Source: Deltaproteobacteria bacterium
Lineage (GTDB): Bacteria > Desulfobacterota > Desulfobaccia > Desulfobaccales > 0-14-0-80-60-11
Length of the DNA stretch: 33,059 nucleotides
Direction of reading: 5' to 3'
Assembly: GCA_037381685.1 (NCBI GenBank)
Contig: JARRQO010000023.1
Coordinates: 1-33,059 of the forward strand
Part shown: positions 1-33,059 of the stretch, in pieces
Position numbering within the stretch: position 1 is the stretch's first letter
Layout of the letters: the number at the start of each line of letters is the position of its first letter
Notes under the pieces: generated by a model
What the model was told of the DNA's origin: nothing
Seen by the model: the letters and a program-made list of their open reading frames with translations, nothing else
The model's database searches: none
Position numbers and translations under genes: made by a program

Positions 1-1
1 C

Positions 2-727
2 AGCCTCATTGCCCAGGCCCTCCTACCCCCGCTGCTTTTTGCCGGAGCTCCCAGCAGCGTCATCCTCAAAGGCGGCACCCACGTGCCCTGGAGTCCTCCG
101 GCTCACTACCTCAGCCAGGTGTTTTTGCCGGCCCTGGCTGAGCTGGGGGTTCAGGCAGATCTTGTTCTGGAACGCTGGGGCTGGTACCCCAAAGGGGGCG
201 GCGAGGTGCGTCTCCAGATTATGCCGGCCGGCACGCTGACCGCAGAAAAATGGCGCACCCCGGCCAGAAATCTGGAATACCGGGCCCTGTCCGCGGCGTC
301 TCAAGTGCCGGAGCATGTGGCCCGGCGGCAGGCCGCCCGACTCACTTCCCGCTTAAACGAAACGGTGCCGGTGGAGATTGTGTCCGCCATCGGCCAGGAT
401 CCCGGCAGCTTCGTTTTCCTGTGGGGGCCTAAAGCCGGGTTCAGCGCCCTGGGGGCCCGGGGCAAACCCGCGGAGCAGGTGGCGGATGAAGTGGCCGACG
501 CCTACCTGGCCTTTCAAAAAAGCGGGGCGGCCCTGGACCCGCACCTGGCCGACCAAATCCTCATTTACCTGGCCCTGGCCCGGGGGCCGTCCAGCTTCAC
601 CACCGCCGCCGTCACTTCGCATCTGCTCACCAATGTCTGGGTGATTGCACAGTTCCTGGGGCAGGTATTGGAAGTCCGGGGAAACCTGGGAGAGCCGGGA
701 GAGGTGTTCTGCCCCGGCCAGAAGTAA
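2..727 (+). CDS. rtcA: RNA 3'-terminal phosphate cyclase, C-terminal part (5' end lies outside the window)
   Basis: The reading frame is open from the window edge. SLIAQALLPPLLFAGAPSSVILKGGTHVPWSPPAHYLSQVFLPALAELG and HLADQILIYLALA resemble the RtcA family. The listed start at 83 is internal. Confidence 0.8.
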   Translation, partial: SLIAQALLPPLLFAGAPSSVILKGGTHVPWSPPAHYLSQVFLPALAELGVQADLVLERWGWYPKGGGEVRLQIMPAGTLTAEKWRTPARNLEYRALSAASQVPEHVARRQAARLTSRLNETVPVEIVSAIGQDPGSFVFLWGPKAGFSALGARGKPAEQVADEVADAYLAFQKSGAALDPHLADQILIYLALARGPSSFTTAAVTSHLLTNVWVIAQFLGQVLEVRGNLGEPGEVFCPGQK

Positions 728-782
728 GCCGGATAGTTTAAAATGTGGCCCTGATTCTAATACTTGGCGCTGATTGTGGCCG

Positions 783-2168
783 CTAAGTACTAACCGTTTC
801 GGCCCCCAAATCCTTAAGCCCCAGGGCCAGAATCAGGGCGGCTACCGGGGTGAGATGCAGCAGCAACCGGTCCAGGGTGGCCCGGACATAGGCGGGAAAC
901 TCTGCCGCTGAGGTGGGCGCCACCGCATAGGCCAGGAGGATGGCCGCCAGGTTCCCTACCACAAAGAGGGCCAGGAAAAGTCTGGGGGAGCGCCACAGGC
1001 GCCGGCCCGAGAAAATTAGGGCTAGAGCCAGCGCGGGCCAGAGAAACCCGAAATAAAAGGGCTCCGCCAGGCCCTGCACCAGATAGCAAATGGCCTGGAC
1101 CAATTGGTGGGGATAAAAGCTCTGGATGTGGTCCGCGCCGATGTCGATTTTCTGCTGCACCGTGAAAAACCGCCAAGGCAGGTAGCCCACCATAAGGCCG
1201 CCTAGGGGAACCGCCAGGTAACCGAGACGGCGGAGCCAGCCTGCGGCCCGCAGCCACCCCAGGGTCAGCGCTGCAGCCAAAATCAGGGTGGCGGCCAAAG
1301 GCGGGCCCTCATATTTGCACCAGGCCATGCCGGCCAGACAGCAAGCCGCCAGCGTCAGGCTGCCCCGGGGCGCGGCCTCCGCCAGCCAGAGATAGAGGAG
1401 GCCGGCCCCTCCCAGGGTGAAAAAGGCCAGGGGCAGATCGGCGTAAGCGATGTAAAGGTGTACGATAAAAACAGTGCCGTTCAACGCCAGAAAGGCCGTG
1501 AGCCCCAACGCCTGGCTGCGGCGCAATCCCAGGCGTCTCCCCAGGGAGTAGAGCAGGGTCAGGAGCAGCCCCCCAAAAAGCGGAAAAACGGCCTTGGCCA
1601 CCGCATCGTTTACCCGCCCCAAACAGAAATACAGGTAGCTCAGTAACAGGGGAATGAAATTGGGGTAATAATTGTGGGCGTCAATGCAGGTCAGGTCAAG
1701 GCTGCGGCTGGTATAGAAGATCCTGGCCTTGCACCCCCAGGTAGCCACCGCGTCCCAGGCCCACATGGGATATAGAACGGCCCGGAGCAGCACATAGAGA
1801 AACATCGCGCCCAGCAGCCCCAGGAAAAGCCAGTCCCATCCCTGCAACTCTGCAAATGGCGAGAAATGGAACCTCCGCAAGTCTTCTGATAAGGCGACGC
1901 GGCCCCGGGGGGCCAACAGCAGGACAACGGCCAGGGCCATGGGTGGCCCCAATATCCAGCCCAGGCTGAAGGTCACCCTCCACCAGGTCAGGGCCAGCAT
2001 CCAGAAGGTGATAACCAGCGCCCCCACTCCGAAGCTGAACGCGGCCCGTTCCCCGCCAGCGAAATCCCGGGGCCGGGGGATAAACCGCGTCAGCCCGGCA
2101 TAACCCAGAAAAAACACCGCGCTAAGCCCCAGAATCAGGCGCGTGAGGGTAATGACGGCGTCAATCAT
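783..2168 (-). CDS. Polytopic membrane glycosyltransferase, GT-C fold (PMT_2/ArnT-like, GT39-type)
   Basis: 461 aa and hydrophobic throughout, with many predicted helices. YPNFIPLLLSYLY...GGLLLTLLYSLGRRLGLRRSQALGL matches the PMT_2 pattern. It is the last gene of an operon with a GT2 enzyme and overlaps the upstream ORF by 8 nt. Confidence 0.55.
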   Translation of the reverse strand: MIDAVITLTRLILGLSAVFFLGYAGLTRFIPRPRDFAGGERAAFSFGVGALVITFWMLALTWWRVTFSLGWILGPPMALAVVLLLAPRGRVALSEDLRRFHFSPFAELQGWDWLFLGLLGAMFLYVLLRAVLYPMWAWDAVATWGCKARIFYTSRSLDLTCIDAHNYYPNFIPLLLSYLYFCLGRVNDAVAKAVFPLFGGLLLTLLYSLGRRLGLRRSQALGLTAFLALNGTVFIVHLYIAYADLPLAFFTLGGAGLLYLWLAEAAPRGSLTLAACCLAGMAWCKYEGPPLAATLILAAALTLGWLRAAGWLRRLGYLAVPLGGLMVGYLPWRFFTVQQKIDIGADHIQSFYPHQLVQAICYLVQGLAEPFYFGFLWPALALALIFSGRRLWRSPRLFLALFVVGNLAAILLAYAVAPTSAAEFPAYVRATLDRLLLHLTPVAALILALGLKDLGAETVST

Positions 2169-2664
2169 AGAAGCCCCAGTGCAACAGCCTGGCGTTCACC
2201 CGGAAGGCCCGGCCCGGCCCCGGCAGGTGAAGCGGCTGAAACGCCGGGCAGTGGCGGGCGGCCTGGACTCCGGGGCCCGGTGGCTGCGCCGTCTTGCGCA
2301 TAAGCAGGAAGGAGGCGTCTGTTTGGTGCAGCGTATAAAAGAGAAAACTGGCCGGAACCTGGGGGGACATCAAAAGGTGGCGCCGGGGAGCCAAAAAGTA
2401 GCGAACCTGGATCTCCTTGCCCGCGGCGTAATCATCCAGGAAGACATAGGTGGCGTGCTTGGGGATGACGGCCTGCAGCGCCCCGGCCCAGCGGAACAGC
2501 GGATTTTCCTGGCGGATGGCGACGCCCGCCTCCCTCTGGGCCACTCTCCGGGCCAGGCGTCCCGCCTCCGGCCCGAAATGCCAGATCAACCACACCACCT
2601 GCAGGCCCCAGAGCGCGAGGATCACTCGCACCAACCAGAGCCGCCATGTTTTAGTCGATGTCAT
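2161..2664 (-). CDS. Hypothetical membrane-anchored protein (one N-terminal TM helix)
   Basis: 167-aa ORF between the GT2 and GT-C genes. N-terminal WRLWLVRVILALWGLQVVWLIW helix. 8-nt overlap (ATGATTGA) with the downstream gene. No family recognised. Confidence 0.5.
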   Translation of the reverse strand: MTSTKTWRLWLVRVILALWGLQVVWLIWHFGPEAGRLARRVAQREAGVAIRQENPLFRWAGALQAVIPKHATYVFLDDYAAGKEIQVRYFLAPRRHLLMSPQVPASFLFYTLHQTDASFLLMRKTAQPPGPGVQAARHCPAFQPLHLPGPGRAFRVNARLLHWGFYD

Positions 2665-2706
2665 GTTAATGAAATTTACCGGCAGCCGGGGCTAAGCCCA
2701 AAGGCC

Positions 2707-3396
2707 TCAATCGGCAAATTTAAACCGGATGATGTGCAAAACCGCGGCGAGGCCGTCCCTCCAGGTAATCTTTTTGCCGGCGGCATAATCCCGGCCGTGA
2801 TACTGGATGGGCACCTCGTAAATCCGGCAACGCTTTTTGGCGACCTTGGCGGTGAGCTCCGGTTCTATGCCGAAACGGTTGCATTTAATTTGAATCCCCT
2901 GCAACACTTCGGCCTTGAAAACCTTGTAGCCCACCTCCATGTCGGACAGATTCAGGTTGGTGAACATGTTGGAAAGAGTGGTCACCACCCGGTTGCCCAT
3001 ATAATGCCAGAAATACAGGACACGGTGGGGCCGGCCGCCCACCAGCCGGGTGCCGTACACCACGTCGGCCTCGTCTTGTTCGATGGGCTCCAGCAAAGCC
3101 GGATAATCTACAGGGCGGTATTCCAAGTCGGCATCCTGAATAATCACCACATCCCCGCTCACCTGGGCGAACCCGGTGCGCAGGGCGGCGCCTTTCCCCT
3201 GGTTGTGCGGGTGAGAGAAGGTCTTGACATTCTCATATTGTTGGGCCAGGCGGGCCAGGATTTCTCCGGAGCCATCGGTGGAGGCGTCATCCACCGCGAT
3301 GATCTCTTTATCATAGGGGGCCGCCTGAACCAGGCGAAAGATTTCTTCGAGAGTGGCTTTTTCATTGTAAATCGGCATGATAATACTCAGCTTCAT
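2707..3396 (-). CDS. Family 2 glycosyltransferase (polyprenyl-phosphate sugar synthase type, DPM1/ArnC-like)
   Basis: MKLSIIMPIYNE...AVDDASTDGS...NQGKGAALRTG...IIQDADLEY are classic GT2 motifs (DxD, DAD). Size is 229 aa. Confidence 0.85.
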   Translation of the reverse strand: MKLSIIMPIYNEKATLEEIFRLVQAAPYDKEIIAVDDASTDGSGEILARLAQQYENVKTFSHPHNQGKGAALRTGFAQVSGDVVIIQDADLEYRPVDYPALLEPIEQDEADVVYGTRLVGGRPHRVLYFWHYMGNRVVTTLSNMFTNLNLSDMEVGYKVFKAEVLQGIQIKCNRFGIEPELTAKVAKKRCRIYEVPIQYHGRDYAAGKKITWRDGLAAVLHIIRFKFAD

Positions 3397-3498
3397 CCGA
3401 GTTCCCCCGCCTCAGTTTTACAATAATATACTCTCAGGTTGCGAAAAACGTTAATTATTTCGCCCAAGAAAAAAACAAAATGGCAGGGTCCAACGGAG

Positions 3499-4458
3499 TC
3501 AGCCGCCGATGCTCACCATGGCGCGGTTCGGGGCAGCAGAAGTCAGGGCAGGAGAGACGCGACCTTTCAGACGGATGGCCTCCTGAAACAGCCGGGCCAG
3601 GGTCTCATCGGAAACGCCTCGGCGCAGGGGTTCCTTCAGGTTCAGTTCCGGCGTGGCGAAGAGACACGGGCGCAGTCGCCCGGCCGCGGTGAGACGCAGG
3701 CGGTTGCAGGTGGGGCAGTGATGATCGCTGACCGCGCTGATAAACCCCAACTCCCCCTTAAACCCCGGAACCCGGAAGGTCCGGGCCGGACCGGCGGTGA
3801 CGGACGAAGTGACGGTTTCCAGGGGACCCAGTTTGGCCAGCCGCTGACGCACCTCGGCGATGGACATAAAGTGGCGGCGCCAGCGCGACTCTTCCACCGT
3901 GGGCATGAACTCAATAAAACGTATCTGGAAAGGCTGCTCTTGGGTCAAAAGCGCAAAGTCCAGGAACTCGTCGTCATTGAGGTCTTTTAAGGCCACGCAG
4001 TTGATCTTTATGGGGGAAAAACCCAGGGCCCTGGCGTGGTCCAAGCCGGCCAGGACGTCATCGAAATGGTCCCGGCCGGTCAACTCCCGGAAGCGGTCCC
4101 GGCGCAGGCTGTCCAGGCTGAGATTGAGGTGGCGCAAACCGGTGTCGTAAAGGTCTGCGGCCAGCTCCTTGAGGCGCACCCCATTGGTGGTGAGGCAGAC
4201 CTCCTCGATCCCGGGAACCTGTCGCAGGCGCCGGATAAAGTCCAGGACGCCCCGGCGCACCAGGGGTTCGCCGCCGGTAACCCGAACCTTGCGGATGCCG
4301 ACGCCCGCGGCTACCCCGGCCAGCCGCAGCAGCTCTTCATAGCGCAGAATCTCCTGGCAGGGCAGTTTCTCCCACCCCGCCCAGGAGGTGCAATAAAAAC
4401 ACCGGAGATTGCAGCGGTCGGTGATGGAAATTCGCAGATAATTGATGACACCCGGCAA
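3499..4458 (-). CDS. moaA: GTP 3',8-cyclase (molybdenum cofactor biosynthesis, radical SAM)
   Basis: YLRISITDRCNLRCFYC radical-SAM CxxxCxxC motif. VRVTGGEPL. C-terminal CxxCNRLRLTAAGRLRPCL second-cluster motif. TTG start with GGGAAG upstream. Confidence 0.9.
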   Translation of the reverse strand: MPGVINYLRISITDRCNLRCFYCTSWAGWEKLPCQEILRYEELLRLAGVAAGVGIRKVRVTGGEPLVRRGVLDFIRRLRQVPGIEEVCLTTNGVRLKELAADLYDTGLRHLNLSLDSLRRDRFRELTGRDHFDDVLAGLDHARALGFSPIKINCVALKDLNDDEFLDFALLTQEQPFQIRFIEFMPTVEESRWRRHFMSIAEVRQRLAKLGPLETVTSSVTAGPARTFRVPGFKGELGFISAVSDHHCPTCNRLRLTAAGRLRPCLFATPELNLKEPLRRGVSDETLARLFQEAIRLKGRVSPALTSAAPNRAMVSIGG

Positions 4459-4591
4459 AATATCTTCCCTGCGCTAAAGAATTATAGGTTCATTATAATC
4501 TATAAATTAGCCAACCTTCAGGATTTTTCTCGGCACCCCCCTCACTTTTACCCTTCAGTTACGTAAGCAGCTTAAATAATATAAAAATGTC

Positions 4592-5116
4592 TTAGTCCAC
4601 CTGAAACTCCGTGGTATCCTGGGCCGAGCCGTAGCCGGTATGGATAGAGGTCACCAAAGTATAGATGCCGGGCGCGGCATTGGCCGGCAGGGTGAAATCA
4701 ATATCCTCGGTCCAGGTGCCGTTATTTTTGCGCATATCAACACTTTTGGTTCTCCCCAGGTTTTTTCCCTGGTAGAAAAGGTCCCGGGTAATGGATACCG
4801 GCAGGGCCACCTGTTCCGGGGTGAGAATGGTGTAGGTGGTTCTCAGATTCAGGGTGGCGCCGGGTTTGGCCCGGTCGGGCTTGATCTCGACGCGGTCCAG
4901 GCGGAGGACGCAGCCGCCGGAGGGACAGTATCCTTCCCGGGCAATGATTTGCTCCCGGCCCTGCAGGCTCTGTTCCCGGCTGTTCCCCCAGAAGCCGAAG
5001 GTATAATCGCTCAGGAATCCGCCGCGTTGCGCCTGAGCCGGCACACAAGTAAGCAATAAACCCAAGGCCAGAACCAAGCTCAACCACAACAGATGACGCT
5101 GCCAAAGACTTTGCAT
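4592..5116 (-). CDS. Secreted hypothetical protein
   Basis: 174 aa with a signal peptide (LLWLSLVLALGLLLTCVPAQAQ). The remainder looks beta-rich. No family recognised. Confidence 0.6.
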   Translation of the reverse strand: MQSLWQRHLLWLSLVLALGLLLTCVPAQAQRGGFLSDYTFGFWGNSREQSLQGREQIIAREGYCPSGGCVLRLDRVEIKPDRAKPGATLNLRTTYTILTPEQVALPVSITRDLFYQGKNLGRTKSVDMRKNNGTWTEDIDFTLPANAAPGIYTLVTSIHTGYGSAQDTTEFQVD

Positions 5117-5145
5117 AAAATCCTCCCAAACCGGCAGAGATTAAA

Positions 5146-5700
5146 TTAATGGCCTCCGGGCAGATAGCGCCGGGCCCCGCGGTACGAAACCCGCCAGACC
5201 TTGGCGTCCAGGCGGCTGATAAACACGCCCCGGGGGGAGGCATGGATGAAGCGGCCGCCGCCCAGGTAGACCCCGTCGTGACAGACCTCGTCTCGAAAGA
5301 ACGGCGAGAGCACCCCCGCGACCATCACTTCCCGCCCTTGAGTCTGGCAATAGCGGTTAAAGAAAACCACGTCGCCGAACTGCAGCTCTTCCCGCCTTAC
5401 CGGTTTGCCGGCCCGGTACTGCTCGGCCACCGTGCGGGGCAGGTTGATGCCGGCCTGGTGATACAAGGCCTGCACCAGACCGGAGCAATCCACCCCTGCA
5501 GGGCTAGTACCGCCAAAGCGGTAGGGGGCGCCGTAAAAATCGCCCAGGGCCCGTTCCAGGGCCACTTCCTGGGGGTTGCGTCCCACCGCGGGCAGGGGCG
5601 CCACCGGACCCACCCGCGGGGGCGGGGCCCCGGCACAGCCCGCCAGGAGCAGGGCCGCGCCCAGGGCGGCCCCCAAGAGGCGGCGAAATCCGGCGGCCAT
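5146..5700 (-). CDS. NlpC/P60 (C40) family peptidoglycan hydrolase lipoprotein
   Basis: Lipobox LLLAGC. YRFGGTSPAGVDCSGLVQALY catalytic-Cys motif. Downstream GDVVFF and H-containing segment typical of NlpC/P60. Confidence 0.85.
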   Translation of the reverse strand: MAAGFRRLLGAALGAALLLAGCAGAPPPRVGPVAPLPAVGRNPQEVALERALGDFYGAPYRFGGTSPAGVDCSGLVQALYHQAGINLPRTVAEQYRAGKPVRREELQFGDVVFFNRYCQTQGREVMVAGVLSPFFRDEVCHDGVYLGGGRFIHASPRGVFISRLDAKVWRVSYRGARRYLPGGH

Positions 5701-5757
5701 GGCACCTCCCTCCGGGCTGGAATGGCGGAGACGAATTTTTTTAGGAACCGCGCCTCA

Positions 5758-7293
5758 TCACTTGGCTTCAGTCTCCAGCCGGGGGAACAGGGGTGGGCCC
5801 TGGGCCAGCTGGCTGCCGGGGACCAGCCTGCCCCAGGTGAGGACTTGGGGCAGAGGTTGATCCCACAGGGCCAGGCCCAGGCCCAACTGCTCGCTCATCT
5901 TGACGGCGCTGGCGGGCATAACCGGCTGCAGCAGCGCCGCGAGCCAACGCAGTGCTTCCAACAGGTGATACAAGACGGTATCCAGCCGCGCCGCCGCGTC
6001 AGGCTGCTTGGCCAACTCCCAGGGCGCGGAAGTGACGATATAGCGGTTGAGAAGACCGATAAATTCCCACAGCCCGGCCAGGGCCTTGGCAAACTCCAGG
6101 GCCGGAAACAGGCGCATAAACTCCGCGGCCATGGCTTGCACCGCAGTGACGACTTCCTGGTCCGGGGGCTCCGGCACATTGGGAGCCGGCACCACCCCTT
6201 GGCGGTATTTAAAGGCCATCCCCAGGCTGCGGGCCAAAAGGTTGCCCAAATCGTTGGCCAGATCGGCATTGATCCGGGCGGTTAAGGCCTCTTCGCTGAA
6301 ATGGGCGTCCAGCCCAAAAACCATCTCCCGGAGAAAGAAGTAACGGACCTGATCGAGGCCGAAGTTAGCCGCCAGGGTCCGGGGGTCCACTACGTTTCCC
6401 AGGCTTTTGGACATCTTGCCGGCCGCCATCTGCCAGTAGCCGTGAACGTTGAGGTTCCGAAAGGGGGCCACCCCCATGGCCTGCAACATGGTGGGCCAGT
6501 AAACGGCGTGAGGCTTGAGGATGTCCTTGGCGATGAGGTGCTGGGCAGGCCAATATTTCTTATAAGCCTCGCCCTCGGGGTAACCCAGACCCGTGAGGTA
6601 GTTGATCAGCGCGTCGAACCAGACGTAGGTGACGTAGCGCTCGTCAAAAGGCAGGGTGATCCCCCAATCCATGCGGCTTTTGGGCCGGGAGATGCACAGG
6701 TCTTCCAAGGGCTCCTTGAGGAAGGCCAGGATTTCGTTTTTATAGCGTTCCGGCCTGATCCAGTCGGGGTGGCGATGAATCCGGTCGATGAGCCAGTCCT
6801 GGTATTTGCTCATGCGGAAAAAGTAGTTTTCTTCCTTCAAAAAGGTGGGGGCCACTTTATGGTCCGGGCACAGGCCGTCCACCAGGTCCCGCTCCAGGTA
6901 AAAACATTCACAGCCGAAACAATAGAGTCCGCCGTACTCCCCGAAATAAATGTCCCCGGAATCGTGGACCCGGTTTAAGATTTCCTGCACCACCCGCACG
7001 TGCTCCGGGTCGGTGGTGCGGATGTAGTTGTCATAACTGATGTTCAACTCATCCCACGACTCCCGGAAGCGGGCGCTGATCCGGCTGGCGAAGTCCTTGA
7101 CCGGCAGGCCCGCGGCGGCCGCGGCGTCCAGCACTTTGTCGCCGTGCTCGTCAGTGCCGGTCTGAAACCGGACCTCCTCTCCCAGGAGGCGGTGAAAGCG
7201 GGCCAGGGCATCGGCCACCACCGTGGTGTAGGCATGGCCGATATGGGGCTCGGCGTTGACGTAATAGATGGGCGTGGTGATGTAATAAGCCAT
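5758..7293 (-). CDS. metG: Methionine--tRNA ligase (short form, no C-terminal Trbp111-like domain)
   Basis: ITTPIYYVNAEPHIGHAYT (HIGH motif), KMSKSLGN (KMSKS motif), CFGC...CPDH zinc knuckle. 511 aa. Confidence 0.95.
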   Translation of the reverse strand: MAYYITTPIYYVNAEPHIGHAYTTVVADALARFHRLLGEEVRFQTGTDEHGDKVLDAAAAAGLPVKDFASRISARFRESWDELNISYDNYIRTTDPEHVRVVQEILNRVHDSGDIYFGEYGGLYCFGCECFYLERDLVDGLCPDHKVAPTFLKEENYFFRMSKYQDWLIDRIHRHPDWIRPERYKNEILAFLKEPLEDLCISRPKSRMDWGITLPFDERYVTYVWFDALINYLTGLGYPEGEAYKKYWPAQHLIAKDILKPHAVYWPTMLQAMGVAPFRNLNVHGYWQMAAGKMSKSLGNVVDPRTLAANFGLDQVRYFFLREMVFGLDAHFSEEALTARINADLANDLGNLLARSLGMAFKYRQGVVPAPNVPEPPDQEVVTAVQAMAAEFMRLFPALEFAKALAGLWEFIGLLNRYIVTSAPWELAKQPDAAARLDTVLYHLLEALRWLAALLQPVMPASAVKMSEQLGLGLALWDQPLPQVLTWGRLVPGSQLAQGPPLFPRLETEAK

Positions 7294-7296
7294 AAT

Positions 7297-7354
7297 AGCA
7301 GTGAGCAGTGAGCAGTAAGCAGGCCGTTTAATGAAGGCATTACCAGCTGCTTAC
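7297..7354. repeat. Tandem heptamer (agcagtg agcagtg agcagta agcagg) plus 8-bp inverted repeat gtaagcag / ctgcttac, abutting the metG start codon
   Basis: Read directly. The array begins 4 nt from the metG ATG (7293). No SD is visible. Confidence 0.85.
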
Positions 7355-7365
7355 GGCCCGCTAAA

Positions 7366-8133
7366 TCATTTGCTTGCCTCCAGGGCTGCAATATGTGCCA
7401 GGGTCTCCTGGAGCAAGAGCGCGTCGGTTTCGGGGTTGCCGGTCTTTAAAAAGGTGCGGTACGCGGCCAGGGCCTCGTACTTGTAGCCCAGTTTTTCCAG
7501 AGCCCGGCCCCGGCTGTAAAAAGCCCGGGCATAAGTGGGCGCAAGGGCAATTATCTTGTCGGCGTCCGCCAGGGCCTGCTTCGGTTTGCCCAGGGCCAGG
7601 AAGGCCAGGCTCCGGTTGTAAAGGATTTTCGGCCCCTGGGGGCGCAGCTTCAAGGCCCGGTCATAGTCTTTGAGGGCGTGTTGGGGTTTATCCAGATCCA
7701 GGTAAGTGTTGCCCCGGTTATAGTAGATCTGCCAGTCCCTGGGGGCGTACTTCAAGGCCTGGGTGTAGTCGGCCAGGGCCTTATTAAGAGCGTTTTGGCG
7801 GCTGTAGGCCAGACCCCGGTTGTAGTAGGCCTCGGGAGAATGAGGGGCCAGATCCAGGGCCTGGTCGAAATCGCCCACCGCGTCGGCCCACAAATTCAGC
7901 CTCATCTCGGCAATGCCCCGGTTGATATAGGCCTCCACCATCTCCGGGTCGCTCTTGATGGCTGCGGTGAATTTCTCCCTAGCCAAAGTAGGGTTGCCCT
8001 GGCGTAAGGCCGCCACCCCCTGCTTAAAAGAGGCTTGGGCTCCAAGGTCTTCCTGGCTGCCCAGGGCCGGCCCCAGACAGAAACCCGTGACCGCCAAAAG
8101 AACAAAAATGATTAAGCCGCTTTTGCGTAACAC
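7366..8133 (-). CDS. TPR-repeat protein with N-terminal signal sequence
   Basis: Reiterated ~34-aa units (AYxNRGxAyxxLgxxxxAlxDyxxAlxLxP) appear about six times. Hydrophobic N-terminus. Confidence 0.8.
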   Translation of the reverse strand: MLRKSGLIIFVLLAVTGFCLGPALGSQEDLGAQASFKQGVAALRQGNPTLAREKFTAAIKSDPEMVEAYINRGIAEMRLNLWADAVGDFDQALDLAPHSPEAYYNRGLAYSRQNALNKALADYTQALKYAPRDWQIYYNRGNTYLDLDKPQHALKDYDRALKLRPQGPKILYNRSLAFLALGKPKQALADADKIIALAPTYARAFYSRGRALEKLGYKYEALAAYRTFLKTGNPETDALLLQETLAHIAALEASK

Positions 8134-8157
8134 TCTCTAAGGCCTCATTTCTCGGTT

Positions 8158-8180
8158 CTGTAGGGCGGGCCCTGCCCGCC
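8158..8180. repeat. 23-nt hairpin repeat CTGTAGGGCGGGC(C)CTGCCCGCC, copy 1
   Basis: 7-bp GC stem GGCGGGC/GCCCGCC with a 3-nt loop. 22/23 identical to the copy at 19269-19291. Confidence 0.9.
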
Positions 8181-8217
8181 ATGATTGCTTATCTTGAACA
8201 TGAGCCGGTTCGCCGCC

Positions 8218-8442
8218 TTACTCGCTGAACCGAGGCTGGGCGCCGGCCTCCCTCGAAGTTATTTTTCCCAGCAACTCCTGGACATCCTTCAAGGCTTCCC
8301 GGGTGGCTTCCCGGGACGCGACGAAATCGTACATCAAGTTATTTTCGTCGGCTTCGATGTACTCGCTATGTTTGATCATCATTTCCGCGCCCTGGACCAG
8401 CCGTCCCACAAAAAACATGAAATAGTGCAGATCGTCGGCCAT
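8218..8442 (-). CDS. Small hypothetical protein (74 aa)
   Basis: I trimmed the 127-aa ORF to the internal ATG at 8442 (MADDLHYFMFF...) so that it does not overlap the upstream YkgJ-type gene. No family recognised. Confidence 0.35.
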   Translation of the reverse strand: MADDLHYFMFFVGRLVQGAEMMIKHSEYIEADENNLMYDFVASREATREALKDVQELLGKITSREAGAQPRFSE

Positions 8443-8491
8443 AATGTGCCTTTGTGCGTGGCAGGGGGGCACCCCCCCTGGCAAAAGTCCT

Positions 8492-8920
8492 TTACTTTTC
8501 AGGCGACCCTCGGCGCCGGGCCTCTTCCACAAATTCTTCATGGGTGCAGTCCGGGTTGATCCCCGGGCAGGCGGTTTTGGCGTGCTCCAGTTCGTCTGCA
8601 TGCGCCAACAGGGCCGGAAGAAAGGGCCACTGACGGCAGATCCAGGGTTTCACCGGGTGCACCCGGCAGAGGTTGCCCTCCGACAAAAAAACGCAGAAGC
8701 CATTGTCAGCAACCGTAAGGCGCGGCCCCAGGGCCGAAGGCTCCACATAACGCCGGCAAAACTCCGGAACGGCCAAACCCAGGAGGGCCGCCATGTCTTC
8801 CACTTCCTGGGACTTGACCAGAATGCCCCCCCGGCCGCAGCAACAATCGCCGCACTGCTGACATTGGAAGACCGGGGTCCGGCCTGCGTTTAGGCTGGGA
8901 TCGGCAGCTTTCAGGGCCAT
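8492..8920 (-). CDS. YkgJ-family cysteine-cluster (zinc/iron-chelating, UPF0153) protein
   Basis: FQCQQCGDCCCGRGG N-terminal CxxCxxCC cluster. GFCVFL...LCRVHPVKPWICRQWPF second cluster, typical of this family. Confidence 0.7.
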   Translation of the reverse strand: MALKAADPSLNAGRTPVFQCQQCGDCCCGRGGILVKSQEVEDMAALLGLAVPEFCRRYVEPSALGPRLTVADNGFCVFLSEGNLCRVHPVKPWICRQWPFLPALLAHADELEHAKTACPGINPDCTHEEFVEEARRRGSPEK

Positions 8921-9016
8921 ATATCTTCCTAAAAAATCCTTCCGGGGCCTCCCCTATGAACAGTTTCGTCGGGCAGGCCCCACGCCCGCTCTTAAACGGA
9001 GCGCAAGATAACCGGC

Positions 9017-9125
9017 TTTGAACTTGAACTTGAGACCTGTGCGAAAGTCTCGTGTAGGACAGCCGCCCCCGGCTGTCCACCCTTGGGACCTGCGCAGAGG
9101 CCTCAAATCATAAACCCTGAAAACC
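9017..9125. repeat. Nested palindromic intergenic element (MITE/REP-like) with a central 9-bp-stem hairpin
   Basis: Arms ttgagacctgtgcgaaagtc (9030-9049) and gacctgcgcagaggcctcaa (9087-9106) are inverted. Centre ggacagccg-cccc-cggctgtcc (9057-9078). Left flank is the tandem ttgaac ttgaac. Confidence 0.8.
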
Positions 9126-9137
9126 GGTGTGACACCC

Positions 9138-10529
9138 TTACATCAGGCAGGCTTCACCCTCGACGTTTTTCAAGGGCGGCTGGCCGGTGGATTCGATCAC
9201 GCTGCGCCACAGCGGGGAATCCAGATCCACTTCATTGCGCCGGCCCACCGTGGCTGCGATGGGAATGTGGACGTAATGGCCGTGCCAGCGACTCACCAGC
9301 ATGGCGGTCTTGCCCGCCATCCCCGCGTGGACCGCGTTTTGCCCCAGAAAGCCGCAATAAATCCGGTCATTGTAGTTGGCCGGCATACTGCGGATCAGAT
9401 AACTGGGGTCGATATACTTCAGGTTGATTTCGCTGTTTTGTTGCTTGAAGTAATCTTTGATGGCGTACTGGAGAAAGTGCCCGATATTGCCGGGTTTGAG
9501 GTTGCCCGAAGGGTCCCGTTCCCGGTTTTCCTCGGTGAAATAACGTTGTCCGGCTCCCTCGGCCACCACGATCAGGGCATGATTGCGCTTCTGCAGACGG
9601 TATTCCAGGCTGGCTAACAAACCGCATTCGCCCTCCAGATCGAAGTCCGCCTCGGGAATCAAGGCATAATTGACCTCCCGCAAGGCCAAAGTGGCATTGG
9701 CCGCAATGAAGCCGGAAAAGCGGCCCATGAGTTTCACCAGGCCGATGCCGTTGGGCGCGCCCACCGCTTCGGTATGGGCCGCATGGATGGCTTCGGTGGC
9801 CACTTCCACCGCGGTATCAAACCCGAACGACCGGCTTACCAGGGGTATGTCGTTGTCGATGGTCTTGGGAATTACAATAATCCCGATGCGCAGCTCCCGG
9901 CGGGCAATCTCCCGGCAAATCTCCGCGGCCGCCCTCAAGGTGCCGTCGCCCCCGATGAGGAACAAAATCCGGATGTTGATGCGATCCAGCGCATCCACGA
10001 TCTCCGCGGTGACCTGGGGCCCCCGGGAGCTGGACAGGATCGTGCCTCCGAAGGTATGGATGTTGGCCACACATTCCGGGATGAGGTCCAGCAAGTCATG
10101 GCCGTATTTGGGAATGAACCCCTGAAAACCGTAGCGGACCCCATAAATATGCCGCACCCCGTAAAGGTGATAAAGTTCGAGAACAATGGCCCGGATGACG
10201 TCGTTGGTGCCGGGGCACAAGCCGCCGCAAGTGACGATGGCGCAATGAACCTTGGAAGGATCAAAGTAGATGGTCGACCGGGGCCCGGCCATCTCCAGGG
10301 TGAGAGGGGCCTTGCCCTGCAGGCTTTGCCAATACTCCAGCGAATCATGGACCAGGACCCGATCCGTATCCTCGACATAAGACCTCTTAATTACCTGGCC
10401 ATGCCGGTCCACCATGGAATATTCCCGGATAGGGGATTTTACCTTGGGCTCTCCCAAAGAGGGAATCTCGGTCTCAAAATCCTCAAATTGCAATGGCGAG
10501 CCTTCTCCTTTGGGCTTTTTTGCCATCAT
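9138..10529 (-). CDS. pfk: 6-phosphofructokinase (long PfkA-family form; GGDG motif suggests ATP dependence)
   Basis: AIVTCGGLCPGTNDVIR, FLIGGDGTLRAA, IPKTIDNDI and MGR motifs of phosphofructokinase. Gly rather than Asp in GGDG. 463 aa. Confidence 0.9.
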   Translation of the reverse strand: MMAKKPKGEGSPLQFEDFETEIPSLGEPKVKSPIREYSMVDRHGQVIKRSYVEDTDRVLVHDSLEYWQSLQGKAPLTLEMAGPRSTIYFDPSKVHCAIVTCGGLCPGTNDVIRAIVLELYHLYGVRHIYGVRYGFQGFIPKYGHDLLDLIPECVANIHTFGGTILSSSRGPQVTAEIVDALDRINIRILFLIGGDGTLRAAAEICREIARRELRIGIIVIPKTIDNDIPLVSRSFGFDTAVEVATEAIHAAHTEAVGAPNGIGLVKLMGRFSGFIAANATLALREVNYALIPEADFDLEGECGLLASLEYRLQKRNHALIVVAEGAGQRYFTEENRERDPSGNLKPGNIGHFLQYAIKDYFKQQNSEINLKYIDPSYLIRSMPANYNDRIYCGFLGQNAVHAGMAGKTAMLVSRWHGHYVHIPIAATVGRRNEVDLDSPLWRSVIESTGQPPLKNVEGEACLM

Positions 10530-10640
10530 GGCCCCCCTTTTTCAAGCCTCTTTGTGATAAACGTTCGGCGCCGGTTCACGGGCCGGCATTTTTGGGAATC
10601 TATCTTAAACTTTTCCCGTGCGGGAATACAAGGGCCAAAT

Positions 10641-11699
10641 CTACCAGGTTTGGGTCATCGCCTCCATCTCATCTTTCAGTTCCCGGGCCATTAACTTTTT
10701 TACGGCTTCCTTGGGTGCCAGGCCTTCATAGAGGATCTTGTAAGATGCGGTCACCAGGGGCATTTCCACCCCCAGGCGCTGCGCCAGGGCATATACGGCC
10801 CGGGAAGTCTTCACCCCTTCCGCCACCATGGCCATGCCGGTGAGAATCTGGTCCAGAGAAACGCCCTGCCCCAGCTTCATGCCGACCTGAAAATTGCGGC
10901 TCTGGGTGCTGGTGCAGGTGAGGATCAGGTCTCCCAAGCCGGCCAGGCCCGTGAGGGTCATGGGGTTGGCGCCGAGCCGCGCCCCCAGCCGAACCATTTC
11001 GGCCAGCCCCCGGGTGATGAGCGCCGCCCGGGGATTATCCCCCAGGCCCATGCCTGAAATTATCCCGGTGCCAATGGCAAAGATGTTTTTCAGCGCCCCT
11101 CCCAGCTCCACACCGGTAACGTCGTGGGAGGTGTAGACCCGAAAGTAGGGGGCGGAAAAGGTGCGTTGCAGAAAGTGGGCGATGTCCCGCTGCCGGCAGG
11201 CAATGGTCACCGCGGTGGGCTGTTTCTGGACCACTTCCCGGGCAAAACTGGGACCGGACAGCACCGCGTAAGGCGTCTCCGCCCCCATTTCCTCCCGCAC
11301 CACCCCTTCCATGGTGAGAAGCGAATCGATCTCCATGCCCTTGGTGGCGCTGATCAGCACTGCGCCGGCCGGCCAGTACCGCACCAGATCGCGCCCCACC
11401 TGCCGGAAGCCGTGAGAGGGCACCACCATAAGGATCATCCCGGCCCCGTTTAGGGCCTCGGGAAATTCCCGGGTGAAGCGAATCCGGGAGGACAGACGCA
11501 CCCCGGGCAAAAAGGTTTGGTTGATCCGTTCCCGGCTCAGGACTTCATAGACCTCGGGCTCCCTGACCCAAAGGCGGACGGTTAGTCCCTTTTCCGCCAA
11601 AAGCTGCGCCAGCGCGGTGCCCCAACTGCCGGCGCCGATTACGGCAATGGTTTTGGCCTCAGGAGATTCCAAGTTTGGATTCAACCTCGCCGTTACCAT
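10641..11699 (-). CDS. gpsA: NAD(P)H-dependent glycerol-3-phosphate dehydrogenase
   Basis: [14 protein letters not shown] Rossmann motif. [13 protein letters not shown] and [11 protein letters not shown] motifs. The ATG at 11699 overlaps the gyrA 3' end by 41 nt; an internal TTG (about 11672) is an alternative start. Confidence 0.9.
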
Positions 11700-13998
11700 T
11701 TTTTTCCGCCACCTTGGCTACACTTACCACCTTCTCTTCCGCCTCCAGGTCCATGAGCTTAACTCCCTGGGTGACCCGGCCGATCAAAGATATGCCTTGG
11801 GCCAGCATGCGCAAAATTTTACCACCATCGGTGACCAGCATGATTTCATCATCGCCGAACACTTGGAGGATGCTCATAATGGGGCCGTTGCGTTTGGTAA
11901 TATCCAGCCCCTTGACCCCCTGGCCGCCCCGGTGGTGCTCCGGATACTTCTTCGGGTCAGTGCGCTTGCCAAAGCCCCGTTCCGTCACCGTGAGGATGGT
12001 GCCCCCGGTACGTAACACTTCCATGCCCACCACCCGGTCCTCGGGGAGCACTTCCATGCCCTTGACTCCTCGGGCGATGCGGCCCATGTCCCGGACCTCC
12101 GACGACGCGAAGCGAATAATCTTGCCCAACTTGGTGCCCATCAGGATACTCTGCTCAGGTTCACTCATTCTAACGCTCACCAGTTCGTCCTCGGCGTCCA
12201 GGCTAATGGCAATAATGCCGCCGCTGCGAGGCCGTTGGAAGTTGGTCAGCTCGGTTTTCTTGATGGTCCCCCGCCGGGTGGCCATTACCACGGATACTCC
12301 CGGGTTAAATTCCCGCACCGACAGGATGGTGGCCAATTTTTCGCCTTCTCCCAACTGCAGCAGGTTGACGATGGCCTTGCCTTGAGCCGAAGGCGAGCCG
12401 ACGGGAATTTCGTGGACCTTCAGCCAAAACACCCGGCCTTTGCTGGTGAACACCAGAAAATAGTTGTGGGTGGAGGCGATGTACAGTTGGGAAACGAAAT
12501 CGTTTTCCCGGGTAACCATGCCCATGCGGCCTTTACCGCCCCGGCGCTGACTGCGGTAAATGGTCAGGGGGGTGCGCTTGATGTAACCCCGATGGCTGAT
12601 GGTCACCACCATCTCTTCATCGGCGATCAGGTCTTCCGCGGTGATATCCTGGGCCTGAGGCACGATATCGGTGCGCCGCTCGTCACCGTAGCGTTCCTTC
12701 AATTCAGTCAATTCCTGGGCGATGAGGGCCTTGACTTCGGTCTCTTCCGCCAGAATCCGGCGCAACCGGGCCATGTTCTCGGCCACCGCCTGGGCCTCCT
12801 GCACGATCTTTTGGCGTTCCATCCCCGTGAGTCGCTGCAACCGCATATCCAAAATGGCCTGGGCCTGAGTCTCGGACAGAGCATAGCGGCTCCGGGTTTC
12901 CTCCAAACTGAGGATATCCGGGGCCTCCTGGATGAACATACCGGCCATCAACTGCTGCTTGGCTTCCGGGGGATTGGCTGCGGCCCGGATAAGATCGATG
13001 ACCTGGTCCAGAAAATCCAGGGCAATGAGCAGGCCGTCCAGAATATGGGCCCGGGCCTCCGCCTGCTTCAACTCATAACGGGTGCGCCGGAGGATCACTT
13101 CCCGGCGGTGCTCCAGAAAATGCTGCAGCAGGTCCTTGAGGCTTAACAATTCCGGCCGGTTGTGGACGATGGCCACCAGATTGATGCCAAAGGTGACCTG
13201 CATCTGCGTGTGGAGATATAGCTGGTTCAGGATGGGTTGCGGCAGTTCATCCTTTTTGAGGAGGATCGCCACCCGCAGGCCTTCCCGGTCCGATTCATCC
13301 CGGATATCGGAGATGCCTTCCACCTTCTTGTCTTTCACCAACTCGGCGATGCGCTCAATCAGCCGGGCCTTGTTCACCTGATAGGGCAGCTCCCGGATAA
13401 TCAGGCTTTCCCGGCCACCTTTGCGCTCCACCGTCACCTTGGCCCGGAGGCGGATGAGCCCCCGGCCGGTGCGATAGGCCTCGGCAATGCCTTCGGCCCC
13501 GTAAATAAAGGCTCCGGTGGGGAAATCCGGCCCCGGCAGGATGGCCATCAGTTTTTCCAGGCTAATCTCCGGATTTTTGAGGCTGGCCAGGAGCGCGTCG
13601 CAAACCTCGCCCAGGTTATGGGGCGGGATGTTGGTGGCCATGCCCACGGCAATGCCCGAGCCCCCGTTGACCAGCAGGTTCGGCAGGCGGGTGGGCAGCA
13701 CCAGCGGCTCTTTGAGGGAGCCGTCGTAGTTGCCCACGAAATCCACCGTGTCTTTGTCCAGGTCCTGGAGCAGCTCGTGGGCCAGCCGGGTTAGCCTAAC
13801 CTCGGTGTAACGCATGGCCGCGGGCGCATCCCCGTCAATGGACCCGAAGTTGCCCTGGCCGTCCACCAGCGGATAGCGCAGGGAAAAGTCCTGGGCCATG
13901 CGCACGATGGCGTCATAGACCGCGGTGTCATCCTCAATGTTGATAGGTACCGCGTGTGCTTCCATCATATTGAATAGACTCTGTTGTTTGTTGTCCAT
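11659..13998 (-). CDS. gyrA: DNA gyrase subunit A homologue with an in-frame loss of the conserved N-terminal block (possibly defective, chimeric, or an assembly artefact)
   Basis: [45 protein letters not shown] (catalytic Tyr), [23 protein letters not shown], and a C-terminal beta-pinwheel with repeated G-rich blades. The N-terminus reads [24 protein letters not shown] directly fused to the GyrA residue-82 equivalent. No SD precedes the ATG. Confidence 0.85.
13934..13992. repeat. 59-bp direct repeat, copy A (equals the first ~22 codons of the gyrA ORF)
   Basis: tcaatgttgataggtaccgCgtgtgcttccatcatAttgaatagactctgttgtttgtt. Two mismatches to copy B. Weaker homology continues to the ATG at 13998. 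Confidence 0.95.
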
Positions 13999-14000
13999 TT

Positions 14001-14047
14001 TCTGTATTTATCTGCGTCCATCTGCGGCTTTAAATCTCAACCGCCGA
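14001..14047. repeat. CGCAGATG-type leader motif, degenerate copy immediately 5' of the gyrA start codon
   Basis: Minus strand: ccatcggcggttgagatttaaagccgcagatggacgcagataaatacagaaaATG. It aligns with the MNT leader (..tctgcggttaaatgaaagcgcagatgggcgcagatgaatacaga..). Confidence 0.85.
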
Positions 14048-14078
14048 TGGACCGGGATTAGCTTATTAACTGCTGCTC

Positions 14079-14101
14079 GTTCCCAAGCCCAACTTGGGAA
14101 C
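14079..14101 (-). terminator. Stem-loop gttcccaag-cccaa-cttgggaac 18 nt downstream of the hicA stop (no U-tract)
   Basis: Perfect 9-bp stem read from the sequence. The lack of a T-run makes intrinsic-terminator function uncertain. Confidence 0.3.
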
Positions 14102-14118
14102 CAGGGGGAAATCAGTAA

Positions 14119-14340
14119 CTACAATTCAAATTCACTCCGTGGAATCCCAGACTGTCGAATAATTGATTGCAGCGTTCCTATTCTAAGTTCGGCATGATCA
14201 ACAACTGGAATAGTAATCGTACTGCCCGGAACCATCTTCTGCATAAGAAGATGGCTGCCTCGCTGGCGAACTTCTTTGAATCCGTGATTCGATAAGATTC
14301 GGCAGACCTCTTTGCCGGAAAGAACGCGAAGTTTACCCAA
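14119..14340 (-). CDS. hicA: HicA-family mRNA interferase toxin (type II TA)
   Basis: MGKLRVLSGKEVCRILSNHGFKEVRQRGSHLLM matches the HicA/YcfA pattern (SGKE...GF...RQxGSH). TTG start with GAGG 7 nt upstream. 8-nt overlap with hicB. Confidence 0.85.
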   Translation of the reverse strand: MGKLRVLSGKEVCRILSNHGFKEVRQRGSHLLMQKMVPGSTITIPVVDHAELRIGTLQSIIRQSGIPRSEFEL

Positions 14341-14554
14341 CCGCTACCTCAACCTGGGTAATATAGACCTCTTCCCGGAGACGGTCTTTAATCTCCTCTT
14401 TAGATGCTGTCTCAAAAAACAGTTCCAAGGCTTCCTGGAGATTTTTCCGCGCTGCCTCGATGGTATCTCCCTGGCTGGCTATATCAAGTTCCGGACACAG
14501 AGATACATAGCCATTGCCTTCCCGTTCAATGATGGCGGTAAGTTGGCGCTTCAT
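14333..14554 (-). CDS. hicB: HicB-family antitoxin (short, UPF0150-type, no obvious DNA-binding extension)
   Basis: TAIIEREGNGYVSLCPELDIASQGDTIEAARKNLQEALELFFE is the typical HicB partial-RNase-H-fold core. GGAG RBS. Translationally coupled to hicA. Confidence 0.75.
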   Translation of the reverse strand: MKRQLTAIIEREGNGYVSLCPELDIASQGDTIEAARKNLQEALELFFETASKEEIKDRLREEVYITQVEVAVG

Positions 14555-14676
14555 GGTTTCTCCGATCTAATTTGCTGGTTTCTTTGCCCTCGGATAACCC
14601 ACAAGGCCATGCGAGTAGTCTTAACATAGTCTCTTTCCAATCTTTACCTGGAGGAATATTTCACTTTTTAGACTCT

Positions 14677-14735
14677 TCAATGTTGATAGGTACCGTGTGT
14701 GCTTCCATCATGTTGAATAGACTCTGTTGTTTGTT
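14677..14735. repeat. 59-bp direct repeat, copy B (between the ATPase stop and the hicB start)
   Basis: tcaatgttgataggtaccgTgtgtgcttccatcatGttgaatagactctgttgtttgtt. Minus-strand reading is ..[28 protein letters not shown]. It has CTG in place of the ATG and a 6-nt indel relative to copy A. Confidence 0.95.
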
Positions 14736-14780
14736 TGAAATGTCCAGGGTTGATCACCTAATATTTATATCAGCAATTAA

Positions 14781-16613
14781 TTAATTGGTGAAAGAAGAGA
14801 AGTGTTCAAATATTTCAATAACTTCTGCGAAGACACCAAAATCTTGCTTCTCTGCTTCACGGAGATAAAGCATCTTTAATCGGCCTATATCGAGTCTTGC
14901 TTGGGAAGCGAAGATTTTTATTATTTGGCGACCAGGAATTAGGTATTTCCAAAGATTATTTCCGTCCGCAAGGCTATTTTCCAATACTTGGAATTTTTCA
15001 GCAACAACTTGATTTATTATGCTTGCGTCAAGTTCACTGGTAATGCGCCCCTGCTCTTCGGAAGCTCGTCCTGAAATCAAATCTAATAACTCTTCTTTCG
15101 ATCGTTTATGGCAATCCTTGGCCATTAAATCAATATTACCGGCCTGCTGCCGGAAGATTGTGGAAACTTGTAGGGAAACTGCATAAGAAATAGTACTACG
15201 CGCGATCTCGCGAAGTCTTTTTAGAATTTCTTCCGGCGAAATTAGCCAAGATTCCTCAGATTCCATCTGAGAGAAAATTTGAGCTAGGATTTGCTCATCA
15301 AGGAAGTAATTTTCCAAATGATATCTTGGAAGTACACGGAAACGATCAAGAGCTCTGCTTCCTTCTAGCGGCTCTGAAGGTGAGGAAGGCGAGGTATCAC
15401 CATCACAAAGCATAAAAAAATCAACACCCCAAATTGTTTTCTCAAGTACCTGGGAAGATATTGTAGAAAAAGAGATGATGGTTGCCTTTCCTCCACTGGG
15501 AACTAAAACCAAGTTTGGAAATTTGTTTTTTATGATTGAGCCATAAACTAACTTGTCAAGACTGGCGTTCGTCCCTTCAATGAGCACTATACGCCTTCCT
15601 AATGCTACTATCCCTATAGATTGACCAAGTAAACGCAATGCTTGGTTTGTTTCATCATCCGAAGTAACAAGAATGGCTTGATTGGTCCCGGAATCATTGG
15701 GAGGAGCGATAAAAATCACGGAATGTTCAAGTGAAGCTGTAATGATGTCTGGAGAATGTGTGCAAAAGATAAATTGGTTTTTTTCCCCTATAGTTTCCAG
15801 AGTTCTCATTAGCTTAAAACTTAATTCAGGGTGCAAGTGCAATTCTGGTTCATCAAAAATCACAATGCTGTGAGAGGGTCTCCTGAGAAGGAAGTCAAAA
15901 ACGATGTTTACTACTTCCTGCTCACCGGAGCTAAGAGTTGTAACAGGAAATTGTTTTCCCTCGCATGCATAATCGAGGTGAGTCTTTTTTAAATCAGGGC
16001 TTAACAATTCCTTTGGTGAGAGGAGCTGACTGAAAGCCCGCTTAAATGGTTCTAAAGGGTCCTTGAAATTTAATTCCATGGAAGTCTCGCCTTGGAGCAT
16101 AAGCTCCTCGGCTTTTTTAGCAATACGGTCTCTTTGGCTCTGGACTTTGCGAAAAATTGAATGCAAGGTGTCTTGGAAGCGAGATTTAAGTCCTTCAAAT
16201 GTTGTATTCCAACCAATATTCTCTTCATATGGATCTTTAATATCCCATGAGAATTTGAAGGGAGTGATCTTCTGTATTGAACGGTCGCTTTCGAAGTTAA
16301 TTATACTGCTCCTCCATTTTGTCCGAAGGCGACCTTTGTGCAGAATGCCCTGGAGCCTCAATGCATCCTTTGGATCGCTAGTATCAATTTCCTTCTTGCC
16401 CCAATCCTTGATTTCTTCAGCAGTGGTCGCATGAATGACAAGCTGTATATTTTTCCTCGAAGTTGGATTCTGAAAATAATAAAGTAGGGCTTGTGCCAAT
16501 CGTGTCTTGCCTACCCCGTTCGGACCAGCAAGCACAATAATATTTGATAGCTCACCTGCTTCAAAACTTTTGATAGGTGGAACGTCTTTTACTGAGATAT
16601 GCGTTAATCGCAT
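14781..16613 (-). CDS. ABC-type (SMC/RecF-like, AAA_15/21-type) ATPase fused to a DUF4435/TOPRIM-like C-terminal module; OLD-family / single-polypeptide PARIS (AriA-AriB)-like candidate defence protein
   Basis: Walker A VLAGPNGVGKT; signature LSSGEQ; Walker B/D-loop IVIFDEPELHLHP; H-loop FCTHSP. C-terminal half has RRIVLIEGTNASLDK, VLVPSGGK, FFMLCDGD and LPRYHLENYFLD (Glu / DxD / ENY pattern of TOPRIM-like DUF4435). About 40% GC against a roughly 60% GC host. Confidence 0.7.
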   Translation of the reverse strand: MRLTHISVKDVPPIKSFEAGELSNIIVLAGPNGVGKTRLAQALLYYFQNPTSRKNIQLVIHATTAEEIKDWGKKEIDTSDPKDALRLQGILHKGRLRTKWRSSIINFESDRSIQKITPFKFSWDIKDPYEENIGWNTTFEGLKSRFQDTLHSIFRKVQSQRDRIAKKAEELMLQGETSMELNFKDPLEPFKRAFSQLLSPKELLSPDLKKTHLDYACEGKQFPVTTLSSGEQEVVNIVFDFLLRRPSHSIVIFDEPELHLHPELSFKLMRTLETIGEKNQFIFCTHSPDIITASLEHSVIFIAPPNDSGTNQAILVTSDDETNQALRLLGQSIGIVALGRRIVLIEGTNASLDKLVYGSIIKNKFPNLVLVPSGGKATIISFSTISSQVLEKTIWGVDFFMLCDGDTSPSSPSEPLEGSRALDRFRVLPRYHLENYFLDEQILAQIFSQMESEESWLISPEEILKRLREIARSTISYAVSLQVSTIFRQQAGNIDLMAKDCHKRSKEELLDLISGRASEEQGRITSELDASIINQVVAEKFQVLENSLADGNNLWKYLIPGRQIIKIFASQARLDIGRLKMLYLREAEKQDFGVFAEVIEIFEHFSSFTN

Positions 16614-16635
16614 TCTAAATTATCCTCTGGAAAAT

Positions 16636-16941
16636 CTAAGCGGCATACACAACCTCTTTGGTCGTCAAGATATTATGACGCCGAAACGGATTGCGAATAG
16701 CATCTTTTTCTACCAAGTCGACTTCATGGCCCAAAATTGCCGCCAGCTCATCCGACATCTCCACCCGGTTATCGAACATGATTCCTCCATCCGGTTCAAA
16801 AGTCACCAGCACATCCACATCACTATCAGTCCGAAAATCATCCCGCAGCACCGACCCGAACAGCGCCAATTCTTTGATCTTCCAGCGACGGCAGAAGTCT
16901 TCGATCTGCTTTAAGGGAATATTAATTTTGGCTTGAGGCAT
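16636..16941 (-). CDS. Minimal nucleotidyltransferase (MNT / MntA-like, Pol-beta superfamily) lacking an adjacent HEPN partner
   Basis: LALFGSVLRDDFRTDSDVDVLVTF is the GSx(10)DxD signature of MNT antitoxins. 101 aa. The stop lies 22 nt upstream of the ATPase start, which has its own GAGGA RBS. Confidence 0.85.
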   Translation of the reverse strand: MPQAKINIPLKQIEDFCRRWKIKELALFGSVLRDDFRTDSDVDVLVTFEPDGGIMFDNRVEMSDELAAILGHEVDLVEKDAIRNPFRRHNILTTKEVVYAA

Positions 16942-16961
16942 TTTTAGCTTAATCTGTATTC

Positions 16962-17007
16962 ATCTGCGCCCATCTGCGCTTTCATTTAACCGCAGATTAA
17001 CGCAGAT
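16962..17007. repeat. Double-stem hairpin ATCTGCG-ccc-ATCTGCG-(12 nt)-CGCAGAT-taa-CGCAGAT between the GxxExxY stop and the MNT start
   Basis: Read directly: two 7-nt arms are repeated on each side and are perfectly complementary. Located 3' of the GxxExxY gene and 5' of the MNT gene on the minus strand. Confidence 0.9.
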
Positions 17008-17026
17008 AAGAGCTGATAAACACGGA

Positions 17027-17422
17027 TTAATAATTATTCACAATACGCCTGATTTCCGCCTTGGGCCTGCCAAAATTAACCAGCAAACACACTGAAAGAT
17101 CAGTAGCCCTAAGATAATTCAAGCACTGGGCCATATGCACCTCATCCAAGGCCCTGGCTACCTTTAACTCTATAAGAACCTTGTCCTCGACTAACAAATC
17201 TGCAGCAAACTCCCCCACGACCATCGTATCGTATCTAACCTGAATGCCATATTGCTGCTTGGCCTCCAACCCGTTTTTTCTGAGTTCCAGCGCTAACGCA
17301 TTTTCATAAACCTTCTCCAAAAATCCACTTCCCAACGTATTACTTACCTTATAAACACAACCAATAATCCTTTCCGTAATACTATTCAAATCTAATCTAT
17401 ATTCATCCTTATTCATCTGCAT
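17027..17422 (-). CDS. GxxExxY family protein (PD-(D/E)XK-like small protein)
   Basis: GSGFLEKVYENALALEL (GxxExxY motif), ADLLVEDKVLIELKV, and the CLLVNFG C-terminal motif of the family. The start codon is embedded in a decamer tandem repeat. Confidence 0.85.
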   Translation of the reverse strand: MQMNKDEYRLDLNSITERIIGCVYKVSNTLGSGFLEKVYENALALELRKNGLEAKQQYGIQVRYDTMVVGEFAADLLVEDKVLIELKVARALDEVHMAQCLNYLRATDLSVCLLVNFGRPKAEIRRIVNNY

Positions 17423-17452
17423 TCATCTGCGTCCATCTGCGTTCATCTGCGG
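17401..17452. repeat. Tandem decamer array (about 5 units of rttcatctgc on the + strand, i.e. GCAGATGAAY on the minus strand)
   Basis: attcatcctt|attcatctgc|attcatctgc|gtccatctgc|gttcatctgc|gg. It covers the GxxExxY start codon and its first codons (MQMNKDE), and it fills most of the 43-nt gap to the LivK-like stop codon. Confidence 0.9.
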
Positions 17453-17465
17453 TTAAATTATTTTT

Positions 17466-18581
17466 TTACGGCTTCATCGTCGTCAGATATACAAACTTCC
17501 CTTTCTCCACTTTGATGATGGTCACGTCCTTGATGGGATTGTGGTTCGGCCCCATGGTAATGGTGCCCGTCACCCCGGGAAAATCTTTAGTCGCGGCCAG
17601 GGCCCCCGCCACCTTGACCCCAGCGGTGCTGCCGGCCTGGGCCATGGCTGCGGTCAAAAGGAAATAGCTGTCGCCGCCCAGGGCCGCAAAGCCGGACAGG
17701 GGTTTGTGGTACTTGGCCTCATAGGCCTGCATGAATTTTTTCCCCAGCTTCGTGTTGGCGCCCTGACGGTGAAAGAGCGCGGTGAAGTACATGCCGTTCA
17801 CCGCGGGCCCGCCGATGCTGAGCAGTTCCGGCACCTGGGCCCCGTCTCCGGTTAAAATCGGGGTTTTGACCCCCAACTCCTTAAGCTGCTTGGCCAACAG
17901 CGCATCTTCAGTGTAGTAATTCGGCGCGTAGATGAGATCGGGCTTGGCCGCCTTCAGGGCCGAAATCTGGGCGCTGAAATCCTGGTCGCCGGTCTGGATA
18001 TAGCTGACGGAAACAATCTGGCCGCCCAGGCGCTTGAATTCCTCCATAAAATACTTGGCCAGGCCGACGCAGTAATCCTGGGCCTGGTCGATGAGCACCG
18101 CCACCCGCCGGGCTTTCAGGTTTTTATAGGCGAACCGGGCCGCCACTTTGCCCTGCAGGTCATCCACATACGCGGCCCGAAAGGCGTATTTCCGGTTCTG
18201 GGTCACCAGGGGATTGGTGGCGGTGGGAGTGATATTGGGAATCTTGGCCCGCTCGGCGATGGGCACCCCGGCCAGGGTATCGCTGCTGATCACCTCGCCG
18301 ATGATGGCCGCCACGTGATCCTGCTCAATGAGACGGCTCACCGCATTGGCCGCCTCTATGCGGTCGCTGCGGGTGTCCAGCATCACCAGCTTGATGGGCT
18401 GCCCCAACACCCGGGGTTCCAGCTTGTGGGCCACCTGAACGCCTTCCCACACCATCTGCCCCATGGCCGCGGCCGGCCCGGTCATGGGGAGATAGAGCCC
18501 GATTTTGACAACAGCCGCGGCCGGAGCCGCCAGGATCAGCAACAGGCCGGCAACCAGAAAGAACTGTTTAATTAGTCGCAT
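17466..18581 (-). CDS. ABC transporter substrate-binding protein, branched-chain amino acid (LivJ/LivK, type 1 PBP) family
   Basis: Signal peptide followed by KIGLYLPMTGPAAAMG. Overall Leu/Ile/Val-binding-protein-like pattern. No permease or ATPase genes adjacent. Confidence 0.85.
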   Translation of the reverse strand: MRLIKQFFLVAGLLLILAAPAAAVVKIGLYLPMTGPAAAMGQMVWEGVQVAHKLEPRVLGQPIKLVMLDTRSDRIEAANAVSRLIEQDHVAAIIGEVISSDTLAGVPIAERAKIPNITPTATNPLVTQNRKYAFRAAYVDDLQGKVAARFAYKNLKARRVAVLIDQAQDYCVGLAKYFMEEFKRLGGQIVSVSYIQTGDQDFSAQISALKAAKPDLIYAPNYYTEDALLAKQLKELGVKTPILTGDGAQVPELLSIGGPAVNGMYFTALFHRQGANTKLGKKFMQAYEAKYHKPLSGFAALGGDSYFLLTAAMAQAGSTAGVKVAGALAATKDFPGVTGTITMGPNHNPIKDVTIIKVEKGKFVYLTTMKP

Positions 18582-18699
18582 TCCTCGGGAAACCTATCGA
18601 GTATCGGGCAAAAAAGGCGCACAGGGGATAAGGCGTCCGGCAAATAAGCAGGATTTCTGTGGGCGGCCTTTCCTTTTCCCCCAAAAGTCTTTTCCAGGC

Positions 18700-18728
18700 T
18701 TGTTCCCCCCCGTTATCGTTACTATAAT
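18700..18728 (+). promoter_or_regulatory. Candidate sigma70-type promoter TTGTTC-17 nt-TATAAT for the gene at 18782
   Basis: TTGTTC at 18700-18705, a 17-nt spacer, and a perfect TATAAT at 18723-18728, about 54 nt upstream of the ATG. Sequence-pattern prediction only. Confidence 0.4.
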
Positions 18729-18781
18729 AGCAGAAAAAACCGGCGCCGGGAAGGAATTCCGGCCAGGGTGGCGAGGTTGTC

Positions 18782-19264
18782 ATGGAATTGCAACTGGAAA
18801 AGCTCATCATTCCCGAAGGGGCCAACCTCATTTTGGGCCAGAGCCATTTTATCAAGACCGTGGAAGATCTGTACGAAATTCTGGTGGGGGCCGCGCCCGG
18901 CATCAAATTCGGGTTGGCCTTTTCCGAGGCCTCCGGCGATTGCCTCATCCGCACCGAGGGCAACACCCCGGAGCTGGTGGAGGCGGCCATCGAAAACGCC
19001 CGGCGCCTGGCCGCGGGCCACACCTTCAATATTCTCCTGAAAGACGCCTTTCCCATCAACGTGCTCAACGCCGTCAAACTCTGCCCCGAGGTCTGCCGCA
19101 TCTTCTGCGCTACCGCCAATCCCGTGGAAGCCGTCCTGGTCCAGAGCGACTTGGGCCGGGGCATCCTGGGCGTGGTGGACGGCTTCTCCCCCAAGGGCGT
19201 GGAAGACGACGCCGGCCGCGCCTGGCGCCAGGATATCCTGCGGAAATTCGGCTATAAAAAGTAA
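18782..19264 (+). CDS. Adenosine-specific kinase family protein (PF04008-like)
   Basis: GQSHFIKTVEDLYE...PGIKFGLAFSEASG...GHTFNILLKDAFPINVLNA...ATANPVEAV resembles this small conserved family. GAGG RBS. Predicted promoter upstream. Confidence 0.7.
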   Translation: MELQLEKLIIPEGANLILGQSHFIKTVEDLYEILVGAAPGIKFGLAFSEASGDCLIRTEGNTPELVEAAIENARRLAAGHTFNILLKDAFPINVLNAVKLCPEVCRIFCATANPVEAVLVQSDLGRGILGVVDGFSPKGVEDDAGRAWRQDILRKFGYKK

Positions 19265-19268
19265 GCAG

Positions 19269-19291
19269 CTGTAGGGCGGGCACTGCCCGCC
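19269..19291. repeat. 23-nt hairpin repeat CTGTAGGGCGGGC(A)CTGCCCGCC, copy 2
   Basis: Same sequence with one loop difference. It lies 5 nt after the stop of the adenosine-kinase-family gene and is flanked by the inverted cagctgta / tacagct. Confidence 0.9.
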
Positions 19292-19340
19292 AGAAATATT
19301 ACAGCTCCCTGCTGAGGCCTTGCTGTTCAAAGGAATATCT

Positions 19341-21425
19341 ATGCAACGCTTCTTCGAGCCCCGCTCCGTGGTCCTCATCGGCACCTCGCGCCAGACCGGT
19401 CCCGGGGCTTACAACAACCTGGAGATGCTGCTGAGCTACGGTTATGCGCGGCGCATCTACCTGGTGCACCCCAAGGTCCCGGAAATCCTGGGTTATAAGA
19501 CCTACCCCCGGGTTGCCGCGCTGCCTGATGTTCCCGACCTGGCCGTCATTTCTCTGGGCCGGGAACGCCTGGTGTCCGCCCTCCGGGATTGTGTGCAGCA
19601 CGGCATTAAGCGGGTGGTGGTCATCAGCCAGGGACTTGCCGACGCCGATGCCCGCGGCCAACAATTGCAGGATGACATCGTGCGGATTGCCCGGGAACAC
19701 GGCGCCCGGGTGGTGGGTCCCAACACCATGGGCATCCTCAACCCCTTCTCCGGCTTCACCACCGCCTTTATCGACGTGCCCCGGGACCACCAGCCGCCGC
19801 CCCTTACCCTGGTGGCCCAATCCGGCGCCTTCCAGGTTAGCGCCGCCTCGTTTGTGGGCCGCTTGGGCAAGGCCATCGACATCGGCAACGCCGCCGACGT
19901 GGACGCGGTGGACGTCCTGGAATATCTGGAGCACGACCCCCAGACCAAAATTATCGTCATGCACCTGGAGGGCCTGAAACGGGGCCGGCAGTTTCTCACC
20001 GTGGCCAGCCGGGTCGCCCGGTCCAAACCCATCATTGTCCTGAAAACCGGGCGCAGCGCTGCCGGGGCCCAGGCCGCCATGTCTCACACCGGCTCCCTGG
20101 TGGGGGAAGATGTCCTAGTCGACCTGGCCCTGGCCGCCGCGGGGGTCATCCGGGTGCGCACCACCGTGGAAATGCTGGCTGCGTGCCGGGCTTTTCTGCA
20201 TTTTCAGCCCCTGGCGGGCCCCCGCCTGGGGGTAGTGACCGCCACCGGCGCCTTCGGGATCATCGCCGCGGATTGCTGTGAAGATTACGGCCTTCAACTG
20301 GCTCCCTTCCCGGAGCCCCTCCGCAAACTCGAAGAAGAGCGGGTGCCCTGGCACAGGCTGGACAATCCAGTGGACCTCTGGCCCCTGGGCATGGTCACAG
20401 GGTCCTTTACCGGCGTGTTTCAGCGGGCCCTCAAAGGCCTGCTTCGGGACGATCACGTTGACGGCGTCCTGGGATTGGGGCCAGCCCTGGCTTCGCCCCG
20501 CCACGCCGACCTGGACATTCCCGGCGCGGTGCGGCAGATTCACCAAAAATCCAATCCCCGGCACAAGCCCATAGCGATTCTGTTATACGGCGATGAACCG
20601 GCGGTGCGGGCCCAGGTCCGGGAATTGGCCGCGGTGCCCGACGTGGCCTGCTTCGCCTCCATGGATGAGGCCATCATGGGGCTGGCAGCCACCTGGCGCT
20701 ACCGCCAATTTGCCCAACTCCCGGCCCGGGATTTCCGCCTGCCCGAGCCCCCGGCGGCCCGCCCGTTCGCCGCGCCCTCCGAGGGGATGCTGGTGGGTGA
20801 GGCCGCTATGGAGGTTTTGCGGGCCTATGATTTTCCCCTGGTTCCCGGAGTCCTGACCCATGACGCGGCTGCCGCCGAGGCCGCGGCAAAAGAGATGGGC
20901 TACCCGGTGGTGCTGAAGATCATCTCTCCGCAATGGCTCCACAAATCGGATATGGGGGGAGTGGCGCTCAACCTGGCCACCGCCGACCAACTGCGCCAGG
21001 CCTATAAAACCCTGCAGGAGCGGTTCCAGGAGCGCACCCCTGCGGGTACCCTTTCGGGCTTGCTGGTGCAGCAGCAGGTTCAAGGGACTGAGTTGCTCCT
21101 GGGGCTCAAGTGCGACCCCCAATTCGGGCCGGTGCTGGTGGTCGGAGCCGGCGGCATTTACACCGAGGTCTTACAGGACGTGGCCCGGGCCCTGGTGCCG
21201 GTGGACCACGAAGGCGCCAGTAAGCTTCTAGAAACCTTGAAAATTTTTCCCATCCTGCAGGGAGTCCGGGGCCAGGCCGGGGTCAATCTCCCGGCGCTGG
21301 CTGAAACCGTGGTAAAACTCTCCCGCCTGGCCGTAGATTACCCGGAAATCCAGGAACTGGACCTCAACCCCGTTCTCGCCGGCCCCCAGGGCTGCTGGTG
21401 CGTGGATTGCCGGATAGTGTTTTGA
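19341..21425 (+). CDS. Acetate--CoA ligase (ADP-forming) family protein (CoA-binding + succinyl-CoA-synthetase-like + ATP-grasp domains)
   Basis: FFEPRSVVLIGTS..., GPNTMGI, and MSHTGSLVG (phospho-His loop). The C-terminal ATP-grasp has GYPVVLKIISPQWLHKSDMGGV. I chose the ATG at 19341 over the upstream TTG at 19320. Confidence 0.85.
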   Translation: MQRFFEPRSVVLIGTSRQTGPGAYNNLEMLLSYGYARRIYLVHPKVPEILGYKTYPRVAALPDVPDLAVISLGRERLVSALRDCVQHGIKRVVVISQGLADADARGQQLQDDIVRIAREHGARVVGPNTMGILNPFSGFTTAFIDVPRDHQPPPLTLVAQSGAFQVSAASFVGRLGKAIDIGNAADVDAVDVLEYLEHDPQTKIIVMHLEGLKRGRQFLTVASRVARSKPIIVLKTGRSAAGAQAAMSHTGSLVGEDVLVDLALAAAGVIRVRTTVEMLAACRAFLHFQPLAGPRLGVVTATGAFGIIAADCCEDYGLQLAPFPEPLRKLEEERVPWHRLDNPVDLWPLGMVTGSFTGVFQRALKGLLRDDHVDGVLGLGPALASPRHADLDIPGAVRQIHQKSNPRHKPIAILLYGDEPAVRAQVRELAAVPDVACFASMDEAIMGLAATWRYRQFAQLPARDFRLPEPPAARPFAAPSEGMLVGEAAMEVLRAYDFPLVPGVLTHDAAAAEAAAKEMGYPVVLKIISPQWLHKSDMGGVALNLATADQLRQAYKTLQERFQERTPAGTLSGLLVQQQVQGTELLLGLKCDPQFGPVLVVGAGGIYTEVLQDVARALVPVDHEGASKLLETLKIFPILQGVRGQAGVNLPALAETVVKLSRLAVDYPEIQELDLNPVLAGPQGCWCVDCRIVF

Positions 21426-21557
21426 GTTTCCGGTTTCCGGTGGGTGGGCGAGATAAGCGCTGGATAATCCAAACGATTGTTCATTGCGCCCAGACTTTTC
21501 CTGGAAGGACATATGCACATCCTGTTAACCGAAAACCGCAAACCGAAAACTGAAAAC
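21424..21557. repeat. Intergenic element flanked by inverted tandem heptamers (gtttccg x2 on the left; cgaaaac/cgcaaac/cgaaaac/tgaaaac on the right)
   Basis: Read directly from 21424-21441 and 21528-21557. An approximately 86-bp core lies between the arms. Confidence 0.8.
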
Positions 21558-21568
21558 CCGGTGCTTTT

Positions 21569-22504
21569 ATGAAAGCCGCAGTATTGGCGGCCGGGACGCG
21601 GTTGCGGCCGCTCAGCGACCTCTGTCCCAAGCCGCTGTGGCCCATATTGAACCGGCCCCTGCTGGGGCTGGTGCTGGCGCAACTGGAGGCTGCGGGCTGT
21701 TTCCGGGTGGCGGTGAACACCCATCATCTGGCTGATCAGGTGCACGATTTTCTGCGCTCCGTGCCCTTTAGTTTCCTGCTCAGCGTCAGCCCTGAACCGG
21801 AGATTTTGGGTACCGGCGGCGGCCTCAAGCAACTGGGGGAAATTTTGCGGGACGGACCGTTTCTGGCTATAAACGGCGACGTCCTCACGGACCTGGATTT
21901 AAGCGAAATCTACCGGCGCCATCAGCCCGGGGCCATCGGCACCCTGGTGCTCCATGACTGTCCGCCGTATAATAACGTCTATGTGGCAGGTGACGAAGTG
22001 GTGAGCCTGGGCGCGCCGCCTCCCCAAGCAGCCTCGCCTCTGGCCTACACCGGCATCCAGGTGGTGGACCCCAAGCTGATGCCGTATCTCCCTGCCGCCG
22101 GACAGCCCTACGATCTGGTCCAGGCCTGGCGCCAGGCCCTGGCCGCGGGGGCGCGCTTGGCTTTTTATAAAGTCAGCGGCCACTTCTGGCAGGATATTGG
22201 CAGCCCGGAAAATTATCTCACGGCCCACCGGCGGCTGCTGGCCGGTGAATCCCCGCCTCTGGCCCGATTCTTTCAGGACTTGACCGACCCCCTGCGCGGT
22301 CCCGGAACCGAAATCGGCGCCGGGGTGAACTTTGCCGGTTCGGTCTGTTTGGGCGCAAACGTCAAGGTCGGGGAGAAGGCCAGCCTGAAAAACACCGTGG
22401 TCTGGGACCGGGCCGTCATTGCTCCGGGGGTCGTGTTGGAGGGATGTATCGTGGCTTCCGGCGTCCAGGTAAAAGAATCCGCCCGGGGTCAGGTATTGGT
22501 TTAA
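21569..22504 (+). CDS. Sugar-phosphate nucleotidyltransferase (MurU/GlmU-like N-terminal fold) with a C-terminal hexapeptide (left-handed beta-helix) extension
   Basis: MKAAVLAAGTRLRPLSDLCPKPLWPI (GxGxRxxPLT-like motif). INGDVLTDLD. The C-terminus has hexapeptide-like repeats (VCLGANVKVGEKASLKNTVVWDRAVIAPGVVLEGCIV). Confidence 0.75.
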   Translation: MKAAVLAAGTRLRPLSDLCPKPLWPILNRPLLGLVLAQLEAAGCFRVAVNTHHLADQVHDFLRSVPFSFLLSVSPEPEILGTGGGLKQLGEILRDGPFLAINGDVLTDLDLSEIYRRHQPGAIGTLVLHDCPPYNNVYVAGDEVVSLGAPPPQAASPLAYTGIQVVDPKLMPYLPAAGQPYDLVQAWRQALAAGARLAFYKVSGHFWQDIGSPENYLTAHRRLLAGESPPLARFFQDLTDPLRGPGTEIGAGVNFAGSVCLGANVKVGEKASLKNTVVWDRAVIAPGVVLEGCIVASGVQVKESARGQVLV

Positions 22505-22510
22505 TTGGTG

Positions 22511-22696
22511 CAAAGTTCAAGGCTCAAGGCTCAAAGTTGGATTCCGGAACTTGAGGCCTCTGCGAAGACCCCTGCATTTGTCATTCTGAGCGAAGATCGA
22601 AGAATCTATTAAGTACAACGCAATAAGAGATCCTTCGCGGCGCTCAGGTTGACAAAATGGCTTTTTGCAGAGGTCTCAACTTTGAACCTTGAACCC
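22511..22696. repeat. About 185-bp nested imperfect palindrome (MITE/REP-like) between the nucleotidyltransferase and kinase genes
   Basis: Three arm pairs. Outer: caaagttcaaggctcaaggctcaaagttg / caactttgaaccttgaacc. Middle: ttgaggcctctgcg / gcagaggtctcaa. Inner: tgtcattctgagcg..aag / cttcgcggcgctcaggttgaca. Confidence 0.85.
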
Positions 22697-22721
22697 GGAA
22701 CTCTCACTCTGGAGAATTTTT

Positions 22722-23726
22722 ATGCCCGATAAACTCTGGACCGCACGCCTGGCGGCCGCAGCCCAAGCCCGAGGCCTCAGCCTGGACTCCCCCCAAACCC
22801 TGGCCGGAGACGGCTCCGACCGCCGTTTTTACCGTCTCTTGGGGTCCCCCACCGCGGTCCTGCTCTTCCACCCCAACCCGCCGGGCGGCGAAGTCAATGA
22901 AAATGACTCTTATTACCGGATAGGCCGCCACCTAACGGCCAAAGGCGTGCCGGTGCCGGAAATCCATACCTATTGCCGGGAAGAATCCTGGATGCTTCTG
23001 GAAGACCTGGGGGACATCAGCCTGGAGGCCGTGATCCAGGGGCGACCCGCCGAAAGCCAAATCCGCCACTGGTACCGGCAGGCCCTGGAAATCCTGGTGA
23101 ATATGCAGATCAGGGGCCAAGAGGGGTTCGACCCTTCCTGGTGTTTCGACACCCCGGCACTGCACCGCCCCTTTTTGTGGGAGCGGGAGTGCGGTTACTT
23201 TGTCCAGGCCTTCCTGCGCAACTACCTGGGTCTTGCGACCACCATGGCGGAGCTGGCCCCGGACTTCGAACGCCTCCTCACCGGGGCGCTGCCCCCCGGC
23301 CCCAACTACTTCCTCCACCGAGACTATCAGTCCCGGAACCTCTTCGTCACCGGCGGGCGCCTCCGGGTCCTCGATTTTCAGGGCGGGCGGCTGGGGCCGC
23401 TGGGCTATGACCTGGCCGCTTTGCTCATCGACCCCTATGTCAACCTGAGTTCCGCCTGGCAGCAGGAGTTTTTGGACTATTACCTGGACCTGCTCCAGGC
23501 CCGCGTCGCAGTAAGCCCTGCGGCTTTTCGGGACCAGTATTTCCACCTGGCCCTTTGCCGCAACCTCCAGATCCTGGGGGCTTACGGCTTTCTCACCAAA
23601 GTCAAGGGCAAGGCTTATTTCGCCCGTTATATCCCCCTGGCGCTGGCGGGCCTGCGGCGGCGGCTGGCCGAGCGCCCCGGGGCCTTCCCCCGGCTGGAGC
23701 GGTTAATGGACGGCTTGCCCCGGTAA
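22722..23726 (+). CDS. Aminoglycoside-phosphotransferase-fold kinase (AmgK-like anomeric sugar kinase candidate)
   Basis: LAGDGSDRRFYRL N-terminal motif. HRDYQSRNLF (catalytic HxDxxxxN) and LDFQG (DFQ metal-binding) motif. ATG at 22722 preceded by GGAG. Confidence 0.7.
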   Translation: MPDKLWTARLAAAAQARGLSLDSPQTLAGDGSDRRFYRLLGSPTAVLLFHPNPPGGEVNENDSYYRIGRHLTAKGVPVPEIHTYCREESWMLLEDLGDISLEAVIQGRPAESQIRHWYRQALEILVNMQIRGQEGFDPSWCFDTPALHRPFLWERECGYFVQAFLRNYLGLATTMAELAPDFERLLTGALPPGPNYFLHRDYQSRNLFVTGGRLRVLDFQGGRLGPLGYDLAALLIDPYVNLSSAWQQEFLDYYLDLLQARVAVSPAAFRDQYFHLALCRNLQILGAYGFLTKVKGKAYFARYIPLALAGLRRRLAERPGAFPRLERLMDGLPR

Positions 23727-23772
23727 GGCGGCGCCGCCCGCCTGAGCCGCGTAGCCACTGCGCGCCGCACAG

Positions 23773-26700
23773 CTAAAAATCATAGTTAAAATAAACATCC
23801 GCGCCGGAGTCCCGGGCCCCCACCTGGGACTCCACGCTCACGTGGCGGTTGAATTTGTACTGGATGCCTACCTGATTTTCATAGACCCCAAGTTCCTCAT
23901 TCAGATGGCGAGTTACAAAGAGGCTGACATTCTTGACCACCTCTTTTTGCAGGCCCACTGAGGGGCGGCCGCCCGCCAGCCCGGTCTTCACCTTGATCCC
24001 CCTTAAGATGGGAATGGTTGATCCCAGAATTTCCCCTATCGTGTTGCCTCCCGCGCCTCCCAAAATTCCATATTGAGCCGCAAAGGCCAGGTACTGTTCC
24101 TTGGTCAGGGTGGCCGCAGGTGCGCCGAACGCCAGGTAGGAAACGACATCCGTGGGCGGCAGGGAAGGTTGGCTGTCCAGGTGGATCTGGGGATTGGTGA
24201 TGGTGCCGTTGACTATCACGATTATCTTGACGTCGGCATCGCCCACCTCATGGGTGGCCTTGGCGTCTATAACTATGGGCTTGTTGGGGACCCCCGGCAA
24301 CGTGACGATGGCCCGCTCCACTTTGAATTCCTTGCCTTCCACGTCCAGAGAACCGTGCAGGGAACGGATTCTGCCGCCCAGGGCCAGATCCCGGCCCGGC
24401 TTTTTGGTGACCTCGATATGGGCCGTAAGTTCCACCTTGCCCATGGGGTCCTTCACCCACAAATTGCGCGGCGCCTCAACCCTGACATTGATCGACATAT
24501 CTTTATAAAAACCCGGGGCCGCAGATTTCTTGCCTTTCTTGGCTTTTTGCTGGCTGACCAGAACAATGTCCGGGTTTTGCCCGGATTGAAAGAAACTGGG
24601 CCGAAAAACCGCCTTGTCCACCAGAATGTGGCCGTTCGCCACCAGGGCGTTGAGCGGGCCCCGCAGGTCAACCGCGCCGCTGGTAATCACGTCGTTGCCG
24701 GCCCGGTGCAAGGCCCTAAATTTGTCCAACCGGGCCGCAGCCCGGCCGCGGCCACCCTCGCCCAGATCGACTTCCCCGGAAAAACGTGCGGTCCCTTGGC
24801 TGACCAGCACCAGGGCCGGGAGGGTTATTTTATTCCCTTTAAGATTGATTTGCCCGGCTTCCAAGGCATACATGGTGCCGGCCTGCCGGAGCAGCAGCCG
24901 GCCCGCACTCCAGCGAATCTGCCCGGTGATTTTCGGACTGTGAGGATTCCCCCGGGCTTGCACCGCGGCATCCACCTTGCTGTCCGCTTCTTCCACCTGC
25001 TTGGTGATGAGGGTCAGCAGGGACAGATTGATATTTTCGCTGTGTACCTTGAGATCAAGGCCGCGTTTGGCCAGGGCAAATTTAAAGGGAGTAACGGACA
25101 GGGAAACCGGCACCACCCCCTTCCAGACCAGACGCGAATTTTGCGGTCCCGCCTGCAGATACCCGGCTACCTGCATCTGGCCGGATTGATAATCGAGCCT
25201 GGTGGTCAGGGTCTGAATGGGAATGCTTTTTATCTGCCCGCAACTCAGAGATAATTGGGCGGTTATAAGGGGCGCGGCGGAAGTGCCGGCCAGGGTTGCC
25301 TTGCCGTTGATCTTGCCCGTGGCCGGCAGGCCCAGGGGGCCCAGCAGTCCGGCGTTAAGATGCGTAAGCTGCACGCTGCCGGCAAGTTCCCTGCCCCGGA
25401 CCAATAATTGCAGCCCTACCTTGCCGCCGTCCACCAAAAAAGTCGCCGGGGAAATCTCATAGCCCGGAAACAGGCGGACTTGAAAGGGCGCCTGGTTTTT
25501 GAGGGTCAGGGTCCGGCTCTGCCAGGAGACTTTTTCGATGCGGATATCCAGGGGCTTCGCCGCCAGGTTTGCGGTGCCGGCTAAGGCGAAATTGGGCTGC
25601 TTGGGGGAGGCGCCTTCCATCTGAAACTGCCATTGGCCTCCTGCCCCTTGCGCCGTGAGAGTGACCCGGGAAAAATCTCCGGCTTTGGTCTGTAGTTTCA
25701 CTCCGTTAAACCGGATGGTGCCCGACTGCGGCGGCAGTCCCGACAGGTCGGCATTAACAGTGGCCGACTGCAAGCGGTTTCCCTCAAAAGACACCTTGGT
25801 GGCCTGACCCGTGAGGTTTATCCGGGGAGCCTTCAAGGAGCCCCGCACCGAACCCCGGACCTGAAGCCTGCTGAAGGATGCGCCCGCAGGCAGCGGCAGG
25901 GCCCGGGAGCGGGCAGTGGAAGCCGCAAAGGTGATATCCAAACCCGCCTGGCTCACGGTTCCCTTCAGGGAAGCCGCAATACCCGCGGCCCGGACATCAG
26001 CATACTTCAGGGTTAACCTACGGCCCTCCAGCACAAACCTGGCTCGCACAGCTTGCACCGGCTCGTGTTTTACCCGGCCAGAGGCCTTCAGGTCGCCGGC
26101 CAGATACATCTTGGAAGTGGACAACCCCGGGGGCAGGCGGAATTGCCCGGTAAAGCGGGAGGTCACGGTGGTGCCGGCGAGACTGGCCACCCCCAGCATC
26201 GCAGGTTGCAACTCTGCCGTTTGCACGGTCAAGTCCCCGTGCACGCCGGCATCTTGGCCCAGGGGCAACAGGTGGCCCGCGGCGTCGATCTTCACCGTGC
26301 CGAAGTTTCCCGCCGCCGCGGCCTGAAGTTTTTGCCTCCGGGCGTCGCCGGCAAGATCGAGCCGCGCCTTCTCCACTTTCAGGTCTTTATAGCGGAAACG
26401 CGACAACACCAGGTGGGTTTGCAGGGATTCCGGGTTCCAGGGCAGGCCGGCGCCCTCCACGTGCAGGTGAGCATTGAGCGGGCTTAGGCCCTGAATCTGC
26501 TGGAGGTTGACCCCCTTGAGCTCCTGGATTTGGGCCGTGGTCAGGCCCTTGAGGTCCAGGTCCAGGTTAAACACCGCAGGCTTGACCCTGGCGTTGAGGT
26601 CTCCCTTGATGGCATAATCGGCCTGGCCGATCTTGCCCTGGACCCGCACTTTCCCCCCCGTGGGCGTGCTGGACAGGCTCAAGGCGCCGGACAGGTCCCA

Positions 26701-27528
26701 GGGTACGGGCCATTGCGGCCAGAACCCGTGGATCTTGCTCCCGCTCAGGGGGCCGATTTTGCCGGTCAGGGTGCAGGTAAGATCAGTCAGCGGCCGGCAG
26801 ATCTCGCCCTTTACGGAGGCCACCGTTTGCCCCCCCAATTTCAAATTCAGGACCCCAATTTGGGCTAATCCCGCGCTATACGCCAGGCGGGTCTCCAGCT
26901 CCGCCCGGCCTTCGGGAGTTTCGATTCCCAGGCGGGCTACCTTGAGTTTGATCTTTTGATGCGGCTGCCCCGGGTGAAACAGGGTCAGCGCCGCCTTCAG
27001 ATCCAGGTGAGGATAATGCGTGGTCTTGCCGCCTTTGGTAATGCTGATCTCGCCGTCTTTGATTTGAAAATTTGAGATCTGAATCTCCCGCAGGAAAAAT
27101 TTGGTAATTTTGTCCATCAGTCCCGGCGGTTTGGCAGGTTCGGCCTCAGGCTTGATGATTTGATCGAAATTCCACTGGCCGGATTTCTCCTGAAATACAT
27201 AAATGCGGGGTTTATCAAAGGCCACCGTGGCCACGTCCAGATGGAAAGTGGGGACGGAGGCCAGCGCAAGACGCAGCACGAGCCGGTCTGCGGCCAAAAG
27301 GGTCTTGCCGTCGGGGCCGGTTATGGTGAAATCCTGAAAGACCAGGCCAGTGGCGGGGTTGCCGGAAATTTTTTTGGCGCTCACCTTGCCGTTTACATTG
27401 TCCTGCAGCAGGGAAAGCACGTAAGAGCCGCCAAAACTGGTAATATCTGAGAAGAAGGAGCACTCGCCAACCCCCCGCAGGGCCAGCACAAGGACCAGGG
27501 AAAGGCAGATTAGCTTCACAGCCCGCAT
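23773..27528 (-). CDS. tamB: Translocation and assembly module subunit TamB-like protein (DUF490 C-terminus)
   Basis: About 1250 aa with an N-terminal signal anchor and a long beta-rich repetitive body. The C-terminal GLQKEVVKNVSLFVTR...VGIQYKFNRHVSVESQ is DUF490-like. Start at 27528 chosen (GGAGGAG RBS, 10 nt after the tamA stop). Confidence 0.8.
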   Translation of the reverse strand: MRAVKLICLSLVLVLALRGVGECSFFSDITSFGGSYVLSLLQDNVNGKVSAKKISGNPATGLVFQDFTITGPDGKTLLAADRLVLRLALASVPTFHLDVATVAFDKPRIYVFQEKSGQWNFDQIIKPEAEPAKPPGLMDKITKFFLREIQISNFQIKDGEISITKGGKTTHYPHLDLKAALTLFHPGQPHQKIKLKVARLGIETPEGRAELETRLAYSAGLAQIGVLNLKLGGQTVASVKGEICRPLTDLTCTLTGKIGPLSGSKIHGFWPQWPVPWDLSGALSLSSTPTGGKVRVQGKIGQADYAIKGDLNARVKPAVFNLDLDLKGLTTAQIQELKGVNLQQIQGLSPLNAHLHVEGAGLPWNPESLQTHLVLSRFRYKDLKVEKARLDLAGDARRQKLQAAAAGNFGTVKIDAAGHLLPLGQDAGVHGDLTVQTAELQPAMLGVASLAGTTVTSRFTGQFRLPPGLSTSKMYLAGDLKASGRVKHEPVQAVRARFVLEGRRLTLKYADVRAAGIAASLKGTVSQAGLDITFAASTARSRALPLPAGASFSRLQVRGSVRGSLKAPRINLTGQATKVSFEGNRLQSATVNADLSGLPPQSGTIRFNGVKLQTKAGDFSRVTLTAQGAGGQWQFQMEGASPKQPNFALAGTANLAAKPLDIRIEKVSWQSRTLTLKNQAPFQVRLFPGYEISPATFLVDGGKVGLQLLVRGRELAGSVQLTHLNAGLLGPLGLPATGKINGKATLAGTSAAPLITAQLSLSCGQIKSIPIQTLTTRLDYQSGQMQVAGYLQAGPQNSRLVWKGVVPVSLSVTPFKFALAKRGLDLKVHSENINLSLLTLITKQVEEADSKVDAAVQARGNPHSPKITGQIRWSAGRLLLRQAGTMYALEAGQINLKGNKITLPALVLVSQGTARFSGEVDLGEGGRGRAAARLDKFRALHRAGNDVITSGAVDLRGPLNALVANGHILVDKAVFRPSFFQSGQNPDIVLVSQQKAKKGKKSAAPGFYKDMSINVRVEAPRNLWVKDPMGKVELTAHIEVTKKPGRDLALGGRIRSLHGSLDVEGKEFKVERAIVTLPGVPNKPIVIDAKATHEVGDADVKIIVIVNGTITNPQIHLDSQPSLPPTDVVSYLAFGAPAATLTKEQYLAFAAQYGILGGAGGNTIGEILGSTIPILRGIKVKTGLAGGRPSVGLQKEVVKNVSLFVTRHLNEELGVYENQVGIQYKFNRHVSVESQVGARDSGADVYFNYDF

Positions 27529-27538
27529 AACTCCTCCT

Positions 27539-29494
27539 CTAGAACCCGTACCCCACACTAAAATTGATTTGATACCATTTATCCGCCACATAATCGATGC
27601 GGTTTGTGGGGAAAGCGATGTCTACCCCGATGGCGCCCACAGGGGTAACATAGCGGAGTCCAAATCCCGGTGAGTACTTTAAGCTGAGAGGATTAAAGTC
27701 GATGGCTCTGCGATATACGTTACCCGCATCAATAAAGGCTACGCCGGCGATATTCTTGTAAACAGGGATCGGAAAGCGCAATTCCACACCCATTTCCAGG
27801 AGAGCCGCGCCGCCGTAAGGGTTATTTTGCGAATCGCGGGGGCTCAACATATAAATGGGATAACCCCTGTTACTATTTTCGCCTCCGGCAAAGAAGAGTC
27901 GGGAAATGGCAATCTGATGAGTTTGCTGCATGGGTTGGATGAGGCCGACCCTGGCCCGCCCCGCGATCACGAAATTGGAATCGGCAATGGCATGATAGCG
28001 CTTGACATCCAGGACCGTCTGAGCAAACTGCATATCTGATCCGAGAAACACCGGGGCTATCTGGTTGGCCCATTGGAAGTAGCCTCCTGAGCGCGGGTTG
28101 GACGGATTATCTACGGTATCCTGACGCAGGCCCAGTAAGGCATAAGAGGACCGGTAGATATTTTCCGGCCGGGTCTCATCCAAAAGAATTAACGTGGTAT
28201 ACGGCAGGCCAAAAGCGCGGTTCCATTCGACGCCATGGCCAAAAAATACTTTGAAGTCCCAGGGGAGATTATGTTCAAAGCGGGATTGGGTATAAACGCT
28301 CCGGTCTTTAAATGATGGAAAATCACGCTCGCGGGCGCCACTCTGGTTGAGAAAGTCAAAATGGCTGCCCCCTACTGCCGGGTTGGTAAATAATTCATTA
28401 AACGTATAACCCAGGGTCGAATAGCGAGCGTCCAAATCTAAAACCCGGCCGCCGCCCCACAAATTCCGGTACTTCAAGCCCAGGCGGGCCCGCACTTTTT
28501 CTTCATTCGCATAGCCTAAGCCCAACTTCAGCGACCGTTTCTTCCTCTCCTTCAGCTCGATGACGATGGGGATCGAGGTTTGTTGCGGGGGAACCTTTTC
28601 TGGCGCCAGGACCACGCTGCGGAAGAGATCAGTGGCGTACAGTTGGCGCTGGCTTTTGAACAACTCCCCGAGGTTAAAGACCTGGCCGCGCTTAAAGGTC
28701 AGCTTTTCCAGAATAGCCTGCTCCGGGGTCTCCAGTTTCTCGGGGTGCTTGATGGTAACCTTCCCGAAATACGACCGCGGCCCTGGTTTGACCGCAAGGT
28801 GAATCTTGGCGGTGTTTTTGCTTTTGTCCAAGTAGACCCGCCCCACCACCTTGACCTTGGGATAGCCATGATTGGGTAAGTAATTGAGATAAAGGTTTTT
28901 TAGATCTCCATAAGCTTTATCGGTGAACCGGTCCCCCGGCTTCAGAGGCCATTGCTGCCTGAGATCGGATAGCTCTACATCCCCGGTAATGTCGACGTCG
29001 ATGCCGGTGACCTTGACCGGAGGACCTTCGTGGATGCGCAGGGTGACATCCACTCCACCTTCCGGGCTGCACTTGACCTGCGGTTTGATCTGGACATGGT
29101 AAAAGCCCTGATCGCGGTAATAATTCCTGAGGCGCTCGAGGTCGTACTCCAAATCCTGGGGCCGGAAGGCCGGGGGCTTGCGCCAGGGCGGCCAGAATGT
29201 CGGCAGTTTCTCGGCCAACTGGCCTTCCAGGTCCTTGGTGCTCACCGTCTTGTTTCCCACAAAGGTGAAAGACCTCAGCCAGGGTTTTTGGCCTTCGGGG
29301 GCGCCAGGGCCGGCCGGCGGGCAGGTCAACTGTGGCCGGGGCGTCACAGGTTCAGCCGGTACCGGTGGCCCGGCGCCTTCGCAGGTTTCACCTTCTAGGG
29401 GCTGCTCGGCTCCCCTCACCTGGGAAACCGTCACCAAAGAAATCACCAGGAGGAGCGGCAAAACCCAGTGTCGCCAAGTCCCGGCCACCCGCAT
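27539..29494 (-). CDS. tamA: Omp85-family outer membrane protein (TamA/BamA-like; POTRA repeats + beta-barrel)
   Basis: Signal peptide from MRVAGTWRHWVLPLLLVISLVTVSQVRGAE. POTRA-like segments. C-terminal barrel ending in NFSVGYGF (terminal aromatic). Located immediately upstream of tamB. Confidence 0.8.
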   Translation of the reverse strand: MRVAGTWRHWVLPLLLVISLVTVSQVRGAEQPLEGETCEGAGPPVPAEPVTPRPQLTCPPAGPGAPEGQKPWLRSFTFVGNKTVSTKDLEGQLAEKLPTFWPPWRKPPAFRPQDLEYDLERLRNYYRDQGFYHVQIKPQVKCSPEGGVDVTLRIHEGPPVKVTGIDVDITGDVELSDLRQQWPLKPGDRFTDKAYGDLKNLYLNYLPNHGYPKVKVVGRVYLDKSKNTAKIHLAVKPGPRSYFGKVTIKHPEKLETPEQAILEKLTFKRGQVFNLGELFKSQRQLYATDLFRSVVLAPEKVPPQQTSIPIVIELKERKKRSLKLGLGYANEEKVRARLGLKYRNLWGGGRVLDLDARYSTLGYTFNELFTNPAVGGSHFDFLNQSGARERDFPSFKDRSVYTQSRFEHNLPWDFKVFFGHGVEWNRAFGLPYTTLILLDETRPENIYRSSYALLGLRQDTVDNPSNPRSGGYFQWANQIAPVFLGSDMQFAQTVLDVKRYHAIADSNFVIAGRARVGLIQPMQQTHQIAISRLFFAGGENSNRGYPIYMLSPRDSQNNPYGGAALLEMGVELRFPIPVYKNIAGVAFIDAGNVYRRAIDFNPLSLKYSPGFGLRYVTPVGAIGVDIAFPTNRIDYVADKWYQINFSVGYGF

Positions 29495-29720
29495 CCTCTT
29501 CTTCGTCCCCCTCACTTCGATGGCTCGTAAACGAATGCTCTGAAAATTATTTCCCGTTTCTGCAGGGCGCACCTGGGTGGGCGCCCTCAAGGCCCCAAAG
29601 GCCCCCTAATTTTGCCAGGAACCTCGGGAACCTTACCCCAGGCTCCTGAGTCCTGTAAAGAAAATAAACCCTCTCTCCCATATGACAAGAGGCCAGGAGA
29701 TCTTAAATCCCCCAAGCAAC

Positions 29721-29736
29721 CCGTTACCGGTAACGG
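29721..29736 (-). terminator. Perfect 16-nt palindrome CCGTTACCGGTAACGG directly after the helicase-fusion stop codon
   Basis: Self-complementary sequence read directly (6-bp stem, 4-nt loop). No U-tract, so it could be a terminator or a protein-binding site. Confidence 0.3.
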
Positions 29737-29737
29737 A

Positions 29738-32700
29738 TTATCTTGACCGCTTGCCCCGGGAAGCGGCAATCTCTGGAAACAATTGCGGCTGCCGCTTTTT
29801 TCGGGTTTGGGGCTTCCTGGGGCTGACGCGCCTGACCACCTCCGGGGGCAGGGCCCGGACCCAGGGCGAAAATTCCGGACGCCGCCGCCGTCCCCACAGG
29901 GTGCGCACCCGGGCGCGGCTTAAAAAGACCTGCCGGGAAGCCCGGGTGAGTCCCACATAAAAGAGGCGTTTTTCCTCTTCCAGGTCTAAAGCCGGCCCGC
30001 CTTCCGGTTCCCAGGGCATCAGCCCGGTTTCGCAGCCCGCCATAAACACGTAGGGAAACTCCAAACCCTTGGCCGCGTGCAGGGTGAGGAGCTTCACCCG
30101 TTCCGCGGCCAGATCAATTTCGTCCCAATCCGGTCCCACCCCTTCTCTGGCTTGCTGGCACGGGATGCCGGCCTCCTGCAGGATGCGCTCCAACTCCGCG
30201 CCCAGGGCATGGACGCGGTAAAGCACCGCCACGTCGTGAAAACTGGCTTTTTCTCCCGCGACCTGGTGCCGCACCGCCGCGTCCTCCAGCCCATAATGGG
30301 ACAAGCCCCCCACCAGGGTCTCTATCTGCCGGGCTATGGCCAGGGCTTCGCCCGTGGGGTTCGCCGCTTCCATCAAGATGACCGGAAGATCCCCGGGCTG
30401 CCGGGTGCGCCAAGGCCCCTGGCCCCCCTCGCCGGCGCAGCCCCTGAGAGGCGACGCCGCTGCCAGAATCGGCCCCGGCAAGCGATAAGTTTCATCAAAA
30501 TGCAGCATCCGGGCTGCGGGCCAATCCTCCCGGAAGCGGCGGAAATATTCCGGCCGGGCGCCCCGAAATCCGTAAATGGCCTGATCCGGGTCGCCGATGA
30601 CCATGATTTCCGCCCCCCTCCCCGCCAGTTGGCAAAACAGGTTGTACTGGGCCTCATTCAAATCCTGGTACTCGTCCACCAGCACATGCCGGAAGCGGCT
30701 CCGATAGGCCCTCCTGAGCTCCGGGTCCCTGGCCAACAGCAGGGCGGGCCGGGCGATCAGATCTTCATAGTCCCAAAGGTTTTCCCGGCGGAGCGCGGCC
30801 TCGTAGGCGGCAAAGGCCGCGAGATATTGCGGGGTGGCGCCGGGTGCGGTCCGCTCATCAGGCGTCAACAGCTTCAGTTGCCGCGCCGGCTTTGGCGCGG
30901 CCAGCTCTTCCGGGTAGGTCAGGGCCTGCTTGAACCGGGTGATCTGTTTTTCCAGATCATCCAAGGGCAGGTCATGGGCCCGGGCAATATCCCGGATCAG
31001 ACGGCGGCGCTGCTCTTCATCCGCCACCCCGCGGCCGGGCTCCTTATGGGCCGCAAGAATCTGCCGCCCCAGGGCGTGGAAGGTCTTGAGGGTCAGGTGC
31101 GACCGGCCGGCAACCCCGGCCAGCAGGCTCTCGAGACGCGCCGCCATTTCCTCGGTGGCCTGCCGGGTAAAGGTGAGGGCCAAAATTTTCTCCGGGTCCA
31201 CCCCCCGGCGCCAGACCAGATAGGCCACCCGGTGCGTCAAGGCCCGGGTTTTGCCGGTGCCCGGCCCGGCCTGGACGATGAGGGGCGGGCCCTGGTGCAC
31301 CACTGCCTGCCGCTGCGCGGCATTCAAGCCCGCCAACAGGGGGTCATCGTCAATCTTGGCGGCCGGCTCCGGCGTCAGACTTGCCGCAGGCTCCTCCGCG
31401 ACCGGTGTAAGCGGCATGGCCGCGGCTTCACTCTGAAAAAGGCCTCCGTGATTTTCCGCCCCCCTCGGGATCGGACTGAAAAAGGCCGTCTGGCCCTGCA
31501 ATTTGCTGCGCTCCGCCGGGGTAAAGAGGCGAATCTCCCCATAAGCCCCGTCATATCCCCCCGCGATCTGCACCTCTCCCCGGCGCATCCGGTCAATCCC
31601 GTGGGCCAGCAGAACCCCCCCTTCCCGGGCCAGGACGTCCAGCGGCGCCCGGCGCAGGATTTCCAACTCCGGCCCCAGCTTTTCCAGCAGCCGGAAATAG
31701 GCCTGGCGGACTTTTTTGCTGCCGACCCCGACCCCCAGCGTTTCGCTGAGAACCTCCGGCAGGCCGATGAGGGATTCAAAGGGTGGCGCCGCAGGCGGCC
31801 GCTGCCCGTTGGCCCGGTCAGCCAGATCCAGGACGCGGTGCATCACCCCCAGGGTCAGGGGCTTGCCGCACTTTGGACAGCGCTCCCCCAAGCCCCTGGC
31901 CTCTTCCGGCTCCAGCCTCAGGCCGCACTGGCGGTGGCCGTCCAGGTGGTACTTGCCCTCCTGGGGAAAAAATTCAATGGTCCCCGCCAACCCCTTCCGG
32001 GTGCGCAGGGCCTGGGCCAAATCGGGATAAGTCGCCTCCACCTGAAATATATTGGCCTCCCGGGCCAGCTTTTGGGGGGAGTGCGCGTCCGAGTTGGACA
32101 CCAGCGCGAACCGGTCCAGGCCCGAGACCCGCCAGTTCATGGGCGGGTCCGAGGACAACCCGGTCTCCACCGCATAAATCTGCTCGGTGCTCTCACCGAA
32201 GCACTCCTGCAGGGAATCAAAGCCGCTTTTGCTGCCCAGCACCGAAAACCAGGGCGTCCAGATATGGGCCGGAATCACCAGGGCCTGGGGATCGATTTCC
32301 AGGACCAGCTCCAGCACGAACCGGGCCTCCAGACCCAGGATGGGGCGCCCGTCGGAGGCCACGTTGCCTAAACGACCCAGGCGCTGGGAGAGTTTTTGGG
32401 CGGCCTCCAGACCCGGAAGCAGCAACAGCAGATGCACCTTGCGGACCTTGCCGCCCTGTTTATAGATGGTGCTCACCTCGCCGGTAATCATGAAACGCAC
32501 CGGCGCCGCGGTTTGCCAGCCTTCTCCGGTGAGGTTTAAGGGGAGCGCCAGCTCCGGTTTCAGGCGGTACAGGCCCGGCGCGGCCGGCGTCAGTTTCTCG
32601 GCCAGGTCCGCCAGCCAGGTGGGATGGGTGCAATCACCGGTGCCCACCACCTGCAGTCCCTTGTAGCGGCCCCAGAGATCCAGGTGTTCCAGGTCGGCCT

Positions 32701-32758
32701 CCCGGCTGGTGGCGATGGAGAAATGCGAATGGATATGCAGGTCGGCGATGACTTCCAT
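29738..32758 (-). CDS. Fusion protein: N-terminal PHP-type EndoQ-like (TIGR00375-type) nuclease domain with Zn-finger + C-terminal UvrD/PcrA-family SF1 helicase
   Basis: N-terminal part: ADLHIHSHFSIATS, VGTGDCTHPTW, CPKCGKPLTLGVMHRV. C-terminal part: AGPGTGKT (motif I), LTFT (Ia), VDEYQDLN (II), GDPDQAIYGFRGA (III), YRL (IV), TLHAAKGLEFPYVF (V), LFYVGLTRA (VI). ATG at 32758 preferred over GTG at 32779. Confidence 0.8.
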   Translation of the reverse strand: MEVIADLHIHSHFSIATSREADLEHLDLWGRYKGLQVVGTGDCTHPTWLADLAEKLTPAAPGLYRLKPELALPLNLTGEGWQTAAPVRFMITGEVSTIYKQGGKVRKVHLLLLLPGLEAAQKLSQRLGRLGNVASDGRPILGLEARFVLELVLEIDPQALVIPAHIWTPWFSVLGSKSGFDSLQECFGESTEQIYAVETGLSSDPPMNWRVSGLDRFALVSNSDAHSPQKLAREANIFQVEATYPDLAQALRTRKGLAGTIEFFPQEGKYHLDGHRQCGLRLEPEEARGLGERCPKCGKPLTLGVMHRVLDLADRANGQRPPAAPPFESLIGLPEVLSETLGVGVGSKKVRQAYFRLLEKLGPELEILRRAPLDVLAREGGVLLAHGIDRMRRGEVQIAGGYDGAYGEIRLFTPAERSKLQGQTAFFSPIPRGAENHGGLFQSEAAAMPLTPVAEEPAASLTPEPAAKIDDDPLLAGLNAAQRQAVVHQGPPLIVQAGPGTGKTRALTHRVAYLVWRRGVDPEKILALTFTRQATEEMAARLESLLAGVAGRSHLTLKTFHALGRQILAAHKEPGRGVADEEQRRRLIRDIARAHDLPLDDLEKQITRFKQALTYPEELAAPKPARQLKLLTPDERTAPGATPQYLAAFAAYEAALRRENLWDYEDLIARPALLLARDPELRRAYRSRFRHVLVDEYQDLNEAQYNLFCQLAGRGAEIMVIGDPDQAIYGFRGARPEYFRRFREDWPAARMLHFDETYRLPGPILAAASPLRGCAGEGGQGPWRTRQPGDLPVILMEAANPTGEALAIARQIETLVGGLSHYGLEDAAVRHQVAGEKASFHDVAVLYRVHALGAELERILQEAGIPCQQAREGVGPDWDEIDLAAERVKLLTLHAAKGLEFPYVFMAGCETGLMPWEPEGGPALDLEEEKRLFYVGLTRASRQVFLSRARVRTLWGRRRRPEFSPWVRALPPEVVRRVSPRKPQTRKKRQPQLFPEIAASRGKRSR

Positions 32759-33059
32759 TTTGGTCCTAGACCTTATCACAAAACCCGGGGAACCGCTAAT
32801 TTTAGATTTTGGTTTATTTTAATTACAAGAGGCGTCAATCTTTCCTAAGTACAGCACTTTATGATTCCGGCAAATATCTGGCCCCCTTTGACCCTGACGC
32901 TTAAACGAAAGGGCAAAGATATTTCCCCCCAAAGGCGCCAAAACGCCGATGCCGAAGGGAATTTATCAGACTCGGGGTTAAGTGCCCGCCCCCTCATGGC
33001 TCCAGAGCTTGCGGCGCCAGGGACAGAAGGGTTATCATTGGGAGAAAAATTGCTCGGCC

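Follow-up and report, generated by a model that had tools for sequence, protein, structure and literature searches.

Loss of 66 N-terminal codons from the gyrA gene of an uncultured Desulfobaccales bacterium, probably a private and recent deletion

The window analyzed here (the whole stretch of DNA, with a length of 33,059 nt) carries, at 11659–13998 on the minus strand, an open reading frame of 779 aa as printed, an orthologue of DNA gyrase subunit A in which 66 codons close to the N-terminus are absent. We consider it highly probable, at roughly 85%, that this is an ordinary gyrA that bears a private, recent and inactivating deletion, which is either technical in origin or a biological dead end, and that it is not an evolved, remodelled gyrase. 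Sequence and gene order mark the locus as the usual gyrA orthologue of an uncultured Desulfobaccales (Thermodesulfobacteriota) bacterium. As far as gyrase is concerned, the finding is minor: an essential gene, ordinary in other respects, bears a private lesion.

The gyrA reading frame and its missing block

The in-frame gap in gyrA is exactly 66 codons, or 198 bp, which are absent between positions 13928 and 13927 on the minus strand. The deletion junction (tga|c, 13927–13930) reads gaggatga|caccgcg at the DNA level and ...NIED(D)|TAVYD in the protein, with a microhomology of 2 nt (GA). In an alignment with close relatives and with E. coli GyrA, one clean 66-column gap extends from VPINIED to DTAVYD. 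As each residue number in the relative P0002 equals the E. coli number plus 8, the gap corresponds to E. coli GyrA residues 16–81 or 17–82, and the first residue past the junction is a Thr at the Ser83 equivalent. The profile matches start late as well. The Pfam match to PF00521 (DNA_topoisoIV) begins at profile position 50, and the NCBIfam gyrA equivalogs enter at profile position 75–76, in both cases at ORF residue 24, such that the complete N-terminal winged-helix block (PF00521 positions 1–49; gyrA model positions 1–75) is not found in the ORF. Searching for the 66-residue missing block with tblastn yielded only noise elsewhere in the window.

The initial annotation of this DNA, made from the sequence, had claimed that the block is absent in frame and had proposed an alignment with reference GyrA proteins as a check; the gap, the late profile matches and the lack of the block in the window all confirm this claim. 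It had also stated that no LDYAMS- or LKPVHRR-like peptide occurs in any reading frame of the window. This holds insofar as the tblastn matches to the block were unconvincing, but not to the letter, as the string LIPVHRR occurs at 14041–14061. This string was considered as a possible remnant of LKPVHRR and rejected as a chance match, since it sits in an intergenic CATCGGCG-type repeat that is also found before the intact gyrA in the relatives L001 and L006.

Because the scores for the gyrA equivalogs exceed the curated cut-offs (NF004043, 1041 bits with a cut-off of 902; TIGR01063, 1013 bits with a cut-off of 877), we classify the gene, by profile, as GyrA and not ParC, with its N-terminal block gone. 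The ParC models score under their own cut-offs on this ORF. The translation keeps the catalytic Arg121-Tyr122 motif (AAMRYTE), the GyrA box (QRRGGKG) and six PF03989 blades (Pfam) in the C-terminal beta-pinwheel, the GyrA box and the six-bladed beta-pinwheel being the marks that separate GyrA from ParC. The catalytic Tyr context and the C-terminal domain are hence intact, as had been noted at the outset. When compared with canonical GyrA (that of E. coli, e.g. PDB 6RKS; TIGR01063/NF004043), the window protein shares the architecture from the Ser83 equivalent on, including the Arg-Tyr pair, the tower, the coiled-coil, the GyrA box and the six blades, but is without residues ~16–82.

In GyrA, the winged-helix (CAP-like) DNA-gate domain begins with the segment ~16–82, which supplies its first helices. 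Arg32, Lys42, Arg46, Arg47, His78 and His80 (E. coli numbering) all lie inside the deleted segment, and in E. coli GyrA these residues are reported to be essential for catalysis or to belong to the active-site cluster (PMC2094056, PMC4297366). As essential and active-site residues are missing, we infer a loss of activity, with a product that would be unable to form a working DNA-cleavage site. In our reading the allele would be null, the deletion being almost certainly inactivating. The coiled-coil and the C-terminal beta-pinwheel are still encoded, as is the catalytic Arg-Tyr. Since the dimerisation elements are retained, it is conceivable that heterodimers might be poisoned, in which case the deleted GyrA might be dominant-negative.

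The residues that precede the junction were examined in the same alignments. GyrA proteins of relatives open with M(N/D)(E/N)KQ(P/Q)SLF(T/N)..., and the first 23 residues of the ORF resemble this N-terminus with 75% identity; the nucleotides are also conserved, and the leader together with the upstream nucleotides aligns to the gyrA 5' region of ~20 relatives. Going by these alignments, the 23-residue leader is the genuine N-terminus plus 5'UTR of gyrA in this lineage, and the VPINIE motif is best taken as a real GyrA N-terminus. The initial annotation had raised the alternative that an unrelated leader of 23 aa took the place of ~81 residues and resembles GyrA at VPINIE by chance. As the leader is conserved in relatives at both the protein and the nucleotide level, we give this alternative practically no chance of being correct.

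The ORF that starts at ATG 13998 exists as it was first described, but the true gyrA start is likely to be ATG 13968 (MMEAH...), giving a protein of 769 aa that equals the public gene call P0001. The codons upstream of this start would then belong to the 5'UTR. Indeed, the relative L001 conserves the nucleotides of the 'NKQQSLF' codons but has an in-frame TGA that closes them, and these codons are therefore regarded as 5'UTR. A 62-nt repeat, the second copy of which is considered further below, has its first copy at 13931–13992 (minus strand), and this copy is the real conserved gyrA 5'UTR together with codons 1–13. The nucleotide-conserved 5'UTR at 13968–13998 (AAACAACMGAGYCTATTYA) is without an obvious Shine-Dalgarno sequence.

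In a database of 5.8 billion clusters, the nearest proteins are the GyrA of Desulfobaccales/Thermodesulfobacteriota MAGs (835–847 aa), with 85–87% identity, while the sole 100% match is the gene's own 769-aa call, which lies on a contig of 33,059 bp, so that the window is an entire contig. With the full-length GyrA of Desulfobaccales MAGs, the window protein has not only 87% identity but also the same gene neighbourhood in common. The best GTDB representative match to the window is 87% identical. The order of periplasmic binding protein, 1–4 small cassette genes, gyrA, gpsA and PFK is the same in the window as in L001, L002 and L003, and the order of binding protein, slot, gyrA and gpsA recurs in about 12–15 further relatives. 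In the window, the conserved downstream neighbour gpsA (10641–11699, minus strand) overlaps the gyrA stop, as is also the case in relatives, and on its upstream side the cassette slot is bordered by the gene for the periplasmic binding protein (17466–18581, minus strand), a boundary that is conserved too. All other window genes with a counterpart in L001 align over their full length and without frameshifts. To judge from this comparison, the gyrA lesion is single and isolated, and the contig is otherwise sound.

Near-identical contigs and the search for other carriers

Because a near-identical contig from a sister sample keeps the block in exactly the same context, we regard the deletion as private to the window contig and as very recent, namely younger than ~0.3% sequence divergence. 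This contig (L004; JGI sample 3300076654, 3,814 bp) was found via an exact-sequence look-up of the window HicB protein. When compared to window positions 17656–13929, it shows 11 mismatches and no indel (~99.7% identity), and it carries the gyrA leader of the window together with the same GxxExxY, MntA, AriAB-like, hicB and hicA genes. Past ...ATTGAGGATGA, L004 goes on with AATCCGCAAGTCC..., coding for the intact block up to the end of the contig, whereas the window goes on with CACCGCGGTC. It should be noted that L004 stops at codon 52, so that only the initial 38 of the block's 66 codons are shown to be intact. A further contig from the same sample as L004 (L005) matches window positions 12047–6320 at 99.93%, and the same island is found in a third sample (L088). 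At this level of identity, we take it that the same strain occurs in sibling samples and that the block, or at least its first 38 codons, is present there. The initial annotation had considered an unusual remodelled paralogue, which does not agree with a syntenic orthologue that scores above the equivalog cut-off and has an intact sister of ~99.7% identity. Relaxed selection on the rest of gyrA was also considered, but is uninformative with sister contigs that are 99.7–99.9% identical.

Among the related loci from reference genomes and metagenomes, ~75 reach the 5' end of gyrA, and the block is contiguous in all of them with the exception of L059. In this locus (Nitrospiraceae MAG CAWCEG010000004.1), the alignment of the GyrA N-terminal block at ~4001–4330 is split into two pieces that overlap and contain 16 gaps, pointing to an assembly with a frameshift or indel in the GyrA block. 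Scanning metagenome DNA for the junction with its 44-nt 3' flank returned two relatives only, both intact, and among the matches listed from the database of 5.8 billion clusters (queries including the first 185 and 456 residues) the junction is found in no other protein. In the 773-aa matches to the junction query the N-termini are intact, but the C-termini are garbled and seem to be frameshifted. Intact N-termini and garbled C-termini are likewise seen in the GyrA calls of relatives on ENA contigs (P0242–P0246 and P0258, 727–773 aa), and we take the garbled C-termini of these calls to be assembly errors.

Origin of the deletion

The two ends of the deletion have GA in common and no longer repeat. 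Since no repeat longer than GA is found at the ends, de Bruijn-graph collapse is no natural explanation, and reads with the junction probably existed. In the sense of a repeat collapse, the 'assembly collapse' proposed in the initial annotation can thus be set aside; its more general suggestion of a defective gyrA or an assembly problem was the right family of explanations. We propose that the 198 bp were lost in frame via an illegitimate, non-homologous join at the 2-nt GA microhomology. Such a join could have arisen in a real molecule, be it through an error when DNA was replicated or repaired or through a chimera formed in library preparation or amplification, or else in a contig-joining step. 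For a technical origin, in which a chimeric molecule or a join was fixed in the assembly, we estimate somewhat better than even odds. A biological dead end, that is, a variant that is in the minority, non-viable or masked by other genome copies, is a tentative but serious possibility. The technical origin is preferred because a lethal allele cannot dominate a population with a near-identical intact sister. Two points should nonetheless be considered as arguing against a technical or dead-end lesion, namely the high quality of the contig outside the deletion and the fact that the deletion is in frame, which is expected by chance in one of three cases.

The lesion can be compared with those that are private to single metagenome contigs, with which it shares an isolated indel, minimal microhomology, absence from a near-identical sister population and uniqueness in the searched databases. 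It differs from the usual lesions of this kind in being in frame and in an essential gene, and hence looked designed. The start of the deletion lies 3 nt from the breakpoint of an older gyrA rearrangement, the one that involves the second copy of the 62-nt repeat. The repeat itself was considered as the cause of the deletion and rejected, as the duplicate is also present in the intact L004 and no repeat reaches the 3' end of the deletion. Nor could a conserved hairpin be upheld for the breakpoint that both events share; the window folds locally, yet RNAalifold on 16 relatives gave no pairs.

Could the deletion instead be real and fixed in the strain, tolerated via a second functional gyrA elsewhere, with the present locus being a fresh pseudogene? 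The contig runs straight through the junction with no other defect and has no repeat to which a mistake of the assembler could be attributed, both of which would agree with such a state. The sister population of 99.7–99.9% identity has, however, an intact gene at the very same locus, and the related genomes appear once each among the best 80 gyrA loci of the reference-genome scan, a count that comes from genomes other than that of the window and does not amount to a test for second copies. We consider a tolerated pseudogene of this kind improbable. A functional remodelled or split gyrase was weighed too, in which the block would come in trans, from a split gene or through a split intein, or the protein would have taken on a new role (as a regulator or a gyrase-poison decoy). 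That the deletion is in frame, that the Thr right after the junction is a permissible intein +1 residue and that toxin-antitoxin and defence genes adjoin gyrA are all compatible with such a gyrase. Yet the pre-junction residues are the native N-terminus and not an intein C-segment, no block-encoding fragment is found in the window by tblastn, a new function would have had no time to evolve, given the intact sister, and the searched databases contain no second example.

Intein-containing or split type IIA topoisomerase genes (the mycobacterial GyrA intein; NF038098) are alike in that their N-terminal domain is interrupted and that a Ser or Thr follows right after the break. The window gyrA, by contrast, shows a loss of sequence in place of an insertion, is devoid of intein blocks and has a native leader, and the GyrA_w_intein model (NF038098) reaches 786 bits, far under its cut-off of 1850. 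With no HN motif found in addition, a split intein was rejected, and a functional remodelled or split gyrase as a whole is, in our estimate, extremely unlikely. That the deletion is both real and dominant, such that the bacterium lives with, or uses, a GyrA lacking ~16–82, whether by means of a second gyrA or with the protein as a dominant-negative regulator or decoy, next to a defence and toxin-antitoxin cassette array by which the 5' end of gyrA would be rearranged repeatedly, we hold to be very unlikely. Were the allele nonetheless real and dominant, a second gyrA or the tolerance of a crippled gyrase would be implied, either of which would be surprising. We thus keep to an ordinary gyrA with a private, recent and inactivating deletion. 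The junction lies directly before the Ser83/Asp87 quinolone-resistance positions, and automated QRDR numbering on this contig would be misled, as would single-copy marker completeness checks and phylogenies that use it.

The cassette slot upstream of gyrA

More promising biology is found upstream of gyrA, in a low-GC, palindrome-delimited and content-variable cassette array that appears to have already displaced one gyrA 5' end. The slot that separates the binding-protein gene from gyrA is taken up by the region from 13,931 to ~17,465, with 39–48% GC as compared to ~60% elsewhere. This slot is conserved in Desulfobaccales relatives and its contents differ, consisting of combinations of GxxExxY, MntA (with or without HepT) and HicBA, while the AriAB-like gene was seen only in the window and its two sister contigs (L004 and L088). 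The window was found to contain no integrase.

All genes in the slot lie on the minus strand. Closest to gyrA is the hicA toxin gene (14119–14340; 73 aa; PF07927, E 1.1e-16), followed by a hicB-like antitoxin gene (14333–14554; 73 aa) with a weak UPF0150 match that is below the cut-off (E 3.9e-4). The window thus has the HicA toxin domain and the adjacent small upstream antitoxin gene by which a HicAB pair is recognised. In the slot of L012 and L018, the gene before hicA encodes a product with 93% identity to the hicB-like one, and the pair is conserved there. A recent import of the hicBA cassette was considered and rejected, as its nucleotide identity to L012 and L018 (~83%) is that of the core genes. 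Further upstream, an ABC/AAA ATPase gene (14781–16613; 610 aa; AAA_21 and AAA_15) has as its best PADLOC match the AriAB fusion model PDLC02981, which covers residues 165–574 (E 9.7e-55). By this match, the ATPase resembles a fused AriA-AriB and is a putative PARIS defence protein. PARIS (AriA/AriB) consists of an ABC ATPase and a TOPRIM/DUF4435 effector, and the window gene would be a fusion of these.

The MntA-like nucleotidyltransferase gene (16636–16941; 101 aa) has no HepT partner in the window; unlike this lone antitoxin gene, MNT-HepT pairs occupy the same slot in L003 and L018. Next to the binding-protein gene lies a GxxExxY / PD-(D/E)XK_3 gene (17027–17422; TIGR04256, E 5.5e-41), which lies between two 50-nt arms in inverted orientation, each built from tandem copies of the 10-nt CAGATGRAYG (16984–17033 and 17409–17458). 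The arms are 78% complementary, with the repeat regions extending over 16943–17033 and 17396–17458. A further CAGATGRAYG-type copy is located at 14001–14026, just upstream of gyrA, and related CATCGGCG repeats flank the gene in L001.

Cassettes in the slot are closed by a palindrome, TTCCCAAG-N5-CTTGGGAA (14080–14100), which could be a terminator or a recombination site. It matches once in the window, with 0 matches expected by chance, and 10 copies were found in 8 loci (7 related loci and L004). With a spacer of N5-6, the palindrome is seen at cassette ends and just upstream of gyrA in L003, L004, L006, L008, L011, L013, L018 and L019.

The second copy of the 62-nt repeat, at 14674–14765 (minus strand), is a displaced remnant of the gyrA 5'UTR and the first ~13 codons. 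Its leader is of the GGTGATCAACCCTGGAC type, as found upstream of gyrA in L009–L012, L018 and L019. The copy is cut off after ...CAACATTGAAGA and is joined there, upstream of hicB, to the hicBA cassette. As L004 has this copy too, at 2890–2984, it predates the deletion. The second copy would represent the original gyrA 5' end, displaced when DNA with hicBA and a fresh gyrA 5' end recombined in, presumably through homology-facilitated illegitimate recombination with gyrA as the anchor. In L004, the second copy has an ATG and an ORF of 28 codons, and the corresponding codon in the window is CTG.

Follow-up and report, generated by a model that had tools for sequence, protein, structure and literature searches.

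The hicB-hicA cassette in the window (the whole stretch of 33,059 nucleotides analysed here) is enclosed by a 62-nt direct repeat, and this repeat is an ordinary recombination scar. Copy A, which is joined to the gene body, is the 5' end of the resident gyrA. As shown by the comparison of sequences, the lineage of the window carries two versions of the locus in tandem, version X and then version Y, with the gyrA of X cut at nucleotide +68. Copy B is an orphaned gyrA 5' stub, because the gyrA of X ends at +68 and is joined to Y near the position of the stop codon of the gene for a periplasmic substrate-binding protein (SBP). The gyrA of the window also lacks 66 codons. This deletion is a separate and later event than the duplication, and is private to this contig. 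The features are listed in Table 1.

Table 1. Features from gyrA to the SBP gene, in window coordinates.
Feature	Position	Strand	Evidence or remark
gyrA, 779-codon open frame without 66 codons (E. coli residues ~16-80)	11659..13998	-	PDB phmmer
J2, deletion junction, ATTGAGGATGA joined to CACCGCG	13927..13930	-	198 bp found in all relatives are absent here
Copy A, native gyrA leader and 5' end joined to the gene body	13931..13992	-	81-93% identity to the single gyrA 5' end in ~40 relatives' loci
Leader A, one of two types of sequence upstream of gyrA in relatives	13993..14075	-	Resembles the upstream sequence of L001 and L003
Conserved hairpin, CTGGTTCCCAAG-N5-CTTGGGAACGAG	14076..14104	-	Edge of the hot spot on the gyrA side
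hicB (14333-14554) and hicA (14119-14340), toxin-antitoxin cassette	14119..14554	-	Pfam
Pre-hicB spacer	14555..14673	-	Homologous to the SBP-hicB spacer of hicBA-type relatives, from 11 nt after their SBP stop
J1, illegitimate junction, ATCAACATTGA (AGA) GTCTAAAAAG	14674..14676	-	gyrA +68 joined to the pre-hicB spacer
Copy B, orphaned gyrA 5' stub	14674..14735	-	Collinear with AriAB - leader B - intact gyrA of L044, L045 and L049
Leader B (AGGTGATCAACCCTGGAC...), second native type of gyrA upstream sequence	14736..14780	-	Matches relatives
Fused PARIS-type AriAB defence ATPase-nuclease (predicted), ~40% GC	14781..16613	-	PADLOC AriAB, Pfam AAA_21/AAA_15
MNT-type nucleotidyltransferase antitoxin	16636-16941	-	Same cassette in many relatives
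PDDEXK_3 protein	17027-17422	-	Same cassette in many relatives
SBP gene	17466..18581	-	Fixed left boundary of the hot spot at its stop codon

The direct repeat and the native gyrA 5' end

According to the repeat search of the window, copies A and B are identical at 59 of 62 positions (95%), and hicB-hicA lies between them. Exactly two copies were detected with three mismatches allowed, and shuffled sequences are expected to give 0.00. When a 6-nt gap is introduced, the homology reaches TGGAC further, to ATGGAC in copy A and CTGGAC in copy B. The 681-bp segment between the copies (13993-14673) contains hicB, hicA, the hairpin and a second palindrome. The direct repeat that the original prediction described around hicBA is thus confirmed as a 62-nt sequence, and its translations of both copies are correct. 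Copy B consists of leader B and gyrA nucleotides 1-68, after which it is truncated. The reading frame through copy B (14661-14747) has 28 residues. The true start of gyrA is likely ATGATG at 13968, because L003 has an in-frame TGA ahead of the upstream codons.

The gyrA 5' block is found as a single copy with 81-93% DNA identity in the loci of about 40 Desulfobaccales relatives. In each of the 36 loci long enough to show it, the block continues into an intact N-terminal block. Neither a second 5' copy nor a deletion was detected by pattern scans of one genome locus and 37 metagenome loci. The GC content of the repeat is ~40%. The same block has a mean GC content of 47% in 42 relatives' loci, and the next 1.1 kb of gyrA has 64% (21 loci). 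The low GC content of the repeat is a native property of this part of gyrA. The AT-richness pointed out in the original prediction is therefore real, whereas the foreign island origin drawn from it does not hold, since the block is low in GC in the relatives too.

Leader B matches the sequence just before intact gyrA in seven relatives (L008, L009, L015, L024, L027, L044 and L049). Leader A holds a palindrome at 14016-14052 made of CGCAGATGGA-type decamers, and decamer palindromes also sit between some cassettes. In about 20 relatives, among them L010 with its empty site, the conserved hairpin precedes gyrA by 74-194 nt. The GTTCCCAAG hairpin occurs once or twice beside gyrA and not after each cassette. 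It was considered as an attC-like mark of each cassette and rejected, because it is a fixed gyrA-adjacent feature that is present in the empty site. In an integron cassette array each cassette would have an attC-type imperfect palindrome behind it, and an IntI gene may be present; no IntI gene was found among the island proteins. The motif GAGTCTA, located in the gyrA leader and at the start of the hicBA cassette, was rejected as a general cassette-boundary site, since it occurs only in those two places. An Rfam search of 13000-18800 gave no match. A Type IIS (GGATG) cut site and a small GGATgaaATCC hairpin at the junction were also weighed, and both were dropped as numerology.

The hot spot and the two parental arrangements

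In this Desulfobaccales clade, the gap between the SBP stop codon and gyrA was shown to be a hot spot that takes up small cassettes of toxin-antitoxin and defence genes. The gap ranges from 146 nt in L010 to 3.5 kb. L010 provides the empty site for which a search among relatives' gyrA loci had been proposed. The haplotypes part right at the SBP stop codon, and the contents vary, with PDDEXK_3, MNT(-HepT), hicBA and PARIS AriAB in differing combinations. In the window, HicA matches Pfam HicA_toxin (E=1e-16). HicB resembles UPF0150 weakly, below the Pfam cutoff (E=4e-4), and the two genes overlap by 8 nt. With a HicA toxin domain, a small HicB-like neighbour and overlapping genes, the cassette fits a HicAB type II toxin-antitoxin system. 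AriAB matches the PADLOC profile AriAB PDLC02981 over residues 165-574 (E=9.7e-55), and AAA_21 and AAA_15 over residues 25-291. The fused form of PARIS consists of an ABC-type ATPase and a TOPRIM/DUF4435 nuclease. By the AriAB profile and the ATPase matches, the protein may be assigned to this fused form; its nuclease domain is predicted from the AriAB profile.

Version X (...AriAB - leader B - intact gyrA) is found in L044-L049, and the AriAB of these relatives is 88% or 69% identical to that of the window. Version Y (SBP stop - hicB - hicA - hairpin - leader - intact gyrA) is found in L008, L015, L024 and L027. The same hicBA cassette (HicB 89-97% identical) is located directly before intact gyrA in these four relatives and in L009, and each of the five has one gyrA 5' copy. 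At J1 (junction sequence ATCAACATTGAAGAGTCTAAAAAG), gyrA position +68 meets the point 11 nt past the SBP stop codon of version Y with a 3-nt microhomology, AGA. The pre-hicB homology begins exactly at J1.

A sister contig, L043 (JGI sample 3300076654), differs from the window by 11 SNPs across 3,736 bp (99.65% identity). J1 is the same in this contig, both repeat copies are present, and copy A runs into intact gyrA codons 24-52. At the point of J2, L043 reads on as GATGAAATCCGCAAGTCC..., and the contig stops at +156, within the segment missing from the window. The window and L043 may share a study and a pipeline, so the independence of L043 is limited to its different sample and strain. Because L043 has the duplication together with intact gyrA, the duplication is real and the deletion is separate from it.

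Proposed origin of the tandem arrangement

The overall reading, that X and Y were stacked by homology-facilitated illegitimate recombination and that the deletion was separate and later, is quite probable. Version X DNA would come in, anchored by homology in the SBP gene, and the far end of the incoming X, inside gyrA, would be joined illegitimately just beyond the anchor. This would call for linear DNA taken up by transformation or conjugation and for a one-sided, RecA-dependent anchor. X would thereby be added and hicBA kept; selection would act against losing a toxin-antitoxin pair. The direction could be either way, X into a Y-type genome or Y into an X-type genome. Several features are consistent with this mechanism. 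The gyrA fragment lies beside a kept older module, the two parental arrangements occur separately in relatives, and J1 has a short microhomology close to the end of the homologous anchor. The view of the repeat as a recombination footprint is accordingly supported. The same kind of mechanism was proposed for orphan-module arrays at Vibrio T6SS and rhs loci (PMC5361080).

As in the rhs/CDI toxin tips and the Vibrio T6SS effector-immunity arrays (PMC5361080), a new module is placed beside a conserved gene and the older one is retained. What is left of the conserved gene is likewise a stub that forms a short direct repeat, each parental arrangement is found by itself in relatives, no integrase is present, and the junction has a short microhomology. 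The locus differs from these arrays in that the conserved gene is the essential housekeeping gene gyrA, which left its 5' end as the stub, where the arrays have the 3' core of a toxin gene. Its modules belong to toxin-antitoxin and defence systems, and a single stub is seen without an array. The fixed flanks (the SBP gene and gyrA), the empty site in a relative and the variable low-GC content (hicBA, MNT/HepT, PDDEXK_3 and PARIS AriAB) resemble the defence and toxin-antitoxin islands at core-gene hot spots. What sets the locus apart from such islands is the very small size of the hot spot (0.15-3.5 kb), its place directly before gyrA, and a rearrangement end inside the core gene. Integrative elements with att sites in tRNA or protein genes also leave a direct repeat of a gene end around the inserted DNA. 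In contrast to those elements, no recombinase is present, other genomes with the same cassette at the same place have no repeat, and the sequences upstream of the two copies differ.

What looked like an exotic gyrA fusion or attachment site can thus be read as a record of the growth of a small hot spot for defence and toxin-antitoxin genes. A new module would have been gained through an illegitimate join ending in the adjoining essential gene, and the older hicBA and a working gyrA would have been kept. With both parental arrangements and the empty site known, the locus would be a clean natural case of accretion, not replacement, at a hot spot.

The gyrA deletion and alternative readings

Window GyrA residues 23-767 align to E. 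coli GyrA 81-843 in the PDB phmmer search; the GyrA proteins of relatives have 835-847 residues and 80-87% identity. The loss of 66 codons (198 bp) is in frame and directly follows copy A. The INIE...HPHGD spacing is fixed at 67 residues in 118 of the 118 relatives with both motifs locatable among the best 120 homologues listed, and the window alone is without the segment. J2 is located at about 13928/13927, with a 2-nt microhomology and no Ns. The junction reads ATTGAGGATGACACCGCGG, and the intact equivalent reads ATTGAGGATGAAATCCGC. The 756 remaining codons are intact and in frame, and AAMRYTE is present. In functional GyrA, a complete N-terminal winged-helix region (E. coli ~16-80) precedes the QRDR helix and Tyr122, and this region is needed for DNA cleavage according to the established gyrase structure. 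The complete region is absent from the window GyrA, whose alignment begins at E. coli residue 81. Judged from the sequence, the 198-bp deletion takes away the greater part of the winged-helix DNA-binding region, and the essential gene would be inactive as a result.

The missing segment includes the part of gyrA most conserved between species (93-96% identity). The 66 codons were not found elsewhere in the window by tblastn. LIPVHRRLRF, located just upstream of copy A, was considered as a missing piece of gyrA and rejected, because it comes from the GTCCATCGGCG decamer motif, which is also upstream of gyrA in relatives. A homologue search with GyrA residues 24-323 gave no same-species fragment of at least 98% identity with the missing segment. 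No record in the searched collection is an exact protein match to GyrA, SBP or AriAB of the window. The other core genes of the window have no indel of at least 6 residues against relatives beyond a single pairwise comparison.

On balance, the deletion is somewhat better explained as an assembly or consensus error, or as a non-viable minority molecule, than as a fixed allele. A real deletion, tied mechanistically to the repeat or to a fragile site, is doubtful though conceivable. In that case gyrA +66 to +73 would be prone to breaks, or copy B would serve as an ectopic repair partner, the broken end being trimmed to the end of the A/B homology and joined by microhomology to the resected end at +272. 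J1 (+65 to +68) and J2 (+71 to +73) are two illegitimate junctions only 3-8 nt apart. The repeat edge and the deletion junction, described earlier as coincident, therefore nearly coincide, at gyrA +68 and at +71 to +73. If the two events were independent, the chance of such closeness would be roughly 0.4%, and the stacking of X and Y leaves it unexplained. A 2-nt microhomology without Ns, as found at J2, is typical of in vivo illegitimate recombination and not of a normal de Bruijn-graph mis-join. The contig is otherwise clean, and the rest of gyrA is in frame. Against a real deletion, the lost region is the one needed for cleavage, the locus is the syntenic gyrA locus and the only one as far as seen, the near-identical strain L043 has the intact sequence, and no other deletion allele is present among the best 120 homologues listed. 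For such an allele to last, the cell would have to be polyploid or have a second gyrA, or the allele would have to be a minority variant. It is very unlikely that gyrA +66 to +73 is a recurrent break or recombination site used twice, at J1 and J2, and that the in-frame deletion is a real, maintained allele. If that were true, polyploidy or another gyrase gene could make the allele tolerable, or the product could be a cleavage-dead GyrA decoy in a defence island. The deletion in this contig needs a read-level check before annotation or interpretation.

For the duplication itself, the original prediction was that an AT-rich leader with 23 codons, borne by the island, had been joined to gyrA at codon ~82, and that the insertion of hicBA then duplicated or reused this module. 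The low GC content and the repeat edge near the deletion junction would fit it. However, all relatives have this module as their native gyrA 5' end, in single copy, low in GC and running into a complete N-terminal block, which is the finding that the original prediction itself named as its refutation. In L043 the duplication occurs beside an intact gyrA, and the leader in front of copy B is native to it, in the collinear order of the AriAB-gyrA relatives. The proposal is almost certainly wrong. It is scarcely credible that hicBA is a mobile element integrating site-specifically into the gyrA 5' end, with the repeats as attachment sites or as a target-site duplication. The direct repeats do enclose exactly hicBA and its spacers, and the conservation of hicB between lineages (95%) exceeds that of the core genes. 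Nevertheless, none of the five island proteins (HicA, HicB, AriAB, MNT and PDDEXK_3) matches a recombinase or transposase family, only one gyrA 5' copy is present in each of the five relatives that carry this cassette before gyrA, and the two copies in the window bear different native leaders. The target-site duplication of a transposon is short and exact (2-14 bp) and is accompanied by terminal inverted repeats and a transposase. Neither of the latter was found, and a 62-nt repeat of 95% identity far exceeds such a duplication. The attachment footprint once suggested is not borne out, since hicBA relatives have the cassette at the same place without a second copy and no integrase is present; integrase or attachment-site logic plays no part in the duplication. 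It is highly improbable that the assembly set haplotypes X and Y of two co-occurring strains in tandem by mistake. The metagenome is rich in strains, and the Y segment covers almost exactly the haplotype-variable region, from SBP stop +11 to gyrA +73. However, no k-mer path could make J1 with its 3-nt overlap, and the same junction recurs in L043, which differs by 11 SNPs and represents another sample and another strain.

Origin of the direct repeat

A repeat search of the window detected a 62-nt direct repeat identical at 59 of 62 positions. Copy A is joined to the gyrA body, and copy B is located beyond hicBA. These are the only two copies, versus none expected by chance in a search allowing three mismatches. 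When a 6-nt gap is allowed, the similarity reaches further across TGGAC; here copy A has ATGGAC and copy B CTGGAC. The segment between the copies is 681 bp.

Features of the window around the repeat
Feature	Position	Strand	Remark
gyrA	11659–13998	minus	779-codon frame
Copy A	13931–13992		joined to gyrA body
Second palindrome	14016–14052		between the copies; built from CGCAGATGGA-type decamers
Hairpin	14076–14104		between the copies
hicA	14119–14340	minus	between the copies
hicB	14333–14554	minus	between the copies
Copy B	14674–14735		beyond hicBA
610-aa ATPase	14781–16613	minus	fused PARIS AriAB (PADLOC E = 1e-54)
MNT-type antitoxin	16636–16941	minus	nucleotidyltransferase

Homology of the window gyrA product to solved GyrA structures begins at residue 23, corresponding to E. 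coli residue 81; the original prediction had described both the repeat and this gap accurately. The nearest GyrA proteins (80–87% identical, 835–847 aa) come from metagenome bins of Desulfobaccales and other Thermodesulfobacteriota. Their N-termini consist of M(NEKQPSLFT), a 19-residue block and then ...HPHGDTAVYD, and the 23-residue N-terminal block of the window product is followed directly by DTAVYD. As the nearest proteins start alike, the window block is the ordinary GyrA N-terminus of the clade. The 66 codons (198 bp) after the block are missing from the window gyrA. The INIE-to-HPHGD spacing is constant in all 118 relatives with both motifs locatable among the best 120 matches listed.

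In roughly 40 loci of relatives, a lone gyrA 5' end shares 81–93% DNA identity with the block, and the block continues into intact gyrA in 36 of the 36 loci that reach far enough. In relatives the block averages 47% GC, and the next 1.1 kb of gyrA 64%; the low GC is, by this comparison, native. The original prediction of an AT-rich module brought by the island is thus refuted, since the block is the native gyrA 5' end in relatives with low GC there too, and the proposed fusion at codon 82 is not supported. Nor is the repeat supported as an attachment site, as no recombinase was found among the island proteins.

In two relatives' loci (L003 and L004), an in-frame TGA is located ahead of AAT AAA CAA CAG. 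Thus the true gyrA start is probably ATGATG (13968) rather than the annotated ATGGAC, and some 30 nt of the repeat would then belong to the 5' UTR. In L003 (9971–10000) and L004 the TGA lies immediately 5' of the conserved AATAAACAACAG block (window 13968–13998), and this block is therefore likely to be a conserved 5' UTR.

Parental arrangements and the duplication

In relatives, the gene order is periplasmic substrate-binding protein (SBP) gene, variable segment, gyrA, gpsA and pfk. The window matches this order, with each of these genes on the minus strand. The variable segment starts at the SBP stop codon, where the haplotypes split exactly; its shortest form, the effectively empty one of L010, measures 146 nt, and its longest, in the window, 3.5 kb. 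It contains PDDEXK_3, MNT or MNT-HepT, hicBA and the AriAB ATPase in differing combinations. Its GC content is 37–49% (about 40% for the AriAB gene), and that of the flanks about 60%.

Two parental arrangements are found. In version X (L044–L049), the SBP gene is followed by AriAB (88% or 69% identical to that of the window), about 64 nt and intact gyrA. In version Y (L008, L024 and L027, and L015 behind one extra cassette), the SBP stop codon is followed by TTTTCATGGAGAGAGTCTAAAAAGG..., hicB, hicA, the hairpin, the leader and intact gyrA. HicB of the hicBA-carrying relatives is 89–97% identical to that of the window. In the window, the stretch between the AriAB stop codon and the end of copy B is collinear with version X (TTAGGTGATC...CTGGACAYTTCAAACAAACAACAGAG...ATCAACATTGA). 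At ATTGA[AGA]GTCTAAAAAG the window switches from X-like sequence into the version Y pre-hicB spacer. This junction, J1 (14674–14676), is 11 nt past the site of the version Y SBP stop codon and has 3-nt microhomology. Thus copy B is the truncated 5' end of the version X gyrA, and copy A, with a different native leader type, the 5' end of the resident gyrA. Both parental arrangements sit in tandem in the window.

An independent 3,814-bp contig of JGI sample 3300076654 (L043) is 99.65% identical to window 17656–13922, from which it differs by 11 SNPs. Its structure is the same (PDDEXK_3, MNT, AriAB, copy B, hicBA, copy A), and its J1 is identical. Past copy A it reads ATTGAGGATGAAATCCGCAAGTCCTACCTGGAG..., corresponding to intact gyrA codons 24–52, and then ends. 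These results indicate that the duplication is real and exists without the gyrA deletion.

Microhomology is short both at J1 (3 nt) and at the deletion junction J2 (2 nt). The duplication fits homology-facilitated illegitimate recombination. Homology within the SBP gene would anchor one DNA end, and an illegitimate join just past this anchor would attach the other. Orphan-module arrays of Vibrio T6SS clusters and rhs loci are proposed to arise in this way (PMC5361080). The opposite direction, in which version Y DNA entered an X genome anchored in gyrA, may instead have operated, as it yields the same product. Retention of hicBA would be expected, speculatively, if recombinants losing the toxin-antitoxin pair are counter-selected. 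The repeat is real, and the native gyrA 5' end is its source: it is an orphaned stub, left as a scar when cassettes accreted in a toxin-antitoxin/defence hot spot; the kind of event is already known, and the place is new.

The gyrA deletion

J2 (about 13927–13930) reads ATTGAGGATGA|CACCGCG, and relatives read ...CACGGCGA|CACC. The deletion is private to the window contig and unconfirmed. The deleted segment corresponds to E. coli GyrA residues ~16–80. These residues precede the QRDR helix and make up a large part of the winged-helix DNA-binding domain, and a GyrA lacking them is predicted to be unable to cleave DNA.

We lean towards the deletion being an artefact or a non-viable minority molecule. 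Three points weigh against its being a fixed, viable allele: it sits at the syntenic gyrA locus, the gyrA 5' pattern occurs once in the sole related reference genome containing it, and the near-identical L043 is intact. Two features suggest a spot prone to assembly problems: the most conserved between-species stretch of gyrA (93–96% identity, exact runs with a median of 50 nt) lies in the missing segment, and L043 also breaks within this segment, at +156. However, a 2-nt junction without Ns is atypical of a de Bruijn mis-join, and the deletion is in frame. A real deletion is the less probable reading, with a substantial chance nonetheless. Beyond a single pairwise comparison, no indel of at least 6 residues against relatives was found in the other core genes of the window; thus the contig is otherwise clean.

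J1 (+65 to +68) and J2 (+71 to +73) are 3–8 nt apart, a coincidence of roughly 0.4% if the events were independent. This proximity could stem from faulty assembly at the edge of the repeat, from an aborted ectopic repair in which a broken end was trimmed back to where the A/B homology ends, or from a fragile site.

JGI sample 3300076654 also contains a second contig, L050, which begins inside gyrA and matches window 6320–12047 at 99.93% identity. The gyrA of this species is divided between contig ends in the sample, at L043 3814 (gyrA +156) and L050 1 (window 12047).

Other features of the hot spot

Comparison of window 13999–17465 with loci L001–L049 shows the SBP–gyrA gap to be a hot spot for cassettes that is hypervariable throughout this Desulfobaccales clade. 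The MNT-type antitoxin of the window has no HepT partner, and AriAB begins 22 nt after it. As relatives including L002, L009 and L012 hold overlapping MNT-HepT pairs, the HepT toxin gene of the window may have been displaced. The hicB DNA (14300–14600) is 93–95% identical to L009 and L027, whereas core genes are only 80–90% identical, which suggests recent horizontal exchange of the hicBA cassette inside the clade. L009 retains hicB and has lost hicA.

There are 7 occurrences of the decamer CGCMGATGRA, where 0.31 would be expected. Four tandem copies just past the SBP stop codon extend into the PDDEXK_3 start (17412–17451), inverted pairs lie between PDDEXK_3 and MNT (16959–17007), and the palindrome immediately upstream of copy A has a 12-bp stem. 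Related decamers occupy the same places in relatives. The hairpin, CTCGTTCCCAAG-N3-5-CTTGGGAACGAG, is conserved in about 20 relatives, where it lies 74–194 nt upstream of gyrA. It is missing from the AriAB-type arrangement, sometimes duplicated, and present in the empty site L010. Its role may be that of a terminator-like insulator or of a regulatory site.

Follow-up and report, generated by a model that had tools for sequence, protein, structure and literature searches.

The window analysed here (the whole stretch of DNA, 33,059 nt) contains an AT-rich island between a livK-like gene and gyrA, in which the GC fraction is 0.41-0.43 over positions ~14000-17450 against ~0.60 in the flanks. Both the island and three co-oriented ORFs on its minus strand had been described in an earlier reading of the sequence alone, and the ORFs were recovered at exactly the coordinates then given (Table 1).

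Table 1. Features of the livK-gyrA interval and its flanking genes.
Feature	Position	Strand	Evidence or remark
livK-like periplasmic binding protein	17466..18581	-	PF13458 3e-59; conserved flank on the left of the hotspot, in synteny at every related locus
Inverted arrays of 10-nt repeat CGCAGATGRA, bracketing GxxExxY	arms 16984-17033 + 17409-17458	.	8 matches vs 0.01 by chance
GxxExxY / PD-(D/E)XK_3 small protein, 131 aa	17027..17422	-	PF13366 PDDEXK_3 1.3e-40, TIGR04256 5.5e-41
MNT nucleotidyltransferase, 101 aa	16636..16941	-	PF01909 5e-18, PF18765 3e-14
Residual hepT start ATGCCGCTTAG, codons M-P-L	16636..16646	-	11 nt overlapping the MNT stop; junction comparison
Merged PARIS-like AriAB, 610 aa	14781..16613	-	PADLOC AriAB PDLC02981 9.7e-55, residues 165-574
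Native gyrA upstream region + first 13 gyrA codons (repeat copy 2)	14674..14767	-	remnant
HicB + HicA pair	14554-14333 + 14340-14119 (14119..14554)	-	HicA_toxin PF07927 1.1e-16; inserted into gyrA start
gyrA	11659..13998	-	start region duplicated (13928-13992)

The first of the three ORFs had been assigned to the GxxExxY family and this assignment stands, the protein scoring 139.6 bits against TIGR04256 (cut-off 35) and also matching PF13366. The second had been called an MNT nucleotidyltransferase with a canonical GSx10DxD motif, which is confirmed by matches to PF01909 and PF18765 and by the motif G29-S30-x10-D41-x-D43. PADLOC models of PDC-S09 match this protein at 1e-28, and the NCBIfam MntA model (NF047752) gives it 52.1 bits, below the equivalog cut-off of 60. 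The protein is an MntA-type antitoxin that is orphaned here. The absence of a HEPN gene beside it was also correctly noted in the earlier reading, as a tblastn search with the HepT of the related strain L088 (E<=10) found no HepT near the island.

The third ORF encodes a merged PARIS (AriAB-type) ABC ATPase-TOPRIM protein, an already known gene type; AriA and AriB are sometimes fused and two merged clades have been described (Burman et al. 2024, PMC11464382). An ABC ATPase occupies approximately residues 1-310 and an AriB-like DUF4435/TOPRIM module with a helical domain approximately residues 311-610. The ATPase part carries a Walker A motif (GPNGVGKT30), an ABC signature (LSSGE227), a Walker B motif (IVIFDEPE250) and an H-loop (THS285), matches AAA_21 (4e-19) and AAA_15 (3e-17) and in a profile search of the PDB matches AriA (8ux9_B, 1.6e-12). 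The sequence-only reading had proposed an ABC ATPase fused to a DUF4435/TOPRIM-like module, and both the ATPase and an AriB-like TOPRIM were found, but Pfam DUF4435 (PF14491) gave no match to the window protein even at E<=1 and matched 8 of 36 family members, the window protein not among them. The TOPRIM/AriB assignment is instead due to the PADLOC AriAB model, a fold search and invariant acidic residues. In a domain-only AF2 model of the C-terminal half (pLDDT 83), made from an alignment of 21 rows, the significant PDB fold matches were solely to AriB (8ux9_A and 8v46_D); searching the PDB with the family profile of this half gave no sequence-level match. Throughout the family E346, D353, D404, D406 and E434, the acidic residues of the TOPRIM, are invariant. 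The protein had also been described as an OLD/PARIS-like effector and it is the PARIS side of this description that is borne out, AriAB being the best PADLOC model; membership of the OLD family was rejected, as there was no match to the OLD-like TOPRIM PF20469 and the PADLOC Old model matched at 1.8e-14 vs 1e-54 for AriAB. The earlier statement that the C-terminus of the ATPase has no Rx4-6H motif was formally incorrect, a Rx5H being present at R426-VLPRY-H432, but this lies in a conserved RYHLENYF segment within the AriB-like C-terminal module and is therefore not a HEPN motif. The protein belongs to a divergent merged-PARIS family that is largely missed by the Pfam DUF4435 model and is widely distributed, with >1,000 homologues across many phyla.

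The arrangement of these genes had led to the suggestion that the effector had acquired the MNT as its regulator, acting for example by nucleotidylylation, the two forming a new two-gene module. The two genes are co-oriented, the gap of 22 nt between them was found as reported, with a GAGGA that gives the ATPase its own RBS, and they are probably co-transcribed, simply because the cassette came to lie 22 nt downstream of the MNT. A promoter and terminator scan was uninformative, with counts close to the shuffled expectation. In addition the MNT is under purifying selection despite having no HepT, and its adjacency to AriAB is found in four lineages (window/L086, L004, L006 and L172) with a spacing of 12-32 nt. 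These four lineages all represent one locus, however, and are therefore not independent; they go back to shared ancestry or allelic exchange rather than to repeated selection. Whether an MNT recurs immediately upstream of ATPase homologues had been put forward as a check, and no such recurrence at independent loci was observed in a set of 80 species-level genomes from many phyla that carry an ATPase homologue (43-77% identity). An MNT was upstream of the ATPase in one of the 80 (L006), at the same chromosomal locus as in the window, and in the other 79 neither an MNT nor a HepT lay within 5 kb; all-against-all clustering of the flanking ORFs of the 80 loci found no recurrent ATPase partner outside close relatives. 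At the livK-gyrA locus itself, three lineages hold an intact ATPase without an MNT. One of these (L001-L003) retains ~20 nt of the MNT 3' end as a scar at a junction in common with the window, from which it derives by deletion of the MNT, and its ATPase ORF is intact with a dN/dS of 0.17 vs the window. In L171 livK is followed directly by the ATPase and in L173 the ATPase is preceded by a HicB-like gene. The same MNT orthologue is moreover followed by at least five unrelated cargo genes and, most often, by HepT. Recruitment of the MNT as a regulator of AriAB is already largely refuted by these neighbourhood data and we regard it as very improbable.

The origin of the juxtaposition is indicated by the occupants of the same site in other strains. 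In L088/L089 an MNT with 87% identity to the window's is followed, with an 11-nt overlap, by a HepT gene (PF01934); the same order is present in at least 13 further syntenic loci, and HepT is found downstream in 51 of 80 MNT homologue loci. Behind orthologous MNTs (73-87% identity) were also found an N6_N4 methylase-Mrr fusion, a HEC-01A ATPase, a TIR-like protein and a 499-aa protein of unknown function, and in some strains the MNT orthologue is followed by a truncated hepT or directly by gyrA. Comparison of the junction after the MNT stop in 24 syntenic loci showed that homology of the window to hepT stops directly after this stop codon. In L088, where hepT is intact, the gene opens with MPLSKRD at the same ATG as the remnant in the window, in which codons 1-3 are kept, as are codons 1-5 in L004. 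The length of hepT retained after the MNT stop varies by locus from 0 to about 45 nt, and with breakpoints that differ in this way the replacements were independent events. A hepT remnant, which the sequence-only reading had named as evidence that would speak against its module, is therefore detectable although minimal, and its alternative proposal, that the genes came together by accident once hepT had been lost, is supported by this remnant, by the 87% identical MNT with an intact hepT at the same site and by the neighbourhood data above.

It is therefore very likely that the livK-gyrA interval is a hotspot in which hepT was replaced by a self-sufficient AriAB, that the MNT is a leftover antitoxin and that it has no functional partnership with AriAB. 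A canonical MntA-HepT pair would originally have occupied the place after livK, and in the lineage of the window an AriAB gene would have taken the place of hepT. The MNT may have outlasted hepT because loss of the toxin is presumably harmless and loss of the antitoxin is not. AriAB would act as a self-sufficient single-polypeptide system and, by homology with the two-protein PARIS of E. coli, its ABC ATPase part may sense a phage trigger protein such as Ocr, after which the TOPRIM part would cleave host tRNA and so arrest translation. With a leftover MNT and a self-contained AriAB, the two would be neighbours by chance in a hotspot and would not represent a new system. This serves as a caution that tight, co-oriented pairs with RBS spacing in AT-rich islands can arise purely by cassette replacement in a hotspot, of which orphan antitoxins are the expected survivors.

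The state of the orphan MNTs has nevertheless to be accounted for. All 14 orphan MNTs at the livK-gyrA locus are full length with GSx10DxD, dN/dS between orphan MNTs is 0.10, equal to that of HepT-paired copies, and between the MNTs of the window and L004, which both bear AriAB, it is 0.094 at a dS of 1.09, indicating purifying selection. This selection and the kept catalytic motif are unlike a dead remnant and count against a view of these genes as debris. An orphan MNT might have a function of its own to which the downstream neighbour is irrelevant, either neutralising HepT paralogues elsewhere in the genome (anti-addiction) or acting as a stand-alone PDC-S09, which is matched by the models mentioned above and ranks with the most prevalent of the candidate systems (PMC12988326). 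The sole PDC-S09 representative tested, however, did not protect against T4, T5 or T7 (bioRxiv 10.1101/2024.09.26.614923) and the MNT was lost in L001-L003. The MNT tree also disagrees with the ATPase tree: the MNT of the window shares 87% identity with the MNT of a HepT-bearing strain and 83% with that of the AriAB-bearing L004, and the MNTs of L006 and L172 are mosaic. The MNT may therefore be conserved because it was orphaned recently and often exchanges alleles with HepT-paired copies, and a function of its own appears unlikely. There is similarly an outside chance that the MNT is kept as an anchor of the hotspot and is useful without its own HepT, by neutralising HepT in trans or by modulating the downstream cargo. 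If this were so, orphan MNTs beside swapped defence genes, AriAB included, would be a functional class and not debris.

The GxxExxY gene occupies the slot that separates livK from the MNT and is a variable cassette in its own right. It is found there in L092, L097, L098, L107, L108, L110, L112 and L114, regardless of what comes after the MNT, and is missing from L004, L006, L087 and L088. A role as partner of the MNT was rejected, since the gene is present in only some loci, irrespective of cargo, and is missing where livK abuts the MNT. In addition to the arrays that bracket it in the window, further copies of CGCAGATGRA occur at 16949-16978 and 13997-14026, and an equivalent inverted pair (AACCGCCGAT / ATCGGCGGT) flanks GxxExxY in seven other loci, which were all of those examined for flanks.

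The island also contains a putative HicB/HicA toxin-antitoxin pair (type II) that was absent from the sequence-only reading. The HicB matches (UPF0150, HicB_lk) are weak and below the Pfam cut-offs, and the insertion is limited to the window and L086. The gyrA remnant, which is cut short by this insertion, aligns at 80-86% with the start of gyrA and the region upstream of it in L001, L004, L087 and L088, and forms with 13931-13992 a 62-nt direct repeat that is 95% identical. Possible gyrA pieces within the insert ('LIPVHRR' and 'ALWVIRGQ') were dropped as their scores were at chance level. The gyrA of the window has an in-frame deletion of 198 nt with its junction at about 13929, whereas in the sister contig L086 (99.65% identical) gyrA is intact and reads through. 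Such a deletion should be lethal and lies near the 62-nt repeat, which raises the question of whether misassembly of a metagenomic contig produced all or some of this arrangement. However, L086, which was independently assembled and belongs to another record, shows the same order GxxExxY-MNT-AriAB-HicBA-gyrA start, MNT-AriAB is also present in L004, L006 and L172, and the gyrA deletion alone is unique to the window. An artefactual origin is accordingly most improbable.

In this Desulfobaccales-like lineage toxin-antitoxin and defence cassettes occupy the livK-like/gyrA interval, a hotspot that varies between strains. The synteny livK-[X]-gyrA-gpsA-pfk is found at the same site in all close relatives, the hotspot has across strains two slots with at least eight alternative toxin-antitoxin or defence cargos, and in the window it is made up of four independent cassettes, namely GxxExxY, the orphan MntA antitoxin, the merged PARIS (AriAB) and HicBA. 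Core-genome defence hotspots are similar in being variable islands flanked by conserved genes, here the livK-like gene and gyrA. They differ in that no integrase, attC or tRNA was seen at the livK-gyrA site and that its breakpoints are heterogeneous, which suggests illegitimate or homologous recombination rather than a dedicated site-specific mechanism. The site offers a well-populated natural series of alternative cargos that could be used for studying defence-gene swapping.

The MNT resembles that of the MntA-HepT type VII toxin-antitoxin system (Yao et al. 2020, PMC7641770) in its size of ~100 aa, its GSx10DxD motif and the overlapping HepT-like gene (PF01934) downstream of its 87% identical same-locus counterpart, and differs in that the window has three hepT codons left in place of a HepT and in an NF047752 score under the cut-off. 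The OLD class 1/2 nucleases, Gabija GajA and the retron Eco8 effector share with the 610-aa protein the combination of ABC ATPase with TOPRIM and are its top full-length fold matches, but its C-terminal domain resembles AriB and not the TOPRIM of OLD or GajA. The closest likeness is to PARIS and its merged AriAB form (Rousset 2022; Burman et al. 2024). The C-terminal half is very divergent from E. coli AriB, but the AAA_15/21 ABC ATPase, the AriB fold of the C-terminus and the single polypeptide are held in common, the five invariant acidic residues are patterned as E26/D30/D88/E90/E122 of AriB, and the gene stands alone among variable defence-island neighbours.

The low-GC part of the window, in which the GC fraction is 0.41-0.43 over about 14000-17450 with surroundings of about 0.60, carries three co-oriented minus-strand ORFs whose positions match exactly those given by an earlier sequence-only reading. 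The third, the 610-aa ABC ATPase (hereafter AriAB), begins 22 nt past the gene for the minimal nucleotidyltransferase (MNT), is preceded by GAGGA and contains Walker A, signature, Walker B and H-loop motifs. A HicB and a HicA gene, missing from that reading's list, also lie within the island. The remaining window genes are housekeeping genes (gyrA, gpsA, pfk, metG, tamA/tamB and a UvrD-like helicase).

Features of the low-GC island and of compared loci
Feature	Locus	Positions	Strand	Match or motif
GxxExxY / PD-(D/E)XK_3 protein, 131 aa	window	17422-17027	minus	PF13366 1.3e-40, TIGR04256 5.5e-41
MNT, 101 aa	window	16941-16636	minus	PF01909 5e-18; G29-S30-x10-D41-x-D43
ABC ATPase (AriAB), 610 aa	window	16613-14781	minus	AAA_21 4e-19, AAA_15 3e-17
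HicB	window	14554-14333		
HicA	window	14340-14119		PF07927 1e-16
gyrA	window	11659-13998	minus	
62-nt direct repeat	window	13931-13992, 14674-14735		
10-nt tandem repeats	window	16949-17033, 17392-17458, 13997-14026		CGCAGATGRA
Hairpin after hicA	window	14076-14125		GTTCCCAAG...CTTGGGAAC
Hairpin after hepT	L088	3181-3230		GTTCCCAAG...CTTGGGAAC
Mosaic MNT	L006	4671-4988		
Mosaic MNT	L172	95-412		
499-aa cargo protein	L095	1902-3401		RSKIVH (Rx4H)

It had been proposed that the MNT and the ATPase/TOPRIM effector form a new module. This interpretation is not supported, as conservation of the neighbourhood is absent. The search for an MNT covered 80 species-level genomes that encode an ATPase homologue at 43-77% identity and come from Nitrospirota, cyanobacteria, Chloroflexota, Planctomycetota, Actinomycetota, Proteobacteria and other groups. 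With the window MNT as query, phmmer found an MNT in one of them, the AriAB-bearing relative L006, and an HMM built from 77 MNTs again recovered L006 only, which rules out the MNT as a conserved partner of the ATPase. A HepT HMM gave zero matches in the same genomes. In a Pfam scan of 92 co-oriented ORFs upstream of the homologues PF01909 was matched for L006 and was not among the families matched by two or more ORFs. No recurrent family was seen among the ORFs flanking the homologues at the 80 loci, which include several other defence genes (e.g. OLD-like, MmeI, Mrr).

Whether they match the ATPase (69-88% identity) or the MNT (73-87%), all close relatives lie at a common chromosomal site, livK-like, variable region, gyrA, gpsA, pfk, in MAGs named as Desulfobaccales or 'Deltaproteobacteria'. 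At this site in L088 and L089 an MNT 87% identical to that of the window is followed by a 120-aa HepT (PF01934) whose gene overlaps the MNT stop by 11 nt, the canonical MntA-HepT arrangement. The same order occurs at no fewer than 13 further syntenic loci, and HepT directly follows the MNT in 51 of 80 MNT homologue loci overall. Other cargos after the orthologous MNT are a fusion of N6_N4 methylase and Mrr (L092, L094, L100, L101), a HEC-01A AAA_21 ATPase (L102, L121, L122), a TIR-like protein (L112, L114), a functionally unassigned 499-aa protein (L095), truncated or internally deleted hepT (L096, L097, L107, L108, L110, L118), gyrA directly (L105, L123) and AriAB (the window and its sister contig L086, L004, L006, L172). 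The hepT sequence left past the MNT stop is 0 to about 45 nt long, with a divergence point that differs per cargo; L004 retains MPLSK and the window only ATGCCGCTTAG, the codons M-P-L, overlapping the MNT stop. The same-site HepT and this residue support the other possibility raised from sequence, juxtaposition after loss of hepT. The livK-MNT interval is a second slot that varies independently, holding GxxExxY (nine loci), a HicA-like gene (others) or nothing.

The 499-aa protein had no Pfam or PADLOC match; the Rx4H string close to its C-terminus means that it may be an uncharacterised HEPN-like effector. The MNT-HepT module also duplicates inside the hotspot, with tandem pairs or additional HepT copies by the MNT in a number of related loci (L123, L144, L156, L161, L167 and L169).

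The ATPase can do without the MNT. In L001-L003 (ATPase 88% identical) livK is followed by a scar of about 20 nt of the MNT 3' end, with the same junction as the window (GCTTAG|ATTTTC), and then an intact ATPase; in L171 the ATPase comes straight after livK and in L173 after a HicB-like gene. The start codon therefore lies about 15-30 nt inside the left edge of the cassette, and the cassette has become attached to four different genes on that side. The window and L001 copies of the ATPase give a dN/dS of 0.17; for the MNT of the window and of L004, both AriAB-bearing, it is 0.094 at dS 1.09. A specific coupling of the MNT to AriAB is highly improbable.

The orphan MNTs show no decay: every one of the 14 examined retains its full length and the catalytic motif, and dN/dS for orphan-orphan pairs (0.10) equals that of HepT-paired pairs. 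Their upkeep could reflect frequent allelic exchange with HepT-paired copies, as the window MNT resembles the L088 copy more than the L004 one, and the MNT of L006 and L172 is a mosaic. In these two loci about 45 N-terminal residues are nearly identical to the window type and the C-terminal half belongs to another subtype (105 aa, ending PVYVAG), a pattern that indicates recombination within the gene. A role that does not involve HepT would be another explanation, and MNTs of this kind appear in PADLOC as candidate PDC-S09. One representative, tested in a preprint, failed to protect against T4, T5 or T7. A real independent function seems unlikely.

The HicBA cassette is bracketed by the 95% identical direct repeat of the gyrA start region. 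In the upstream copy the native sequence ahead of gyrA is kept and the gene runs for 13 codons before it breaks off; the downstream copy restores the start. HicBA was thus inserted at the extreme 5' end of essential gyrA, with a duplication rebuilding the start, and gyrA transcription now has to come from or through the cassette. At 13929 the window gyrA is 198 nt short of that in relatives (835 aa): 66 codons, for about residues 14-79, are missing, the gap ending directly before the conserved DTAVYD (junction INIED|DTAVYD). Since gyrA is intact at this point in L086 (99.65% identical), the deletion is an artefact of assembly or else marks a defective variant. The tandem CGCAGATGRA repeats occur only at the three tabulated positions (8 matches, where 0.01 would be expected) and make up inverted arms of 50 nt on both sides of GxxExxY, which is bracketed by AACCGCCGAT ... 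ATCGGCGGT in all seven other loci examined for flanks, suggesting a hairpin-bounded cassette. The hairpin shared by the window and L088, with similar ones after truncated hepT copies (L090, L096, L097, L107, L110), looks like a shared terminator, or a repeat element, at the ends of cassettes.

The best PADLOC model for the 610-aa protein, by a wide margin, was AriAB, the fused PARIS protein (PDLC02981, 9.7e-55, residues 165-574); the PtuA, Old and ATPase-Toprim models were much weaker and spanned the ATPase core only. The family profile matched AriA in the PDB (8ux9_B, 1.6e-12), and the full-length AF2 model (pLDDT 78) matched PtuA and the ATPase-TOPRIM proteins retron Eco8 OLD and GajA. Because Pfam DUF4435 fails to match the window protein and matches just 8 of 36 relatives, residues 311-610 were modelled separately (pLDDT 83, pTM 0.79). 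Only two PDB fold matches were significant, both to AriB: 8ux9_A at E 1e-4 and 8v46_D at E 6e-4 (probability 1.0, TM 0.40; next match E 0.25). Residues E346, D353, D404, D406 and E434 are invariant across 36 homologues, a pattern that fits the AriB ligands E26, D30, D88, E90 and E122 (PMC11464382). Occasional AriA-AriB fusion, with two merged clades, has been described (PMC11464382). The gene for the 610-aa protein thus belongs, as a divergent member, to a single-gene system already known. The system here is a new, divergent merged PARIS that has an orphan MntA as its neighbour within a defence hotspot.

Follow-up and report, generated by a model that had tools for sequence, protein, structure and literature searches.

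Positions 1 to 33,059 of contig JARRQO010000023.1 from a deltaproteobacterium (assembly GCA_037381685.1) were analysed and are here called the window. Upstream of gyrA the window carries a gene of conspicuously low GC content, which raises two questions: What kind of protein does it encode, and how might this protein work? A first-pass annotation proposed a single-chain ABC ATPase joined to a DUF4435/TOPRIM-like nuclease, of the fused AriA-AriB or OLD-like class. We now assign the gene, with a probability of about 0.8, to the merged PARIS systems (AriAB): An AriA-type ATPase (residues 1-305) is connected by a linker to an AriB-type TOPRIM domain (residues 341-450), which is followed by a helical bundle (residues 451-610). 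This identity is of a known kind, as merged ariAB clades have already been published (Burman et al., 2024).

The ariAB gene and its base composition

ariAB is located at 14781-16613 on the minus strand. The ORF starts with ATG, encodes 610 aa and ends with a stop codon at 14781-14783. All motifs that had been quoted for it are present once each: GPNGVGKT (from residue 30), LSSGEQ (227), IVIFDEPELHLHP (250), CTHSP (284), IEG (345), SGGK (373), CDGD (403) and HLENYFLD (432). It is no chance ORF, since more than 1185 full-length homologues of the same size exist, the motif residues specified below are invariant and dN/dS is 0.17 in comparison with an 88%-identical relative. This dN/dS value means that purifying selection acts on ariAB. 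A scan for promoters and terminators yielded only chance-level matches.

As already observed in the first reading of the sequence, the gene lies in the lowest-GC stretch of the window. In 1-kb windows over 14001-17000 the GC content is 41-43%, compared to 58-61% in gyrA and the other flank. This island has 41% GC in a genome of about 60%, with core genes on both sides. This composition supports a foreign origin, so that the proposed horizontal acquisition holds in this respect. However, this genome did not acquire the gene recently, because synteny is kept in related MAGs even though identity in the flanking genes is only about 82%.

The ATPase half

The AriA-like ABC ATPase comprises residues 1-305 (15699-16613, minus strand, as all features of the protein) and contains a short helical insert at about residues 48-187. 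Pfam AAA_21 (4e-19) and AAA_15 (2.7e-17) both match above their cut-offs. When the family profile was compared with PDB sequences, AriA (8ux9/8v45) was the top match with an E-value of about 1.7e-12. Residue conservation was determined across 42 diverse homologues, and "invariant" refers to this set. In the Walker A motif GPNGVGKT (residues 30-37; 16503-16526), G30, N32, G33, G35 and K36 are invariant, in the ABC signature LSSGEQ (residues 227-232; 15918-15935) L227, G230 and E231. The Walker B/D-loop segment IVIFDEPELHLHP (residues 250-262; 15828-15866) has the invariant residues F253, D254, E255, P256, E257, H259, L260 and H261, and the H-loop CTHSP (residues 284-288; 15750-15764) T285, H286 and S287.

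The insert that separates the Walker A region from the signature-proximal block comprises 271 aa in AriA and 139 aa in the ariAB protein. In the AF2 model, it consists of one long helix (142-173) and short elements. Hence, the IS1/IS2 coiled-coil insert, which in AriA builds the hexamer and the trigger pores, is largely missing. Because of this size difference, blades and trigger pores like those of the AriA hexamer are probably absent.

A housekeeping repair ATPase of the RecF/SbcC/SMC type was also considered. Pfam SMC_N matches weakly with 37 bits, and the matches to Rad50, SMC and UvrA have E-values between 1e-5 and 0.1. The SMC_N score is below the cut-off of 40 bits, the model lacks a long coiled coil, and the gene has no conserved context. 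Together with the GC content of 41% in a 60% GC genome and the fused AriB-like nuclease, this effectively rules out membership in the RecF/SMC/Rad50 group.

In a fold search with the whole chain, the top matches were the OLD nuclease of retron Eco8, GajA of Gabija and PtuA of Septu or retrons. All three share the AAA_15/21 ABC ATPase fold with ariAB, but they carry different nuclease modules and act with other partners (reverse transcriptase/msDNA, GajB and PtuB, respectively), and none of them matches the C-terminal half. The whole-chain search was dominated by the ATPase and uninformative on the nuclease; therefore, a separate model of the C-terminal part was made.

The linker and the nuclease half

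The ATPase is connected to the nuclease by a highly conserved linker (residues 306-340; 15594-15698) with the pattern NQA..V..DDETNQAL.LLGQSIG. N311, Q312, A313, V316, D320, A325, L326, G330, S332, G334 and L338 are invariant, and column entropy is low over residues 321-340.

The predicted AriB-like TOPRIM nuclease domain follows at residues 341-450 (15264-15593). The PADLOC AriB model PDLC02983 matches residues ~340-473 with E=5.6e-6. E346, D353, D404, D406, H432, E434 and N435 are invariant or nearly so, both among the 42 homologues and in a broadened set, and G347 is invariant in the former. The acidic residues of the ATPase are invariant in both sets as well. E346, D353, D404, D406 and E434 are the putative metal-binding residues. 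The spacing of E346, D404, D406 and E434 (58, 2 and 28) resembles that published for E26, D88, E90 and E122 of AriB (62, 2 and 32). The metal-binding acids of AriB are E26, D30, D88, E90 and E122, and their correspondence to residues of the ariAB protein is deduced from this spacing.

On Pfam alone, the DUF4435 part of the first-pass annotation would not have held. DUF4435 (PF14491) reaches 13.2 bits at a cut-off of 27 (E=0.076), and searches with residues 330-470, 470-610 and 297-610 separately returned only this sub-threshold DUF4435 match and nothing for the tail. At E<1, DUF4435 is found in three of 22 family members, with 5.8e-4 as the best value. A lack of significant DUF4435/TOPRIM similarity had been named beforehand as evidence against the fusion, and only the PARIS-specific HMMs and the predicted fold speak for it here. 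Judged by these profiles, the DUF4435 homology is real but lies outside the boundary drawn by Pfam, because the PADLOC AriB model matches the domain. With the C-terminal half alone, PADLOC detects AriAB at 3.7e-24 besides AriB at 5.6e-6. By contrast, sequence profiles of the C-terminal half, including broadened ones, did not find E. coli AriB among PDB sequences. Therefore, the link to AriB depends on the HMMs of PADLOC and on the fold search.

For this fold search, the AF2 model of residues 318-610 (pLDDT 82, pTM 0.80) was compared with the PDB by Foldseek. AriB chains were the only significant matches (8v46_D, 7.3e-4; 8ux9_A, 1.2e-3; probability 1.00), and the next match had E=0.27. The similarity is modest, with a TM-score of 0.44-0.47, an rmsd of ~10 A and an identity of ~14%. 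The alignment spans the whole AriB of ~305 aa over ~330 aligned columns. Because the fold matches run along all of AriB, the helical tail of ~140 aa, which had initially been left unassigned, is, according to these models, AriB's own C-terminal helical bundle. This bundle (residues 451-610; 14784-15263) is all-helical in the AF2 models. Its C-terminal 140 aa alone match positions 580-658 of the PADLOC AriAB model (E=3.1e-4). According to column entropy, variability within the protein peaks at residues ~500-560.

Relation to PARIS and OLD systems

The strongest overall match is the PADLOC model for merged AriAB, PDLC02981, with E=9.7e-55 over residues 165-574; the second model, PDLC02982, scores 2.8e-17. 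Like the published "merged 1" and "merged 2" systems represented by these models (Burman et al., 2024), ariAB is a stand-alone gene whose single polypeptide carries an AAA_15/AAA_21 ATPase followed by a DUF4435-type TOPRIM domain and bundle. It differs in that the 184 bits obtained with PDLC02981 are below the level within the subfamily and thus low for a core member, and that about 80 N-terminal positions of the profile have no counterpart in the protein. NCBIfam has no family-level model, and its partial matches to PtuA, retron effectors and ABC proteins are far below the cut-offs.

The two-gene PARIS of E. coli B185 (AriA, 464 aa; AriB, ~305 aa; 8UX9, 8V45-8V49) shares with ariAB the ATPase, for which AriA is the top sequence match, as well as the nuclease fold including the bundle, with the acidic residues retained at similar spacing. 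In contrast to this system, ariAB is fused so that the nuclease cannot be released, most of the AriA coiled coil is missing, and AriB is too distant to be detected by a sequence profile.

A class 1 OLD nuclease like P2 Old or Thermus scotoductus OLD (6P74), which degrades DNA instead of tRNA, would also combine an ABC ATPase with a TOPRIM domain in one chain and in a phage-defence context. The leaders of the whole-chain fold search fit this reading, PADLOC Old matches with E=1.8e-14, ATPase-Toprim models match too, and both GajA and OLD 6p74 are among the matches of the profile search against the PDB. Yet all these matches are essentially confined to the ATPase, and that of PADLOC Old covers only residues 247-385. 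The Pfam model OLD-like_TOPRIM (PF20469) has no match in the ariAB protein; of 22 family members, a single one matches it, with E=0.13. Moreover, the C-terminal model matches no OLD or GajA TOPRIM at E<0.27, and the AriAB model outscores Old by 40 orders of magnitude. The TOPRIM domain with its helical bundle is of the DUF4435/AriB type, and we regard an OLD nuclease as improbable. The fused AriA-AriB assignment of the first-pass annotation is supported by the HMM, the AriA sequence match and the AriB fold.

Distribution and genomic neighbourhood

The family has a size of ~608 aa. Its more than 1185 homologues, counted as cluster representatives, are distributed over more than 20 phyla with 44-65% identity across phyla. 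In public databases they bear no label more specific than "AAA family ATPase" or "ATP-binding protein". The family gene has a lower GC content than the adjoining sequence in 62 of 68 loci. An exhaustive profile search for stand-alone relatives of AriB size yielded matches of ~290-320 aa that begin inside the conserved linker. These are pieces of fused genes, or fused genes called in two parts, and were rejected as a close two-gene form.

Around ariAB, three further elements are found. An MNT-type nucleotidyltransferase gene (16636-16941, minus strand; 101 aa; Pfam NTP_transf_2 5.3e-18) lies 22 nt upstream. Beyond it, a cassette at 16984-17458 (minus strand) is bounded by 50-nt inverted repeats and contains a GxxExxY PD-(D/E)XK gene (17027-17422; Pfam PDDEXK_3 1.3e-40); decamer repeats in this region are confined to the island. 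Between ariAB and gyrA, the toxin-antitoxin pair hicB (14333-14554) and hicA (14119-14340) occupies 14119-14554 on the minus strand (Pfam HicA_toxin 1.1e-16; HicB/UPF0150 weak). The same gene arrangement recurs, at a nucleotide identity of 99.7-99.8%, in the independent metagenome contigs L087 and L088. Look-ups with the exact AriAB, shortened GyrA and HicA proteins found no match; the GxxExxY protein alone led to independent contigs. The gyrA gene of the window has a 195-nt in-frame deletion that is absent from a 99.7%-identical independent contig, and metagenome scans for two junctions of the gyrA region gave no match.

The position of the orphan MNT gene, on the same strand and without a HEPN partner, could indicate a two-gene module similar to a type VII toxin-antitoxin system, in which the nuclease would be modified and thereby kept silent by MNT; a module with the adjacent HicBA was considered as well. 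MNT matches the PADLOC candidate PDC-S09 (1.3e-28), and its adjacency to ariAB is shared by the relative L006/L007. However, among 80 loci that represent more than 20 phyla, an MNT homologue adjoins the family gene only once, and neither tblastn with the island proteins nor all-against-all clustering of neighbours revealed a conserved partner in these loci. In the 88%-identical relatives L001-L005, ariAB is intact, while both MNT and HicBA are missing; HicBA is also missing in L006 and L007. Such a module is therefore very improbable, and it was dropped, as was a link to gyrA outside this lineage, since no partner recurs across the 80 loci. ariAB stands alone as a single gene.

An addiction-type or stress-response module that is kept at the locus and not primarily directed against phages would agree with the unchanged chromosomal position of the gene in diverged relatives, the surrounding toxin-antitoxin genes and a sequence conservation across phyla that is unusual for a defence sensor. 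On the other hand, every detectable relationship is with phage-defence ATPase-nuclease systems, and both the patchy distribution over phyla and the GC deficit are typical of mobile defence genes. We consider this explanation quite improbable and retain merged PARIS. By its homology, the protein would be an abortive-infection effector, as suggested at the outset. For this genome, the region upstream of gyrA represents a small insertion hotspot, in which a defence gene, two modules of the toxin-antitoxin type and a small cassette bounded by repeats have accumulated.

Proposed mechanism and implications

Phage defence that is set off by Ocr-like anti-restriction proteins, and cleavage of the tRNA anticodon loop, are known only for E. 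coli PARIS (PMC11464382, PMC12409363). There, freed AriB dimerises and cleaves tRNA-Lys, but also tRNA-Thr and tRNA-Asn (PMC11464382, PMC12409363). AriA and AriB are "occasionally fused", and the two merged ariAB clades have a single origin from the two-gene clade 9 (PMC11464382). A literature search found no experimental study of a merged AriAB.

By analogy with E. coli PARIS, the ATPase of the ariAB protein would act as sensor and hold the nuclease silent until a phage-encoded trigger turns the protein on. The TOPRIM domains would then pair and cut the anticodon loops of host tRNAs, translation would halt and the infection would be aborted. The canonical release model, in which AriB is freed from the AriA hexamer, cannot apply unchanged, because a covalent link holds the two halves together and the insert has about half the length of that in AriA. 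Most likely, an ATP- or trigger-driven re-orientation would allow two tethered nuclease domains to dimerise within or between ATPase dimers.

Tentatively, and with considerable doubt, we propose that the family of ~608 aa represents a compact variant of merged PARIS without most of the AriA coiled-coil blades, which would form no AriA6 propeller, release no nuclease and be switched on in cis. The hypervariable bundle helices (~500-560), and not the ATPase insert, might provide specificity for trigger or target. If this is true, the family would constitute a single-gene, tRNA-targeting immune sensor with a distinct mechanism and an extremely wide distribution, which is currently annotated only as "ATP-binding protein".

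The evidence provides a name, merged PARIS, that replaces the labels "ATP-binding protein" and "AAA family ATPase" for this gene family. Since its effector cannot be released, fused AriAB lends itself to testing how PARIS is activated and should reveal which steps (release, dimerisation, ATP state) are really required. The compact and well-conserved version of ariAB would be a convenient subject for such studies.

AriAB, a merged PARIS protein

AriAB is a 610 aa protein encoded by a real ORF on the minus strand (14781..16613, start codon ATG). Every motif quoted in the first-pass annotation was found at one place each: GPNGVGKT (starting at residue 30), LSSGEQ (227), IVIFDEPELHLHP (250) and CTHSP (284) are followed by IEG (345), SGGK (373), CDGD (403) and HLENYFLD (432). 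The catalytic motifs are intact. In Pfam, the ATPase alone is recognised (AAA_21, 4e-19; AAA_15, 2.7e-17), with SMC_N under its cut-off, and no NCBIfam model covers the family. The PADLOC model of merged PARIS, AriAB (PDLC02981), matches residues 165-574 with E=9.7e-55. The second merged model reaches 2.8e-17 and the models of AriA, the ATPase sensor of two-gene PARIS, ~1e-22. PADLOC Old yields just 1.8e-14, confined to the ATPase. Residues 297-610 alone match the merged model at 3.7e-24 and the stand-alone model of the nuclease AriB at 5.6e-6. Together with the AriB fold match described below, these scores bear out the proposal of a fused AriA-AriB. The further assignment of the nuclease half to DUF4435 holds in so far as this half resembles AriB in profile and fold; Pfam DUF4435 itself stays below threshold (13.2 bits vs 27) and is seen in 3 of 22 family members.

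Structure and active site

Both halves of AriAB are homologous to their two-gene counterparts. Against PDB sequences, a profile built from 42 homologues found AriA best (8ux9, 8v45-49; E ~1.7e-12), followed by PtuA, GajA, UvrA, Rad50 and OLD. The AlphaFold model of the full-length protein (pLDDT 81) matches the retron Eco8 OLD nuclease, GajA and PtuA; these matches are owed to the ATPase. When residues 318-610 were modelled separately (pLDDT 82, pTM 0.80) and compared with the whole PDB, only two AriB chains were significant, 8v46_D (E=7.3e-4) and 8ux9_A (1.2e-3), each at probability 1.00 with a TM-score in the range 0.44-0.47. The two alignments span all ~305 AriB residues, and the third-ranked match has E=0.27. 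AriB is built from a toprim-like domain at the N-terminus and a helical bundle at the C-terminus (Deep et al., PMC10802264). Since the fold match runs along the whole of AriB, the ~140 aa helical tail, previously left unassigned, corresponds to AriB's own helical bundle. In addition, the final 140 residues alone match positions 580-658 of the PADLOC AriAB profile (3.1e-4).

The active-site residues of AriB are E26, D30, D88, E90 and E122 (Deep et al., PMC10802264). In the ariAB family, E346, D353, D404, D406 and E434 are invariant or almost so. The acidic residues are spaced by 58, 2 and 28 in the family and by 62, 2 and 32 in AriB. This closeness suggests a one-to-one equivalence. The most conserved parts of the family are the ATPase C-lobe and the linker (column entropy 0.4-0.7 bits), the most variable is the segment of residues ~500-560 in the C-terminal helical bundle (window 14940-15110; 2.0-2.5 bits), a candidate specificity surface.

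Family and gene neighbourhood

More than 1185 homologues were found; among those listed, nearly all have 600-625 aa. The relatives are annotated as 'ATP-binding protein' or 'AAA family ATPase', nothing more specific. When a profile of the nuclease half was used for an exhaustive search, 770 representatives were returned at E<=1e-3. The short sequences among them start within the conserved linker and are therefore fragments of fused genes, which provide no evidence of a close two-gene form. A genome scan found 220 relatives, 80 of whose loci (>20 phyla, 44-77% identity) were used as neighbourhood sample. No neighbour is conserved across these 80 loci, so that ariAB is a stand-alone single-gene system. 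The largest neighbour cluster, an integrase, comprises 4 loci, and a gene for an MNT-type nucleotidyltransferase and gyrA adjoin the family gene in just one locus, that of the window's own lineage. Relative to its flanks, the family gene has a lower GC content in 62 of 68 loci, the mean difference being 9 points.

The ariAB locus and its relatives

As noted in the first-pass annotation, ariAB lies in the lowest-GC segment of the window: The island of ~14.0-17.46 kb has 41-43% GC, the bordering genes (gyrA and a periplasmic-binding-protein gene) 58-62%. Outside the island, the window consists of core chromosomal genes (TamA/TamB, UvrD-like helicase, GpsA, PFK, MetRS, acyl-CoA synthetase). In metagenome contigs L001-L005, an 88%-identical gene is all that lies between a full-length gyrA (835 aa) and the same binding-protein gene. 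In L006/L007 ('uncultured delta proteobacterium' MAG), the order is MNT-ariAB-gyrA. In all these relatives, too, ariAB has ~41-44% GC against ~60% GC hosts. Site and low GC being shared, the postulated horizontal acquisition stands as to the foreign composition, yet the gene is either old at this site or has undergone repeated exchange there. Against L002, ariAB shows a nucleotide identity of 86.8% (flanking genes 82-84%) and a dN/dS of 0.17 (0.115-0.13). By this sequence measure, it is maintained by purifying selection. Its dS is 0.41, that of the flanking gyrA and binding-protein gene 0.6-0.7. This lower dS and the persistent ~41% GC in relatives could reflect inter-lineage exchange or compositional constraint.

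The island is a mosaic. A 62-65-nt direct repeat of the gyrA start (-24 to +41; 95% identical; 13931-13992 and 14674-14735) flanks a ~680-nt insert containing HicBA. The insert therefore restores the gyrA 5' end, and a remnant of 16 codons (MMEAHTVPINIEESKK*) stays behind following ariAB. The arrangement, shared by contig L087, resembles target-gene rebuilding by integrative elements. Immediately downstream of hicA, ahead of the repeat element, an in-frame peptide LIPVHRRL (14038-14061, minus strand), also found in L087, is similar to GyrA residues 41-48 (LKPVHRRV); it may be due to chance or be a decayed gyrA fragment brought by the insert. A GxxExxY PD-(D/E)XK gene resides in a ~475-nt cassette (16984-17458) between 50-nt inverted repeats, whose 14-nt tips (ATTTAACCGCAGAT) are identical and whose body is made up of CGCAGATGNA decamers. 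The decamer pattern has 6 matches in the window, all within the island (0.03 expected), and solo partial repeat copies directly precede the start codons of MNT and gyrA (16949-16985 and 13997-14036). This may be a small mobile cassette. The MNT gene (16636-16941, minus strand; NTP_transf_2; PADLOC candidate PDC-S09, E=1.3e-28), whose end is 22 nt away from ariAB, is an orphan that lacks a HEPN partner. L006/L007 also have this gene, but L001-L005 do not; in the latter, homology picks up again ~20 nt within its 3' end, suggesting a deletion.

The window's gyrA (11659-13998, minus strand) carries an exact in-frame 195-nt deletion (junction 13925-13935) that takes out 65 codons (residues 15-79 in the 835-aa GyrA of the relatives) and with them the stretch aligned to E. 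coli positions preceding 81. Over 3729 nt, the independent contig L087 is 99.7% identical; it shares the island and the duplication but runs on into an intact gyrA, which makes the deletion peculiar to the window sequence. Neither gyrA-region junction was present in the metagenome collection. Either the deletion is a genuine variant, probably an inactivating one, or it stems from misassembly.

Proposed mechanism

The remaining mechanism is drawn by analogy from the E. coli PARIS system, in which three AriB subunits are held by a hexamer of AriA, and binding of the trigger Ocr frees AriB, which dimerises and cleaves tRNA-Lys as well as tRNA-Thr and tRNA-Asn (PMC11464382, PMC12409363). Whereas AriB is released in E. 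coli, release is impossible in a merged protein. Furthermore, the ATPase insert comprises 139 aa compared to 271 in AriA, which means that most of the propeller-blade/trigger-pore coiled coil is absent. At best guess, the ATPase halves would form a head-to-tail dimer that would hold two tethered TOPRIM domains apart until a trigger or an altered ATP state allowed their pairing.

A literature search found no experimental study of a merged AriAB protein. AriA and AriB are 'occasionally fused', and the two merged clades have a single origin from two-gene clade 9 (Burman et al., PMC11464382). Merged ariAB is therefore already known as a kind, and AriAB is correctly identified as another such protein. 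It falls outside the limits of DUF4435 as drawn by Pfam, and its sensor insert is reduced.
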